Origin: a virus
Taxonomy: Duplodnaviria; Caudoviricetes
Length of the DNA: 64,000 nucleotides
IMG/VR virus record: IMGVR_UViG_3300015608_004971
Direction: 5' to 3' (one strand)
Below the pieces are notes generated by a model that did not search any database, was not told the DNA's origin, and worked only from the letters and a program-made list of their open reading frames with translations. Shown here piece by piece: positions 1-64,000 of this stretch. The position numbers and the translations under genes were made by a program. Within the stretch, counting starts at the first letter, position 1. Each line of letters begins with the position of its first letter.

Positions 1-2
1 AA

Positions 3-2351
3 AACATAAGAACCTCACAAGGCGTTATATTTGAAGGTGGAAGCATCTATTCTCTAGAGGGTAATAATCTAAATAATGAATCTGCGCCAGTTTTTGAGGT
101 TGGCGAATTAAAGCTTGCTATAGGCGATAATGAAGATTATGCTTTAAAGCCTTATATTCAATACTTATCGCCAAGTACATTCATAAAATTTAATAACATT
201 ACTTATAATAGAAATGTAAATTCAATTTTAGAACAGACAGATAAGCGTCCATATTTTGATTCATATCAAGATTATGTTCGTGATATGAAAAAATATTCAC
301 AATATAGCATTATACCAGAATATAATGTTTCCGAAAATACTAGCTCTATCGATGGCAGAACAGATAGTACACTTCTTATCCAAAACAGTGGAACTATTTT
401 TGAATCAGAAAATTTTCACGATTATATAACAACAAATCAAATTGTAGCAAATAGTCCTGTCAAGGCGAAAATAAAAGCATCAGCAATTAAGAAGTTAAAT
501 CCATACAAAGGATTTTATCCATCAGACTACACAGCAATTCTTGCTGAGGCTTTTAGTTCATCGTATTGTGATAGTTTTAGTGGAACATATTGGGAGGCAG
601 ACGATAATATTATCTCCGCATCGGTTGTTGATGCATCGCCAATGACATCGAAAGATGTAGGCTATGTTGGCGCTTTAAAAAGTTTATTTGGATCTGGCAT
701 GATATTTAATTCTATAAAAGCAGGAATTGGATACGATCACTGGCTTCCAGCAATTGGAAACCTTGAGGAAGAAAATGATGCAAGTGTAACTTATTTTTTT
801 ATTTCTGGAAGCGAAAAAGGTAATTATGGTGTATATAATACATTAAATAAATATAAAAGATTAAACTTTAATAATATTATAACTGATTCTATTTTTAATA
901 AAAATTTAAGTTATTTTGAAAACGAATCGATGTGTGATTCACCACTTGTTGATTCTAGCATTAAATCAAAATTAATTCAATATTATTACATTAATAATCC
1001 TAAAAATAATACTTTTAGAAAAAAGATAAATAACTTTTTTTCTGAATGTGAGAATTTCTATCTTAATAAAAATAAAATTACTTCAAAAGAACAAAAATTC
1101 TTTACTTTTTCAATAAATTCATTATATTCAATGAATATAAAAGTTGGCAAAACAGATGATTATTTTAATATTCTTGGTCCATCAAGTAGTGTTGGAACTC
1201 ATCGTGGTTCTGTTTTTGGTGCACCACATATATTTGATTCTAGCGCAAGAAGACATATTGATGATAGTGTTACGCCCAATATTATTTCAACAACATTAAT
1301 AACTTGCTCAAATGGCGAAGCAATTAATGCGACAGATCCATCTTATTTACCATATACTCCAAGTTATTATTATAACAATACATCAATAACATTAAATTTT
1401 CAACCAGATAAAGAAAAATATACTCTAGATGAAATTTTTGCATCGTCATCTATAGATTTTAAAGATGATGGTTCATCTTATGATTCATGGTATCAAATAT
1501 ATTCATCTTCTTTTTATCAAATGCATATATCATCATCAGCAAATTTAAACAGAACACAAGTTACACATACTTTAGATATTTTTGAAAAAAGTTATTTACC
1601 TAAAGAAGGTAGTTTTGGAAATATAAAGACGCTTGACGCAAATGATTCTAACCCTTCCTGGGAGATAAAAACAAAATTTGAATCACCACTTCTTTATTTT
1701 GGTGAAAGTCAAAATTATCCAAGCGGTGGTGGAATGTGGATGGATTATGGAACTTATTCTGATACAGAGGGTGCATATGTTTCGATTTCAGATGTTAGCG
1801 GGGCTCTTTCATTTGCTGATGCAGTTGGTTTTAAAAAGAAAGATTATCGCGTTGGCGAACTTAAAGAGCAAAAAGAAATTGAGGAGTGTTTAATTCTTAT
1901 TCCTGTTGATAAGCTTGGCAATAAGCTGTTTTCATCAGATGAAAAAGATGAAAGAGAAAAAATGCTTGATAAATATGTATTTCCAAGTCATTTGGATTGG
2001 AAATTTAATAAAAAAATAAGACCATTTATATTTCATGCAATTGAGTTTTCAAGCATTCTATCGCGTGAAGACCTCGCAGATATTTGGCAGGGCTTAATGC
2101 CATCAATTTCATATAAGATGGAAGAAGACAATAAAGTTCTTGATATTGATTTAACAGAAATTGAAAAAGAACAAATAAAAATTGGTTTATCTTACATTGT
2201 CTTTAAAGTTAAAAAGAGAGCAAAATATGATTTCGCTAAGCATAAAAATGATGAAAAAGATGAAGTAAGATATAGTTATAATTGGCCATACGATTATTGT
2301 TCTCTTGTTGAGCTTTGTAAAATTGATATAGAAATCGAAGAGGAAATTTAA
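3..2351 (+). CDS. Large putative virion/baseplate-region protein, 5'-partial
   Basis: The frame of ORF 285..2351 is open back to position 3, so the gene starts before the window. Ser-rich; lies among putative structural genes. Confidence 0.6.
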   Translation, partial: NIRTSQGVIFEGGSIYSLEGNNLNNESAPVFEVGELKLAIGDNEDYALKPYIQYLSPSTFIKFNNITYNRNVNSILEQTDKRPYFDSYQDYVRDMKKYSQYSIIPEYNVSENTSSIDGRTDSTLLIQNSGTIFESENFHDYITTNQIVANSPVKAKIKASAIKKLNPYKGFYPSDYTAILAEAFSSSYCDSFSGTYWEADDNIISASVVDASPMTSKDVGYVGALKSLFGSGMIFNSIKAGIGYDHWLPAIGNLEEENDASVTYFFISGSEKGNYGVYNTLNKYKRLNFNNIITDSIFNKNLSYFENESMCDSPLVDSSIKSKLIQYYYINNPKNNTFRKKINNFFSECENFYLNKNKITSKEQKFFTFSINSLYSMNIKVGKTDDYFNILGPSSSVGTHRGSVFGAPHIFDSSARRHIDDSVTPNIISTTLITCSNGEAINATDPSYLPYTPSYYYNNTSITLNFQPDKEKYTLDEIFASSSIDFKDDGSSYDSWYQIYSSSFYQMHISSSANLNRTQVTHTLDIFEKSYLPKEGSFGNIKTLDANDSNPSWEIKTKFESPLLYFGESQNYPSGGGMWMDYGTYSDTEGAYVSISDVSGALSFADAVGFKKKDYRVGELKEQKEIEECLILIPVDKLGNKLFSSDEKDEREKMLDKYVFPSHLDWKFNKKIRPFIFHAIEFSSILSREDLADIWQGLMPSISYKMEEDNKVLDIDLTEIEKEQIKIGLSYIVFKVKKRAKYDFAKHKNDEKDEVRYSYNWPYDYCSLVELCKIDIEIEEEI

Positions 2352-3176
2352 ATGAGCTTTTTTGATAAAGAAGAAGTCTTTAATATAGTTCTAACTCCGC
2401 TTGGCAAGAAACAAGCAACACAAGGAGTCTTTGATCCTAAGTTTTATCAATTTTTTGATGACTCAGTTATATACAATCCAGAATCTTTTAAGGTTAATGA
2501 AACACAAAATGAAAGTGCTCAAAGAATAAAGGATATACAATTTTTAAAACCACAAAAATCTAAAAATGATGTTGGTAAAGAAAATATATCCATAGAAGAA
2601 AATGATAATAATTTATTATCTTATCCTCTTGGTATGGCCGATTTTGAAACTCAGCTTGCTCCATCTTGGAATGTATCATTTAATAAAGGTTTTATAGTAT
2701 CAATCGAAGAGGCAGAAGAAAGACGCGATAGAATACCGCAATTAAATACAGAAATAACATATAAATATATTTATTCAAATAATGGCTCATTTAAACCAAC
2801 AAACAATGACTCGGATGAAATTTTATTTCAAAAAGACTTAAACAATAATACAACATTATATATTTTAGAACAAAATAGAATCGATGTAGATATAAAAGAA
2901 GAAAATACAGTTTTTAATAAAATTAATTATGAAATTGAAACATATATTATAGAACAAAATATTGATAGTGAAGAATATCTTGTTCCAATTTTAACAAAAT
3001 ACGATCAAGAAGAGCAAGAAAAATTACTAAAATACTATTTTAGTGTTAGTGCCGATGGAAAAAGTTTAACTTTAGAAGAGGATGTACTTCAAGAACTATA
3101 TAAACGCTTTAAAGAAGAAGAAAATTCTATTTCTTTGATAGATACAAATTATGATGATGCAGAAAAACCATGCTAA
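2352..3176 (+). CDS. Putative baseplate/tail-collar protein; N-terminus paralogous to 8279..9196
   Basis: VLTPLGKKQATQGVFDPKFYQFFDDSVIY resembles VLTDAGRKRLAAGDGSFKIVKFACADDEIDY; starts immediately after the upstream stop (TAAATG). Confidence 0.55.
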   Translation: MSFFDKEEVFNIVLTPLGKKQATQGVFDPKFYQFFDDSVIYNPESFKVNETQNESAQRIKDIQFLKPQKSKNDVGKENISIEENDNNLLSYPLGMADFETQLAPSWNVSFNKGFIVSIEEAEERRDRIPQLNTEITYKYIYSNNGSFKPTNNDSDEILFQKDLNNNTTLYILEQNRIDVDIKEENTVFNKINYEIETYIIEQNIDSEEYLVPILTKYDQEEQEKLLKYYFSVSADGKSLTLEEDVLQELYKRFKEEENSISLIDTNYDDAEKPC

Positions 3177-5653
3177 AAATTACAACAAAAGATATTCTTG
3201 ATATTACAAATGAAAGCTTTTTAGATGTATCTATAGAAAAAGGTACACTAGAGACTATTGATAAAAGTTTATATTTAAATTTAACATTAAATATCGAGAA
3301 CAAAGATAAAGAATATTCAAAATATATGGAATATTTTGTTATATTAGCTGATGATGATTCTTTTTTAGAGGAATTTAATGATAATACGTTCAATCTAGTG
3401 GACGTAAAAAATAAAGTTTTTACAATTAAGCGCTTTTATTCAATTGAAAACTTTATAACATTAAAGGTTGACAACAATATAGAAAACTTAAGGTGTTTTA
3501 TTATACCAATTTTGAATATAGCTGATTTTCTTTTTGATAATAAATTGGATTATACAAATTTTGAATATGAGTATATAACAAACAATCAAATAATATCTGA
3601 TTTAATTATAGAAAATTCTAAATTATTATCTCAAACATATATTTTTTATGATAAAAAAGATAATATATATTTTGGTCCTGTTCTTAAAGAAGGAAATAGT
3701 TTTTATTCAAGTGAAAACGAAGAACTTACTTTTTCATTAGTTCCGAACAATAAATTTATTGATTATAGAATTTTTTCTAAAATTTCGCAAAAAGATAATT
3801 TTTTTGAATTAGAGACACCATTAAAAAATTTGGAAATTAATCAAATAAAAAAAAATTATATAAACAACCATGGTGTATCACAAAGCGATAAAGATATTTT
3901 TAATCATTATTTTTCTTTTAATTTTTTTGATTGCTTTAAAGAAAATATTTTATTAAAAAAAATAAACTATAATAATATTCCCTTTTCTTTAAAAATTTAT
4001 AAAAGAGATAATATGGAAAATATCTCCATTGGAATTATGCAAGAACAAACAGAATATGGGATAGAGTATCCAGCAAATAATAATTTTAGCTTATATTATT
4101 CGAATAATACACAAAATATCTCTGGTGAACAAAGATTTGTTTTTGATGAACTATTAAGTTCTTTTAAAGTCAATGATAGTTTTCTTTTTTGTTTAAAAAA
4201 TGAAAAAATTGATAAAGTTTATAATGATTCTTATTTTGTAAAATTTTCTTTTAAAGATCCAAGTTTAGATGAATTGCAAAATATTTTATATATTCTTGTT
4301 GACGAAAATAATAAATTAAAAAATATTTATAATTCATATATAAAAAATGATCAAAATATTGAACAAAAAATTATTTTGTCTTTGAATAAAATGGTGGACT
4401 TTTTTGATCAAATAGAAGATTTATCTAAAGAAGAGAAGGAATATTTAAGTAATAACTTATATACCGCTCTTTCTGTTTTTTATGGAACAGAAAAAACTTT
4501 TTTTGATGCCTTAACTTTCTTTAATTTAAAAATAGAATATTATAAAAAAATACTAAATAATACAAATCAAAAAACTAATGAATTAGAATTCTCTTTAAGG
4601 CTTGACGATATCAAGAACTTAGAAAATATATCCTTATTTTCTATTTTTGATAAAAATATCATGACTTTTGATGACATTATGAAACATAATCAAAAAATAA
4701 TAGAAAAAAATAAATTCAATAGTTTTGATTATTCATTAATAAAAGGAAAACAAACCTATAACACATCAGAACAAATCGAACAGCCAGAAAAAATAAATTC
4801 TTATGAATTAGTAAAAGTTTTTAATGGAAAAGAATATTTCCTTGATAAGGAAAGTTTTAATGAAATAAGATTTGCACAGCTATTATTTGAATTATTCTAT
4901 AATGATTCTTTACAGTATTTCTGTGATATTTCTACTTTGGAAAATTTAAAAAACTTTATAGAAAGCAAAATAAACTTAAATAAAAGTTTTACTGTTAATA
5001 AAGTTGATAATGATATATATAAAATCATATCTGGTGCATCTTTTATACAATCGCTAAATACAGACAAAAAAGCTGACGACTACAAGAAAAAGACATTTGA
5101 TTATATTTCATTATGTATAAACTTAATAATTGGTTATTTTACGCAAAGAAATAAAAAGTTAGATATAATAGATTTTCTATCAAATGATTCAAAAAATTCT
5201 ATATTTAAAAAATATAATATCGATGAAGAATATTTTAATAATCTACCATATCATTATAAATGTTTAATTTTTACAAATATTTTTACTAATGTTTTATTAA
5301 CTTTACATTATTATTTTATTTATAAAAATATATATTTTATTGAATTTTTTGACACTAAAGATAAGCAATGGAAGAAAATAGATTTCTTGACCCTAAAATC
5401 ATCAACATATATTTGTAGATTTTCAAAATATACAGATGAGTTTATAAATGAATATATTCATGATATAAATGAAATCAAAATAAATTTGTTGAATAAAGTA
5501 TTTATTATTGATAAAAAAACAGAAGTATCAAAATTTGTATCGGATGTTTCTTTGCAACAAATAAAACCAAGCTATAATAACAATAAAGTCACAACTAATA
5601 ATTTTCTTGACAAAGAAAAAGTAAATAAGATAAATAATGCCAAAAAGTTCTAA
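3170..5653 (+). CDS. Hypothetical protein (827 aa)
   Basis: Long ORF overlapping both neighbours; N/K/I/F-rich, no recognisable motif. Confidence 0.6.
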   Translation: MLKITTKDILDITNESFLDVSIEKGTLETIDKSLYLNLTLNIENKDKEYSKYMEYFVILADDDSFLEEFNDNTFNLVDVKNKVFTIKRFYSIENFITLKVDNNIENLRCFIIPILNIADFLFDNKLDYTNFEYEYITNNQIISDLIIENSKLLSQTYIFYDKKDNIYFGPVLKEGNSFYSSENEELTFSLVPNNKFIDYRIFSKISQKDNFFELETPLKNLEINQIKKNYINNHGVSQSDKDIFNHYFSFNFFDCFKENILLKKINYNNIPFSLKIYKRDNMENISIGIMQEQTEYGIEYPANNNFSLYYSNNTQNISGEQRFVFDELLSSFKVNDSFLFCLKNEKIDKVYNDSYFVKFSFKDPSLDELQNILYILVDENNKLKNIYNSYIKNDQNIEQKIILSLNKMVDFFDQIEDLSKEEKEYLSNNLYTALSVFYGTEKTFFDALTFFNLKIEYYKKILNNTNQKTNELEFSLRLDDIKNLENISLFSIFDKNIMTFDDIMKHNQKIIEKNKFNSFDYSLIKGKQTYNTSEQIEQPEKINSYELVKVFNGKEYFLDKESFNEIRFAQLLFELFYNDSLQYFCDISTLENLKNFIESKINLNKSFTVNKVDNDIYKIISGASFIQSLNTDKKADDYKKKTFDYISLCINLIIGYFTQRNKKLDIIDFLSNDSKNSIFKKYNIDEEYFNNLPYHYKCLIFTNIFTNVLLTLHYYFIYKNIYFIEFFDTKDKQWKKIDFLTLKSSTYICRFSKYTDEFINEYIHDINEIKINLLNKVFIIDKKTEVSKFVSDVSLQQIKPSYNNNKVTTNNFLDKEKVNKINNAKKF

Positions 5654-8228
5654 TAAAAATATTATAAGAAAAATAATATCAAATTCATCTGACGAATATA
5701 AGTCTTCTGATGAATTGCGTAGACAATTAAATTCATTAAAAATAAATGGCTCAAATAAGCCGGATGAACTTATAACAATTGATTCAATACAAAAAAAATA
5801 TTATAGTTTAATAGAACTCCCACAACAAAAATATGATAAAGATTTTTTAAATGTAAGTGATAATGATGAACTATCTTTTTTTAGAATATATTTTCATAAA
5901 CCATTAGATAATAAAATTATCGATAATTTTATTGAGAAAATTAAGCAGCAGTATTTTTATGGCTTTAAACAAGGCTCACAAAAACAAGAAGATTTCTCAA
6001 CGACAGTACACCCGTCAGATGTGGACACAAATTCAGTATATAATTTTTTTGATAGTGGATGGGAAAATGCAGCAGAAACTCTTGCTAATTCAAATTTAGA
6101 AAATGCAGTTTATAGCTATTCTTATGAAAATTATTTAGAACAAGAAGCAGTACAAAACCTTATTTCTTTTATTCTCATTTCATACTCTTATGAACAAGCA
6201 GATGAAATAATAAATAATCTTCCTGCTAGCGAAGAAATAAGAAGCAGAATAAAACAACTGTATTATAATAATCGAGTTAAATCTACATTAGAAAAACAAC
6301 AAAGTTTAAATATTATTAGCAATATTGCTAATAATAAAGAAATTTTTTTAAATTATAAAAATGATAGTTATTCAAATGTTCCATATGGAATTCAATCAAA
6401 TATTATATGTGAAAAAGAAATAGATCTTGGAATATATAAATTGTATAAAAAAACAATTAATGAAAAAAAAGCCTTTGATGAGCTTCTAATTTCATCAAAG
6501 GCTTTAGAAGCAGTTGTTTTTGAAAATGAAAATGAAATAAATACTAAAATTTATGAATCACAAAAAAATACAAATAGTGCATCATTTTTGTTAGGTAAAG
6601 AAGAAGTTAGTAGTGAATTATTCAAATTTATTAATAAAAATAAATTAAATAATTTAATTAATAAATTTGCAAGAAGTTATAAACAAATATTTAACGGTGA
6701 ACTTTGCTTTAGACAAAGAATTGGATTTATTGTATCAAAATATAAAAATAAAAAATTAATAAAAACTATATTTTTAGAAACAGAAGATGACTTAATTTAT
6801 TTTATGGATCAACAAGTTCCGTATTATTATAATTATACATATAAATTTGAACAATGTGAGCTTATTATTGGAAACAATTATGAATATTTTGATAGATTAT
6901 TCCCGATAATCACATCATTAACAGAAATACAAAAACTTCAGCTTCAAAAAATTAAACAATTAATATCTATTTCTTATTTAATAGAACAAAATTTATTATA
7001 TAAATATAAAACAAATTTTGCGATAGATCTTCAAAAAATTAATCAATTTATTTCTACAAATGAATTTAAAGGACTTTATAATTATAATAATATAAATTTT
7101 GCAGTATCTAACAAGCAACTTGTAGAAGTATCAGATTATTCTTCTTTAGATAAAGAAAAGATGTCAAATTTAACGCAAACCCTCGGATCAGATGCTTTAA
7201 ATGACCCTAAAGGTCTAAGTGGAACAAAAATTTATAATGATTTGATAAAAGATTACTTTTCTTCACAACAAGCTGGAATTCTTTCTTATAAATTATGGGA
7301 TGGTTCTGGCGATGGAAACCGTCTTTTTGATATAGATAAAATAAAACTAAATATAACAGAAGAAGTGTTTAACAATTGGAAAATTTTAGAAGAAGGCAAG
7401 ACAGAAACTCAATTTCTTGCACAAAATGATTCATTTGGTTTATTTAAAAATGAAGATTATTATCCACGTTTATATAATAATCATATTGACTTTTGCGTTA
7501 AAAATACAAAAGTATTAAAACTCATTAAACATGAAATTTTTAAAGCAGAAGAAATATTAGTTCAATCAAAGCCGCCTTTAGCGCCATCAATAGATTTGAT
7601 TGGTTTTAAGGATATTAATAATAAAATTAAATTTAATTTCATTCATAATTCTGGCGAATTAAAGGAAACAAGTATAGAATTAAATTATGAGCCATATATG
7701 AATGTGGCACAATTTAGAGAAAAAGATGATAATGGACTTGTTTCTTTCAGTAACGATGAGGCCATTAAAAATATTTTAATTTTTAAAACAGATAAAGAGC
7801 CATCATCATATAAAGATTTTAATTTTTATCAAATACAAGATAATATTCTTGGTTCTTTTAATGAATATATTGAGCCAAATAAAAAATATTGGTATACATT
7901 TGTTGCGCAAGATAATCATGGCTTATATTCTAACCCATCGATAATTTATCAAGTTGAAATTTTAAGCCAAGAAAAACTTTGTTATGTTGTCTCTTCTTTA
8001 TTTTCTTTTAAAAAGAAAGAAGCATTAAATACTTTTTATATAAAAAATAATTTAAAAATAACACCAAACTATAAACATATAATACCATTAGATGATAAAG
8101 ATTTACAAAGTTTAATTTTAAAAAATGGAAATATTTTTACTAAAATATTTAAATTTAGAGTTAGATCTTTATCAACCAATAAAATTATTGATATTAACGT
8201 AGATGTTAATAAAGAGTTGCAAAAATAA
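5637..8228 (+). CDS. Hypothetical protein (863 aa), possible C-terminal FN3-like domain
   Basis: Long ORF; C-terminal PPLAP...IEPNKKYWYTFVAQDNHGLYSNPS resembles FN3-type strands. Confidence 0.6.
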   Translation: MPKSSNKNIIRKIISNSSDEYKSSDELRRQLNSLKINGSNKPDELITIDSIQKKYYSLIELPQQKYDKDFLNVSDNDELSFFRIYFHKPLDNKIIDNFIEKIKQQYFYGFKQGSQKQEDFSTTVHPSDVDTNSVYNFFDSGWENAAETLANSNLENAVYSYSYENYLEQEAVQNLISFILISYSYEQADEIINNLPASEEIRSRIKQLYYNNRVKSTLEKQQSLNIISNIANNKEIFLNYKNDSYSNVPYGIQSNIICEKEIDLGIYKLYKKTINEKKAFDELLISSKALEAVVFENENEINTKIYESQKNTNSASFLLGKEEVSSELFKFINKNKLNNLINKFARSYKQIFNGELCFRQRIGFIVSKYKNKKLIKTIFLETEDDLIYFMDQQVPYYYNYTYKFEQCELIIGNNYEYFDRLFPIITSLTEIQKLQLQKIKQLISISYLIEQNLLYKYKTNFAIDLQKINQFISTNEFKGLYNYNNINFAVSNKQLVEVSDYSSLDKEKMSNLTQTLGSDALNDPKGLSGTKIYNDLIKDYFSSQQAGILSYKLWDGSGDGNRLFDIDKIKLNITEEVFNNWKILEEGKTETQFLAQNDSFGLFKNEDYYPRLYNNHIDFCVKNTKVLKLIKHEIFKAEEILVQSKPPLAPSIDLIGFKDINNKIKFNFIHNSGELKETSIELNYEPYMNVAQFREKDDNGLVSFSNDEAIKNILIFKTDKEPSSYKDFNFYQIQDNILGSFNEYIEPNKKYWYTFVAQDNHGLYSNPSIIYQVEILSQEKLCYVVSSLFSFKKKEALNTFYIKNNLKITPNYKHIIPLDDKDLQSLILKNGNIFTKIFKFRVRSLSTNKIIDINVDVNKELQK

Positions 8229-8240
8229 AACCTATAAAAA

Positions 8241-8247
8241 CTATTTA
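8241..8247 (+). promoter_or_regulatory. Candidate late promoter motif CTATTTA
   Basis: In the intergenic gap 38 nt before ATG 8279; recurs before other structural genes. Confidence 0.5.
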
Positions 8248-8278
8248 TAACTGATTTATACTACTCGGAGAAAATAAT

Positions 8279-9196
8279 ATGGCATTTTTAGATAATAGCG
8301 GAGATATAATTTTAGACGCAGTTTTGACTGATGCGGGCCGAAAAAGATTAGCTGCTGGCGACGGAAGCTTTAAAATTGTCAAATTTGCTTGTGCCGATGA
8401 TGAAATTGATTATAATCTTTATGATAAAACAAATTCAAGCGGCTCAGCCTATTATGATCTAGAATTGCTTCAAACACCAATTTTAGAAGCATTTACAAAT
8501 AATCAAATTGCCTTAAAAAATAAATTAATATCTTATGTAAAACAAGATTTACTATATTTGCCAGTCGTTAAAATGAATTTTAATAAGGGCTGTGGTTCGG
8601 CTGGTGGTCTTTATTTGACTGTTGACTCAAGAACAGAGGGACTAGACGGCTCAAGTACTGTTGATTTAAATTCACAACTATATTTAAGAGGTTTTAAGCC
8701 AGAACAATCTTTAAAACCAATATGGGTAGATCAAGGATTAGATACAACAGAGCTTGATTCTAGCATAACACTACAAGATTTTTCTGCAGATTTAGTAGAA
8801 AACAAATATATAATTGAAATGGATAATAGATTTTGCAAATTAACAACACCAGATGCAAAATCTACACAAATTTCTCCAAACTATATTGATGATGATAGTA
8901 TAGCGAGTTATTATGTGACATTAGCAGATCAAGATAAAGGTTTTGTGGTGTTATCTCAAGCTCAAAATCAAACAGATCCGAGCGAAGTGATTTCTGGCCC
9001 AAAAGGAACATCTTTAAAGTTTAAATTAAAGGCTTCACCAGATGTTCAGCAAAGTACATATCTATTTACAACTTTAGGAAGTGAAGAAACAATAGATGGA
9101 ATAAATTTCTATAAGATAGAAACAGTAGTTAGAGTTGTAGGTGTTGAAACCGGCTGCTCTATAGACATACCAGTAACATTAATCAAGAAGGTTTAA
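8279..9196 (+). CDS. Putative virion structural protein (baseplate/tail-collar-like)
   Basis: GGAG RBS; LTDAGRKRLAAG N-terminus resembles tail-collar fibre (DUF3751-like) N-termini. Confidence 0.6.
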   Translation: MAFLDNSGDIILDAVLTDAGRKRLAAGDGSFKIVKFACADDEIDYNLYDKTNSSGSAYYDLELLQTPILEAFTNNQIALKNKLISYVKQDLLYLPVVKMNFNKGCGSAGGLYLTVDSRTEGLDGSSTVDLNSQLYLRGFKPEQSLKPIWVDQGLDTTELDSSITLQDFSADLVENKYIIEMDNRFCKLTTPDAKSTQISPNYIDDDSIASYYVTLADQDKGFVVLSQAQNQTDPSEVISGPKGTSLKFKLKASPDVQQSTYLFTTLGSEETIDGINFYKIETVVRVVGVETGCSIDIPVTLIKKV

Positions 9197-9199
9197 AAA

Positions 9200-10294
9200 A
9201 TGGCATTTACATTTAAAAATATTTTACCAACAGATATCTCTTATCAAACTGAACCTGTTTTTGAGGCAATACCAATTACTGGTACTCTGATGTCTGGTGC
9301 ATTTCCTAGCGATACAAATATAAAATCATATACCCATGGCTTTTTTCAAAGTGTATATGACTATACTTATACACAGGCATCGGCAAATCATCTTCTTGAT
9401 ATTACATTCGGTATGTGTTCTGGATCAAGCGCCTTTAGTAATACATCGTCTGTTGATTATGACAAAAAAGTACAATTATATAATCAAATGGCACAAGTTC
9501 TTTGTGGTTACGATCTGCAAAATCAAATAAGATTATTTGATTTAAGCGGCTCTCTTTCAACAGATTCAAGTGCAGTGAAATTAAGAAATCTGGCTTTTCT
9601 TAATTTTTCAAGATTGTTATCAAAAGATGGAATCAAGAAAGGTACATTCAATTTAGATTTTTATTTTAGTGGCTCTGTTTCTGCAAGAGACGATTTAGTT
9701 AGAATAAGTGATTATGGCGCAGCAACCTCCTATAAGGTAAACTCGCCAGCCGGTGAATATGCAACATTATACGCAAATAAAATTGCGGGACCAGAAACAA
9801 CAAATTATCCAGTTGGACTTATCTTCTATCAAGCAGGAGTTGTTGCTTTAAATTATTCAACAGCATCAGTTGCATCTGTAACTTCTAGCTCTTTTGATAT
9901 ATTTGGTGGCGGATTGGGCTTGGGCTATAAAAGTTTTCCAAGCGGAAGCTTAACTGCTGCAAATATGATTGTCTCTGGCTCAATAGATCAAATCGCAACA
10001 TCTATTAGGCGAAGAGTGCACAACCTGACCTTCAATAATACTGTTGAGATTAATAGTACATTTTATTTATGTTCTTTAGGATATAATGATTTTAATTATA
10101 GCTCAAATCCGACATATATTTCTGGAAGCAAGATTGTTACCAAAAACTTTGCAAAAGAGCAGCCAGTCTCTTATATAACAACGATAGGATTATATTCGCC
10201 AGATAATGAGCTGCTTGCTGTTGCAAAACTCAGCGAGCCAATAAAGAAAACACCTTCGACGCCAGTTCAGATAAAAGTTCGAGTATCTTATTAA
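9200..10294 (+). CDS. Putative virion structural protein (baseplate/tail-collar-like)
   Basis: C-terminal YITTIGLYSPDNELLAVAKLSEPIKK motif; Ser/Gly-rich. Confidence 0.6.
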   Translation: MAFTFKNILPTDISYQTEPVFEAIPITGTLMSGAFPSDTNIKSYTHGFFQSVYDYTYTQASANHLLDITFGMCSGSSAFSNTSSVDYDKKVQLYNQMAQVLCGYDLQNQIRLFDLSGSLSTDSSAVKLRNLAFLNFSRLLSKDGIKKGTFNLDFYFSGSVSARDDLVRISDYGAATSYKVNSPAGEYATLYANKIAGPETTNYPVGLIFYQAGVVALNYSTASVASVTSSSFDIFGGGLGLGYKSFPSGSLTAANMIVSGSIDQIATSIRRRVHNLTFNNTVEINSTFYLCSLGYNDFNYSSNPTYISGSKIVTKNFAKEQPVSYITTIGLYSPDNELLAVAKLSEPIKKTPSTPVQIKVRVSY

Positions 10295-10299
10295 TATAA

Positions 10300-11325
10300 A
10301 TGAAAACATTTAATGAAAATGATATTTTTAGAAATCAAGTAACATTTTACCCAAAATATAAATGGGTTTCAAATGGATTTGATTCACAAGATTATTATTT
10401 TTTTGATGCACATGAAAGATATCTAAATTTAGATTCAAAATATGTTGATTTATATGAATTGGCAACAAATAGTTTAACATCAACTTATCAATATATTGTA
10501 AACAAAAAACAATATAAAACATATGCGGGCGTAGATTTATCAGAAGTTGCATATGGCCAAGAGATTACAGGCTCTTTATTGTTTACTTCTTCAATAAGTC
10601 GCGAATACATTCTGGAGAGTGGCTCTAGAAGACACATAAATGCCCTGAAAAATACGATAAATTACTATAGTAGGCTTTCCACCACTTTTAATTTTTCTAA
10701 TTTCTCAACGCAATCTCTTGTTGTATATTATATACCATCTATTTTTTATGGTAATTCTATACAAAGAAAGACTTTAGAAATACAATATACACAAATTACA
10801 GGCAGCAGAAATTTAGTAACTTTAAAGTGTGCTGATTTATACGGCAATGGTGAGCTAATAAATATAACAAGCTCTTTTTACGGAACAAGTTCTACTTATG
10901 TCGGAAATATTTTATATAACGAAGGTATTGTAATTCTAAATGATAGTAACTTTTTTTCACAGAGCGCTAATAGTGTTTCTTTAGAATATAATGGAACTGT
11001 TAAACAAAATCAATTAATTATATTTGCATCAGCAGATAAAAATGAATTTAATAATAGTAATAATCCAACTTATAAAGATACTTTATATAAAAGTCCGTTG
11101 TCATCATCAAATAAATATATTGAAGATCCAAAACAATTAATATATAATATTAATTCTTCATCATATTCAAATTATGATGAAGAGTATAAAAAAATCACAT
11201 ATATTTCATCTATTGGAATTTTTGATAAAGATAAAAATTTGATAGGCATAGCTAAACTTTCAAAACCTATTAAAAAAACACAAAACGATTCCTTTACTTT
11301 TAAATTGCGCTATGATATGCTCTAA
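10300..11325 (+). CDS. Putative virion structural protein, paralog of 9200..10294
   Basis: Shares FNxSxNPTY and YISSIGIFDKDKNLIGIAKLSKPIKK with the upstream gene. Confidence 0.6.
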   Translation: MKTFNENDIFRNQVTFYPKYKWVSNGFDSQDYYFFDAHERYLNLDSKYVDLYELATNSLTSTYQYIVNKKQYKTYAGVDLSEVAYGQEITGSLLFTSSISREYILESGSRRHINALKNTINYYSRLSTTFNFSNFSTQSLVVYYIPSIFYGNSIQRKTLEIQYTQITGSRNLVTLKCADLYGNGELINITSSFYGTSSTYVGNILYNEGIVILNDSNFFSQSANSVSLEYNGTVKQNQLIIFASADKNEFNNSNNPTYKDTLYKSPLSSSNKYIEDPKQLIYNINSSSYSNYDEEYKKITYISSIGIFDKDKNLIGIAKLSKPIKKTQNDSFTFKLRYDML

Positions 11326-11346
11326 TTTGATAATAAGGAGCAGCTA

Positions 11347-11778
11347 ATGAAAAATAGAAATCTTAAACATAGCGATAATTGGAAAACGCCTGAATCATTT
11401 TATAGCGAGCTTAATAAAGAATTTGATTTTAATTTTGATCCGTGTCCTTATACGAATGATGAGCCAGAATTTGATGGTCTTTCTATCGAATGGAAAGAAA
11501 GAAACTTTATAAATCCACCATATTCTAGAAAACTTAAAGAAGCTTTTGTTATAAAAGCTATAGAAGAAGCGAACAAAGGGAAATTATGTGTCTTATTGCT
11601 TCCTGTATCTACTTCAACGAAACTTTTTCATGAAAAAATTTTAAAAGTTGAAAAAAGAGAAATTAGATTTGTCAAAGGAAGAATTTCTTTTGAAGGATAT
11701 AATACAAAAGGCGAACTTGTAAAGAATAAAAAAGGTATGCATGACTCTATGATTGTTATATTTGATGGACGTGAATAA
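11347..11778 (+). CDS. Phage DNA N6-adenine methyltransferase (small Dam-type)
   Basis: DNWKTP, FDPC, catalytic NPPY and VKGRISF motifs; AAGGAG RBS. Confidence 0.85.
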   Translation: MKNRNLKHSDNWKTPESFYSELNKEFDFNFDPCPYTNDEPEFDGLSIEWKERNFINPPYSRKLKEAFVIKAIEEANKGKLCVLLLPVSTSTKLFHEKILKVEKREIRFVKGRISFEGYNTKGELVKNKKGMHDSMIVIFDGRE

Positions 11779-12287
11779 TGATACTTGGATTGGATGTGTC
11801 ATCATCAATGATTGGAATTGTTTTACTTGATAGTCAAGGAACTTTAATTAAACAAAGTAAAATTCAATTAAATAAAGCAAAAATAAAAGATGAATATGAT
11901 AAAATTGATACTATTAAAGAACATTTAACAAAAGAATATAAAAGTTTTAATAATATAGATAAAATAAGAGTTGAAGCGCCCTTGGCAGCTTTCGGTAAGG
12001 GAAAATCAACAGCAGCAACTTTAGCTATATTAAACAGATTTAATGGAATCACATGTTCTATTCTGTATGAAATTTTTAAAATAAAGCCAGAATTGGTATA
12101 CTCATCTACAGCAAGAAAAAAATGCAAAGTGATAATTCAGAGCAAAGAGAGTGTCAAGCAGGACGTTCTAAAGAGGGTGCTTGACATCTGCCCTGCCTTC
12201 GTGCTAGAATATACACGACAGAAGAACTACGCGCCAGGAACTTTTGACATGGCGGATGCTTTTGTTGTTGCATATTCTGGTATTTGA
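11778..12287 (+). CDS. ruvC: RuvC-like Holliday junction resolvase
   Basis: MILGLDVSS, VE, and C-terminal DMADA acidic motifs of the RNase H fold. Confidence 0.8.
   Translation: MILGLDVSSSMIGIVLLDSQGTLIKQSKIQLNKAKIKDEYDKIDTIKEHLTKEYKSFNNIDKIRVEAPLAAFGKGKSTAATLAILNRFNGITCSILYEIFKIKPELVYSSTARKKCKVIIQSKESVKQDVLKRVLDICPAFVLEYTRQKNYAPGTFDMADAFVVAYSGI
12181..12210 (+). promoter_or_regulatory. Sigma70-type promoter inside ruvC, upstream of primase
   Basis: TTGACA-N18-TAGAAT with TGn extended -10. Confidence 0.55.
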
Positions 12288-13261
12288 TGAAGACACAAAT
12301 AGAAATTTTAAAAGAAGCTTTGGGTGATTTTAAAGTTTCAAGAAATGAACTTTTATTTCACTGTCCATTTTGTGAGCACAAAAATAAAAAACTATCAGTA
12401 AATTTAGAAAAAAATGCTTGGAAATGTTGGACGTGCGACATTAGAGGAAAAAATATTTCGTATCTAATAAAGAGATATGCACCAGAATTTATAGATAATT
12501 GGTCATTATATGATAAATCAATTATAACAGATAATCTAGAAGATACGATAATTTCTATTTTTAAAGAAGAAAAAACAAATAATATTTCATTTGAAGAAAC
12601 AAAAGTTTCTTTGCCATTTCAATTTAAAAAATTTACTTCACTGGCAAGTACATATGAAAAGTTAGCCTATAAATATTTAATAAATGAAAGAAAACTTAGC
12701 AATCAAGATATTTTTGACTATACATTAGGTTTTTGTGAGTATGGAGAGTATAAAGGTTATATTATTATTCCATCATTTAATGAAAATGGAAAAATAAATA
12801 ATTTTATAGCAAGAGCTTTTATTAACAATAATAAAGAAAAATATACTGGCCCGCCAATAAAAAAGAATAATGTTATTTTTAATGAATTTTTTATTGATTT
12901 TGATAAGCCGATCCTTCTTGTAGAAGGATTTTTTGATTTAATAGCTAGTGGAAATGACAATTGCATTCCTTTACTAGGCTCTTTACTGAGTAAAGATAGT
13001 AAACTTTATTATAAATTGGCTAAACATAAACCAGAAATAACAATTTGCCTTGACAAAGACGCAAGATTAAAACAGCAAAAAATTCTTGATACTTTGCAGG
13101 ATGTAATACCAAATTTATTCTTTATTGACTTAGAAGATGACAGAGATATAGCAGAACTTGGAAAAGAAGAATTTCAAAAAATTTTTTATTATAAAAGAGA
13201 GAAATTTTCAAAAGAACCACTCATAAATCTTGAAAAAAGAATTAAAATGATTTTTGAATAA
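12284..13261 (+). CDS. DNA primase (Zn finger + TOPRIM)
   Basis: CPFC...CWTC zinc finger; VEGFFD and LDKD TOPRIM motifs. Confidence 0.85.
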   Translation: MMKTQIEILKEALGDFKVSRNELLFHCPFCEHKNKKLSVNLEKNAWKCWTCDIRGKNISYLIKRYAPEFIDNWSLYDKSIITDNLEDTIISIFKEEKTNNISFEETKVSLPFQFKKFTSLASTYEKLAYKYLINERKLSNQDIFDYTLGFCEYGEYKGYIIIPSFNENGKINNFIARAFINNNKEKYTGPPIKKNNVIFNEFFIDFDKPILLVEGFFDLIASGNDNCIPLLGSLLSKDSKLYYKLAKHKPEITICLDKDARLKQQKILDTLQDVIPNLFFIDLEDDRDIAELGKEEFQKIFYYKREKFSKEPLINLEKRIKMIFE

Positions 13262-13273
13262 AAAAGGAAAAAA

Positions 13274-16200
13274 ATGTTTAAAATAGCACATATATCTGAT
13301 ATTCATATTCACAATTATAAAATGCTTGATGAACAAAAACAAGTATTTGAAAAATTATATGAATCTTTAAGAGAAGAAAAGCCAAATTATATATTTTTAA
13401 CTGGTGATGTTTTTCACGTCAAAACAAACATAACACCAGAAGCATATGAAACTTGTTATAATTTTTTTCTATCATTATCTGATATAACAGATGTTCATAT
13501 GATTATTGGAAATCATGACATTTCCTTATCAAACAAAGGAAGACTAGATAGCATAACACCAGTTTTTAATGCGGTTAAAAAAATAAAAGACAATATATAT
13601 TTTCATAAATATACAGGCACATTTTCTTTAAATGATGAGACACAAGTCTATGTATTGTCTTTTTTGGATAAAGTATATGAAAAGCAAAAATTTGAGCTAG
13701 ACAATAATAAAATTAATATTGCACTTTATCATGGCGGAGTAAAAGGAGCTATGACCGATTCAGGCTGGATTGTTCCTCATGGCGACGTTGACTTAAAAAC
13801 ACTAAGAAATTTTGATTATGGTTTGATTGGCGATATCCATAAGGCAAATCAATCTGTTGATGGTCTTGGAAGAATTCGCTATGCAGGTTCTTTATGTCAA
13901 AATACTTTTGGTGAAGATAACGATAAAGGATATCTAATTTGGGAGATTGAAAATAAAGACGACTATGATGTTCGTCATATTCATATTCCAAATCCAAAAC
14001 CATATATAACAATCCATATCGATAAAGATGGTGATATTTTTAATGTAGAAAAAATATCAAAGAATTGCAGACTTAGAGTAACGTCAGAATTACCAGAAAT
14101 AAATGTAAAATCTATTCTGCATGAGTATCAAGAAAAATTTGCACTAGATAGTGTTACTTTTATTAACAAAAAACAAAATCAAGTTGGCGAAACTAACATA
14201 AAAAATTATCGCGATGAAGAATCGCAAGTATCTTTAATAAAAGAATTTTTTGAAGGAAAAAATGTTGATGATGAAACCTTAAATAAGATTATTTATATAA
14301 ATAATGAAATATATAAAGAAATTTCTTCAGAGCAAGAAATAAATCGTCATATTAACTGGAAGCTCTTAAAATTAGAGTGGTCAAATTTATTTAATTATGG
14401 TGAAAATAATTTTATTAATTTTGAAAATAGAGAAGGTCTATATGGTCTTTTTGGAAAAAATTACTCTGGAAAAAGTTCTGTAATTGATGCGCTACTATTT
14501 GCAATTTATGGAACAACATCAAAAAATATTAGAAAAAATCTTAATATATTAAATAATACAAAAAATACTGGTTTTGCAACAGTTTATGTTGATATAAGCG
14601 GTAAAAAATATAAAATTCATAGAACCTTAGAAAGATACCAGAAAAAAATAAAAGGAATTTCAACTGATGATGCAAAATCAAATGTAGATTTTTTCTTAAT
14701 GGAAAGTGACAAGTTAGAAAATTTAAATGGTTCAGAAAAATTTGATACAGATAAAATTATTTCAAAATATTTTGGTGGTATTGATGATTTTTTGACAACA
14801 TGTTTGTCATCACAAAATGGACAATTTTCCTTCATTAATGAAGGGTCGACAAAGAGAAAAGAGATATTAGCAAAATTTCTTGATATAGAGTTCTATGATG
14901 CTTGCCATAAAGCTGGCAAAGAAAAATTTTCGTCTTATAAATCAATATTCGAAAAATATAAGATGAGAAAGTTTGATGATGAACTTCTTGTTCTTGAAGA
15001 ACAAAGAGTTTTATTGAGTCAAGATATAAATGCCCTTGAGGATAAAAGAAAAGAATTGCTCGCATTAATTTTAGATACACAAGCCGAAGAACATCTCCAG
15101 AATTCTTTAATTTTCAAGGCAAAACAAGAAAAAGAAATTAATTTATTATCAACAAGAGATCTAACAAACGAACTTTATGAAATAGATAAACAAATTTCTC
15201 TTCTTGATAAGAAAACATTAGAAGATAATATTATTCTTTTTGATTATGCATCATCAAAAATTAATGAATATAAAAATTCTATTTTAATTAATGAAAAAGA
15301 TTTAAGTCTTTGTAAGAAAGATCAAAATGATTTAAAAGGCTTACCATGTACCGAACAGATGAAAACAGTTTGTCCGTATGTTTCAAAAGCAAAGAGCAAT
15401 TCAGATAGAATTTCTTTACTAGAAGAATCTTTAAGGAAAAATAAAGCATTTTTAGATGACTTATCTGGAAAATTTGATAATCTTAAAATTCTTAAAGCAA
15501 ACTCTATATCAAAATTAGGTGAACTCAACGCTTTATTGGAAAGAAAAAAGATATTTGAGACGAATTTATCGAAATTAAAAGTACAACTTATTTGGTTAGA
15601 AAAAGAATTAAATGGTTTTTCTTCGTCGTCTGACGACGAAGAAAAATTTAATAAATTTGAAAAAGTTAAAAGCGACAATTTAGAATTAACTCAAAAAATA
15701 AATGATATGAATAGAGAGCTTGGAATTGTTATGCAAAAAATTTCATCAACAAATATAGAAAAAAATGATTATGAAATTTGTAGACAAAATTTTCATGCAT
15801 ACGAATTATACTGCGATGCAGTTCATTCAAATGGTATTCCTTACATGATTATTAAATCAAATATTAATATTGTTAATTCTGAACTTGAAAAGGTGCTTGG
15901 TTCTATTTGCGATTTTACTGCCAAATTTGAGCCAATAGAAAATAAGTTAGATATAAATCTATTTTCTCCAGGTTTAAACATAACAAGACCAATAGAAAAT
16001 GGCTCTGGCGCTGAAAGAACCTTGGTTTCTATGGCAATAAGAACTGCATTGACAAATATTACAACTTTGCCAAAATCAAATCTATTTATATTGGATGAGC
16101 CAGGAACAGCACTTGATATTTCATCAATGAAAGGTTTGACAAAATACCTTGAAGAAATGAAAAACTACTTTGATTTAACACTCTTAATAAGTCACATAGA

Positions 16201-16276
16201 TTATCTAAAAGATTCAGTGGATCAAAGCATAGAAGTTCAAACAAATAGTGATGGCTTAGCTTTTATCCAATATTAA
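13274..16276 (+). CDS. Fused SbcD/Mre11 nuclease - SbcC/Rad50 ATPase (T4 gp47+gp46-like)
   Basis: N-terminal DIH, GDVF, GNHD, GDIH phosphoesterase motifs; Walker A GKNYSGKS; coiled coil; GSGAE signature; Walker B ILDEP; ISH. Confidence 0.9.
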   Translation: MFKIAHISDIHIHNYKMLDEQKQVFEKLYESLREEKPNYIFLTGDVFHVKTNITPEAYETCYNFFLSLSDITDVHMIIGNHDISLSNKGRLDSITPVFNAVKKIKDNIYFHKYTGTFSLNDETQVYVLSFLDKVYEKQKFELDNNKINIALYHGGVKGAMTDSGWIVPHGDVDLKTLRNFDYGLIGDIHKANQSVDGLGRIRYAGSLCQNTFGEDNDKGYLIWEIENKDDYDVRHIHIPNPKPYITIHIDKDGDIFNVEKISKNCRLRVTSELPEINVKSILHEYQEKFALDSVTFINKKQNQVGETNIKNYRDEESQVSLIKEFFEGKNVDDETLNKIIYINNEIYKEISSEQEINRHINWKLLKLEWSNLFNYGENNFINFENREGLYGLFGKNYSGKSSVIDALLFAIYGTTSKNIRKNLNILNNTKNTGFATVYVDISGKKYKIHRTLERYQKKIKGISTDDAKSNVDFFLMESDKLENLNGSEKFDTDKIISKYFGGIDDFLTTCLSSQNGQFSFINEGSTKRKEILAKFLDIEFYDACHKAGKEKFSSYKSIFEKYKMRKFDDELLVLEEQRVLLSQDINALEDKRKELLALILDTQAEEHLQNSLIFKAKQEKEINLLSTRDLTNELYEIDKQISLLDKKTLEDNIILFDYASSKINEYKNSILINEKDLSLCKKDQNDLKGLPCTEQMKTVCPYVSKAKSNSDRISLLEESLRKNKAFLDDLSGKFDNLKILKANSISKLGELNALLERKKIFETNLSKLKVQLIWLEKELNGFSSSSDDEEKFNKFEKVKSDNLELTQKINDMNRELGIVMQKISSTNIEKNDYEICRQNFHAYELYCDAVHSNGIPYMIIKSNINIVNSELEKVLGSICDFTAKFEPIENKLDINLFSPGLNITRPIENGSGAERTLVSMAIRTALTNITTLPKSNLFILDEPGTALDISSMKGLTKYLEEMKNYFDLTLLISHIDYLKDSVDQSIEVQTNSDGLAFIQY

Positions 16277-16287
16277 CAGAGGATAAA

Positions 16288-16500
16288 ATGAAATTTATGA
16301 AAGCACAAGTTGATAAAATACTAGAAAAATATCTTTCAAGAAAATTAATGGTATGGATAACATCCACTGCTTTTCTTGCATTTGATAAACTTTCTGGCGA
16401 TGAATGGGTTGCAATAGCACTTACCTATATTGGTTCGCAAGCATTGGTGGAGATAGCATCAAAATGGAAAGCCGCTGGCAAAAACTTAAATCAAGATTAA
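16288..16500 (+). CDS. Small membrane protein, holin-like
   Basis: SRK followed by two short hydrophobic segments and a basic C-terminus; GAGG RBS. Confidence 0.5.
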   Translation: MKFMKAQVDKILEKYLSRKLMVWITSTAFLAFDKLSGDEWVAIALTYIGSQALVEIASKWKAAGKNLNQD

Positions 16501-16898
16501 TAGATTTAAGTCTAACAATAAAGAGCATCAGCTCAAAGATTTTTAATAATATAAATTATGTTATTTATATTATATTTGGAATAATAATAGTTTTATTATT
16601 TTTAAAAATAGGCTTTCTTCAAAAGGAAATACAAGAAAACAATATAGAAACTATAAATCTCTTAAATGAATCATTAAAAATTGATAACTCATATTTAGAA
16701 AAAATACAAAATATTGATAAGAAATATGAACAAGAAATAATAAAAATTAATAAAAATTATATAGATTCAAAATTAGAATTAGAAAAAATAAAAGAACTTA
16801 AACAAAAACAATTTTTAAAAGCTAGTTATGAAAGACCAGATGAAGTAGCAAAAGAAATAGCTGACGAGTTTGATTTTGATCTGGTCAATTTAAAATAA
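16464..16898 (+). CDS. Membrane-anchored coiled-coil protein, i-spanin-like
   Basis: Probable start at ATG 16464 (GGAG RBS); single TM (YVIYIIFGIIIVLLFL) then coiled coil; overlaps the holin-like gene. Confidence 0.45.
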   Translation: MESRWQKLKSRLIDLSLTIKSISSKIFNNINYVIYIIFGIIIVLLFLKIGFLQKEIQENNIETINLLNESLKIDNSYLEKIQNIDKKYEQEIIKINKNYIDSKLELEKIKELKQKQFLKASYERPDEVAKEIADEFDFDLVNLK

Positions 16899-16923
16899 TA
16901 TCTCTAGAGAAGGAACTAATAAT

Positions 16924-17016
16924 ATGAAAAAATGTGGCAACGGCCCTGGTGCAGTAAAAAAACCCGGTGCAAATACAAAGGGGTTTCCAAAACCTACTAA
17001 ATCGAAAAAAAAATAA
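16924..17016 (+). CDS. 30-aa Lys-rich ORF (MKKCGNGPGAVKKPGANTKGFPKPTKSKKK), not in the ORF track
   Basis: AAGGA RBS, ATG 16924, TAA 17014-17016 right after an A9 run. Confidence 0.4.
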   Translation: MKKCGNGPGAVKKPGANTKGFPKPTKSKKK

Positions 17017-17422
17017 GCTCTTTTTAACAATATTCTTATTTTTATACTTAATAAGACCTGATGTTTACGGACTTACAAAGCCAAAGATGGCAGCTGTCCG
17101 TAAACATCAGGTTGTTGATTTTGATGGCTATTGCTATGATTATGAGGCCAATGCAAAATTAATGACAGAAATAAGAACAGCAAAACAAGCATGCGAAATA
17201 GAAAACAAAAAACTTGTTGATGAGAATGCTGCGAAATGTCGTGCAGAGCAGCAAAAAAAACAAGCAGAATTCGATGCTAAAGAATCAAAATATAAAATTC
17301 TAATTCAAGAACAATCAAAAGCTTTAAAAAACAAAAAATATGATACATACTTATATGCAGGTATAGGATTGATTGCTGGTGCAATTATATCTGGCATTAC
17401 TGTTTATTTGGTAAAAAAATAA
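16967..17422 (+). CDS. Membrane/periplasmic coiled-coil protein, spanin-like; start uncertain
   Basis: N-terminal hydrophobic stretch, Cys-containing coiled coil, C-terminal TM. Confidence 0.45.
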   Translation: MQIQRGFQNLLNRKKNKLFLTIFLFLYLIRPDVYGLTKPKMAAVRKHQVVDFDGYCYDYEANAKLMTEIRTAKQACEIENKKLVDENAAKCRAEQQKKQAEFDAKESKYKILIQEQSKALKNKKYDTYLYAGIGLIAGAIISGITVYLVKK

Positions 17423-17730
17423 TGTTATTGACTTTACTTGAAAAAGATTTAAAAGAACAAATTCTTTACAAAATTGAAGAAAAATATGGCCAAATAGTTG
17501 CAAAGGATTATGCCGAACTTTGGAACCCAGAGAAAGAAAGAAGATATCTTCAGTTTTATAAAGAAAAATTTGAAATAGAATCAAATATAAATCATAAACT
17601 AATTATAAAAGACATTAGGGTGTGCTCTAAGTGTAATAAATATTCGCTTAAATATTTAGACGATTATTATTTAAATAATTTTAATGCTTGTATGAATTGT
17701 TATATTAAGCATATTGAGGGTAAAAAATAA
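17422..17730 (+). CDS. Hypothetical zinc-finger protein
   Basis: CSKC...CMNC; TAATG coupling. Confidence 0.6.
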   Translation: MLLTLLEKDLKEQILYKIEEKYGQIVAKDYAELWNPEKERRYLQFYKEKFEIESNINHKLIIKDIRVCSKCNKYSLKYLDDYYLNNFNACMNCYIKHIEGKK

Positions 17731-17732
17731 AA

Positions 17733-18260
17733 ATGAAACTTGAAGATGTACAGCAAGGCTTGAAACAAATTCAAGCAAAAACTTTTGATGGCTCCCCTTT
17801 CAAAATAGGTTTAAAAAGAGAGGAAGTAGATAAATACCATAGACGAATAATGGATGGCTTTTCTGTATGTGTTCATTCTCCAAATAGAGTAATAATTAGC
17901 TATTCGTCAGAATGCAAGCTGTCAGATGTTCACAAAAAAAATAAGTTCGAATCAGATGCATATGATATGGTCGAAAAAGTTAAAAAATTTTTAAAACAAG
18001 AATTTAAAAAAGAAACTGGAAAGGCTTTAAGTCTGCAACAAGTTAAAAAAAATGATATTCATGTTGAATATATCTCAAGAGTTGTTTGTCATTTTAAAGT
18101 TTCTGTCGAATATACCACAAAAGTTGAAGATTCAAAAATCAAAGATGAAGATTTAGAGAGATCAAGAGAAGGCAAAAAAGAATTTTTAGGTTTAGGTGGA
18201 TGGAAAGGATTTGTTGATAAATCTAAAAAGAAGATAAAGAATAATATAAATGGCCAATAA
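17733..18260 (+). CDS. Hypothetical protein upstream of terminase
   Basis: Coupled ORF with GAGG RBS. Confidence 0.6.
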   Translation: MKLEDVQQGLKQIQAKTFDGSPFKIGLKREEVDKYHRRIMDGFSVCVHSPNRVIISYSSECKLSDVHKKNKFESDAYDMVEKVKKFLKQEFKKETGKALSLQQVKKNDIHVEYISRVVCHFKVSVEYTTKVEDSKIKDEDLERSREGKKEFLGLGGWKGFVDKSKKKIKNNINGQ

Positions 18261-19896
18261 AGAGGAACAAAAGAAACAACAATCTCTAGAATTAACAAGA
18301 GATGATAAAATAAAAATTATTAGAAGATGCATGCAAGATCCTGCATTCTTCATAGAAAGCTTTTGTACTGTTTCTCACCCAATGAAAGGCGCAGTTCCAT
18401 TTAAATTATATCCTTTTCAGAGAGATTGCGTTAAAGAATTTCAAGCAAATCGTTTTAATATAGTTTTAAAGTCTAGACAGCTAGGTTTATCAACTGTAAC
18501 TGCTGCCTATGTTGCATGGCTATTACTTTTTAAAGAACATAAATCTGTTTTAACAATTGCTACAAAACTTGGTACAGCAGCAAATCTTGTTAAAAAAGTA
18601 AAATTTATGATAAGTAAACTTCCGCCTTGGTTAGTGATTAGTGATATTGTAAAAAATAATGCCAATATTCTTGAATTTGCAAATGGTTCTTTTATCAAAG
18701 CAGCATCGACATCGAGCGATGCAGGCCGCTCAGAGGCCCTTTCTTTGCTTGTTATTGACGAGGCTGCTGTTATTGAAGGATTAGATGAACTTTGGGCTGG
18801 TTTATATCCAACAATTTCAACTGGCGGTTCATGTATTGCTATTTCATCACCAAAAGGTATTGGCAATTGGTTTCATAAAACATGGATTGAGGCACAGGAA
18901 GGTAAAAACGATTTTAATACAATAATGCTTCCATGGAACGTACATCCAGAACGTAACGATGAATGGTTTAGAAATGAAACAAAAAACTTTAGTTTAAGAT
19001 ATATTGCACAAGAATACGAATGTAATTTCGATATGTCAGGTGATACATTTCTAGAAACATCAGATATTATGTGGCTTGAATCTATAGTTAAGCCACCAAA
19101 ATATAAAATGGATAATGATAACTCTATATGGGTCTGGAAAACTTACGATTCAACAAAAAAATATTTTTTAACAGCAGATGTTGCTCGTGGTGATGGAGCA
19201 GATAATTCAACATTTATGGTATTCGATCAAAATAGTTTTGAATGTGTTGCAGAATTTTATGATAAGGTAAAACCAGATCATCTGGCATTAAAGATTAATG
19301 ATATTGGACGAGAGTATGGTAATGCTTTAGCTGTTATTGAAAGCAATTCATATGGTGAGCATACATTAACAGAGCTAGAAAAACTTCAATATCCAAATAT
19401 TTATTATTCTTATGGCAATTCTCATGAGATAGTAGATCCAAGTGATGTTTATGGCGCATCAAATGTAAAAGCTGGTTTGTATACTTCATCTAAATTGCGC
19501 CTTTTTATGATTTCAAAGCTTGAAGAATACATTCGTAATAAAAATGTAAGTCTTTATTCATCGAGACTTGTAGAAGAAATGAAAAAATTTATTTGGAAAA
19601 ACGGAAAAGCACAATCAGCAAAATCATCAAATGATGACCTAATTATGTCTCTCGCAATAGCTTGTTACATTAAAGACATGGTATTTAGAGTTAATGTTGC
19701 AGATATGGAATATGACCGCGTTGCATTAAAGTCTGTTTTTGTTTCATCAAATCAATTTAATGTAACAATGCCAGGACAAATTTCAACTGGTGTTCTTGAC
19801 CGCTTTGGAAATAAAATTATAAATACATCTAAAGCTTTACAAAAAGAAAAATTAGGTAATAATATAAGATATTCTAGACAAATTTTTATAGGCTAA
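18250..19896 (+). CDS. Terminase large subunit (T4 gp17-like)
   Basis: LYPFQ Q-motif, KSRQLGLS Walker A, LLVIDEAA Walker B, ADVARG and NDDLIM nuclease motifs. Confidence 0.95.
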   Translation: MANKEEQKKQQSLELTRDDKIKIIRRCMQDPAFFIESFCTVSHPMKGAVPFKLYPFQRDCVKEFQANRFNIVLKSRQLGLSTVTAAYVAWLLLFKEHKSVLTIATKLGTAANLVKKVKFMISKLPPWLVISDIVKNNANILEFANGSFIKAASTSSDAGRSEALSLLVIDEAAVIEGLDELWAGLYPTISTGGSCIAISSPKGIGNWFHKTWIEAQEGKNDFNTIMLPWNVHPERNDEWFRNETKNFSLRYIAQEYECNFDMSGDTFLETSDIMWLESIVKPPKYKMDNDNSIWVWKTYDSTKKYFLTADVARGDGADNSTFMVFDQNSFECVAEFYDKVKPDHLALKINDIGREYGNALAVIESNSYGEHTLTELEKLQYPNIYYSYGNSHEIVDPSDVYGASNVKAGLYTSSKLRLFMISKLEEYIRNKNVSLYSSRLVEEMKKFIWKNGKAQSAKSSNDDLIMSLAIACYIKDMVFRVNVADMEYDRVALKSVFVSSNQFNVTMPGQISTGVLDRFGNKIINTSKALQKEKLGNNIRYSRQIFIG

Positions 19897-19901
19897 ATAA
19901 A

Positions 19902-21932
19902 ATGGCAAAACGTTGGAAATCAAATGTAAAAAATCCATATAATCCAGACAACTATCTTTATAAAAGATTGACAAAGTTATTTTCTGGCCCTATTGTTTCT
20001 TATCAAAGAAAAAACGTAAATTATTTGCGTGGCGATAAGATCAAAAATGGTAAAAAACTCTTTAAAGATATGACAGGAAAAGAGTTTAAAAAGATGTCAT
20101 ATGATCCATTGAATTCCTTTGAACTTGCAACGTTAGCATCAGCAAGAAGAGCAGAGAGATATCTTGACTTTGATCAGATGGAATTCATGAGCGAAATTCA
20201 TAGAGCTCTAGATATTTTTGCTGACGAAATCACTTATTCTAACGACTTCAAAAAGGTTATTCAGATAAAGTGCGATAATAATGATATTAAAGATCTTCTT
20301 GAAACATTATTCTTTGATGTATTAAATATTGAGCATAATCTTTTTTCATGGGTAAGAACATTATGTAAATATGGTGATGCATTTCTATATCTTGATATTG
20401 ATGATGAAATAGGCATAAAAAATGCAATGCTTCTTCCAACGCCAGAAATCGAGAGAATAGAAGGCGAAGATGAACAAAATCCAAACTATGTTCAATTTCA
20501 ATGGAATGCTGCAGCTCTAACATTAGAAAATTGGCAAATTTGTCATTTTAGACTATTAGGAAATGATAAATATACACCATATGGAACATCTGTGTTGGAT
20601 CCAATTAGACGAATTTGGCGTCAATTAACTTTATTAGAAGATGCTTTGATGGCATATAGAATTGTTAGAGCACCAGAAAGAAGAGTCTTTAAGATAGAAG
20701 TTGGTGGAATTCCGCAAGATGATGTAGAGCAATACATGGAAGATATTGTTACATCAATAAAAAGACATAAACTTGTTGATCCAGAGACAGGAAGAGTTGA
20801 TTTAAAAAATAATTCTTTATCAATTGATGAAGATTACTTCTTCACACAAAGAAATGGTAAGGGTTCTACAGTAGATACATTAGCTGGTGGACAATTTACT
20901 GCAGGAACAGAAGATGTAGAATATTTTAGAGATAAACTTGTAGGAAGCCTTGGTATCCCAAGAACCTATTTGATTAGATCAAAAGATAGCCCAGAGGATA
21001 AAGCAACCTTGGCCCAGAAGGATATAACATTTGCAAAAACAATTCAAAGAATACAAAAATGTGTAATATCAGAACTTTTAAAATTGGCACAAGTTCATTT
21101 GGTTACATTAGGCTATAAAGGTTCTGACTTATTGTCATTTGATGTGAAATTAAACAATCCATCGACAATATCAGAAATGATGGAGCTCGAATATCTGAGA
21201 TCAAAGTTTGAAGTAGCTCAGGCTGCAACCGAAGGATATTTCTCAAAAAGATGGATTTCTCAACATATTTTTAATATGTCTGATGACGAATATGTCAGAA
21301 ATAGATTAGAGATGATGACAGATAAAAAAATGGATAGAGAATTAGAGGAATTAGCAAATCCACAAGAATCTGGTGGTGATTTCGGCGACATTGGAGGCGG
21401 TGGTGGCGGAATTGGTTCTGAACTTGGTGGCGGAATGGGTGGTGATGATATGCCAGATTTAGGCCCAGAAGGCGAGGGCGATTCTGGCGATATAGGCGAT
21501 ATTTCACCAGATGATGAAACGAACGGAAGCTCTAATGATGACGGTCTTGTTGGTGGCGTTTTGTTCCCAACTAGCGGAGCAACTGGTGGAAATGCCGATC
21601 CAAACAATAAAGATTACGATCGTCAAATGAAACAAATTTTTTCTGATGGCTCTACATTAACGGCAAAATCAAAAGGAAAAAAATACACGCCAGTAGATCA
21701 TGATAGAAGAAAAACATCAGGCCCATTAAAGAAAAATATGCATAATCTTGCTGGAAAACAGCATACCGGCCATAAAGCATTATTTCCTGGTGCTCAAACT
21801 TTAAAATCTCTAGGAAAAGGTTTAATAAACGAAAATACTAATTATGATGAAGAGAATATTATGTTTTCTAAACATGAACAATTAGCTAGCTTAATTCGTG
21901 GTTTGGAGAAGGGCAGAAAAAATGAAAAATAA
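19902..21932 (+). CDS. Portal protein (T4 gp20-like)
   Basis: LLEDALMAYRIVRAPERRVFKIEVG and EDYF motifs; follows terminase. Confidence 0.95.
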   Translation: MAKRWKSNVKNPYNPDNYLYKRLTKLFSGPIVSYQRKNVNYLRGDKIKNGKKLFKDMTGKEFKKMSYDPLNSFELATLASARRAERYLDFDQMEFMSEIHRALDIFADEITYSNDFKKVIQIKCDNNDIKDLLETLFFDVLNIEHNLFSWVRTLCKYGDAFLYLDIDDEIGIKNAMLLPTPEIERIEGEDEQNPNYVQFQWNAAALTLENWQICHFRLLGNDKYTPYGTSVLDPIRRIWRQLTLLEDALMAYRIVRAPERRVFKIEVGGIPQDDVEQYMEDIVTSIKRHKLVDPETGRVDLKNNSLSIDEDYFFTQRNGKGSTVDTLAGGQFTAGTEDVEYFRDKLVGSLGIPRTYLIRSKDSPEDKATLAQKDITFAKTIQRIQKCVISELLKLAQVHLVTLGYKGSDLLSFDVKLNNPSTISEMMELEYLRSKFEVAQAATEGYFSKRWISQHIFNMSDDEYVRNRLEMMTDKKMDRELEELANPQESGGDFGDIGGGGGGIGSELGGGMGGDDMPDLGPEGEGDSGDIGDISPDDETNGSSNDDGLVGGVLFPTSGATGGNADPNNKDYDRQMKQIFSDGSTLTAKSKGKKYTPVDHDRRKTSGPLKKNMHNLAGKQHTGHKALFPGAQTLKSLGKGLINENTNYDEENIMFSKHEQLASLIRGLEKGRKNEK

Positions 21933-22734
21933 CAAAAAAAGAAATGTTGGTTTTTTATATGAAGCTCTTGTCCGTGAGCTTACAAAGTCAATTATTGCTA
22001 AAGATTTGCAAAGACAAAATATAACAAAAGCTTGTTTATTAGAATTTTTCAATAAAAAAACTAGTATTGGAAAACAAAAAGATTTATTTAAAAGTCTTAT
22101 TAATACAAAATTAGAAAATGAATATGATACGCAAAGATTGATACATCTTTGCATAGAGGAAAATACGCACATAAATCAACAATCACTCTTTATTGAACAA
22201 AATAAATTAATTTCTTTTATAAATAAAGAAATTGGTCACTCTTTATATGAAAATTTTGTTCCAAATTATAAAATATTATCAACAATTAATGCAATTTTTA
22301 ATAAAAATTACAAACCAGAGGAAAAAATTCTTTTTGAAAGAGTTTTAAGAAATGATTTGCTAAATTTACGAAATGAAGAAACGAAAGAGCCGATCAGAAA
22401 CAGTGTTTTATCAAGCTTTATTAAAATATATAATAAAGAATATGGGCACAATTTGTTACCAGAATCTAAACAATTATTAAATCTTTTTATCACAAATGAT
22501 CAATCGGTAGAATATAAATATTATTTAAACGAAGAACTTGATAGAATAAAAACAGTTTTATCTAATTCTTTACAAAACGATAAAGATGTTACATCTAATC
22601 AAGAAATAAAAGAGAAGTTAGAAGAAGTTCATAATAAAATTAAAATTGTATCATTATCGCGAGATATTACAAAAGAACATATTACTTTAATTCTTAAAAC
22701 ACAAAAACTTATTAAAGAGATGGAAATAGAATAA
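21922..22734 (+). CDS. Hypothetical head-module protein
   Basis: Probable start ATG 21922 (MKNNKKRNVGFLYEAL) overlapping the portal end. Confidence 0.6.
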   Translation: MKNNKKRNVGFLYEALVRELTKSIIAKDLQRQNITKACLLEFFNKKTSIGKQKDLFKSLINTKLENEYDTQRLIHLCIEENTHINQQSLFIEQNKLISFINKEIGHSLYENFVPNYKILSTINAIFNKNYKPEEKILFERVLRNDLLNLRNEETKEPIRNSVLSSFIKIYNKEYGHNLLPESKQLLNLFITNDQSVEYKYYLNEELDRIKTVLSNSLQNDKDVTSNQEIKEKLEEVHNKIKIVSLSRDITKEHITLILKTQKLIKEMEIE

Positions 22735-23367
22735 ATGAATAACGAAAGTTTAAAAGTAAATCTATTAAATCCAGAGGATAATCAAGAAAAAGAGACCCCA
22801 GAGTTAAATAAACTGAGGGTGAAATTGCTTGATATTCCGGACGATCCTCTTAAAATAAAGTTGACAGTTCCAGAAGATGATAAAATTGTTATTCCTTTAA
22901 AAGTTAGAAAAAATTTAAATGGAACAATTTTTTTATGCGATCATCCATTTATTGATATTGTTGTTGATCCAAATAAAAGAAAAATAATCACATTTACCAA
23001 AACAGATAAAAAGAAAGATACATTTTCTATACAAAAAAATTTATTTGATTTTCTTATTAATGTTGGTTTACTAGCTCAAGATACAATTAAGGGCGGATCT
23101 GTTCACGGTTCATTAGAGTCAACATATCCAGATAATAAGGAAGTAGATGCTTTAGCATCTATTTTGATAGGTTTATATAAATTTATTTCTGAGGATAAAA
23201 AAGCTACAGTCACTTCTAGAGAATACGAAGAAGATGTAGAAAATATGTACGCAGAACCAGATGATGATGAAACCACATCATTTGAAAAAGCAGCAAAAAC
23301 ACATAGAGATAGAAAGGGCTCTATAGACCCAAATGCAAAACCTTATGGATTAGTTTATAGAATTTAA
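22735..23367 (+). CDS. Hypothetical head-module protein
   Basis: Coupled ORF (TAAATG). Confidence 0.6.
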   Translation: MNNESLKVNLLNPEDNQEKETPELNKLRVKLLDIPDDPLKIKLTVPEDDKIVIPLKVRKNLNGTIFLCDHPFIDIVVDPNKRKIITFTKTDKKKDTFSIQKNLFDFLINVGLLAQDTIKGGSVHGSLESTYPDNKEVDALASILIGLYKFISEDKKATVTSREYEEDVENMYAEPDDDETTSFEKAAKTHRDRKGSIDPNAKPYGLVYRI

Positions 23368-23368
23368 A

Positions 23369-24688
23369 ATGCTTCTAAAAGAATTTAATTATAAAGATAA
23401 ACAAGACTTGCTTGGTTCTGATACCGGCAAAGAAATGACTTTTGCTATTGAAATCGAAATGGAATTTGATGAAACAAAAGTTAATAAAAATTTAAGAAAA
23501 AAATATCCTGTTTATATAGAAAGTTTATATTCTTCTCGCAATGGCAGAAATATTGACTGCGAATTCAAATTCAAAGAGGACTCAAGAATTTGCAGGGAAG
23601 TTTTTTTAACAAAATATTATAAATTTAAAAAAGATGTACAATACAATTATTATATAAATGATTTTTTTACAAATGCAGCAACAGATGATAGCTATAAGCT
23701 TATAGCTATGGCAATTCCTGTATTTATAAAAAATATAAATAAAGATAATTGGCCATTTTTTATAGATGAACATCATGAAGAACTTTTAAAAATGAATAAT
23801 GATGATTTAATTAAATTTTTAAAAAAATCTTATGAAGTTTCTCCAACAGATTTAATTAATATATTGATTGCACTTAATAATATTAAATATGATAATTTAT
23901 TTAAAGAATTAGTCGCAGATAGAACCATAAAAAATACCTTCAAATATGAAGAAGGATATGACTTTGCAAAAAGTTTTGCAGAGATTTATTTTAAAGATTT
24001 TATTAAAAAATATGATTTAAAACTTGAATTTGATAGTTCATTAAAAAATGGTGTCGAAATGAAACCGAACAATTATATAAAAGGAATAATTCCTTTTATT
24101 GAATATGTTCAGGATTTTTATAATTTGTTTAAAAAACCTGAATGTCCATTCTTTTTTGATGCCACAACAGGAATGCATGTTAATATAGGATACGAGAAGG
24201 ATATTCCGATAGATTGGAATATTTTAAAACTTTTCTTTTTTCTTGGCGAATCAACATACAATTTTAATTCGCCAGGCTATGCATATAATTTTAATCGAGA
24301 TAGATATGAAGGTGTTTATGCAAAGCCATGGAAAAAAAATATGTTTAATCATTTATTGAATGCAATAAAAGAGGTAGAATATTTTTTTGGCGATGCATTC
24401 TCACAAGAAAATATATATCTTCTCAATACTGTATCAAATAAATTTCGTCTCAAATCTATAGAACATGCTAGTCATTATTTTTCATTAGATTTAGAGAAGC
24501 TTGCTAAAAAAAATTACATTGAATTTCGTTATCTTGGCGACATAATCTCTTTTGAAACATTAATACAAAAATCACTATATTATGCTTATCTTATTCGTCT
24601 TGCATCCGATGAAACATATAAACAAGAAGAATTTAAAATAAAATATATAAAATTTATTAATAAAGCAAAATCTATGAGGCTTATATAA
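23369..24688 (+). CDS. Putative amidoligase (COOH-NH2 ligase / Amidoligase_2-like)
   Basis: FAIEIE, DSSL..GVE, TGMHVNIG and IEFR motifs in the canonical order. Confidence 0.7.
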   Translation: MLLKEFNYKDKQDLLGSDTGKEMTFAIEIEMEFDETKVNKNLRKKYPVYIESLYSSRNGRNIDCEFKFKEDSRICREVFLTKYYKFKKDVQYNYYINDFFTNAATDDSYKLIAMAIPVFIKNINKDNWPFFIDEHHEELLKMNNDDLIKFLKKSYEVSPTDLINILIALNNIKYDNLFKELVADRTIKNTFKYEEGYDFAKSFAEIYFKDFIKKYDLKLEFDSSLKNGVEMKPNNYIKGIIPFIEYVQDFYNLFKKPECPFFFDATTGMHVNIGYEKDIPIDWNILKLFFFLGESTYNFNSPGYAYNFNRDRYEGVYAKPWKKNMFNHLLNAIKEVEYFFGDAFSQENIYLLNTVSNKFRLKSIEHASHYFSLDLEKLAKKNYIEFRYLGDIISFETLIQKSLYYAYLIRLASDETYKQEEFKIKYIKFINKAKSMRLI

Positions 24689-24996
24689 TGTTAATAAATC
24701 TTTTTATTTTTATTCTCATATGTTATGGAATGACACAAATTATTTGTTATGGAAAGATATTTGATAAAATAAGACCAAATATTTATCTATTTAAATGTTC
24801 AATGTGTATGGGGTTTTATGTAGGTTTTTTTGTCTATCTATTAACATTCCAAGCGTCATTTCTTATTTTATTTTCGGTATTCAACATGCCCGATGCTTTT
24901 TTGCTATCTTGTTTGAGTTCTGGAACTAGTTATATATTAGATAAATTGATAGGCGATAAAGGATTAAATATTAATAATGATAATAGGACAAAATGA
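24688..24996 (+). CDS. Small membrane protein, DUF1360-like
   Basis: Hydrophobic segments and LFKCSMCMGFYVG. Confidence 0.6.
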   Translation: MLINLFIFILICYGMTQIICYGKIFDKIRPNIYLFKCSMCMGFYVGFFVYLLTFQASFLILFSVFNMPDAFLLSCLSSGTSYILDKLIGDKGLNINNDNRTK

Positions 24997-25066
24997 TTTT
25001 AATATCTTTACTAGTATTAAGTGGATGTTGATGCCGCCAAGACTTTGCAAAGATGGATGTAGGTAA
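24977..25066 (+). CDS. 29-aa ORF (MIIGQNDFNIFTSIKWMLMPPRLCKDGCR), not in the ORF track
   Basis: Fills the gap between the DUF1360-like gene and the protease start at 25077. Confidence 0.35.
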   Translation: MIIGQNDFNIFTSIKWMLMPPRLCKDGCR

Positions 25067-25076
25067 AGAGAACGCA

Positions 25077-25661
25077 ATGGATAAATTACCACTATTAAGA
25101 GAATTCTTTGAATTATCAGATTCATCAAAATATCTTGATGATAATGACAAGCAAGCAATTGCTAAGGGCGACCTGATTTTGTCAGGCTTAATGCAAAGAG
25201 CAGATTCACCAAATGGAAATGGAAGAATCTATCCATATGAAATCCTAAGACGAGAAATTGTTAACTATAAAAAACTTGTTAAAGAAAAAAGATCTATAGG
25301 TGAGCTTGATCATCCATCAACAAATATTATTGAATTAAAAAATGCTTCTCATATGGTTATTGACATTGATATGCATGGAAATGATGTGATTGGAAAAATA
25401 AAAATTTTATCAACGCCATCAGGACAAATTTTAAAAAGCTTAATAAATGATGGAGTTAAACTTGGAATTTCATCTAGAGGTTTGGGATCAACAAGACCAA
25501 CAGGTCAAAATGTAATAGTTCAAGAAGATTTTCAACTTTTATGCTTTGACATGGTTTCAGATCCTTCAACCATTGGAGCATTCATGCTAGCTGAAGGTCG
25601 AACAAATATTTTTACAAGAAGCGACAGAATATATCGTGCACTAAATGATATTTTACTATAA
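25077..25661 (+). CDS. Prohead core protease (T4 gp21-like)
   Basis: NGNGRIYP, GELDHP, GISSRGLGS and DMVSDPS motifs; likely start ATG 25077. Confidence 0.93.
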   Translation: MDKLPLLREFFELSDSSKYLDDNDKQAIAKGDLILSGLMQRADSPNGNGRIYPYEILRREIVNYKKLVKEKRSIGELDHPSTNIIELKNASHMVIDIDMHGNDVIGKIKILSTPSGQILKSLINDGVKLGISSRGLGSTRPTGQNVIVQEDFQLLCFDMVSDPSTIGAFMLAEGRTNIFTRSDRIYRALNDILL

Positions 25662-25669
25662 GAGTTATA

Positions 25670-26044
25670 ATGAAAAAAGAAGATTTAAAAAAGTTTTTAA
25701 AACCAATTATTCAAGAATGCATTAAAGAAATGCTTCTTGAGGAGGGAGTTTTATCAAATATAATTAAAGAAGTTAATAAAGCAAATGTTAGTGGAAATGT
25801 TCTTGTCAAAGAGAATAAAAATGTTAAAGACTTCGGTGACTTCAAGATGAATATAGATGGTTTTAAAGAAAATCCAGCAATATTAGAAGAAAGAAAAAGA
25901 CGTCACCAAATGCTTCAAAATAAACAACAATTAGAAGTAGATTTTAAAAAAAATGGTTTCAGTGCCTTAATTGATTCAGCCTCAGATGAAGAAGAACAAC
26001 AAGGTTCTGGAATCGATTTGAGTGATTTTTTTGGAAAAAGATAA
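25670..26044 (+). CDS. Putative prohead core protein
   Basis: Position in the head cluster; repeated (I/L)xE sites (IQE, IKE, LLE). Confidence 0.5.
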   Translation: MKKEDLKKFLKPIIQECIKEMLLEEGVLSNIIKEVNKANVSGNVLVKENKNVKDFGDFKMNIDGFKENPAILEERKRRHQMLQNKQQLEVDFKKNGFSALIDSASDEEEQQGSGIDLSDFFGKR

Positions 26045-26054
26045 AGAGGAATAA

Positions 26055-26273
26055 ATGTCTAATAAAAGATGTAATGTGCAGGTGCGTTTAAGAAGAGATG
26101 AAACATCAGAACGATTAATACGTAGATTTCTAAAGAAATGTAAAGCAGAAAAAATTGTTCAAGAAGTTTATGATAGGCGTTTTTATGAAAAGCCTTCGCT
26201 TGTCGAAAAAAGAAAGAAACATAGACGCAAAAAAGTTGCTAAGGCAATTCAAGTAGAGTTAGGAGAGCAATAA
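26055..26273 (+). CDS. rpsU: Phage-encoded ribosomal protein bS21
   Basis: 72-aa basic protein with ERLIRRFLKK...RRFYEKPS..KRKK, the bS21 signature; GAGG RBS. Confidence 0.88.
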   Translation: MSNKRCNVQVRLRRDETSERLIRRFLKKCKAEKIVQEVYDRRFYEKPSLVEKRKKHRRKKVAKAIQVELGEQ

Positions 26274-26274
26274 T

Positions 26275-26667
26275 ATGTATAGACCAGGTTTAGGCGCACC
26301 GGGTGCTTTTCAAGTATCAGGAGTTCCATTTGCAACAAGTTCGGCCACTAATGAAGTTGGAAGTACTCCAATTAAAGTTTCATTTCCAACTGTAACAAAT
26401 TGGATTTATGTAAAAAATACCGATTCCACTACTGGTCACGATTTGCGTGTGGGCTTTTCATCAAATGGATTATCAAATGGCCAGTATCTAATTTTAGATG
26501 GTGGAACAAATGCAAAAACATTTTGTGAAATGAAAGTTAAGGCAACGGAAATTTGGTTTCTTGCTCATACAGCAAATACTACTTCTTTTTCCATTATTGC
26601 TGGCTTAACCGACATTGAAACAAATGAAATACCATTAAATTGGTCTGGTTCTATAGGTGTTGGATAA
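26275..26667 (+). CDS. Putative virion (head) protein
   Basis: Beta-rich, Ser/Thr/Gly-rich; head cluster. Confidence 0.5.
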   Translation: MYRPGLGAPGAFQVSGVPFATSSATNEVGSTPIKVSFPTVTNWIYVKNTDSTTGHDLRVGFSSNGLSNGQYLILDGGTNAKTFCEMKVKATEIWFLAHTANTTSFSIIAGLTDIETNEIPLNWSGSIGVG

Positions 26668-26684
26668 ATATTAAAATTAATATA

Positions 26685-26691
26685 CTATTTA
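26685..26691 (+). promoter_or_regulatory. Candidate late promoter motif CTATTTA
   Basis: Intergenic, 44 nt before the scaffold ATG. Confidence 0.5.
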
Positions 26692-26728
26692 ATAACAGAT
26701 TTATTATAATCGAGGAAGTAAACAAAAA

Positions 26729-27826
26729 ATGACTTCAATGTTGGAACAAGCAGTACTAGATGCAGAACAATTAAAAGAAGCTGCAAGAAGAAATGCAGAG
26801 CAATTTGTTGTAGAAAAATATGCACCAGATATTGAAAGTGCCGTCCAAAAATTATTAGAAGGCAGCGAAATTCCTCATCAAGTACGATTTGGACACGAGG
26901 ATCTTGTAAATGAGATTCCAGGCGTTAAAGATAAAATAAAAGAAGATACAAAAGAAGAAGAGAACAAAGAAGTTCTCAAAGTCGATATGAAATCAATAGT
27001 GCCAGACGATCAAATCAAAGATGATGATGATGAATTTATTAATAATTTATTTGAATCATTTGATTTTGAAGATGATGCAATTGATGACGAAGAAGAGAAT
27101 AGCGAAGAAAAACTAGAAACTGTCACAGAAGAGAAGGAACTTCTTTTAGATGATGAAGAGGAAGGTTTTTCTGAGGATTCAAAAGATGAAACTACAGAAA
27201 ATGAAATTCATTTGACAGACGATCAAGTAGATGAGCTATCAAAAGCAATCAATGAAGAGATTAAAGTTAATTTAACCAATATTGATCTAAGTGGATGGCT
27301 AGGCTCAACACAATCAGAGAAAAACGAAGCGCATGAAATAGCTGATGCTTTGGATGCTGTCAATGATGAAAATAGAAAATTAAAAAAAGAACTTGAGGAA
27401 GCAAAAAAATCAAAATTCAAGTTAGAAAAAGAATTATTATCTCTTAAAGAAAATGTTGATAAAACAGTAAAAGAGATTAAAGGTAAATTTGATGAATATA
27501 GTACCAAAAATGGCATTCTATATTATTCAAATAAAATTCTAAAATCAACAAATTTAAGTAATATGCAAAAAGAAAAAATTGTTGAGTCTTTAGAGAAGTG
27601 TGCATCTTTAAAAGATGCAAAACTCATTTATGAGACACTTCACAATGGAGTGGGCAATAATAAAAAAGAGCCAAAATCACTGCATGAAGTACATTCTAAA
27701 AATGAGGGAATTTTTGCTAAACCTCTTCTAGGTGAAAATTCAAGAAGAGAAGGTAGCAATAACAACCATTTGTTTGATGCAAAAACAATTGAAGAAATGC
27801 AAAAAAGAGCAGGCATCAAACGTTAA
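26729..27826 (+). CDS. Prohead scaffolding protein (T4 gp22-like)
   Basis: Very acidic middle, coiled-coil C-terminus, directly upstream of the major capsid gene. Confidence 0.75.
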   Translation: MTSMLEQAVLDAEQLKEAARRNAEQFVVEKYAPDIESAVQKLLEGSEIPHQVRFGHEDLVNEIPGVKDKIKEDTKEEENKEVLKVDMKSIVPDDQIKDDDDEFINNLFESFDFEDDAIDDEEENSEEKLETVTEEKELLLDDEEEGFSEDSKDETTENEIHLTDDQVDELSKAINEEIKVNLTNIDLSGWLGSTQSEKNEAHEIADALDAVNDENRKLKKELEEAKKSKFKLEKELLSLKENVDKTVKEIKGKFDEYSTKNGILYYSNKILKSTNLSNMQKEKIVESLEKCASLKDAKLIYETLHNGVGNNKKEPKSLHEVHSKNEGIFAKPLLGENSRREGSNNNHLFDAKTIEEMQKRAGIKR

Positions 27827-27844
27827 TTAAGGAGAATATATTTC

Positions 27845-29581
27845 ATGAGTTTAATTGATAAATTAACAGCAGATACAGTAGAACGCAATCTGCTTAAAGA
27901 GGGCCAAGCCCTCAGAAAGAAATGGGCCGCAACTGGTCTATTAGAGGGTCTCAAAGGCGATTGGCAAGTTAATACTATGGCACGTATCTTAGAGAACCAA
28001 GCTGGTGAGCTTAAGCGTCTAAAACGCGCTTGGACCGGCGGACTCCTAAACGAGTCAACAACAATGGCTTCGGGCGATATCGAAGGTTTCGCAACAGTTG
28101 CATTTCCAATGGTTAGACGTGTATTCGCTAATCTTGTTGCAAATGATCTTGTTGCAGTTCAACCAATGAGTCTTCCAAATGGTTTGATCTTCTTCTTGGA
28201 TTTCAAATATGGAACAGAAGCGTCAGGCACAAACAAACAATATAGTGAAGGCTACTCAATTTATGGTCAAGGCGTGCTTGGTTCACAAATTACTGGTGGT
28301 GTTAATTTATCCGGCCCATATGCCGAGACAGGCTTTTATAGCTTAAATCAAGGCTATTCAAGTCCATTGACCGGTGCAACATCAACTGTAACAGTTGTGG
28401 CATCAGGTACTGTCGGTGGTTCATGGACTGGTACTTTATCATCATATGGTGATCGTCTTGTTCAATTCGATCCAGATCTCTCTGGCTCAACAGTATGCGT
28501 TGGTTCAGTAAATGTAAGCGACTTTAGCCAATTAAATCGCGATTCATTTGTTACACTAACAATTACAAGCTCACTGAATGGTAATCAAGTTAGACGTTTA
28601 ACCCAATATCACCCAACCGATAAAACAAAACTGCTTGTTGTTCTTTATGGCCCAAGCTCAGAGACAACCAATCAGCTTTCAAGCTCATTGGCTGGTGCTC
28701 AAGGCTTCCAATATGCCGCAACAGATAACTTTGTTGGTGGTGTGAACGGTCTTGGAGCTGTTGCTGGTGCTGCAAATTGGCTGTTTGAGTCAGATGTAAC
28801 AACCGTATCTGGTAACTTTGGTGATCTTCGTGGCGAAATTCCAGAGATCGATATCAAAGTTGACTCGATTCCTGTTACAGCAATTACTCGTAAATTACGT
28901 GCAAAATGGTCAACCGAGCTTGGTCAAGATCTGGTAGCATATCACAATATGGATCCAGAGCAAGAATTAACTGAGGTTCTCTCAGAGCACATCGGTCTTG
29001 AGATCGATCGTGAGATTCTTGGTGATCTCGTTCGTGGCGCAACTGCTGGAACAAAATTCTGGTCACGTAGAGTTGGTCAATATCTTGATGATACTGGCGC
29101 TGTAATTTCAAATACAGTATTCTATGATAACGTTTCAAATTGGTACGAGACACTCATTGAGAAAATCAATGACGTATCAGCGTTAATCCATAGAAAGACA
29201 CTGCGCGGCGGCGCCAATTTCATTGTATGTGCACCACAAGTTGCAAACATTCTGGAGTTTACTGCTGGCTTTAAAGCAAGTGTTCTTGCTGATGAGGATA
29301 AAGGCACCGCAGGTGCTGTCAATGTTGGTTCACTTTCAAAGAAATTTGAGGTGTTCGTACAACCTGACTTCCTTGAGGCAGTAATCCTTGTTGGTCGTAA
29401 AGGTAAATCATTCCTAGAGTCTGGTTATGTTTACTGCCCATATGTACCATTACAGGTTTCACCAACCCTCTTTGGTACAGAGGACTTTGCACCAAGAAAA
29501 ATGGTGCATACCAGATATGCCAAGAAAATGGTCCGCCCAGACATGTACGGCCTTGTTCTTGTAAAAAATCTGAGAGGCTAA
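27845..29581 (+). CDS. Major capsid protein (T4 gp23-like)
   Basis: KWAATGLLEG, VQPMSLPNGLIFFLDF, TRKLRAKWS, EIDREI, YCPYVPL and TRY motifs. Confidence 0.97.
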   Translation: MSLIDKLTADTVERNLLKEGQALRKKWAATGLLEGLKGDWQVNTMARILENQAGELKRLKRAWTGGLLNESTTMASGDIEGFATVAFPMVRRVFANLVANDLVAVQPMSLPNGLIFFLDFKYGTEASGTNKQYSEGYSIYGQGVLGSQITGGVNLSGPYAETGFYSLNQGYSSPLTGATSTVTVVASGTVGGSWTGTLSSYGDRLVQFDPDLSGSTVCVGSVNVSDFSQLNRDSFVTLTITSSLNGNQVRRLTQYHPTDKTKLLVVLYGPSSETTNQLSSSLAGAQGFQYAATDNFVGGVNGLGAVAGAANWLFESDVTTVSGNFGDLRGEIPEIDIKVDSIPVTAITRKLRAKWSTELGQDLVAYHNMDPEQELTEVLSEHIGLEIDREILGDLVRGATAGTKFWSRRVGQYLDDTGAVISNTVFYDNVSNWYETLIEKINDVSALIHRKTLRGGANFIVCAPQVANILEFTAGFKASVLADEDKGTAGAVNVGSLSKKFEVFVQPDFLEAVILVGRKGKSFLESGYVYCPYVPLQVSPTLFGTEDFAPRKMVHTRYAKKMVRPDMYGLVLVKNLRG

Positions 29582-29608
29582 TCTAGTCGTAACCCTCTAA
29601 AAAGGTTA

Positions 29609-29650
29609 GCGTCAAGCCCCGGTAGGAGAAATCTTACCGGGGCTTGACGC
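29609..29650 (+). terminator. 19-bp hairpin with GAAA tetraloop after the capsid gene (terminator or mRNA stabiliser)
   Basis: GCGTCAAGCCCCGGTAGGA-GAAA-TCTTACCGGGGCTTGACGC (one G-U pair); only a weak U tract follows. Confidence 0.7.
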
Positions 29651-29672
29651 ATTGGTTCTCTTGTGATAAAAT
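29644..29672 (+). promoter_or_regulatory. Sigma70-type promoter for the Hef-like gene
   Basis: TTGACG-N17-TAAAAT with TGn; its -35 lies in the 3' arm of the hairpin. Confidence 0.6.
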
Positions 29673-29695
29673 AGTGTGAGCTACAATGGTGAAAT

Positions 29696-31111
29696 ATGGT
29701 ATGTAGAAACAAATATAATAATCTTATTAAATCAAATAGACCGATAAGTCTTATATGTGAAATATGTGGAAAAGAAAATAAAAATGAGATTGGTCTTGCT
29801 GCGCATATTGGAAATGCTCATATAATTAAATTTCGAGACTATCTCGTTCAGTATTATCTTGATGGAGTGAAGCCTTCTTGTGCATACGAAGGATGTAATA
29901 AAGAGACACAATATCGTAATGGAAAAGATGCAGGATTCTATCGGTTCTGCCCAGAACATAATCATTTAGGAAGAACTGAGTGGGCCAAAAATAATGGATT
30001 TGGTGCTCTTATTGATCCAAAAACAAATAAAGGAAAAACAAAAGAAACATGTGAATCAATTAAATCCGCCTCTTTAAAAAGAAAATTAAAAGAGGAAACT
30101 TTTAATCTTTATATAAAGAAAATAAAAAAGAAATTTAAAATAGATTTAAAATATCAAGAATACATGTCAGCAAAACAATTAATTACTTGTTTTTGTAAAA
30201 AATGTAATTCTAAACACGATTCGACATTTGAGTCGTTCAGACGGGATAATGTTCGTTGTTTTAAATGCAATCCAAATGGCTCTAATGCAGAGAAAGATTT
30301 TATTGAAGAAATTATGAAAAAATTTGATTTATCATTTGAAGATGTAATAAGAAATAGCAGAAATATTATTGCACCACATGAAATAGATCTTTTTATTCCA
30401 AAATATAATATTGGAATCGAATATCATGGACTTTATTGGCATTCTTATCCAAATAAAACAAAAACATATCATCAAGAAAAAGCTTTATCTGCCCTAAAAA
30501 ATGGAAAGCAATTATTGCAATTCTTTTCTGATGAAGTTAATCTTAAAAAAGATATTTTATTGTCTATTATCGCAAACAAAATCAATAAATCAGAAAAATA
30601 TGATGCAAGAAAGATGAAAATAAAAAAGATTTCAGCAAAAGAAGCTGGCGCGTTTTATGAAAAAACTCATTTATCGGGCCGAGGTAGATTAAACGATAAA
30701 TATAATTATGGTCTTTTTCTTGATGATAAATTGATGTCATGTTTATCTCTTGGTAAATTTGTTTCTGTTTCTGGTGCGATGGAAATAATGCGTTTTTCTA
30801 ATGAGCTCAATTGTAATGTTCGTGGTGCGTTTTCTAGATTATTATCATTCTTTATTAAAGACGAAAATTATTCAGGCGATATTTATTCATATTGTGATCT
30901 TCGTATTGGAAACGGTTCTGTTTATATTGCCAATGGTTTTTCTTTATTGAAGACAACACGCCCTGATTATTGGTATACCAATAATAAAATTCGTGAGCAT
31001 CGCTTTAAATATCGAGCACAAAATGGTGTTTCGGAAGCGTCTTTTGCGAAAATGATGAATGTATCTGCAATTTATGGTGCTGGCTCGTATCTTTTCAAAA
31101 AGACTGTTTAA
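29696..31111 (+). CDS. Hef-like free-standing homing endonuclease (Zn fingers + Vsr/DUF559-like nuclease + GNAT-like C-terminus)
   Basis: CEIC..H...H and CKKC/CFKC fingers; EIDLFIPKYNIGIEYHGLYWH; ARK..., GAFSRLL, SYCDLRIGNG.VY...GF. Confidence 0.75.
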   Translation: MVCRNKYNNLIKSNRPISLICEICGKENKNEIGLAAHIGNAHIIKFRDYLVQYYLDGVKPSCAYEGCNKETQYRNGKDAGFYRFCPEHNHLGRTEWAKNNGFGALIDPKTNKGKTKETCESIKSASLKRKLKEETFNLYIKKIKKKFKIDLKYQEYMSAKQLITCFCKKCNSKHDSTFESFRRDNVRCFKCNPNGSNAEKDFIEEIMKKFDLSFEDVIRNSRNIIAPHEIDLFIPKYNIGIEYHGLYWHSYPNKTKTYHQEKALSALKNGKQLLQFFSDEVNLKKDILLSIIANKINKSEKYDARKMKIKKISAKEAGAFYEKTHLSGRGRLNDKYNYGLFLDDKLMSCLSLGKFVSVSGAMEIMRFSNELNCNVRGAFSRLLSFFIKDENYSGDIYSYCDLRIGNGSVYIANGFSLLKTTRPDYWYTNNKIREHRFKYRAQNGVSEASFAKMMNVSAIYGAGSYLFKKTV

Positions 31112-31115
31112 AAGT

Positions 31116-31122
31116 CTATTTA
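31116..31122 (+). promoter_or_regulatory. Candidate late promoter motif CTATTTA
   Basis: In a 16-nt gap, ending 5 nt before ATG 31128. Confidence 0.45.
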
Positions 31123-31127
31123 TTACT

Positions 31128-32021
31128 ATGAAGCAAAGTAAAATAGAACCAAAAGATAAAATAAAAATTGCAAAAGTGATTGCCGATTGGCGGCAGCATA
31201 AACAAGATTTTGAAAATACAAAATATTGGTCAGAAAGATTCGCGCCTTTCTTGGAAATTTTTCAAAAGACCATTCCAGAAAAACCAATTTATATCTATCG
31301 TAACGAAAGAACAGATATTGATAATAAATATGAAGAAAGATATACAAGCTGGTCGACAGATTATCGATCTGTCGAAGGATTTGGTTGGGGAAAAAGAAGA
31401 ATGGTTTGGGCTTATATTAGGCCAGAACATATTCTTGTTTGTTTGCAAGCTTTTGGATCAAAGATTGATAGAGATAATTTAAACGAAGTAATTTTGAAAC
31501 CAGGAAAATATGATATTAAATCTTTTAATCAGCTAGAACTCTTGCATGCTCATCATTTATATGTAGCAGGTAAAGGACCAAAGCCTTTAAAACCACAGCT
31601 ATCAGAAAGCTCAATAAATGGCATAGAAAAAACGAAAATGAAAAATGTGATTGATGACTCATCCAAAAAAATATTTAATTTTACAGCGAAGATTCTTGAG
31701 GAAATAAGCAAAAAACAAGTTTATTCTAGATTTGAATCAAAAGCCTTTATTGATAAAGCAAATGCTGTTTTAAAGCATAGTGATAAATCAAAAGAAGCGC
31801 CTTTTATTATAAAAACAGATCACGAGCTAGAAGGAGTCCAGAAATTGGTATTTCGCTTTTTTGCCGATTGGAGCAGTTTTTTTCTGCAGAAAAAAACAAT
31901 TGTTCAAGAATCTTATAAAATTATTCATAATAATAATCTAAATAAATTTAATAATAAATCGATGCAGCTGTTTCAAGAAACATATTCGTTAATTTACGGA
32001 GATAAAGATGTCATCAAATAA
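31128..32021 (+). CDS. Putative ADP-ribosyltransferase-domain protein
   Basis: IYIYR...YTSWSTD....GFG...NEVIL gives an R-S-E type ART motif order; likely start ATG 31128. Confidence 0.5.
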   Translation: MKQSKIEPKDKIKIAKVIADWRQHKQDFENTKYWSERFAPFLEIFQKTIPEKPIYIYRNERTDIDNKYEERYTSWSTDYRSVEGFGWGKRRMVWAYIRPEHILVCLQAFGSKIDRDNLNEVILKPGKYDIKSFNQLELLHAHHLYVAGKGPKPLKPQLSESSINGIEKTKMKNVIDDSSKKIFNFTAKILEEISKKQVYSRFESKAFIDKANAVLKHSDKSKEAPFIIKTDHELEGVQKLVFRFFADWSSFFLQKKTIVQESYKIIHNNNLNKFNNKSMQLFQETYSLIYGDKDVIK

Positions 32022-32490
32022 ATGGAATAGACCAGATTCACCACCACCTCCGTTATTTACTGGGCAAAAAGAGAGAGATTTTGCAAAGCAAATTGCTGAT
32101 GAAATAATTGAAGGTGTTGTTGGCCAAACAGTCCTATATTTCCCTATTTCGCTTGAAGATACAAATTTTCATAGAATATATGGTGAAGCAATAAATAAAA
32201 CATTTTTACCACCAATTCGTGTTTATGTAAGAGTTCTTTATGAAGGACAAGAGCAGCAAACAACTGATATTGGTGTTGATAAAAAATCAAAATTAAAGAT
32301 ATTTTTTCATAAACGCAGATTGGCCGAGGATCAAGATCTTTATATTCGAGAAGGAGACTTTATTCAATATGGAGATAATTTTTATGAGTTAACTCAACTA
32401 AATGAACCAAAGCAATTATATGGCCAAATCGATTATCGCTATGAAATAGAGGCGACAGCAATAAGATCCAGAAAAGGTGTTTTTAAATAA
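32008..32490 (+). CDS. Neck/head-closure protein (T4 gp14-like)
   Basis: GQTVLYF..., YGEA..K.F, IREGDFI; position before the tail genes. Confidence 0.7.
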   Translation: MSSNKWNRPDSPPPPLFTGQKERDFAKQIADEIIEGVVGQTVLYFPISLEDTNFHRIYGEAINKTFLPPIRVYVRVLYEGQEQQTTDIGVDKKSKLKIFFHKRRLAEDQDLYIREGDFIQYGDNFYELTQLNEPKQLYGQIDYRYEIEATAIRSRKGVFK

Positions 32491-32504
32491 TATTAATGTT
32501 CCTT

Positions 32505-32511
32505 CTATTTA
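32505..32511 (+). promoter_or_regulatory. Candidate late promoter motif CTATTTA
   Basis: Intergenic, 39 nt before ATG 32544. Confidence 0.5.
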
Positions 32512-32543
32512 TTATGTAATATTTGAAGGAAAACAAATGCTTT

Positions 32544-33848
32544 ATGAGTAATTATGCAAATTTAACACCAGCAAGCTCTTTATCTTCAAAAATTCTTGTT
32601 TCATATGCATCTTTTTCTGATGCACAACAATTTAGTTTTCCTTACGGAATTTATTCGCAGAAATTAATAGATTCCTCTCTTGTTAATGGATTATTAAATG
32701 ATCCAACATTTTTGAGCGGTGCAGCAGATCAGGTATCATATACGTTTAAGAAGCTTGGTGGTGATATTCTTGATATAGAATTAACGACTGGAAATGTTTT
32801 TTCTGCATATGAAGAAGCAACACTAGAATATTCTTATTTGGTTAATCTTTATCAAGGAAAAAGTGTAATTGGTCAACTTCTAGGTCAAGCTACTGGAACA
32901 TTTGATAATTCTGGACAATTAACTACTGGCTCAGATGCATCACAAAAATTTCCTGGATATTCATTGGATTATTTTTATAAAATTGGACAAGCAATATCAA
33001 ATGAATATGGATTAAATAACTCTGTCAATGAATATTCTTGTTCAATTGCTGTCGTTAATGGACAACAAGAATATGATGTTTATTCTGCAATAAGCTCTTC
33101 CGTTGCAAGCGATCCTAACGTTCCATTTGCCACAGATTTCGCAACAAATAAAAGAATAAGAATTCAAAAAGTATATTATATAACTCCAAGAGCAATTTGG
33201 AGATTTTTTGGATATTATGGCGGCCTATCAGTTGTAGGAAATATGTCAAATTATGGCCAGTATACTGATGGGTCTACCTTTGAGGTAATTCCAACTTGGT
33301 ATCACAAATTACTTCAGATGAATTTTGAAGATTCTATTAAAACAAGAACTTCTCATTATTCTTATGAAATAAACAATAATAAAATAAAGTTTTATCCACC
33401 ACCAGTAGACTTTGTTACGCCTTCAAATATGTGGTTTACATTCCGCTTTGGAAGTGGCGATCCACTAGAAGAGAATTCAAATCAAAAAAGCGGAATTAAT
33501 GGTATTAATAATATTAATTCATTACCCTTTGCTAATATTCCATATGATAAAATAAATGCAATGGGCAAACAGTGGATTAGACGATATGCTTTAGCTTTGA
33601 CAAAAGAAATGCTTGGACAAGTGCGTAATAAATTTAAAGATTCGATTCCAATTCCAGGCGATTCAGTTAGCTTAAACGGCTCAGAATTACTTTCGCAAGC
33701 AAAAGATGAAATGAAGGATTTGAGAGACGAACTTAAAGATATTCTTGAGCAAACAACTTATGATAAAATTGCTGAAAATGAACAAAAGAAAATTGAAGCA
33801 ACTGAAGCTGTTTATAGCAAAATGCCACTGCCAATAAGGGTTGCATAA
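32544..33848 (+). CDS. Neck/head-tail adaptor (T4 gp13-like)
   Basis: KLGG.ILDIEL and WIRRYALALTKEMLGQVRNKF...LNG.ELL motifs; likely start ATG 32544. Confidence 0.8.
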   Translation: MSNYANLTPASSLSSKILVSYASFSDAQQFSFPYGIYSQKLIDSSLVNGLLNDPTFLSGAADQVSYTFKKLGGDILDIELTTGNVFSAYEEATLEYSYLVNLYQGKSVIGQLLGQATGTFDNSGQLTTGSDASQKFPGYSLDYFYKIGQAISNEYGLNNSVNEYSCSIAVVNGQQEYDVYSAISSSVASDPNVPFATDFATNKRIRIQKVYYITPRAIWRFFGYYGGLSVVGNMSNYGQYTDGSTFEVIPTWYHKLLQMNFEDSIKTRTSHYSYEINNNKIKFYPPPVDFVTPSNMWFTFRFGSGDPLEENSNQKSGINGINNINSLPFANIPYDKINAMGKQWIRRYALALTKEMLGQVRNKFKDSIPIPGDSVSLNGSELLSQAKDEMKDLRDELKDILEQTTYDKIAENEQKKIEATEAVYSKMPLPIRVA

Positions 33849-33851
33849 TTT

Positions 33852-34703
33852 ATGAATGAAAAACAAGATAAAATAGATTTTATCGTTCCATCAACTATAG
33901 AGAATATAGATGAGGCAATTTTTAATTGGCTTGATCGAGAAATTAATTTATTTACTGATACAAATGATGGGTGGAAGAAAGTGCCTGTTTTATGGGGAAA
34001 TGCCGAACGTTCATTTATGGTGAAAAATAACCCAGATAAATCAGATCTTGAGGGCGCAATTATTTTACCAATAATTACAATTCAAAGAACATCTATGCAA
34101 AAGAATTTAGCCAATAGAAGCGTTTTTGGTGCCCATGTTTTTCCACCAAAAATTGATGTAAAAGGTGGTGTAATTCAAATAGCAAAAAGAATCCAGCCTG
34201 ATAAAACAAAAGAATTTATGAATGCTGATTCAAAATATGAAACAGGTCAAACAAATTTTCCTGGTGTCGGTAAATATGATATTCAAGGAAAACCTGCTGT
34301 TTGGGAAATATTATATTCTGCTTATCCATCCTATATTGATATTACATATACAATAAAGTTAAGAAGTGAATATTTACTTCAAATGAATGATATGGTTGCG
34401 CCTTTTATTGGAAGAACGGGCGGAATAAATTCTGTCTTATTGAAAAATAATGGCCATCAATATGAAGCTTTTTTACAAGAAGGGTTCGATCCGAAAACTA
34501 ACGCAGAAGATATGACAAACTCTGAAAGAAAATTTGAAACAGATGTTGTTATAAAAGTTCTTGGCTATATTAATGGTTCTGGAAAAAACGACGTTCAGCC
34601 AAAGATTGTTACAAGAGAGACAGCAGTAAAATTTAGATTTCAACGAGAAAGAACAATTATGGGCGATTCACCAGAAATTAAAAAAGCTTTTTATCGAAAT
34701 TAA
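33852..34703 (+). CDS. Tail completion/sheath stabiliser (T4 gp15-like)
   Basis: KVPVLWG.ER, LPIITIQR; between the neck and sheath genes. Confidence 0.6.
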   Translation: MNEKQDKIDFIVPSTIENIDEAIFNWLDREINLFTDTNDGWKKVPVLWGNAERSFMVKNNPDKSDLEGAIILPIITIQRTSMQKNLANRSVFGAHVFPPKIDVKGGVIQIAKRIQPDKTKEFMNADSKYETGQTNFPGVGKYDIQGKPAVWEILYSAYPSYIDITYTIKLRSEYLLQMNDMVAPFIGRTGGINSVLLKNNGHQYEAFLQEGFDPKTNAEDMTNSERKFETDVVIKVLGYINGSGKNDVQPKIVTRETAVKFRFQRERTIMGDSPEIKKAFYRN

Positions 34704-34722
34704 ATTTACAAAAATAATAGAA

Positions 34723-34729
34723 CTATTTA
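34723..34729 (+). promoter_or_regulatory. Candidate late promoter motif CTATTTA
   Basis: Intergenic, 41 nt before the sheath ATG. Confidence 0.5.
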
Positions 34730-34763
34730 TATGTGAACTTTTATTAGGAGCTTGTTTAGATAA

Positions 34764-37595
34764 ATGGCTATAACAAACAAAAAATTTAAATTTGTGTCAC
34801 CAGGCGTTATCGTAAGTGAAATAGATAATTCACAATTGCCTGCCGTATCACAACCAGATGGACCAGTTATTATTGGTAGAACAGAGCGCGGCCCAGGCAT
34901 GGTTCCTGTTGAAGTAACATCTTTTTCTGATTTTATTGAGGTCTTTGGAAAACCAGTAGCAGGTAATGCTTCTGGCGATATTTGGCGTGATGGAAATTTA
35001 ACAGCACCAACTTATGCATCATATGCTGCAGAAGCGTGGCTTAAAAATAGTAATAAAGTTACTGTAATTCGTCTTCTTGGTGATCAACATGAAGAGACAA
35101 CAGAAGGTGGAAAAGCCGGATGGACAATGCCATTTGCATCATCAGGTGGCGGCGCATATGGACTGTTTCTCTTTCAATCAGGAACAGCAGCATCAAATGT
35201 AACTGGTACGCTTGCTGCTGTATTTTATTGCGGCTCAACAACAGCATTTGAATTATCTGGCGCTCTACGTCATGCTGGTACAGCTATAACCGGCACTTGT
35301 GCTCTTATAGGAAATACAAGCGGATATAGTGGCTATGAATTTACCGGTCAAATTGTTAATGGTACAACAGTATCAGATAAAACAAGCTTTAATTTTGATA
35401 GAACATCAGACAGATTTATTAGAAAAGTTTTCAATACAAATCCAATTATGACTAATGGCGATGTAATGACAACAACAAAAAATTATTGGCTTGGCGAGAC
35501 TTATGAGGAGAATCTTGCATCATTATTTGGAGCAAATCCAAATACACCATTCTTTGCGACAGTTATGGCTTTATCAAGTGGTGGTGTTGATGGTGGCGAT
35601 TTCAGAATGGGTAGCCAAAAAGCAAGCACTGGTTGGATCTTTTCTCAAGATTTAACTTCAAATACAGCAAGCTATGATCCAGATAATATGCAAAAACTAT
35701 TTCGCTTTGAGGATCTAGACTCTGGTGAATCAAATCAAAAGAAATTTAAAGTTTCGCTACAAGATATTAAACCATCACAAAATCCAACTGTTCAACCTTT
35801 TGGCACATTTACTGTCGTTATTCGGGATATTGGCGATACAGATTCTGCACCAAGAATTCTTGAAAGCTTTGTTAATTGTGATTTAAATCCAAGCTCACCA
35901 AATTATGTTGCTTTAAAAATTGGTGATAAATATAGAGAATGGAGCGATGGCGAGGCAAGATATATCGAGAAAGGCTCATATGACAATAATTCAAAATTTA
36001 TTAGAGTCGTAATGAATTCTGATGTTGATACAGGAGTTGCGGATCCAGCATGTTTACCTTTTGGTTATTATGGCCCAAAAAGATATAAGAGCTTTACAAC
36101 AATTTCAGGTTCAACCAATTTTTATCAACTTGGAAGCACAACAGTATCACAATCATCAGCTATTGTTAGAACTGTTGATGTAAAAGATACTAGAGCGAGT
36201 GGAGTATTACTAAACGTAGGAACAACTGCATTTACTGGTTCAGTTGTATTTCCAAAATTTGTATTAAGAGATTCATCGACATCAGGCTCTCTTTCAACAG
36301 GAAAAAATGCATATTTCGGTACTGTTTTTAATAAACAAACTGATTATGTTACTGTTGATAAAGGACATGTTGACTTAACAAGATGTTTGCCAACTGGTCT
36401 ATCTCATCTTTCTGATAACCCACTTCTTGAGAATAGCTTTGTATTTTCGTTAGATGATTTGGCTGGTTCAACAGGAAATCCATCAACATCTACTTCAACA
36501 ACATGGACTCAAGGCAATCGTGTTGCTGGGACATCTTTGACTGCTCAATCTGGTGCATCCGCACTGCTAAATGCAGGCTGGAATAGATTTACATTGCCTT
36601 TATTTGGCGGTTTTGATGGCTTTGATGTAACTGAAAGCGAGCCATTTAGAAATAGTGGTTTATCTGGCGGTACAGATACAACAAATTATGCATATTATTC
36701 ATTAGGAAAGGCAATTTCAATTGCATCAGATCCAATGATTAATATGAATGTTGCTGTAGTTCCAGGCATTACTGATGCCGGAATTAAAAATAGATTAATT
36801 CAACTGTGCGAAGAGAGAGGTGACGCAATCGCAATTCTTGATCCAGTTGGTGGTTTTTCACCAAGAGCGGAATCAACAGCACCAGATTTTGGCTCTATAA
36901 CAAATGTAGATACTGTTGTAAATAACACAAAGACACAAGCATATAATACATCTTATGCTGCAATGTATTATCCTTGGGTTAAATCTGTTGATTCAAGAAC
37001 TGGACAACAAGTGTGGCTCCCACCATCAATTCCAGCCTTAGGCGTTCTATCTAGCACAGATAGAAAAGCAGATCCTTGGTTTGCGCCAGCAGGATTTACT
37101 AGAGGTGGTTTATCGGCAGGCGCAGGCGGCGTTTCGGTTGTAGGTGTTGCACAACAACTTACAGCAAAAGAAAGAGATAAGCTTTATGAAATAAACATTA
37201 ATCCAATTGCACAATTTCCAGCAGAAGGAATTGTTGTGTATGGTCAAAAAACCTTGCAATTTACAAAGAGTGCTCTTGATAGAATTAATGTAAGAAGATT
37301 GCTACTGTATGCAAAGAAAGAAATTTCAAGAATTGCTGCAACCACTCTATTTAATCCAAATACTCTTGTTACTTGGAATGATTTTAAGAGTAGAGCAACA
37401 CTTGTTCTAGATAGCATCAAATCAAGATATGGACTTGAGGAGTTTTTGGTCGTTCTCGACGAATCAACAACAACACCAGATCTTGTTGATCAAAATATTA
37501 TGTATGCAAAGATCTTAATGAAACCAACAAAAGCAGCTGAATTTATTGCTGTTGACTTTGTATTAACAAACTCAGGTGCCTCATTTGAGGACTAA
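34764..37595 (+). CDS. Tail sheath protein
   Basis: FVSPGVIVSEID, YYPWV, PWFAPAGFTRG, GQKTLQ...SALDRINVRRLL. Confidence 0.96.
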   Translation: MAITNKKFKFVSPGVIVSEIDNSQLPAVSQPDGPVIIGRTERGPGMVPVEVTSFSDFIEVFGKPVAGNASGDIWRDGNLTAPTYASYAAEAWLKNSNKVTVIRLLGDQHEETTEGGKAGWTMPFASSGGGAYGLFLFQSGTAASNVTGTLAAVFYCGSTTAFELSGALRHAGTAITGTCALIGNTSGYSGYEFTGQIVNGTTVSDKTSFNFDRTSDRFIRKVFNTNPIMTNGDVMTTTKNYWLGETYEENLASLFGANPNTPFFATVMALSSGGVDGGDFRMGSQKASTGWIFSQDLTSNTASYDPDNMQKLFRFEDLDSGESNQKKFKVSLQDIKPSQNPTVQPFGTFTVVIRDIGDTDSAPRILESFVNCDLNPSSPNYVALKIGDKYREWSDGEARYIEKGSYDNNSKFIRVVMNSDVDTGVADPACLPFGYYGPKRYKSFTTISGSTNFYQLGSTTVSQSSAIVRTVDVKDTRASGVLLNVGTTAFTGSVVFPKFVLRDSSTSGSLSTGKNAYFGTVFNKQTDYVTVDKGHVDLTRCLPTGLSHLSDNPLLENSFVFSLDDLAGSTGNPSTSTSTTWTQGNRVAGTSLTAQSGASALLNAGWNRFTLPLFGGFDGFDVTESEPFRNSGLSGGTDTTNYAYYSLGKAISIASDPMINMNVAVVPGITDAGIKNRLIQLCEERGDAIAILDPVGGFSPRAESTAPDFGSITNVDTVVNNTKTQAYNTSYAAMYYPWVKSVDSRTGQQVWLPPSIPALGVLSSTDRKADPWFAPAGFTRGGLSAGAGGVSVVGVAQQLTAKERDKLYEININPIAQFPAEGIVVYGQKTLQFTKSALDRINVRRLLLYAKKEISRIAATTLFNPNTLVTWNDFKSRATLVLDSIKSRYGLEEFLVVLDESTTTPDLVDQNIMYAKILMKPTKAAEFIAVDFVLTNSGASFED

Positions 37596-37617
37596 TATTA
37601 AGGAGAATTATTAAAAA

Positions 37618-38115
37618 ATGCCTAGCTTTTGGAATGACCCAAATTTAGATCCCAAACGTCAATATCGTTTTCAAGTAACATTTGGAAATGTTATTCAGCC
37701 TTATTTTGTGAAGACAACATCAAAGCCATCATTCAACGTCGGCTCAACTTCTCATGTTTATTTAACTCATACATTTAATTTTCCAACAAGAGTTACATGG
37801 AATGATATTAATATGACATTAGTTGATCCAGGCAATCCTGATGCAACAAAAGAACTAATGAATGTTATACGTTCCGCTGGATATATTGTTCCTGATAATC
37901 CTAATGTTAAAACTACAATATGTCGTAGTAAGTTTGTTAAAGCAATTGGTAATATTGTAATTTCACAGATTGATTGTGAAGGAAACGCAATTGAGACTTG
38001 GACATTAAAGAATGCATTCTTTACAACAGTTAATTTTGGTCAGCTTGCATATGCATCAGATGAAATGGTTGAAATTAGCTTGACAATCAAATATGATTTT
38101 GCTATAAAAAATTAA
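37618..38115 (+). CDS. Tail tube protein (T4 gp19-like)
   Basis: PKRQYRF, WNDINMTLVD, ETWTLKNAF, LTIKYD; follows the sheath. Confidence 0.9.
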   Translation: MPSFWNDPNLDPKRQYRFQVTFGNVIQPYFVKTTSKPSFNVGSTSHVYLTHTFNFPTRVTWNDINMTLVDPGNPDATKELMNVIRSAGYIVPDNPNVKTTICRSKFVKAIGNIVISQIDCEGNAIETWTLKNAFFTTVNFGQLAYASDEMVEISLTIKYDFAIKN

Positions 38116-38127
38116 TAATGAGGTTTT

Positions 38128-38985
38128 ATGAAAAATAACGATAAGTTAACAAGAGCAGCTATGGCTTCTTCGGATCCATCTGCTCTTGCAGTTTTGGATG
38201 ATAGCACAGAATTGGCGTTTCCAACACAAACAGATTTTGTTGAGTTGCCATCACAAGGAAGATTGTATCCAGAAAATCATCCATGGCATAATAAAAAAAG
38301 TGTTGAAATAAAATATATGACAGCAAAAGAGGAAGATATTTTAACCTCTAAAACATATATTTCAAAAAATATTGTTCTTGAAAAGTTTTTAACATCAATA
38401 ATTGTAGATAAAAACGTTCCATTTGATAGCATTCTCGTTGGTGATAAAGCAGCTCTTTTGGTTGCTGCTCGCGTAACAGGATATGGCGAATTTTATTCAC
38501 CTAAAGTAAGATGCCCAGCATGTTCAGCGATTAACGAACTTGATGTCAATTTAAATGAACTTAGCAAAGTTCTTTATGAAGATGTAGAAAATCTCGATTT
38601 TGGCGAATTTAGTGACGATGGAACATATCTTATCAAAGATTTACCTGTTTCAAAATATAATGTAAATGTTAAAATTTTTAACGGTAAAGATGAGAAGTTG
38701 ATGGAATCATTGGCAGAGATGAAGAAAAAAAGAAATCTACCAGAGACGACAAATACAGATTTTCTTAAGAGCATAATAACATCAGTTAATGGCGAATCAG
38801 ACAGGATTAAAATAACAAATTTTATTAATAATTTGCCAGCCAAAGATAGTCAATACATTAGAATTGTATATGAACAAATTACGCCAAAAATTGAATTAAA
38901 AGCATCATTGACTTGCATAGATTGCCTTACAGAGTCGGACGTGGAGGTTCCGATTCGTTCAGAGTTTTTTTGGCCTAAGCGATAA
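38128..38985 (+). CDS. Tail assembly chaperone / baseplate hub (T4 gp26-like)
   Basis: VELPSQG..Y, MTAKEEDIL, CPAC...CIDC, C-terminal FFWP; between tube and tape measure. Confidence 0.75.
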   Translation: MKNNDKLTRAAMASSDPSALAVLDDSTELAFPTQTDFVELPSQGRLYPENHPWHNKKSVEIKYMTAKEEDILTSKTYISKNIVLEKFLTSIIVDKNVPFDSILVGDKAALLVAARVTGYGEFYSPKVRCPACSAINELDVNLNELSKVLYEDVENLDFGEFSDDGTYLIKDLPVSKYNVNVKIFNGKDEKLMESLAEMKKKRNLPETTNTDFLKSIITSVNGESDRIKITNFINNLPAKDSQYIRIVYEQITPKIELKASLTCIDCLTESDVEVPIRSEFFWPKR

Positions 38986-39148
38986 TTATATTGAATCGGT
39001 CCATAAACAAATATTTCAATTAAAATATTATGGTGGCTTCTCTATACTAGAAACATATAATATGCATATTCAGTTAAGAAATTGGTACTTCAAAATGTTA
39101 TTTGATACCATAGCTGAAGAAAAGAATCCAACAAAAAATCCTTCTTAA
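38966..39148 (+). CDS. Start-less gp51-like ORF, probable frameshift extension of the chaperone
   Basis: The +1 frame reads FFGLSDNYIESVHKQIFQLKYYGGFSILETYNMHIQLRNWYFKML...; no ATG/GTG/TTG between TAG 38918 and 39062; T7 run at 38965-38971. Confidence 0.65.
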   Translation, partial: FFGLSDNYIESVHKQIFQLKYYGGFSILETYNMHIQLRNWYFKMLFDTIAEEKNPTKNPS

Positions 39149-39202
39149 TTAATAGTTATAGTGTAATAATTATTTTATTAATTTGAAGGATTTTCTTATT
39201 TA

Positions 39203-41824
39203 ATGGCCAAAAATCAACCAGGAAGAATGTCTAATAAAGATCTTCGTGCTACAAAGCGCAAGCTCGATAATTTTGAGCAAATTAAAGAAGAACTTGGTGA
39301 TTTTAAACAAGAATTTGAAGATTTAGTTGATCAAGTTACAAAAACAGATACAATTCCAAAAAAGTCAAGAGAAGATTTAACAAAATATTTAAATGATTAT
39401 GCCTCTTTGAAAGAAAAACTTAATAATTTTTTTAATCAAGATAATGAGCAAATAAGAGGTTTTATTTCAAAATTTAAAGACGCACTATCAGATATTGATC
39501 AGAGCATTAAAAGTGCTTTGGCTAGTCGTGACGATAAAAAAGAACAAATAGCTGTTCTAAAAGAAGAAATTAAAAAAGCGATCCTATCGCAAAATAAAGC
39601 AAAAGAAGATAGTTTGCGTTCCGAGTTAAGACAAGAAAGAGAAGCACTTTCTAATCTTGAGGCAGATTATAAAGTAAAATTGAAACAAAGACACGACTAT
39701 TATTCAGAATATCAAGTCATCTTAAATCATGTCAAAAAAGTAATCGATAAATCACAAAATTCAGCAAGAATTCTAAAAACAGAATCTGATCGCTTTATCG
39801 ATCGGCACATGACAAGCATGTCGTCATTAATCAAAATAGCTGCAAATCCTCAAGATCTTGAAAATTTTTCAAATAATCTTAAGATAAAAGCAAGAAAAAG
39901 ACTTAATGAGCCTGAACTTGTTGATGCCTTTGAAACTTTTATTGATAATTCGTTAGCCAATTCTTTTTCGCAAGGTGGACAGTTTCGTGATGCTTTAATT
40001 AAATTAATTGGCTCATCAATTTTAAAAACTCTTGATAAGCATTTTACTGGTATACTGAAGGGTGGAAATTTTAATGTTCCTTTTATGGGTTCATTTCTTC
40101 CATCATTTCAAAGTGCAAGTATCGAATCTATTTTAAAAGAACGTATGCAAGGGCCAGCATCATTGTATAAAGAATACGGTAAAGATTTTGCTGATGGCGC
40201 AAACATAATGAAAGAGATAACAAAAATCTCTTATAAAGATGAAGTTAAAAATTTTGGTATAACTCAAAAAGAAATCGGTAAAGCTTTTGGCGAACTAAAT
40301 AAGCAAATGTCAGAGTTCACAAGTAAATATTCGGAACCAATGAGAGAGGAGCTTGGAAAGGCCGTTGTAATGCTTGAAAAAGCTGGCGTCGCCACAGCAA
40401 CAACCGTTAAAGCTTTCTCTACATTAACAAAAACATTTTTTGAAGAAAGAGCAATGCCTATAATTAAAAATATGGCAGCTCTTGGTAAAGCAATGAATGT
40501 GAATGATAAAGTTATTCAAGATTTAACAAGTAATTCCGGAAAACTTGCTCATCTTAATAAAGATAAATTAGAAAAATCAATTATCGATTTATCGATTGCC
40601 TCAACAAAAATGAATGTTGAAGTTTCTTCATTATTGGCTCAAATTTCTAATTTTCAAACTTTTGAAGGCGCTGCATCTGCTGCGGCAGAATTAAATATTG
40701 CATTGGGCGGCCAATTTGTTGATGGCCTTATGTTGATGAAAGATGCTATTGATGCGCCAGAAAAAGCATTATTTCGCTTAAAATCTGCTTTTGAACAATC
40801 TGGAAAATCCGTGGATTCACTCGATCCAGCACAATTAAAGTACTTTGCCTCAGCTTTCAAGCTTTCAGAAGAAGAGTTTAGACGTGTCTTTAAAGGAAGC
40901 ACAAGAGACTTATATGATTTTTCTAAGGCAATGAAAACTAAAGCAGAAAGTGAACAAAAATTTGTAACAATGATGAAAAAATCTAGAGATGTGTTTACTG
41001 AAGTTGCTAATGCTTTTTTTGGCGCTTTTAATGATGAATCTTTGGAAGCTTTAATAAGTATCACAAAAAGTTTTGGAAGTTTCATGACAATTATAGCAAA
41101 GTTTATTGATTTTTTTCCAATAATGGGCGTTGTTATAACTGCAACACTTATGAAGATAGTGTCTTCTGCCGTTCTTGCACTTTCAACAGCAAATAAGCTT
41201 GGCATACACAATGTCGGCAACATAAAAAATATAGCATCTTCAATTGCACCAACTGGCGCGGCCGGTGTTGCCTCTTTTGGCTCTAAAGTTGGTAGTTCCT
41301 TCTTAAGTCCAAAAAGTTTAATGAAAGGCGGCGCTGCTGGTGCTTTAATGGGTGGAATTTCAATGCTCGCTAAAGCTGTATCTGGTGAGCAAATAAATGG
41401 AAGCGATATTGGTTCATTTATTGGTGGTATTTTGGGCGGAATTGCTGGCACAGCTTTTGGTCCTGTTGGAACTCTTATTGGCGCTACTGCAGGAAATATG
41501 ATTGGTGGTGGAATAGGAAGTTTATTTACGGCAAAACCACCAATTGAAGATGGAATAATTGTATCCCGTGATGGTGAAACTCCACATGTAATTCCAATAA
41601 ATTCGGATGATAGTGTTCGTTTAATTGCTTCAAAGCCAAATGGACCGATTGAACAAAATTCATCAAAAGGCAATAATGATACAAAAGAACTTGAAAATTT
41701 AATGAAATTGATGATTCAAAAAATGGATGAAATATCAAAACGCCCACTTGAAATTGAGTTAGATGGCAAAAAACTTTCTGGTGCTCTTTATGATTTGAAT
41801 CGCAGAAACGCATATAATAGGTAA
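39203..41824 (+). CDS. Tape measure protein
   Basis: Long helical protein with a Gly/Ala-rich hydrophobic C-terminal region, in the canonical position after the chaperone. Confidence 0.8.
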   Translation: MAKNQPGRMSNKDLRATKRKLDNFEQIKEELGDFKQEFEDLVDQVTKTDTIPKKSREDLTKYLNDYASLKEKLNNFFNQDNEQIRGFISKFKDALSDIDQSIKSALASRDDKKEQIAVLKEEIKKAILSQNKAKEDSLRSELRQEREALSNLEADYKVKLKQRHDYYSEYQVILNHVKKVIDKSQNSARILKTESDRFIDRHMTSMSSLIKIAANPQDLENFSNNLKIKARKRLNEPELVDAFETFIDNSLANSFSQGGQFRDALIKLIGSSILKTLDKHFTGILKGGNFNVPFMGSFLPSFQSASIESILKERMQGPASLYKEYGKDFADGANIMKEITKISYKDEVKNFGITQKEIGKAFGELNKQMSEFTSKYSEPMREELGKAVVMLEKAGVATATTVKAFSTLTKTFFEERAMPIIKNMAALGKAMNVNDKVIQDLTSNSGKLAHLNKDKLEKSIIDLSIASTKMNVEVSSLLAQISNFQTFEGAASAAAELNIALGGQFVDGLMLMKDAIDAPEKALFRLKSAFEQSGKSVDSLDPAQLKYFASAFKLSEEEFRRVFKGSTRDLYDFSKAMKTKAESEQKFVTMMKKSRDVFTEVANAFFGAFNDESLEALISITKSFGSFMTIIAKFIDFFPIMGVVITATLMKIVSSAVLALSTANKLGIHNVGNIKNIASSIAPTGAAGVASFGSKVGSSFLSPKSLMKGGAAGALMGGISMLAKAVSGEQINGSDIGSFIGGILGGIAGTAFGPVGTLIGATAGNMIGGGIGSLFTAKPPIEDGIIVSRDGETPHVIPINSDDSVRLIASKPNGPIEQNSSKGNNDTKELENLMKLMIQKMDEISKRPLEIELDGKKLSGALYDLNRRNAYNR

Positions 41825-41826
41825 AT

Positions 41827-43920
41827 ATGAAAACACTTAAGGATATAAATGAAATTTCAAGTTTTGCTTGCATGTCTCATTTCTTTGCAAATTGGAAAGA
41901 AATTGTAAAAACATCTGCACCAATTTCAGATGAAATATCATATATAAAAGATATTGATAAATCATTAAGTACTTTATATATAACAAATAAGATTGTTGCA
42001 GAGAAATATGCTATAGAAACTCTTTTTTTAAATCAAAAAGAATTGTCATCTTTATTATCATTTGTTAAAATTGAGAAAATTCCGGTTGATAAAAACAATA
42101 AATTGGAAATCAAAGAAGCAAAAGAAATTGTATTTCCAGAACATTATGATGCAAAAACAATATTTTTAAGAAACGATCCGAATCAAATAGGATTTAGAGG
42201 AATTAATATAAAATTAAATTCAGATACAGGAGCATTTTATCAATTTGGTGTAGATTTAGAACTAATAATGAATCATCCAGATGTTTTAAATACAAGAGAA
42301 GATTTGTTAAATTTAATTTATATGTCTCAAGATAAAAAAACAAAAAAAATTGATGCTGTTAAATTAACTTTTGGCTGGAATGATATTCCCGACGGAATGA
42401 ATACAGTCAATCTTTCTAAGTTTGATATAAAAACTACATCATTAATTTTAAATATGAGAACCTACTCTCTTAATATTGAAGAAACAGGAAAAACAGTTTT
42501 AACAATATCATTTATTGGAACATCTGAGAATGCTTATTCGGATTCTCAACGTTCAAATGGTGCAATTATAAGTGAATTTTATAATGAAAAGGCAGAAAAA
42601 TTATTTAATGAAATAAAAGAAAAAAATGATAGCTTTTTTGACTTATCAGAGACAGACAAAACAGAAGCATCAAAAAAAATCGATGAATTAAAAAAGATTT
42701 ATGATGATCTTATTTTCATTTCTTTTAAAGATACACTTTATGATAGTTCTTTTCTTGCTCTAACAGAGATACCAAAAAAAATCGGCTATACTTTTGTCGA
42801 AGATATAATAAAAACAACATTAATAAAAAAGCAAACAGCAAAAAAACTTGATCCTTTATATGCAAAATATTATGGAAATCTTTTTACTTTAAAAAACCAA
42901 ACCAATGAAAAACCAACAGGACAAGATCAGATAGAAGAATCCATTGTAAAACAGATTGTCACACAAATATCAGATGGATCAGAAAGATATTTTTATAATG
43001 CAATATTTCTTGGCGATATATTATCTTTTTTTCAAAGAAATTATAGATTAAATAATAAGACAAATATTGTTAATGAGATTGTATTAGGAACATTTGATGT
43101 AATCAAAAAAAATAGTGAATTATATGATACAGAAACATTTCCATTAAGTCATTTTATACTTCCGTTAAATCTTGTTTATGATTGGTTTTTTAATTTATTA
43201 ACATCTAATGGTGTAAATTCTTATACACTTTCTTTTAATGATATTATTGACTCATTATTCAATGATCTTGTTTTTAATTTATTGAATTCATATAACGAAT
43301 TAAGAGAAAAATATGTTCCAAAATCTGCTTTATTGTATGATCTTTATATAACATATGATAATAAATTCTTTCAAAGAACTGTTATTAATAATTTTGACTT
43401 TCCTAAAGAAATTAATTCTATTGATATCTCTAAATATAAAACAGATGATATTAATCCATTTTCTTTTTTATATATTTATGGACAAGGAAGATTTTTTGGC
43501 AATGGCGATGTTAAAGAAAATTTAAAAAATAATGTATATCATTTTTTTGTTGGCGCAGATACAGGATTTTTAAAAAATGTTAAATTTAATCCAATTCCAA
43601 ATGCCCAAAGAGCAACATCTATGCTTTATTCTGCATTATCAAAAAAAGAAGATATAAGAAGCTTAAAAGGAATTTCACGTTTTGACTGCACATTAAATCT
43701 TGTTGGTAATTCTTATTTTAAGCCAGGACAAGTTATTTATCTTGATATGTCCTTAATGGGCTTTGGAAATGCTGAGGATGAAGGCTCTATAGCTTTTCGA
43801 AATAATATTGGTGGATATTATATAATTACTAAAGTAGAGCATAATATAACGCCACACTATTTTGATACATCAATTATTTGTGTATATCATGATAGTGGTA
43901 AAAAAGGAAAACCAAATTAA
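41827..43920 (+). CDS. Baseplate hub / late control D-like protein
   Basis: C-terminal LVGNSYFKPGQVIYL...GGYYIITKVEHNI...FDT motif. Confidence 0.6.
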   Translation: MKTLKDINEISSFACMSHFFANWKEIVKTSAPISDEISYIKDIDKSLSTLYITNKIVAEKYAIETLFLNQKELSSLLSFVKIEKIPVDKNNKLEIKEAKEIVFPEHYDAKTIFLRNDPNQIGFRGINIKLNSDTGAFYQFGVDLELIMNHPDVLNTREDLLNLIYMSQDKKTKKIDAVKLTFGWNDIPDGMNTVNLSKFDIKTTSLILNMRTYSLNIEETGKTVLTISFIGTSENAYSDSQRSNGAIISEFYNEKAEKLFNEIKEKNDSFFDLSETDKTEASKKIDELKKIYDDLIFISFKDTLYDSSFLALTEIPKKIGYTFVEDIIKTTLIKKQTAKKLDPLYAKYYGNLFTLKNQTNEKPTGQDQIEESIVKQIVTQISDGSERYFYNAIFLGDILSFFQRNYRLNNKTNIVNEIVLGTFDVIKKNSELYDTETFPLSHFILPLNLVYDWFFNLLTSNGVNSYTLSFNDIIDSLFNDLVFNLLNSYNELREKYVPKSALLYDLYITYDNKFFQRTVINNFDFPKEINSIDISKYKTDDINPFSFLYIYGQGRFFGNGDVKENLKNNVYHFFVGADTGFLKNVKFNPIPNAQRATSMLYSALSKKEDIRSLKGISRFDCTLNLVGNSYFKPGQVIYLDMSLMGFGNAEDEGSIAFRNNIGGYYIITKVEHNITPHYFDTSIICVYHDSGKKGKPN

Positions 43921-44636
43921 TGAAAAGTGTATTGCAAAAAGATAAAGACTATTTTGTTTATGTAACTCATATGCCAACTGGTCAAACAATCGAGTTTGAT
44001 GGATACATAAATTCTTTTTCTGATACAGTCTCACCATCGGTAAATTCTGAAGAAATGTATGGCAGAATGGACCCACTCCAGAAGTATAAAAATACAACGA
44101 GAAAAATTAGTATTGATTTTGATCTTGTTTCTGAGTGCGATGAAGATGGACTTGCAAACGCTTTAAAGGTAAAAGCTTTGCAAGGATTTTTATATCCTGT
44201 TTATGATGGTACGTCAAAATCATCAATAAATAATAATACAATTTCTTCAATATATTCGCCGCCATTAATAAGAATAGATTGGAATGTTCATCTTCAAGAG
44301 TGTTATGGTTATCTTGAGCCGATATCTGTTACATGGTCAAAAGAAGATCCGATCTTTTTTTATTCTGGTGATGATCGCGCATTAATTTTTGGAATCTATA
44401 GAATAAAATTGGCAATGACAGTTCTTCATGATTATAAATTAGGATGGAGCAAAGAAGCTGGCTTAACACCCGGCAAATCAGAGTTTGCCGCAACACCAGG
44501 ACCAGATTCTTTGGCTTTTCCAGGCGCTATTGGAAGTCGTGGATGGTATGAAGGAAATAAAAATAACTCAAAAGATTTGAGCAATACATCAAAAATAAAT
44601 AAATCTATTTCTAAGAAAGCTATGGGAATTAAATAA
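43920..44636 (+). CDS. Tail tube initiator / baseplate tube-like protein
   Basis: YGRMDP..Y..T.RKISIDF and PPLIRI motifs. Confidence 0.55.
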   Translation: MKSVLQKDKDYFVYVTHMPTGQTIEFDGYINSFSDTVSPSVNSEEMYGRMDPLQKYKNTTRKISIDFDLVSECDEDGLANALKVKALQGFLYPVYDGTSKSSINNNTISSIYSPPLIRIDWNVHLQECYGYLEPISVTWSKEDPIFFYSGDDRALIFGIYRIKLAMTVLHDYKLGWSKEAGLTPGKSEFAATPGPDSLAFPGAIGSRGWYEGNKNNSKDLSNTSKINKSISKKAMGIK

Positions 44637-44981
44637 ATGAGATATAAACAAATAAAAACATTTAATAATGATAATGAGCTTTATAAGAAATTATTAATAG
44701 AAAAAAATAAACTTTTTATAAATCAATATGAAAGCTTAAAACTAAGAGCACTTCTTGAAAGTGATTATGATCAGTTTGATATTAAATCCCATGTTTGGAC
44801 GCAGGGTGATACTTTTGAAAAATTAAGTTCTTTATATTATTTGAATCCTAGATATTGGTTTATTTTAGCATATTTTAACTCTAAACCAACAGAATTTTAT
44901 GTTTCAAATGGAGAAACTATCTATATTCCAATGCCACTTCAAAAAGTTTTAAATTTTTATAATAGTAGCAATAAAGGTTAA
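44637..44981 (+). CDS. LysM-like baseplate wedge protein (gp53/gpX-like)
   Basis: HVWTQGDTFEKLS..YY.NP.YWFILA.FN......GETIYIP. Confidence 0.75.
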   Translation: MRYKQIKTFNNDNELYKKLLIEKNKLFINQYESLKLRALLESDYDQFDIKSHVWTQGDTFEKLSSLYYLNPRYWFILAYFNSKPTEFYVSNGETIYIPMPLQKVLNFYNSSNKG

Positions 44982-44983
44982 AA

Positions 44984-45931
44984 ATGTTAAAAGATTTAAT
45001 CAAATCTAATCAAGATTATAATAAAATTATTGAATCATATAACTCAAAATATATTCAAGATAGAATTATTTCTAATCTTTATTTACCAAAATTAAATCTC
45101 TTGAAAAAGACAAAATATAATTTTATTGCTCTTGATTATATCGAGGAGCAATTTTCTGATTTAAGAGCCGATGTAATTAAATTTATCGATAAAGGAATTA
45201 TGCCGGATTATCCTGAACTTTATGGCATACTTAACCCTACCGATGTTTATTCGTCTATTTTTTCTGACAAATTTTCAAAGAACATAAAAATAGATCCAAA
45301 AAATATTAGATCTAATTCTGATTATATCAATCTACTGAGAACTGATGTTACAGAGATTGTAGATACTAAGACTGAAGCTAGCTCAGGTCTTCTTTTAAGT
45401 ATAGAACCTCCGTCGCCAATGTCAAGAGAAGAATTTGCATCATCAGACTTCTTCAAAAACTACCTTCTCAAGCTGGTTGAACAATATGGTTTTATTATAG
45501 ATAAAAACATTCCTTGGATTTTAAAAAGCAATATGCAGTCGCCATATGTTAAAAAAAACTATCCTACTTCAATAAAATCAAATTATTTTGAGATAAAGTA
45601 TCATCAAATTTTTGAATTTTATAAAAATATTCTTCAATATGAAAGTGATTCTATTATTTTATCTATGAGCAATCCTTATGAATTTACCTCCTATTGCGAA
45701 GAACAACAGAAATTTGTTATAAAAAGTAATTTTATAACAAATGTTGCTTTAAGTGATAATGATATTATTGATTTTATTGTTCATATTTTGGGTAAGCAAA
45801 ATAATTTAAATACACACAACATCTCATTTGTCAAAGAAGCAGTCAGTAAAACAGAGGGACTTGACACCGGCCAGAAGCTATGGTATGCTCAGAACATGAT
45901 CACAGCGCTTCAACAAGATCAGAAGCTCTAG
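44984..45931 (+). CDS. Hypothetical protein
   Basis: Coupled ORF ending at TAG. Confidence 0.6.
   Translation: MLKDLIKSNQDYNKIIESYNSKYIQDRIISNLYLPKLNLLKKTKYNFIALDYIEEQFSDLRADVIKFIDKGIMPDYPELYGILNPTDVYSSIFSDKFSKNIKIDPKNIRSNSDYINLLRTDVTEIVDTKTEASSGLLLSIEPPSPMSREEFASSDFFKNYLLKLVEQYGFIIDKNIPWILKSNMQSPYVKKNYPTSIKSNYFEIKYHQIFEFYKNILQYESDSIILSMSNPYEFTSYCEEQQKFVIKSNFITNVALSDNDIIDFIVHILGKQNNLNTHNISFVKEAVSKTEGLDTGQKLWYAQNMITALQQDQKL
45861..45889 (+). promoter_or_regulatory. Sigma70-type promoter at the start of the replication module
   Basis: TTGACA-N17-TATGCT with TGn, inside the 3' end of the upstream ORF. Confidence 0.6.
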
Positions 45932-45991
45932 TTCATATCTTCTTATATAATATCCTGAACATATATTAAGAAGCAATATAAAAGTCATATA

Positions 45992-46984
45992 ATGATTATA
46001 GATAATATATTAAAAAAATATTCCATGACATGGACAGGCTCATCTGATCCTTCTATTTTATCTCTAAAATCTCTCGAAGAAGTAGATTCTTGGGAAGATT
46101 GCAAATATTTTGCAGAGTCATATAATAAAATTCTAGCATTAGAAGAAGCAGAAGCAATATGTTATAGCAATAATAATAAATTGCTTTCTTTAGCAGAAAG
46201 ATTAAATGTCCTGACAGAACAAGAACAAAAAGAATTAAAAGAAAAGAATAATCCTGCATATAAACAAAATCTTATAATCCAGCTGCTTCTTGATGATATC
46301 AGAAAGCAAAAGATTTTTCTTCTTTCTGGAAAAGAAACAATTATAGATTATAATCAGTTTCATACATCAACCAGAAGATTATCTGACTCAGGAAGAGGTT
46401 ATAATATTTTAACAATAGCAAAGGATAAAAGAAATATTATTCCTTCTAATGACTTTTTATTAGAAGTTGATTATAACGCCTTTGAACCAAGAGTTGCATT
46501 GGGACTTCTAGGTTTGGAACAACCAAAAAACGACATATATTCAGAATTATTTCCATCAATATCAAGAGAGCAAGCAAAAAAGAAAATGCTTGTTTGGATG
46601 TATGGTGATAATAGCTCAAATGATGCAATAAATGGCCTAGAAAAAACGAAATTAATTAATTCAAGCTATGACGGCGAAAAAATAAAAACTATTTTTGGAA
46701 GGCAAATTTATTGTCCAAAGCAAAATATAATATCATATTTGATTCAATCAACAGCGTCAGATCTAATATTGGAAAAAGCTTACTTGATTAATAAATTTTT
46801 GAAAGCAAATAAATTAAAAACCAAAATATCTTATTTGGTACATGATTCTATAGTTTTTGATATTGCCAAAGATGAAAAAATAATAGTAACCTATATAGCA
46901 AAGTTTTTTTCTGATACAATGTTTGGTAAAATGAAATTAAATATTTCTTTTGGTAATGACAGTAACAACTTTCAGAGGATTTAA
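45992..46984 (+). CDS. Stand-alone family A DNA polymerase domain (no exonuclease domains)
   Basis: Motif A EVDYNAFEPR, motif B REQAKKKMLVWMYG, IQSTASD, motif C VHDSIV. Confidence 0.8.
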   Translation: MIIDNILKKYSMTWTGSSDPSILSLKSLEEVDSWEDCKYFAESYNKILALEEAEAICYSNNNKLLSLAERLNVLTEQEQKELKEKNNPAYKQNLIIQLLLDDIRKQKIFLLSGKETIIDYNQFHTSTRRLSDSGRGYNILTIAKDKRNIIPSNDFLLEVDYNAFEPRVALGLLGLEQPKNDIYSELFPSISREQAKKKMLVWMYGDNSSNDAINGLEKTKLINSSYDGEKIKTIFGRQIYCPKQNIISYLIQSTASDLILEKAYLINKFLKANKLKTKISYLVHDSIVFDIAKDEKIIVTYIAKFFSDTMFGKMKLNISFGNDSNNFQRI

Positions 46985-46986
46985 GG

Positions 46987-47799
46987 ATGATAATAGGTAT
47001 TGGTTCTGCTGGGAAAAATATATGTTCGATATTATCAAAAACTGTTGATGATAATTTTCTTATTTTGGAACGAGAAAACACAAATCCTTTAGATTTAAAT
47101 TGGGGAATGGAAGAATATGAACGTCGTGCTGTGCTGGAAGAAAGTTGGTTTCAGCCCTTGACAGATGGCGAAGAGTGCGTTATACTCATGTCGTCTGGAG
47201 GCAACATTCAAGGAATAACACTACGTGTTCTTGAAATTCTTAAAAAAAGAACAGACAACATAATAGTCTTTTATATTAAGCCAGATCTTGATCTTTTAAC
47301 AACAGATCAAAAACTCAAGTATCGCCCAGTCTTTGGAGTGCTGCAAGAGCTAACTAGAACTGGCTCAACAAAAGAAATTTGTCTTTTTGATAACAATTTG
47401 ATATCGAAAGCAATTAGTGATATTGATATTTTTAACTATGAAGAAAAAATAAACAATATCATTGTAGAAATGATTTTATGGAAAATGTCTTGTCAAGCAG
47501 AAAAACCTTTAAAAGGCAAAATTTCTGAAAGAAAAGAATATCAAAATATCTCATCAATAGAGATTCATAATCTTGATAATGATGATATAATAAAATCATA
47601 TAATTTAGAAAATGTTAGACATATAAACAATTATATCTTCTTGAATAGAGAGCAAACATCAAAAAATAAAATAAATGACGTACTACATATAATACAATAC
47701 AATAAAAATAACGATATTAATTCGTCATACTGTATTGTTGAGAATAAGCAAAATATTTTAATAAAGTTAAACTATACACATATAATTCAAGAATATTAA
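46987..47799 (+). CDS. Divergent tubulin/FtsZ-like protein
   Basis: N-terminal IIGIGSAGKNI (T1-loop-like); degenerate signature SSGGNIQG; later FDN and INNII elements. Confidence 0.55.
   Translation: MIIGIGSAGKNICSILSKTVDDNFLILERENTNPLDLNWGMEEYERRAVLEESWFQPLTDGEECVILMSSGGNIQGITLRVLEILKKRTDNIIVFYIKPDLDLLTTDQKLKYRPVFGVLQELTRTGSTKEICLFDNNLISKAISDIDIFNYEEKINNIIVEMILWKMSCQAEKPLKGKISERKEYQNISSIEIHNLDNDDIIKSYNLENVRHINNYIFLNREQTSKNKINDVLHIIQYNKNNDINSSYCIVENKQNILIKLNYTHIIQEY
47158..47186 (+). promoter_or_regulatory. Sigma70-type promoter inside the tubulin-like gene
   Basis: TTGACA-N17-TATACT. Confidence 0.5.
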
Positions 47800-47854
47800 T
47801 TAAAACGCGAGGACAGAAGTATTAACTGTTCTTTTAACTAGGAGAAAAGTAAAA

Positions 47855-48655
47855 ATGGCATTAGATTTTTCAAAAATGAAACAAAAACAAAAAATGTTAG
47901 AGAAGGGTGGAAGCGATAAAGAATCACGCTTTTGGAAAGTTCCTGATGGAAAAAGTACAATTCGTCTTCTGCCCGATAAAGATGGCGATCCATTTAAAAT
48001 CATGTTTCTTCATTATGATATAAATGGCAAAACAGTTCCATGTATTTCAAAAAATTGGAAAGAGAAATGCCCAATTTGTGAATTTGCATACCAGATTTAC
48101 AAAGATAAAGACAAATCATCAGAACAAGAGAAACTTCTCGCAAAGAAAATGCTTGCAAAAGAGCGTTATTTTTCACGTATAGTTATTCGTGATGATGGAG
48201 TTTTACAACCAAAAACATGGTCATATTCTCCAACTGTTTATAAAGATCTTTTAGCATTAGTTCTTAATGAAGATTACGGTGATATCACCGATCCAAAAAC
48301 TGGTTTTGATTTAATCATAGATTATGGTAAAGTAGGCGGCAAAACCTATGCAGAAACCAAAGTAACACCAAAACGTAAAGAGAGCAAGCTAGCAGATACT
48401 CCAAGTGAGATTGAGCAATTAACTTCGGAGGATTTTGACGTAGAAACTCTTTATGAGCGCTTCTCAAAAAGTGATGTGCAAACAATGCTACAAGAGCACC
48501 TTGATAAGCTTGAAAAAGCAGCTTTAGGTGACACAGGCGAAGCTGCCCTATTAGAAGGGGGTGATCCAAAAGTACATTATGGTGCAGCCGCAAATAGCAT
48601 GACTTCTGAAGCTTCTTTGGAGGAAAAGCTGCAAGGCTTTCTTCAAGGTAACTAA
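47855..48655 (+). CDS. Single-stranded DNA-binding protein (gp32-like)
   Basis: FWK..GK.TIRLLP, C...CPIC, YGDITDP..GFDL; acidic tail; GGAG RBS. Confidence 0.85.
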   Translation: MALDFSKMKQKQKMLEKGGSDKESRFWKVPDGKSTIRLLPDKDGDPFKIMFLHYDINGKTVPCISKNWKEKCPICEFAYQIYKDKDKSSEQEKLLAKKMLAKERYFSRIVIRDDGVLQPKTWSYSPTVYKDLLALVLNEDYGDITDPKTGFDLIIDYGKVGGKTYAETKVTPKRKESKLADTPSEIEQLTSEDFDVETLYERFSKSDVQTMLQEHLDKLEKAALGDTGEAALLEGGDPKVHYGAAANSMTSEASLEEKLQGFLQGN

Positions 48656-48691
48656 AAAAAGTAGTCTTTAGCGAGAAGTATTTAAAAAAGT

Positions 48692-48757
48692 TCCCACCAA
48701 ACAGATATTTTATTAATAAAACAGCATTTATGTCTGTTTGGTGGGATTCTTTTTTTT
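48692..48757 (+). terminator. Rho-independent terminator after ssb
   Basis: TCCCACCAAACAGATAT / ATGTCTGTTTGGTGGGA stem followed by TTCTTTTTTTT. Confidence 0.8.
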
Positions 48758-48771
48758 AAAAGGAAGAAAAA

Positions 48772-49935
48772 ATGGCACCAAGAAAAAAAGAAATAGTAGA
48801 AAAAGGAAAGATATCAATATCTCAAATTAGAGATATGATGAATAAAAAAGCTGGCCATGTCGTATCACATGATCTTTCAAAAGAAAATCCAACCGATGTA
48901 AAGGAATGGGTTTCAACTGGCTCTCATGTTTTGGATTGTATTATTAGTCAAGGAATGAAAAGCGGAATTCCCGCAGGAAAAATTGTTGAACTAGCGGGAC
49001 TTTCAGCATCAGGAAAGTCATATATGGCTGCTCAAATAGCAAGTAATGCACAGAAACAAGACTTTACAATCGTGTACTTCGATTCCGAATCTGCAATAGA
49101 TTCAGAGTTTCTCAAAAGATCTGGTTGTAATGTAGATGATATTGTTTATTGTCAAGCAGAAAATATTGAATTTGTTTTAGAGACAGTAGAAGATTTAATG
49201 AAAACATCTGATGATAAGTTTTTATTTATTTTAGATTCTTTTGCTTTCACACCATGCAAAGCTGATCTTGAAGGCGATTTTAATCCAAATTCATCAATGG
49301 CGATGAAGCCAAGAATTATGAGCAAGGGTCTCCAGAAGCTAATTCAGCCAATTGCAAATTCTGGCTCAATTTTTCTTGTAGTAAATCAATTGAGACAAAA
49401 TATTGTAACTGGACCAACAGCTCATATTGAAATGATGATGAATCCATGGATTGTTCCTGGCGGAAATACTCTTCCATATGCCTATTCTTTAAGAATTTGG
49501 CTTACAGGAAAGAAAAGCAAAGCATCATATGTATTGTCGCCAAATGGATTTAAAATTGGTTCTGAAACTAAGTGTGTACTGAAAAAATCGCGCTTTGGAA
49601 CAGAAGGCAGAGAATGCAACATTAAATTAATTTGGGGAACAGGAGAAGTTCATTGTAAAGATGAAGAATCTTGGCTTGATATTATTAAAGAAAGCGAATA
49701 TGTTGAAACTGGTGTTCGTTGGTCTATGAAAATGAAGGATGGTTCAATTTACAAATTTAGATCTGATGATTTTGAAAGTGAAATTGATAACAATCCAGCC
49801 TTTAAGCAGAGAGTTATAGAAATTGTTGAAGAAGAATTGATTACTAAATTTGCAAATCAAGAAGGCGACGCATCAAAATTCTATAATATAGAACATAATG
49901 AACTTCCCTTACAACAACCGGATGAAGGCGAATAA
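48772..49935 (+). CDS. recA: RecA/UvsX recombinase
   Basis: STGS..LD, GLSASGKS Walker A, FDSE, LDS, VNQLR, PGG. Confidence 0.92.
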   Translation: MAPRKKEIVEKGKISISQIRDMMNKKAGHVVSHDLSKENPTDVKEWVSTGSHVLDCIISQGMKSGIPAGKIVELAGLSASGKSYMAAQIASNAQKQDFTIVYFDSESAIDSEFLKRSGCNVDDIVYCQAENIEFVLETVEDLMKTSDDKFLFILDSFAFTPCKADLEGDFNPNSSMAMKPRIMSKGLQKLIQPIANSGSIFLVVNQLRQNIVTGPTAHIEMMMNPWIVPGGNTLPYAYSLRIWLTGKKSKASYVLSPNGFKIGSETKCVLKKSRFGTEGRECNIKLIWGTGEVHCKDEESWLDIIKESEYVETGVRWSMKMKDGSIYKFRSDDFESEIDNNPAFKQRVIEIVEEELITKFANQEGDASKFYNIEHNELPLQQPDEGE

Positions 49936-49952
49936 TAAAAAAAGGAAAATAA

Positions 49953-50930
49953 ATGATTTTAATAATTGATAGTCATAATCAATTTATTAGATCCGCTGTT
50001 GTGAATCCTACACTATCACCTTCTGGCCAACCAATTGGTGGTATTGTAGGATTTTTAAAATCACTTCAAAAACAAATTAGATTATTTGAGCCCGACAGAG
50101 TTATTCTTTGTTGGGATGGCTTTGGCGGCTCTACTAAGCGAAAAATTATAAATAAAAACTATAAAGAAGGTCGAGCGCCAATAAAAATAAATTGGCACAC
50201 AACATTATCGGAAGATCAAATTTATGCCAATAGAGCTTGGCAAATGGGCAAGCTAATGGAAATTTTAAATGAACTTCCATTTGTACAATTAATGCTCGAT
50301 GGAACAGAAGCAGACGATTTAATATCTTATATAAAAATAACATATTGGAACGAGGACAAGATAATAGTGTCATCAGACAAAGATTTCTATCAGATTGTTG
50401 ATGAAAAAACAAAAGTCTATCGCCCTATTACAGAGGAAATAGTAGATGTTCAATTTGTTCTTGACAAACATTTTATTCATCCTAATAATTTTGTAATAGC
50501 AAGATCTATTGCTGGTGATGATTCTGATAATCTTGATGGTGTTCGTGGCGCTGGCCTAAAAACGTTGTCAAAACGATTTCCAATTTTAAAAGAAGAAAAG
50601 ATTTTATTTTTGACAGATATTTTTGATGAATGCAAGAACAATAAAGATAAAAATAAAATAAAAATATTTAATGAAATTTTGTCATCAAAAGATACAATCG
50701 AACAAAACTATAAATTGATGCAATTATCAATTCCAAATATTTCTTATTCTGATAAAAGAACTGTAACAGAATCATTGATCGAGGAATCGTCATATGATTT
50801 TCTTGCATTTCAAAAGAAATTATTTGCACTTGGAATCGCAGAATTATCTTGGACAGATTTAAAGCAAGGAATGAAAAAAATATTATTGACCAATGAGTTA
50901 ATTGGCAAGGAAAATAAAAAGGAAGTATAA
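49953..50930 (+). CDS. 5'-3' exonuclease / flap endonuclease (T4 RNase H, PolI N-domain-like)
   Basis: IIDSHN, YKEGR, EADD, SSDKDFYQ, GDDSDNLDGV.G.G.KT. Confidence 0.92.
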   Translation: MILIIDSHNQFIRSAVVNPTLSPSGQPIGGIVGFLKSLQKQIRLFEPDRVILCWDGFGGSTKRKIINKNYKEGRAPIKINWHTTLSEDQIYANRAWQMGKLMEILNELPFVQLMLDGTEADDLISYIKITYWNEDKIIVSSDKDFYQIVDEKTKVYRPITEEIVDVQFVLDKHFIHPNNFVIARSIAGDDSDNLDGVRGAGLKTLSKRFPILKEEKILFLTDIFDECKNNKDKNKIKIFNEILSSKDTIEQNYKLMQLSIPNISYSDKRTVTESLIEESSYDFLAFQKKLFALGIAELSWTDLKQGMKKILLTNELIGKENKKEV

Positions 50931-52756
50931 TGGAAAAAACATTTCAAAAATATGGAAACAGTTTTCAAGACAAACTTGTTACATTAATGCTTCGAGAGGC
51001 AGCATTTTGTGATCAAATGAGAGAAGTATTAGACTTAAGTCTCTTAACAAAAGTATCACATAAATTATTATTACAATTAATGTATGAATATAAGGATGTA
51101 TATAGAATCTATCCTGCATATGATACAATGGTAACATTAATTTCAACACAACTTGATACACAAGATGATAACATCAAAAGAGAGGTTGCAACCTTTTATT
51201 CAAAAGTAATAAAGCATGAAACTATTCATGACGAAGAATACGTAAAATCAGAATCTTTACAATTTTGCAAAACTTTAAAACTTGAAGAAGCAATTATTGA
51301 AGCAGCAAAGATGGTAAAATCTGGCTCAAGATTTGAGGATCTGATAAAAGTATTGTCAGAAGCCGGAAGACTTGGTTCTGACAATAATTACGGCTATAAC
51401 TATAAAGATGATTTTGAAGATCGATTTAAATATATTCAAAGAAACTATATTTCAACTGGATGGTCAAGACTTGATAATATCACAAGAGGTGGACTCGGAA
51501 AGAAAGAGCTATCTGTTATTGTAGCAAGTTCAGGATGTCATGCAAAAGATACAGACATTTTAATGTTTGATGGTACATGGAAAAAAGTCCAAGATGTCGT
51601 TATTGGTGACAAATTAATGGGCCCTAATTCAAAGGAGAGAAATGTTTTGTGCCTTCATAGAGGCAGAGAACAAATGGCAAAAATTATTCCGAATAGCAAT
51701 AATGATAAGCCATTTATTGTTAATATGAGTCATATTTTGTCTGTCTTAGACTATAAAACACTTAAAAAAGAAAATATCTCTGTGAGAGATTATCTATCTC
51801 AAGAAGAAAAAAAGTTATTATATAAATTTATCAATAAAAAAGATTACGGAAACCTTCCTTTTAAGCAATATTTTTATGATTTCGCTGTTAAGCTCTTAGA
51901 TGAGGATGATTATTTTGGCTTTGAAGTTGATGGTGACAATCTTTATGTAATGGAAGACTATTGGGTTACACATAATAGTGGCAAATCAATGGTTCTTGTT
52001 CATTTAGGTGCAGCAGCCCTTCGTGAGGGAAAAAATGTAGTCTATTATACATTAGAGCTCGCAGAAACAAGCATTGCGAGTCGTTTCGATGCCTGCTTGA
52101 CAGGAATTAAAATGGATGATATGCTAGAAAACAAGGACAAGATCTATGACAATATTAAAAATGTCAAAGGATCTTTAATTATTAAAGAATATCCAACAAA
52201 AACTGCCTCAATTATGACACTGAGAAATCATCTAGAAAGATTAAAAGCATCAGGCTTTAAAACAGATTTAGTTCTCGTCGACTATGCCGATCTTCTTTCA
52301 ACAAAATCATCAACAGGACAAAAATGGAGCGATCTTGAAGGTCTTTATGAAGATTTGAGAGCAACAGCACAACTTTTTGATGTGTCAATTGTAACAGCAT
52401 CACAAACAAATAGATCTGCCTTGAATCAAGAAGTAGTAACACTTGAATCAATTTCAGATGCATTTAGTAAATGCTTTGTTGCGGATCTAATTATTACACT
52501 TTCAAGAACACCAGATGATAAGATGAAAAATTCAGGACGATTTTTTATAGCAAAGAATAGAAATGGAACAGATGGTGTTGTATTTCCAATCGAAATGGAT
52601 ACTTCTAATGTTCAAATAGAAATCTTAGAAAGTGAGCTTGAATCGGTTGAAGATATAAGAAAGGCATCCGAAAAGAAAGCAGTTGTATCATTGAAGCAAA
52701 AATATAATCAAGTTAAAAATGATCTTGCAAAAGATGATTCAAACCAATCAGAATAA
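50930..52756 (+). CDS. dnaB: Replicative DnaB/gp41-like helicase containing an intein
   Basis: Walker A ASSG|SGKS interrupted by the intein; TLE, VDYADL, TASQTNR, AKNRNG. Confidence 0.92.
   Translation: MEKTFQKYGNSFQDKLVTLMLREAAFCDQMREVLDLSLLTKVSHKLLLQLMYEYKDVYRIYPAYDTMVTLISTQLDTQDDNIKREVATFYSKVIKHETIHDEEYVKSESLQFCKTLKLEEAIIEAAKMVKSGSRFEDLIKVLSEAGRLGSDNNYGYNYKDDFEDRFKYIQRNYISTGWSRLDNITRGGLGKKELSVIVASSGCHAKDTDILMFDGTWKKVQDVVIGDKLMGPNSKERNVLCLHRGREQMAKIIPNSNNDKPFIVNMSHILSVLDYKTLKKENISVRDYLSQEEKKLLYKFINKKDYGNLPFKQYFYDFAVKLLDEDDYFGFEVDGDNLYVMEDYWVTHNSGKSMVLVHLGAAALREGKNVVYYTLELAETSIASRFDACLTGIKMDDMLENKDKIYDNIKNVKGSLIIKEYPTKTASIMTLRNHLERLKASGFKTDLVLVDYADLLSTKSSTGQKWSDLEGLYEDLRATAQLFDVSIVTASQTNRSALNQEVVTLESISDAFSKCFVADLIITLSRTPDDKMKNSGRFFIAKNRNGTDGVVFPIEMDTSNVQIEILESELESVEDIRKASEKKAVVSLKQKYNQVKNDLAKDDSNQSE
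51536..51976 (+). mobile_element. Mini-intein (147 aa) in the helicase P-loop
   Basis: Starts CHAKDTDILMFDG, ends WVTHN, +1 Ser; no endonuclease domain. Confidence 0.9.
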
Positions 52757-52779
52757 TTTAAATAAAGAGGAAAAATAAA

Positions 52780-55032
52780 ATGGATATTTCAAGAAAAATT
52801 TTATCTGATATTACACATCATATGAAGTATGCAAAATTTAGACCGAGCGACTTCAGGAGAGAAACATTTGAGGAAACTGTTGATCGAAATGTGGCGATGC
52901 ATTTGAAGAAATATCCTCATCTTGAGCAAGAGATTAGAGACGCATATAAATTTGTTTATGAAAGAAAAGTTCTTCCCTCTATGAGATCAATGCAATTTGC
53001 AGGAAAAGCAATAGAAGTGTGTCCATCAAGACAGTACAATTGTAGTTATCTTGCTGTAGATAATGTTCATTCATTTAGTGAAATTATGTTCCTATTATTG
53101 GGAGGAACAGGTGTGGGTTTCTCAGTACAAAGTCATCATATTGAAAATTTACCAGAAATCCGCAAACCAAATACAAAAAGAACAAGAAGATATCTAATTG
53201 GTGATTCAATTGAGGGATGGGCAGATTCTATCAAAGCTTTAATGAAAAGTTATTTTGACGGAAGTTCAAAGATAATTTTTGATTTTACTGATATTAGACC
53301 AAAGGGGGCACTTCTTATAACTGCTGGCGGTAAAGCGCCTGGTCCGCAACCACTTAAAGAATGTTTAATGAAAATTGAGGGACTTCTTGATACAAAAGAA
53401 AATGGAGATAAACTAACTTCAATCGAAGTTCATGATATAGTTTGCTATATAGCCGATGCTGTACTGGCAGGTGGAATTAGAAGAAGTGCGTTGATTTCTT
53501 TGTTCGATGCAGACGATCAAGAAATGATTTCTGCAAAAACAGGAAATTGGTGGGAAACGAATCCGCAAAGAGGCAGAGCAAATAACTCTGCTGTCGTTTT
53601 AAGACACAAAGTTACAAAAGATTTTTTTATGCAACTTTGGGAAAGAGTAAAGCAGTCTGGTTCTGGTGAGCCTGGTATTTTTTTGACAAACGATAGAGAC
53701 GTTGGAACTAACCCTTGTAAGCCGCTAAGATCAACAATCTTAACAAAAGAAGGTTATATCACTTTTGCTCAAGCACTAGAAAAAGATCATCTTGAGGTTA
53801 TGGGAATTGATGGCAAATGGAAAAAAGCCTCAAAACCATTCAAAACAGGAACTGACAGGACAATAACACGCTTTACTCTTTCAAATGGTCATTTTCTCTA
53901 TGGAACACCAAATCATAGACATTTAGACAATAATGGAATATGGCGAGAAATGAAAGATATGAATGTTTATGATCTTTTAAGATCACAGGATAGAAAAAAT
54001 CCATTAGAAATTGTAGAAATAGTTGAAGATTTTTCAATAGAAGATGTTTATGATATTACTGTTTATGATGAAAGTCACGCATTTTATGATACTGGCGTTG
54101 TAACACATAACTGTGCTGAAATTTCTTTAAAAAATTGTGGTTTTTGTAATTTAACTGAAGTTAATGTAAGCGATCTTGAATCCCAAGAAGATTACGAGAA
54201 TAGAGTTCGTTCTGCCGCATTCATAGGAACACTTCAGGCGTCTTATACAGATTTTCATTATCTTCGTGATATTTGGAAAAGAAATGCAGAAAAGGAAGCA
54301 CTTCTTGGCGTATCTATGACTGGAATTGCATCAAACTTGATCTTCAATATGGATATCGAAAAAGCAGCAAAAGTAGCAGTACAAGAGAATAAAAGAGTAG
54401 CAAAACTGCTAGGAATAAACCCAGCAAGAAGAGTTACCACAACAAAGCCATCAGGTACATCATCATTAATATTGGGAACATCAAGCGGAATTCATGCATG
54501 GCATAGTGAATATTATATTAGACGTATTCGTGTTGGAAAAAATGAGGCAATATATCCATATCTCAAAACAAATCACCCAGAATTAGTTGAAGATGAATAT
54601 TTTAGACCACATGATACAGCAGTAATTTCTGTACCACAAAAAGCGCCAGATGGATCACTATTGCGTTCTGAATCACCAATTAATTTTCTTGAGAGAGTTA
54701 AAGCTGTCCATGATAAATGGATTAAACCAGGTCACATTAAAGGTGAAAATACACACAATGTTTCTGCAACAATTTCAATAAAAGATAATGAATGGGATGA
54801 TGTTGGCGAATGGATGTGGCAAAATAGAGATAGCTATACAGGATTGAGCGTGCTTCCTTTTTCAGAGCATTCATATGTGCAAGCGCCTTTTGAAGAGTGC
54901 TCAAAAGAGGAATATGAACGACTGTTAAGCTCACTACAAAATGTAGATTTATCTCAAATTTTTGAGACAGAAGATGACACAGATTTACAAGGCGAACTAG
55001 CATGTGTTTCTGGCAATTGTGAAATTAAATAA
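52780..55032 (+). CDS. nrdJ: Class II (B12-dependent) ribonucleotide reductase containing an intein
   Basis: YNC, GTGVGFS, GGIRRSALI, TNP|CAEI, CNLTE, KPSGT, C-terminal CVSGNC; no beta-subunit gene nearby. Confidence 0.9.
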   Translation: MDISRKILSDITHHMKYAKFRPSDFRRETFEETVDRNVAMHLKKYPHLEQEIRDAYKFVYERKVLPSMRSMQFAGKAIEVCPSRQYNCSYLAVDNVHSFSEIMFLLLGGTGVGFSVQSHHIENLPEIRKPNTKRTRRYLIGDSIEGWADSIKALMKSYFDGSSKIIFDFTDIRPKGALLITAGGKAPGPQPLKECLMKIEGLLDTKENGDKLTSIEVHDIVCYIADAVLAGGIRRSALISLFDADDQEMISAKTGNWWETNPQRGRANNSAVVLRHKVTKDFFMQLWERVKQSGSGEPGIFLTNDRDVGTNPCKPLRSTILTKEGYITFAQALEKDHLEVMGIDGKWKKASKPFKTGTDRTITRFTLSNGHFLYGTPNHRHLDNNGIWREMKDMNVYDLLRSQDRKNPLEIVEIVEDFSIEDVYDITVYDESHAFYDTGVVTHNCAEISLKNCGFCNLTEVNVSDLESQEDYENRVRSAAFIGTLQASYTDFHYLRDIWKRNAEKEALLGVSMTGIASNLIFNMDIEKAAKVAVQENKRVAKLLGINPARRVTTTKPSGTSSLILGTSSGIHAWHSEYYIRRIRVGKNEAIYPYLKTNHPELVEDEYFRPHDTAVISVPQKAPDGSLLRSESPINFLERVKAVHDKWIKPGHIKGENTHNVSATISIKDNEWDDVGEWMWQNRDSYTGLSVLPFSEHSYVQAPFEECSKEEYERLLSSLQNVDLSQIFETEDDTDLQGELACVSGNCEIK
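53716..54111 (+). mobile_element. Mini-intein (132 aa) at the RNR active-site NP|CxE motif
   Basis: Starts CKPLRS, block B TPNH, VYDITV, ends VTHN, +1 Cys. Confidence 0.9.
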
Positions 55033-55043
55033 AAGGATGTTCT

Positions 55044-55316
55044 ATGGAATTAAAAACTATAAATGGCTATCTTCTTGTCGAAGAAAGCAATAATGATGAT
55101 GATGAAAAAGTCTTAAAAGATCCAATTTTTCAATTAAAAAAGAAAGGTATGTCTGGAAAAGAATTTGTAACAGTTATAGTTACATCTGAAACAGATAATG
55201 ATAAAGGAATTTATAAAAACGATAAACTTCTTGTAGAGTCTCATTTATTGAGAAAATTTGATGAAAAAACATATGTTGTTCCAATGAATGCTGTTATAGC
55301 AATTTTTAATAGGTAA
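55044..55316 (+). CDS. GroES-like co-chaperonin
   Basis: 90 aa; LKTINGYLLVE N-terminus, ND.LL, C-terminal VIAI, as in Cpn10. Confidence 0.55.
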   Translation: MELKTINGYLLVEESNNDDDEKVLKDPIFQLKKKGMSGKEFVTVIVTSETDNDKGIYKNDKLLVESHLLRKFDEKTYVVPMNAVIAIFNR

Positions 55317-55319
55317 AAA

Positions 55320-55856
55320 ATGAATATTTTTGCTTTAGAATATATAAACGATAACGATATTGACAAAGAGATTGATTGGATAAAATCTGCTCAATCTCTT
55401 GATAATATGAGAGTTGTAAAAATGATTTTGGAGTCATGTCAACTTCTTTCAACGGCACTTTTTATAAACAATATAAATGGTGCAATTTATAAGCCAACTC
55501 ATATTAATCATCCATCGACAAAATGGACAGCAGAATCATCTGCAAATTTTTTAAATTTGGTAAAACATACAAAGGCGATGCTGGATGAATATTATTTAAG
55601 GTTTAATAAAAATCATAAATGTAATAAAATTTTAGAAGAAAACATATTACCACTATTTGAAAAAAATATTGATAAATTTCCACAAGCATTAGAAACACCA
55701 TTAAAAATGGCTATGCCGTTGGAATATCAAGTTCCTAATGATCCTGTTCTTTCTTATAGAAACTATTACATAACAAAAGAAAAAATGAGATACCCAAAAG
55801 GAAAAGAACCTATTTGGTTTCTTAAGAATAGAAAAATACCTTATAAGGCAATTTAA
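55320..55856 (+). CDS. Pyrimidine-dimer DNA glycosylase family (DenV-like)
   Basis: MNIF, VVKMILESCQLLST, YKPTHINHPSTKW, AMP, YRNYY. Confidence 0.8.
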   Translation: MNIFALEYINDNDIDKEIDWIKSAQSLDNMRVVKMILESCQLLSTALFINNINGAIYKPTHINHPSTKWTAESSANFLNLVKHTKAMLDEYYLRFNKNHKCNKILEENILPLFEKNIDKFPQALETPLKMAMPLEYQVPNDPVLSYRNYYITKEKMRYPKGKEPIWFLKNRKIPYKAI

Positions 55857-55857
55857 C

Positions 55858-56574
55858 ATGAAATATATGGGTAGCAAAAATAAGATAGCAAAGCAATTAG
55901 CCTCTATAATTGAAAAAGATAAAAATAATGATGAACAATTTTATATTGAGCCATTTGTTGGTGGTGCAAATTTAATTGATAAAATTAATTTTAAAAATAA
56001 AATAGGATATGATATTCATGAATATTTAATTGCTTTGCTATCTGCTATCCGTGATGATTGGGAGCCACCAAAAAATATATCTAAACAAGAATATTATGAT
56101 ATAAAAGAAAATATAAATAATTATGATAAGCATCTTGTTGGATTTGTTGGTTTTCTTTGTAGCTTTGGTGGTAAATGGTGGGGCGGTTATGCTTTTGATA
56201 AAAAAAACAATAGAAATTATGCACTTGAAGCAAAAACAAATTTAAAAAAACAAGCACCAAATTTAAAAAATATTTTATTTGAATGCTCTGATTATGCATC
56301 AATTAAAGTTCCACCAAATTCAATAATCTATTGTGATCCTCCATATAAAGATACAACAGAATATAGAAATAAATTTGATCATGAAAAATTTTATGATTGG
56401 TGTAGAGAAAAACGGAATGAAGGCCATACTATATTTTTAAGTGAGTATCGGGCGCCTAGTGATTTTAAAGAAGTTTTAGAAATTAAAGCAAAGACATCTT
56501 TATGTAAAAATGTAAGACCAAATAGAATAGAGAAGCTATTTAAGTTATCAATAGAGGATAATGATTTAAAATGA
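55858..56574 (+). CDS. DNA adenine methyltransferase (D12/Dam class)
   Basis: KYMGSK, EPFVGG, IYCDPPY. Confidence 0.9.
   Translation: MKYMGSKNKIAKQLASIIEKDKNNDEQFYIEPFVGGANLIDKINFKNKIGYDIHEYLIALLSAIRDDWEPPKNISKQEYYDIKENINNYDKHLVGFVGFLCSFGGKWWGGYAFDKKNNRNYALEAKTNLKKQAPNLKNILFECSDYASIKVPPNSIIYCDPPYKDTTEYRNKFDHEKFYDWCREKRNEGHTIFLSEYRAPSDFKEVLEIKAKTSLCKNVRPNRIEKLFKLSIEDNDLK
56536..56542 (+). promoter_or_regulatory. Candidate late promoter motif CTATTTA
   Basis: 35 nt before ATG 56571, matching the spacing seen before structural genes. Confidence 0.4.
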
Positions 56575-56954
56575 AAGATAAACTTAAAGGCGGCATAGCA
56601 GATAATATACCTGATACAAAATTCAATAAAATAGAACTTAAAAAAGGCCAAGAGCACGAAAAAGAACATACAACTGATAAGTCTATTGCAAAAGAAATTG
56701 CAAAAGATCATATAACAGAAGATCCACAATATTATGAAAAAATTGATCAAATTGAAGGTTCTAGTGAGTCCAAGAAAAAAGATGCCCTTGACAGAGCCAA
56801 CAAAGTAGGCTACAATCAGCAAGGCCAGCAACACGCAGGCACAGTCGAGCACAAGCCAATCAAGATCAAGCTTATAAAGAAAATAGATGAATCATCTTTT
56901 ATGGCTTCTGGTGCTGTGTCATTCGCTCCAACTTTTAATGAAAAAGAGGATTAA
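56571..56954 (+). CDS. DUF5661-like protein
   Basis: ELKKGQEHEKEHT...AKEIAKDHITEDPQYY. Confidence 0.7.
   Translation: MKDKLKGGIADNIPDTKFNKIELKKGQEHEKEHTTDKSIAKEIAKDHITEDPQYYEKIDQIEGSSESKKKDALDRANKVGYNQQGQQHAGTVEHKPIKIKLIKKIDESSFMASGAVSFAPTFNEKED
56788..56816 (+). promoter_or_regulatory. Sigma70-type promoter upstream of thyX
   Basis: TTGACA-N17-TACAAT inside the DUF5661-like gene. Confidence 0.6.
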
Positions 56955-57655
56955 TGAAAGTAAATTTAATTGCTTACACACAACCTGCCGGAATTTTGAC
57001 CGAATCAGAAATAAAAACACCGACAGATTTAATAGCATATTGTGCACGAGTTTCGAATCCATCAAATCAAATGAACTCTGCTACATCTGAAAAATTAATT
57101 AAATATCTTATAAAAAATAAACATTGGTCACCATTAGAGCAAGTAGATATAACGTTAGAGATCGAAACAACTCGCGATATCGCTCGACAAATGATTCGAC
57201 ATGGTTCAATAAGACCACAAGAATTTAGTCAAAGATATCAAAATGTATCGGCATTGGATCAAGAAATGTTTGAATGGTCAGAATGTCGCATGCAAGATAC
57301 AAAAAATAGACAGAATAGTCTTCCAGCCGCGGATAAAGATATCCAAAAATGGTGGGATTTTGAACAAAAAAATGTTGCAAGATATGCTGAAAAAATTTAT
57401 AAAGAGGCCCTTAAAAAAGGTATTGCTAAAGAAGTGGCCAGAAAGCTCCTTCCAGAAGGATTAACTAAATCCAAACTTTATATGAAAGGTTCGATCAGAT
57501 CCTGGATTCATTACCTTCAGGTCAGAGGCGAAGGAACTGGCACACAAAAAGAACATATGATTGTGGCAGATGAAATTGCTAAAGTTATTTCAAAAATCTT
57601 TCCAATGATTAATGAATTAAAGAAGGATGATAATGAAGAAAGAGGCCATAAATAA
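56954..57655 (+). CDS. thyX: FAD-dependent thymidylate synthase
   Basis: ARVS, HWSPLE, RH...QEFSQRY, EVARKLLP, TQKEH. Confidence 0.95.
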   Translation: MKVNLIAYTQPAGILTESEIKTPTDLIAYCARVSNPSNQMNSATSEKLIKYLIKNKHWSPLEQVDITLEIETTRDIARQMIRHGSIRPQEFSQRYQNVSALDQEMFEWSECRMQDTKNRQNSLPAADKDIQKWWDFEQKNVARYAEKIYKEALKKGIAKEVARKLLPEGLTKSKLYMKGSIRSWIHYLQVRGEGTGTQKEHMIVADEIAKVISKIFPMINELKKDDNEERGHK

Positions 57656-58352
57656 TGACAATATATCCATTTTAAAGACGAGCCAATATCCAGCAATTCT
57701 ACAAGATTCAATAGTAATAGGAAATTCAAATCAAGCTTTAGAATTTGCTTATAAAACTTGTTCATTTTTAATTTGCACAACACCAAATCATTTTACAAAT
57801 ACAGAAATATTATATAAACAATTTTTAAGAGGATTAGTTTTTCAATATTCTTTAGAAATTTTAAATGCAAATATTGTTGAGGATACAATCTTTTTAAGAA
57901 CGCAATCTTTTGATTTAGCTTATTCATTTAATAAATTATATATTCTTGAAAAAATTAATTTGTTTGATTCGATTAATTTCTTTTATGAAAAAGAAAATAA
58001 TATTATTTTTGATGTTTTAGATCATTTTAAAGCGAATCAATTTTTAAAATCTAACTTAGATGAAAAACATTTCATTAGTAATGACGAAGGAATTCAAAGC
58101 ATTGAAATATCTAAAAGAGATATTTTTGTGAAATCAAAGATTTCTTTTTCAAAAATTAATGATTATGATATGTCATATAGACAAGTTCATCTTTTGACAT
58201 CTTCTTTTTTAAGGAACAAACAATATAATTTATATAGACATAATGATGTTATAAAAAAATTAGAAAAAAGAATAATAGAGTGGGAAGACAAAAAACATTC
58301 TTATGCAATTAATAATAACAAAATAATTTTTATAAATCTAAAAAATGGATAA
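57627..58352 (+). CDS. Hypothetical protein
   Basis: Coupled ORF; IVIGNS..AL resembles a degenerate Rossmann start. Confidence 0.55.
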   Translation: MIMKKEAINNDNISILKTSQYPAILQDSIVIGNSNQALEFAYKTCSFLICTTPNHFTNTEILYKQFLRGLVFQYSLEILNANIVEDTIFLRTQSFDLAYSFNKLYILEKINLFDSINFFYEKENNIIFDVLDHFKANQFLKSNLDEKHFISNDEGIQSIEISKRDIFVKSKISFSKINDYDMSYRQVHLLTSSFLRNKQYNLYRHNDVIKKLEKRIIEWEDKKHSYAINNNKIIFINLKNG

Positions 58353-59403
58353 TCTTATGACAGACCAAGGAAAAAAGACAAAGAATAAGAAAATTCAGCG
58401 CGTTTCAATGAAAAAAAAGCTCTGTGTAGCCGGTGTCATTGACATGTATGATATGCCTGATTTTACCGATCTTAGAACATTGGCAAACTTACCAACAAAT
58501 AAAGATCAAAGCTTATTTGAGAACGCATGTCTTCAGGCCATACATGCTGGCGCGACATATCTTTTTGTTATGTGTCCAAAAGAACATATAAACTATTTTA
58601 AAGAAAAATATAAAACATATGTCTATCTTCAAAAAAGAGGAACAAAAAGTGCAAAAGTTGGATTTCCAATTTATTGGTTTTGCAGGATAGAAAATTTATT
58701 TGAAAACAAAAAAGGAAGTCAAAAAACAAAAACACTTTTATCGGCCTATAAACAAATAAACTCATACTTTAAAACAATATCAAGATTGTATGTTCCGGAC
58801 TTCTTTATTTATATGCCATTAAATTGTTTATATGATGTTAGATTTGTTATTCAAAGATTTTATGCTTATAAGAAATTTGTTAATGGCCTAAAGATTTCTG
58901 CTTTAAACCCTAAAGATCCTGATAATTACATGTTTGTTATCAAAACAGAAACAATAAAAAAAGCTATAACATTTTTCTTTCGTTCATCTAATGCAATTGT
59001 ATCTTTTAAGAATTTTTTTAATAATAACTTTGAATGTGTATATAAGTTTTATTTAGGATGGAGTTATGTTATTAATTCTTTTTCTGACTATAGAGAATAT
59101 GTTATTAGTGATTTTTCAAATCATTATACATGTAAATTAACATTTGTTGAAGATTATAAACATATGTGGATTTATAAAGATAAAAAGAGTTCTCTTTTTT
59201 CATTTAGAAGTATTTGGAAGAGAGATAATTTCTTTAAATCCGTCCATATTGGGTTAAAACCTGGAATATACCAAAATGAGCATGAAAAGAAAGTATTTTC
59301 TTATGAACAAGAAACAGAGCAAAAATTTGAAGAATTTGATAAAATTGCACAATCAGAAGTAGATGAAATTAAAGAATCTTTTAAGGAAAAATATGAAAAA
59401 TAA
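58345..59403 (+). CDS. Hypothetical protein, possibly a degenerate nucleotidyltransferase fold
   Basis: VAGVI...LP....LFENA...AIHAGATYLFV resembles an NTP-transferase N-terminus without the GxG motif. Confidence 0.5.
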   Translation: MDNLMTDQGKKTKNKKIQRVSMKKKLCVAGVIDMYDMPDFTDLRTLANLPTNKDQSLFENACLQAIHAGATYLFVMCPKEHINYFKEKYKTYVYLQKRGTKSAKVGFPIYWFCRIENLFENKKGSQKTKTLLSAYKQINSYFKTISRLYVPDFFIYMPLNCLYDVRFVIQRFYAYKKFVNGLKISALNPKDPDNYMFVIKTETIKKAITFFFRSSNAIVSFKNFFNNNFECVYKFYLGWSYVINSFSDYREYVISDFSNHYTCKLTFVEDYKHMWIYKDKKSSLFSFRSIWKRDNFFKSVHIGLKPGIYQNEHEKKVFSYEQETEQKFEEFDKIAQSEVDEIKESFKEKYEK

Positions 59404-59875
59404 AAATAAAATTCTAAATCTAGATGATTATAAAAAAGAATTTCCAAAAATAATATTTTTAAGATATCAAGATACAATATATTTTGATGAACTTCTAAAA
59501 AGTAGCTATTCTTTTGCCGATTTATTAGAAAAATCAAATAAAATTTTAAATGAAATAAATATAAAATTTCCAAATATAAAAAATGAAGATATTATTTTTA
59601 ATTTTGTTCAATGTTATGATCATAATGATGATATATCTGGTGTAAAAAGCCTAAATATCTCAGTCAAAGATGAAGAGACTGATGAAGAATACGAAGAGAG
59701 GGTAAAAACACAGTTTAAATATTATTTAAAAGATAAAGAAAGAGAACAAAAAGAAAAAGAACGTAAAAAGCAAGATAAAATAAAAATTGAAGAGCTAGAG
59801 TGGGAAACTTATTTAAAACTTAAAAGTAAATTCTCTAATAAAGAAAAAAAGGATATAGATGATGTTTCAAAATAA
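59393..59875 (+). CDS. Hypothetical protein
   Basis: Likely start ATG 59393 (AAGGA RBS); charged coiled-coil C-terminus. Confidence 0.55.
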   Translation: MKNKNKILNLDDYKKEFPKIIFLRYQDTIYFDELLKSSYSFADLLEKSNKILNEINIKFPNIKNEDIIFNFVQCYDHNDDISGVKSLNISVKDEETDEEYEERVKTQFKYYLKDKEREQKEKERKKQDKIKIEELEWETYLKLKSKFSNKEKKDIDDVSK

Positions 59876-62669
59876 AAAATTTGTTGGTCTTCATGCTCAC
59901 GATTGTTTTTCAATTTTTGATGGGTTTGGATATCCAAGCGAGCATATTGATTATGCTGTATCTAATGGTATGGATGCTCTTGCTGTAACAAATCACGGCA
60001 ATATGGATTCTCTTTCTTATCAAGTTTTACATGCAAAGAAAATTAATTCTGAGGGTATTAATTTTAAGCCAATTTATGGTGTTGAAGCGTATTTTGTTCC
60101 TTCTCTATTGGATTGGAGAGAAGCTTATGAAAAAGCAAAAGAAGAAAAGAAAGTAAAAGACAGTGCAGATGATGAAAAAATGTCTGTTGAAGATGAGGAA
60201 CAAACAAAATCTGCTGAAAAATCGTTTTTAAAGAAACGTCACCATCTTGTCTTACTTGCTATGAATGAAACTGGATTGAAAAATATTTTTAAACTCGTTT
60301 CCATGTCACATCAGGCAGAAAATTTCTATTCATATCCAAGAATTGACTTTGAAATGTTAAAAAAATATAACGACGGCGTAATATGTCTTCAAGCTTGTCT
60401 TGGCGGCTATCTTGCAAAAGCTATCTGGGAGAATAAAGATAAAGATAGAGAAACCATCAAAAATGAAATGACAAAAAGAGCTAAACAGTTTGTTGATATT
60501 TTTGGTGATAGATATTATCTAGAATTACAATGGAATGCAATCCCCGAACAACATCTTTTAAATAAAATATCTCTTGAAATTGCAAAAGAAAATGGAATAA
60601 AATTTGTTTCGACAGCAGATTCACATTACCCAACGCCAGATTCTTGGAAGCAACGGGAAATATATAAAAGACTTGGATGGCTTGGAAATAAACCAGATTA
60701 TTCTATAGATGATCTTCCAAAAACCAGAGAAGAGCTCAAATATGAAATTTATCCAAAAAATTATGAGCAAATGTTTGATGCTTATAAAAAATATTCTAAA
60801 ATATGCAACGAAGAATATAATGAGCAAGACGTCATTCAATCTTTAGATGAAACAGCAGATATTGCCTATAATAGAATAGAAACATTTTATCCCGATTCAA
60901 AGGTAAAACTTCCACAATTTCTCTTGGATAAAGATAAAAAGCCAATTCAACAATTGGCTGAAATCTGCATTCAAAAAATGAAAGAATTAAAATTAGATAA
61001 GAATAATGATTATATTGAAAGAATTCATAAAGAGCTTGATGTCATAAATAAAAGAAATTTTGCTGCTTATTTTATAACAATGAAAGCAATATCTGACGAA
61101 GCAAGACAAGTACAATTGTGTTCACCCGGAAGAGGTTCTGCCGCTGGTTCTCTTATAGCGTTTCTTTGTGGAATAACAACGATAGATCCAATACAATATA
61201 ATCTTCAATTTGAAAGGTTTCTATTAGAAGAAGGGACAGACTATCCAGACATAGACTTTGACTGTTCAGAACCAATGGAGTTAAAAGAAATTTTAACTGA
61301 AAAGTGGGGGAAAGAAAAAGTAATTCCAATTACAAATTTCAATAAACTTAAATATCGTTCTCTTATTAAAGATGCATCAAAGCTTCTTGGAATAGACTAT
61401 CAAGAGGTTAATGCTGTCACAAGCATTATGCTTGCAGAGGCGACACCTGCTGCAAAAAGAAAAAACGACATAAAAGCTGGTGCATATGAGCCAACATATG
61501 AAGAGGTTGTTGAATTTTCACCATCATTAAGAGAATATTATAAAAAATATCCTGATGTTGAGAAGACAATTAATGGTCTATTGGGACAAATTAAGTCTCG
61601 CTCTCGTCATGCTGGCGGAATTGTACTCGGTGACGATTTAACTACAGAAATGCCCTTAATATCGTCAAAAGGCGTAATGCAAACCCCTTGGTCAGAGGGT
61701 CAACACGTTAGACATTTAGAGCCACTTGGTTTTATTAAATTTGATATTCTCGGAATTGATACTCTAAATATGATTTCCGATTGTATTCGACGTATTATCC
61801 AAAAAGAAGATAAAAAAGAAGAAGTTTCTTTTCAAGAAATAAAAGATTGGTATATTAAGTATTTGGACCCATCAAATAATAATTTTGATGATAAAAAAGT
61901 ATATGAAAATGTTTTTCATAATGAAAAATGGCCAGGAATATTTCAATTTACAAAGCCAGATGCACAATCATTCTGTTCAAAAGCAAAACCATATTCAATT
62001 GCTGATTTATCTGCGATCACATCAATCTATAGGCCGGGACCAATTTCGGCTAATGTTCATAATGAATATGTACGCGTAAAATATGAAAAAGAAGAAAATA
62101 AGTTTATGAAAGATGATAGAATAAAAACAATCTTATCAGAAACAAGTGGCTTTCTTATCTATCAAGAACAAATTGCATCACTAACTGCACTCTTGGGAAA
62201 GAATATTTCTTTGAATGAAGGAAATTATTTAAGAAAACTTTTGACAAAGAAAGGCACAGGAAAAGGTCTGGATAAGATTGAGCTTATTAAAGAAAAATTT
62301 CTTGAAGGTGCGAAAGAAAAAGGCTTGACCAATTCTATAGCTAATGAGCTTTGGGAAAATATGGAAAATTTTGCGACGTATGGCTTCAATAAATGTCTTG
62401 ACGGGGAAACAACTTTTGTAATGACAAAAGAATCTGGCAAGAAAAAAATAAAAGATGTTCAAGCAGGCGAACATGTTCTTTCAAAAAATGGCTTTGTTAA
62501 AGTTCTTGATATTATGAATCAAGGAAAGAAAAAATTAGTAAAATTAACGACAGCATCAGGCAAAGTTCTCTGTCTAACAAAAGATCACAAGGTTGATACG
62601 GAAAAAGGAATGATGAGACTGGAAGATGCTTTAAAAAATAAATTAAAAATAAGAATTTTAGAAGAATAA
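59859..62669 (+). CDS. dnaE: DNA polymerase III alpha, N-terminal part fused to split-intein N half
   Basis: PHP motifs (HAH..FS.FDG, TNHG, HLVLLA, DSHY); GRGSAAGS; PDIDFD; HAGG; KFDILG; GIFQF; YQEQ; YGFNK|CLDG. Confidence 0.95.
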   Translation: MMFQNKKFVGLHAHDCFSIFDGFGYPSEHIDYAVSNGMDALAVTNHGNMDSLSYQVLHAKKINSEGINFKPIYGVEAYFVPSLLDWREAYEKAKEEKKVKDSADDEKMSVEDEEQTKSAEKSFLKKRHHLVLLAMNETGLKNIFKLVSMSHQAENFYSYPRIDFEMLKKYNDGVICLQACLGGYLAKAIWENKDKDRETIKNEMTKRAKQFVDIFGDRYYLELQWNAIPEQHLLNKISLEIAKENGIKFVSTADSHYPTPDSWKQREIYKRLGWLGNKPDYSIDDLPKTREELKYEIYPKNYEQMFDAYKKYSKICNEEYNEQDVIQSLDETADIAYNRIETFYPDSKVKLPQFLLDKDKKPIQQLAEICIQKMKELKLDKNNDYIERIHKELDVINKRNFAAYFITMKAISDEARQVQLCSPGRGSAAGSLIAFLCGITTIDPIQYNLQFERFLLEEGTDYPDIDFDCSEPMELKEILTEKWGKEKVIPITNFNKLKYRSLIKDASKLLGIDYQEVNAVTSIMLAEATPAAKRKNDIKAGAYEPTYEEVVEFSPSLREYYKKYPDVEKTINGLLGQIKSRSRHAGGIVLGDDLTTEMPLISSKGVMQTPWSEGQHVRHLEPLGFIKFDILGIDTLNMISDCIRRIIQKEDKKEEVSFQEIKDWYIKYLDPSNNNFDDKKVYENVFHNEKWPGIFQFTKPDAQSFCSKAKPYSIADLSAITSIYRPGPISANVHNEYVRVKYEKEENKFMKDDRIKTILSETSGFLIYQEQIASLTALLGKNISLNEGNYLRKLLTKKGTGKGLDKIELIKEKFLEGAKEKGLTNSIANELWENMENFATYGFNKCLDGETTFVMTKESGKKKIKDVQAGEHVLSKNGFVKVLDIMNQGKKKLVKLTTASGKVLCLTKDHKVDTEKGMMRLEDALKNKLKIRILEE
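62394..62669 (+). mobile_element. Split intein N half (IntN, 91 aa)
   Basis: Block A CLDGETTFV, block B LTKDHKV, then stop TAA. Confidence 0.88.
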
Positions 62670-62671
62670 AA

Positions 62672-62972
62672 ATGAAAAAAATCAAACTAGAATGCTTAGA
62701 GTGCAAGCAAGAAGTTACATCTAATACGATAAAAATGCATACCAAAAATAAAATTAGCAATAGAAATAGATGGTGATTTTTGGCATGTTAATGAGCATGC
62801 AGGCTATTCTTTAAAATATGCAAGCCAAAAGAAGAACTTAATTAATGATAAATTAAAAAATGATTTTCTTATAAAAAATTACTGGACAATTATACGTTTA
62901 TGGGAAGCTGATATAAAAGCTGATAATAAATTATGTGTAGAACAAATAAAGGAAAAAATAAATGAATTATAA
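62672..62972 (+). pseudogene. Decayed Vsr/DUF559-like endonuclease between the dnaE halves
   Basis: ATG 62672 MKKIKLECLECKQE... stops at 62776. The +1 frame from 62739 reads IPKIKLAIEIDGDFWH...NDKLKNDF...WTIIRLWE...EL* with no start codon. Confidence 0.75.
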
Positions 62973-63948
62973 TTCAAAATTTGATGAGATTCTTTTTGTT
63001 GAAGAAATTGATGAAAATGAAACATATGATCTTGAGGTTGATAGCGAAGATCATACATTTTTTGCAAATGGCATTTCTGTTTCAAATTCTCATGCGGTCT
63101 CATATAGTATTGTTTCCTATCACTGCGCATATCTATTTACACACCACCCCGACGAATGGATTATGGCTTTTTTAGATAAAACAGTAGAAAATGAAAAAGA
63201 AGAAGCAATCAATATTGTTAAAAGTTTAGGCTACGAGATTAGACCTGTCTCAATTATTAATTCAAAAAATGAATGGACAATGGATGAAGATAAAAAATTA
63301 ATTCAACCATTTACCTTCATTAAAGGTCTTGGTGAAAAAGCCATTGAGCAAATTTATATTGGACGTCCTTTTTCTAAAATAGAAGATTTTATTTTTAATG
63401 ATAAAATCACTTATTCTAAATTAAATAAAAAATCATTAGACGTCTTAATTAGATCTGGTGCTCTTTCTGAATTGATGGATGAACGTTTTACTGGCCAAAA
63501 ACATTTTTGGAAATCAGTAGCAGAAGACCGTCCAAAAACTATAAAAGCTTTTAATGAAAATATTGAAAAATATAAAGATGAAGGTGATTTTAGTTTAGAA
63601 GAAAAAATTGATTTTAAAATATCTTTAACAGGAACATATCCTTTTGATCTTGTTGTAGATTATAAATCATTAAATATTTTAAAGAAAAACGAAATTAATT
63701 CTATTTCTGAGTTTGATTATGAAAATCCATTTGTGTGGTTTTTGGTAACAGACAAAGTAGAAAAAACCACACGAAATGGTAAAAAGTACACCATACTAAC
63801 AGTGACAGACTTGACAAATAAGATGGTTGAGGTAAAATGTTGGCATGAAACTGGTTCGATTCAAAAACATGCAATTTATCTATCGAAGTTAACTCATGAT
63901 GAGTGGGGCTTCTCATCAAGAAGTGAGAAAAATTTTAAGAAAATTTAA
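62962..63948 (+). CDS. dnaE: Split-intein C half (42 aa) fused to DNA polymerase III alpha C-terminal part
   Basis: TYDLEV...HTFFANGISVSN|SHAVSY; HhH IKGLGEKA; OB-fold KTTRNGKKY; own ATG with AAGGA upstream. Confidence 0.92.
   Translation: MNYNSKFDEILFVEEIDENETYDLEVDSEDHTFFANGISVSNSHAVSYSIVSYHCAYLFTHHPDEWIMAFLDKTVENEKEEAINIVKSLGYEIRPVSIINSKNEWTMDEDKKLIQPFTFIKGLGEKAIEQIYIGRPFSKIEDFIFNDKITYSKLNKKSLDVLIRSGALSELMDERFTGQKHFWKSVAEDRPKTIKAFNENIEKYKDEGDFSLEEKIDFKISLTGTYPFDLVVDYKSLNILKKNEINSISEFDYENPFVWFLVTDKVEKTTRNGKKYTILTVTDLTNKMVEVKCWHETGSIQKHAIYLSKLTHDEWGFSSRSEKNFKKI
63811..63838 (+). promoter_or_regulatory. Possible sigma70-type promoter in the dnaE 3' end
   Basis: TTGACA-N16-TAAAAT upstream of the next gene. 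Confidence 0.35.
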
Positions 63949-63961
63949 AAAAGAGGAAAAA

Positions 63962-64000
63962 ATGTTTAAAGTTTTAAAAATTTATAATGATTCAAAAATT
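63962..64000 (+). CDS. Start of next gene, 3'-partial (MFKVLKIYNDSKI...)
   Basis: GAGG RBS and ATG; open to the end of the window. Confidence 0.5.
   Translation, partial: MFKVLKIYNDSKI

Follow-up and report, generated by a model that had tools for sequence, protein, structure and literature searches.

The window analysed here is a 64-kb stretch out of a 198,888-bp contig from a large uncultured phage, and its content is that of a phage, with terminase, portal, capsid, sheath, tape measure and RNR genes all on the + strand. Within these 64 kb the polymerase gene dnaE was divided between two ORFs (Table 1); a second, intact copy could lie in the rest of the contig. The first one (59859-62669) encodes the N-extein followed by IntN, which occupies positions 62394-62666, starts with CLDGETT and is closed by a stop codon at 62667-62669. 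The second one (62962-63948) lies in a different frame, has its own ATG at position 62962, and encodes IntC followed by the C-extein. The initial annotation had described this anatomy, and its coordinates, residue counts and charge counts all held on recount. The 292-nt gap between the two ORFs corresponded to a degraded homing endonuclease gene (HEG) rather than to plain spacer, a feature absent from that annotation.

Table 1. Features of the interrupted dnaE locus, in positions of the window.
Feature	Position	Strand	Evidence
dnaE N-extein, 845 aa, C-terminus ..ATYGFNK	59859..62393	+	Pfam PF02811, PF07733, PF17657; phrog_405 profile 41-793
IntN, 91 aa plus stop; Cys1, block B LTKDH, GKKK motif	62394..62669	+	weak Hint-type Pfam matches; 6QAZ homology
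HEG 5' stub, 34-codon ORF, CxxC...H zinc-finger start	62672..62776	+	short pattern-level likeness to intact HEGs
Vsr-like/EDxHD HEG 3' fragment	62733..62972	+	tblastn vs HEGs of L014, L015, L017; weak Pfam matches
AAGGA ribosome-binding site of IntC ORF, within endonuclease relic	62949..62953	+	8 nt 5' of ATG 62962
IntC, 42 aa; block F YDLEVD..DH, C-terminus VSN	62962..63087	+	6QAZ homology; aligns to L013 cis intein
dnaE C-extein, 286 aa plus stop; Ser+1, begins SHAVSY	63088..63948	+	HHH_6, OB-fold regions; phrog_405 profile 792-1044

The exteins together amount to 845 + 286 = 1131 aa. On the PHROG 405 profile (DNA polymerase) the N part ends at position 793 and the C part starts at position 792, so that the exteins abut. 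In Pfam, the N part matched the PHP, DNA_pol3_alpha and finger domains, with weak Hint matches in its 91-aa tail, and the C part matched HHH_6. A close relative devoid of intein, P0022 (78% and 80% identical in the N- and C-extein, respectively), reads ..ATYGFNKSHAVSY.. across the site. The insertion is therefore precise and in frame, as indicated by the 793/792 boundary on phrog_405 and by the uninterrupted genes of the empty-site relatives P0022 and L001. The abutting exteins and the continuous P0022 gene bear out the earlier proposal that removal of the intein would restore the GFNKSH motif. Among GenBank phages, no match to the 4.1-kb region was obtained by blastn, and tblastn with the C-half returned distant DnaE matches alone, all below 35% identity. 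In the GenBank alignments that seemed to reach into IntC (Gordonia phage Hanem and a faecal contig) the extension was spurious; an uninterrupted GFNRAH or AFNKSH is present there. Similarly, a weak IntC-like match inside the RNR gene (54019-54111, E 0.04) was discarded, as the 750-aa RNR fits its profile end to end and leaves no room for an intein.

The residues expected of a splicing intein were present on both sides of the gap. The block A nucleophile Cys1 directly follows the N-extein (GFNK/CLDGETT, the slash marking the junction). Block B TxxH, here LTKDH, is kept in all seven IntN sequences available at the same site (7/7). The second half carries block F Asp/His, the terminal Asn and Ser+1 (YDLEVD..DH..VSN/S), and SN/SH together with the block F D.E..H pattern is invariant across 19 same-site IntC sequences. 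The penultimate His of block G is absent and replaced by Ser in the window intein. A penultimate His is common in inteins but not obligatory, and inteins devoid of it can splice. At the FNK/SH site the penultimate Ser is in fact the norm (99 of 112 junctions). The VSN ending speaks in favour of a dead intein whose halves would merely clamp the two DnaE pieces non-covalently into a two-chain polymerase. This appears very unlikely, given that Cys1, LTKDH, block F D/H, the terminal Asn and Ser+1 have been kept. Diverse alleles share these residues, and some of those alleles are cis inteins, from which no polymerase is made unless they splice. A natural split intein at GFNK/SH, as the initial annotation had concluded, and one predicted to splice in trans, is well supported by the sequence.

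A search of the PDB placed IntN on residues 11-87 of gp41-1 (6QAZ, E 6.7e-10) and IntC on residues 95-126 of the same structure (E 1.6e-3). The cis intein of a relative, described below, matched gp41-1 with an E value of 6.6e-12, and the Npu-type DnaE inteins came at about 1e-3. Judged by sequence, the window intein is a homologue of gp41-1, which is its closest solved structure. For the cis homologue, AlphaFold modelling from the single sequence reached a pLDDT of 34, too low to be of use, and the intein fold rests on the sequence homology to gp41-1. The resemblance to gp41-1 (PDB 6QAZ, 6RIZ) extends to Cys1, Ser+1, a KKK patch in IntN, an acidic IntC and an equivalent split point, with an IntN of about 88-91 aa and an IntC of about 37-42 aa. 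The two inteins differ in their host protein (the gp41 helicase for gp41-1, DnaE in the window), in the penultimate residue (His versus Ser), in block B (SEEH versus TKDH) and in the -1 residue, a native Tyr in gp41-1 according to the gp41-1 paper and a Lys in the window.

The IntN of the window has 18 K and 2 R against 6 D and 7 E (20 versus 13, net +7), and IntC has a single K against 5 D and 7 E (12, net -11). The net charge of IntC at the FNK/SH site ranges from 0 to -14 and is negative in 18 of 19 sequences. The counts thus agree with the "reversed charge polarity" put forward in the initial annotation, but not with its presentation as a novelty, since Dassa et al. 2009 (PMC2677866) had described a basic N-intein and an acidic C-intein for both gp41-1 and gp41-8; this polarity was also demonstrated structurally in the gp41-1 paper. 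Ser+1 is no new feature either, the native C-junction of gp41-1 being SSS. It is doubtful that the window intein would be orthogonal to gp41-1, given their homology and shared polarity.

The situation is different with the cyanobacterial DnaE inteins. Ssp and Npu (PolIII-alpha insertion point a, Novikova et al. 2016, PMC4760082) share with the window intein the host protein, the fingers-domain hot spot and the naturally split state, with trans-splicing in Ssp/Npu and a predicted one in the window. Their wild-type junction was confirmed to be AEY/CFNK (PMC3759424), with Cys+1, whereas the window has YGFNK/SH with Ser+1, four residues downstream. IntN is acidic and IntC basic in the cyanobacterial inteins, the opposite of the window, and their halves are encoded at separate loci devoid of any endonuclease relic. 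The sequence similarity is distant (about 1e-3). The independence from Npu/Ssp claimed earlier was upheld for both site and lineage, with PDB matches to gp41-1 at E 7e-10 to 7e-12 against about 1e-3 for the Npu type, and orthogonality to Npu is plausible.

The element in the gap consists of two pieces. The first 23 or so codons of the 5' stub resemble the starts of the intact HEGs of three relatives (L014, L015 and L017), and the remainder is an out-of-frame read-through; the position of the stub agrees with that of the HEG start in L014. The 3' fragment is 79 codons long, lies in a frame different from that of the stub and has no start codon; in its frame the list of ORFs held none of at least 30 aa. 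Its stop codon (62970-62972) overlaps the IntC ORF by 11 nt. This fragment retains the IEIDGDFWH and IIRLWEADI motifs, is 43-54% identical to the C-terminal 63-75 aa of the HEGs of the same three relatives (tblastn E 1e-14 to 1e-21), and has weak Pfam matches to MTES_1575, DUF559 and Vsr. The homology begins at IPKIKLAIEIDG, and the preceding Asp of the TIDIA motif of intact copies is deleted. This Asp is the equivalent of Vsr D51 and I-Bth0305I D196, an essential metal ligand (PMC3239194). In total, the relic has lost approximately 215 of roughly 318 codons, among them those of the DNA-binding region and of the first catalytic Asp, and its frame is broken. The gap contains neither a complete EDxHD catalytic domain with the metal-binding Asp nor an unbroken ORF of about 270-320 aa that has a DNA-binding region at its N-terminus. 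The homing endonuclease gene of the window is dead. Compared to the EDxHD/Vsr-like endonucleases such as I-Bth0305I (PMC3239194), the fragment keeps the positions of the E, W-H and D motifs and the C-terminal LWE helix, and has lost its reading frame along with the first catalytic Asp and the DNA-binding region of the N-terminus.

These remnants could be taken for a relic that still functions, whether in regulation or as a mini-nuclease produced through +1 frameshifting. Of the EDxHD motif the E..H..D residues are kept, as is the C-terminal helix (IEIDGDFWH ... INDK), and the stub and the fragment would join over an A-rich stretch. The loss of about two-thirds of the codons, those of the TIDIA Asp and of the DNA-binding region among them, and a fragment frame without start codon make a surviving function extremely improbable; programmed frameshifting in particular was rejected on account of the missing catalytic Asp and DNA-binding region.

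The closest relative of the window (L013/P0020, with exteins 85-86% identical) carries at the same site a contiguous cis mini-intein of 132 aa. The window IntN aligns to residues 1-91 of this L013 intein, and IntC to residues from about 88 to 132. In other relatives (L014, L015, L017, L018/L019 and the P0004 contig) the same split was observed with an intact HEG of 286-322 aa between the halves, and most of these intact HEGs have DUF559 or MTES_1575 Pfam matches. In L014 and L018/L019 the HEG 3' end overlaps the start of IntC by 14 nt, resembling the window. In some other relatives the intein halves are uncoupled, 2.8 kb apart. The top 150 cluster representatives comprised 64 split-like and 48 cis inteins, all at FNK/SH. 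The allele at this DnaE site is therefore found in relatives as empty, cis, split and uncoupled.

The cis intein of the closest relative raises the question of an assembly or sequencing artefact, in which a truly contiguous cis intein, or an intact HEG, would have been altered by errors giving the stop, the frame change and the deletion. The frame change of the relic does fall in an A-rich stretch. Nevertheless, some 650 missing nucleotides are no homopolymer error, the gap is clearly homologous to the 3' end of the HEGs found at the same position, which a cis intein would not have, and split C-halves that begin with Met-IntC are common, at 64 of the 150 top representatives. An artefact has, in our opinion, almost no chance of being the explanation.

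Previous work by Dassa, London, Stoddard, Schueler-Furman and Pietrokovski in 2009 described fractured genes (PMC2677866). Three of the loci, DnaE-1, DnaE-2 and DnaE-3, are in DnaE, and the work reported split inteins of phage-type DnaE whose halves flank a Vsr-like endonuclease gene. The window resembles these fractured genes in having a phage-type replication gene broken at the intein, with halves flanking what is left of a free-standing Vsr-like gene, in the overlap of the endonuclease 3' end with the downstream ORF, and in a split located in the canonical endonuclease insertion loop; the DnaE sites of Dassa et al. are also unlike the cyanobacterial site. The adjacent split halves of this layout are thus present in the window, and the gene between them is a deleted, frame-broken relic where L014, L015, L017 and L018 have an intact one. 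The window represents a stage between the intact-HEG loci and the one HEG-less gp41 locus of Dassa et al. The fractured-gene layout has been known since 2009 (PMC2677866) and is common in metagenomes. The arrangement could not be maintained as new, in view of these three DnaE loci and of the hundreds of cis and split alleles hosted by the FNK/SH site. The window locus is a real, ordinary addition to the known fractured genes.

We propose that the locus is a fractured phage dnaE gene in which the split intein was kept after the death of the HEG, an interpretation that we hold with high confidence. In this model, which follows the published cis-to-fractured route (Dassa et al. 2009, PMC2677866), a gp41-1-like class 1 mini-intein would have been inserted in frame at the conserved GFNK/SH, where the DnaE fingers end. 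A free-standing HEG of the Vsr-like (EDxHD) type would then have entered the intein loop, at the canonical endonuclease position, and supplied a stop codon, an ORF of its own and, downstream, an overlapping ribosome-binding site and ATG, so that the cis intein became a split one. Later, an internal deletion of about 215 codons would have killed the HEG through loss of the DNA-binding region and first catalytic Asp and a shift of the frame, and the split has outlasted it. The order of events, cis first and then split, we infer from one cis relative. A promoter and terminator scan of the gap gave hits at the level of the shuffled background, and the two genes are probably co-transcribed because the gap has no terminator. 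The basic IntN and the acidic IntC would associate electrostatically; Cys1, TxxH, block F Asp/His, the terminal Asn and Ser+1 would then allow trans-splicing into a 1131-aa DnaE with the native GFNKSH junction.

The window offers a clean, fully assembled late-stage fractured gene with a retained split intein and a dead homing endonuclease. The locus leaves the knowledge of inteins, of phage replication and of split-intein electrostatics unchanged. Taken with the related loci, it shows a single DnaE site at every stage: empty, cis mini-intein, split around a live HEG, split around a relic, and halves moving away from each other. Such a series is useful for teaching and for the phylogenetics of intein evolution, and the window intein is a possible additional Ser+1 split intein for protein ligation. 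More speculatively, the window and the 85%-identical L013 might form a natural cis/split pair of one allele, sister lineages showing the stages with an intact HEG, with a relic and with uncoupled halves, and the combination of Cys1, penultimate Ser, Ser+1, K-rich IntN and very acidic IntC might splice fast in trans and be orthogonal to Npu DnaE as well as to gp41-1. We regard this double proposal as tentative and rather unlikely; if true, one could retrace directly from the cis/split pair how a split intein comes to be fixed once its endonuclease has died.

The window belongs to a tailed phage (terminase, portal, major head protein, sheath, tape measure and RNR encoded, all genes on the same strand, GC content approximately 30%), whose dnaE gene was divided between two ORFs in different frames. 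The N-half of this dnaE was recorded from a 198,888-bp contig. The first ORF showed the PHP, Pol III alpha and finger domains, and its 91-aa tail, the N-terminal intein half (IntN), gave weak Hint-type Pfam matches. The second ORF, with AAGGA 8 nt upstream of its ATG, contained the C-terminal intein half (IntC) and a HHH_6 domain. On the PHROG 405 profile (DNA polymerase), the N and C parts corresponded to positions 41–793 and 792–1044, respectively; as they abut, excision of the 91 and 42 residues would give back an uninterrupted polymerase. The feature is real and was well described in the initial annotation: ORFs, frames, ribosome binding site and extein and intein lengths were exact to the residue when the ORFs and translations were checked, and the charge counts were reproduced, with 20 K/R vs 13 D/E in IntN and 1 K vs 12 D/E in IntC.

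Coordinates of the split dnaE, the endonuclease relic and two other ORFs of the window
Feature	Position	Strand	Description
dnaE N-extein and IntN	59859-62669		936 aa: 845 aa of DnaE ending ..ENFATYGFNK, 91 aa from CLDGETT, then stop
Relic, 5' stub	62672-62776		34-codon ORF, CxxC...H zinc-finger-like beginning
Relic, 3' piece	62733-62969 (stop 62970-62972)		79 codons, frame differs from stub, no start codon
IntC and dnaE C-extein	62962-63948		328 aa: 42 aa ending ..FFANGISVSN, 286 aa from SHAVSYS..
SbcD/SbcC-like ORF	13274-16276	+	1000 aa
Endonuclease/Mom-like ORF	29696-31111	+	471 aa, immediately 3' of the major head protein gene

By sequence comparison, the relatives and the window cover every stage at one DnaE site, GFNK/SH. 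The site was empty in eight IMG/VR relatives and in protein P0022 (exteins 78–80% identical), where the continuous DnaE reads ..YGFNKSHAVSY... The closest relative, L013/P0020 (exteins 85–86% identical), carried a contiguous 132-aa mini-intein. The window IntN aligned with residues 1–91 and IntC with residues 88–132 (approximately) of this cis intein, so that the window differs essentially by a stop, an endonuclease relic and an ATG put into the loop. In L014, L015, L017, L018/L019 and the P0004 contig, the split was accompanied by an intact homing endonuclease gene (HEG) of 286–322 aa, the 3' end of which overlapped the IntC start in L014 and L018/L019. The window corresponds to the split-plus-relic stage. 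In the uncoupled locus L020 (606–6167), whose intein begins with Ser1 (GFNK/SLFSSEK), a 2.8-kb stretch with seven unrelated genes, NUDIX and PTH2 among them, separated the halves. The window layout is what Dassa et al. 2009 (PMC2677866) described as a “fractured gene”, and the stages read here follow the pathway proposed by these authors, from HEG invasion through splitting and HEG loss to uncoupling, L020 fitting their “genomic uncoupling” stage. Three DnaE loci, at sites that differ from the cyanobacterial one, were among their 26 fractured loci and combined split inteins with free-standing endonuclease genes, Vsr-like in DnaE-2.

Two endonuclease gene pieces occupied the gap between the stop at 62,669 and the ATG at 62,962. 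The 3' piece, which reads ..IPKIKLAIEIDGDFWH...YWTIIRLWEADI.., overlapped the IntC ORF by 11 nt. The Pfam matches of the relic (MTES_1575, DUF559, Vsr) were all weak. The 3' piece was 43–54% identical (tblastn E 1e-14 to 1e-21) to the last 63–75 residues of intact 286–318-aa endonucleases, which occupy the equivalent position in related split dnaE loci and show a similar CxxC..H finger at their N-termini. Since only the HEG ends, the finger stub and these last residues, were matched, approximately 215 internal codons have been lost, and what remains is out of frame. The catalytic residues of Vsr are D51, H69 and D97, and the Glu at position 62 is invariant (Dassa et al. 2009, PMC2677866). In the EDxHD family, the Asp equivalent to D51 is the essential metal ligand, and the catalytic domain of I-Bth0305I covers residues 167–266 (Taylor et al., PMC3239194). 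The intact HEG copies read ..YTIDIAIP.. upstream of ..LEVDGDYWH, and the Asp of the first motif was assigned as the D51 counterpart from the residue spacing (E at +11 and H at +18 relative to D). As it falls inside the window deletion, the nuclease is dead under any reading of the relic; judging from these alignments, what fills the gap is a homing endonuclease gene that has died.

The intein itself showed a complete set of Cys1, block B LTKDH, block F YDLEVD..DH, terminal Asn and Ser+1. TxxH was retained in all seven IntN sequences examined, and D.E, H and SN/SH were invariant across 19 IntC sequences. The penultimate residue was Ser instead of His; Ser is typical here (99 of 112 junctions), including in cis alleles, where splicing is obligatory for a polymerase. 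Scanning of the gap for terminator-like sites found none, and co-transcription of the two halves is therefore likely. The two halves are almost certainly joined by protein trans-splicing.

The gp41-1 structure (PDB 6QAZ) matched IntN with an E value of 6.7e-10 (residues 11–87), IntC with 1.6e-3 (residues 95–126) and the cis relative with 6.6e-12, the Npu-type DnaE inteins giving approximately 1e-3. The window intein is, on this similarity, a gp41-1 homologue. The reversed polarity and Ser+1, initially flagged as unusual, were both published for this nearest relative: the N-positive/C-negative polarity was already known for gp41-1 and gp41-8 in 2009 (Dassa et al., PMC2677866) and was confirmed in the paper on the crystal structure of gp41-1, and the native C-junction of gp41-1 is SSS, i.e., Ser+1 (Pinto et al.). 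The placement of the cyanobacterial junction, AEY/CFNK (PMC3759424), four residues upstream of the window site was borne out, and both sites lie within the finger-domain intein hot spot of DnaE (Novikova et al., PMC4760082). With IntC and 30 residues of the extein as query, a full HMMER scan matched 994 representatives of 50% clusters at E <= 1e-3. In the best 150 of these, the junction was in the first 60 residues (split-like) in 64 and internal in 48, the latter mostly 124–149-aa mini-inteins with [FY]N[KARH]/..SN/SH. By its sequence relationships, the window split dnaE belongs to a known and abundant kind. In the limited literature searched, no biochemical test of a phage DnaE split intein at GFNK/SH was found, and none of the 34 inteins in the library of Pinto et al. 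is a DnaE intein. Mildly interesting extras are the relic of the endonuclease gene and the natural pair of cis and split alleles formed by L013 and the window.

Other fractures were observed in the relatives. In L006 (1622–6909; L007 looks identical), an IMG/VR relative, DnaE was in three pieces. The first break showed a gp41-1-like split intein (CLTGDS.. and an acidic IntC) flanking an intact Vsr-like HEG of 301 aa. The second, ..FMTKDAGSGYITDNG..EIMSV* followed by MKITNITHLPV..PDIDYD, was devoid of Cys1 and of recognisable intein blocks, and could represent either a split intein of atypical form or a fracture without any intein. L013 (3953–8187) contained a second, unrelated split intein (..LLGQPRS/CFSDTT.. 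and ..NKIISN/CGRHAGG), with halves 35 nt apart and no endonuclease gene between them; at this site the window has no intein and reads ..GQIKSRSRHAGG...

Two further ORFs of the window showed composite matches. The first ~300 aa of the 471-aa ORF, which begins with a CxxC finger, could be aligned along the full length of the intact L014 homing endonuclease, which is Vsr-like (23% identity, BLASTP E 2e-10). Its nuclease motif is IGIEYHGLYWHS vs LEVDGDYWH in the intact copies, the second acidic residue being replaced by His, and its C-terminal ~140 aa matched Pfam Mom (PF25680, E 5e-7). This ORF may encode a fusion of a homing-endonuclease-like and a Mom-like domain. The 1000-aa ORF matched both the SbcD-like (phrog_100, residues 1–357) and SbcC-like (phrog_77, residues 220–994) nuclease subunits, which appear to be fused in one protein.
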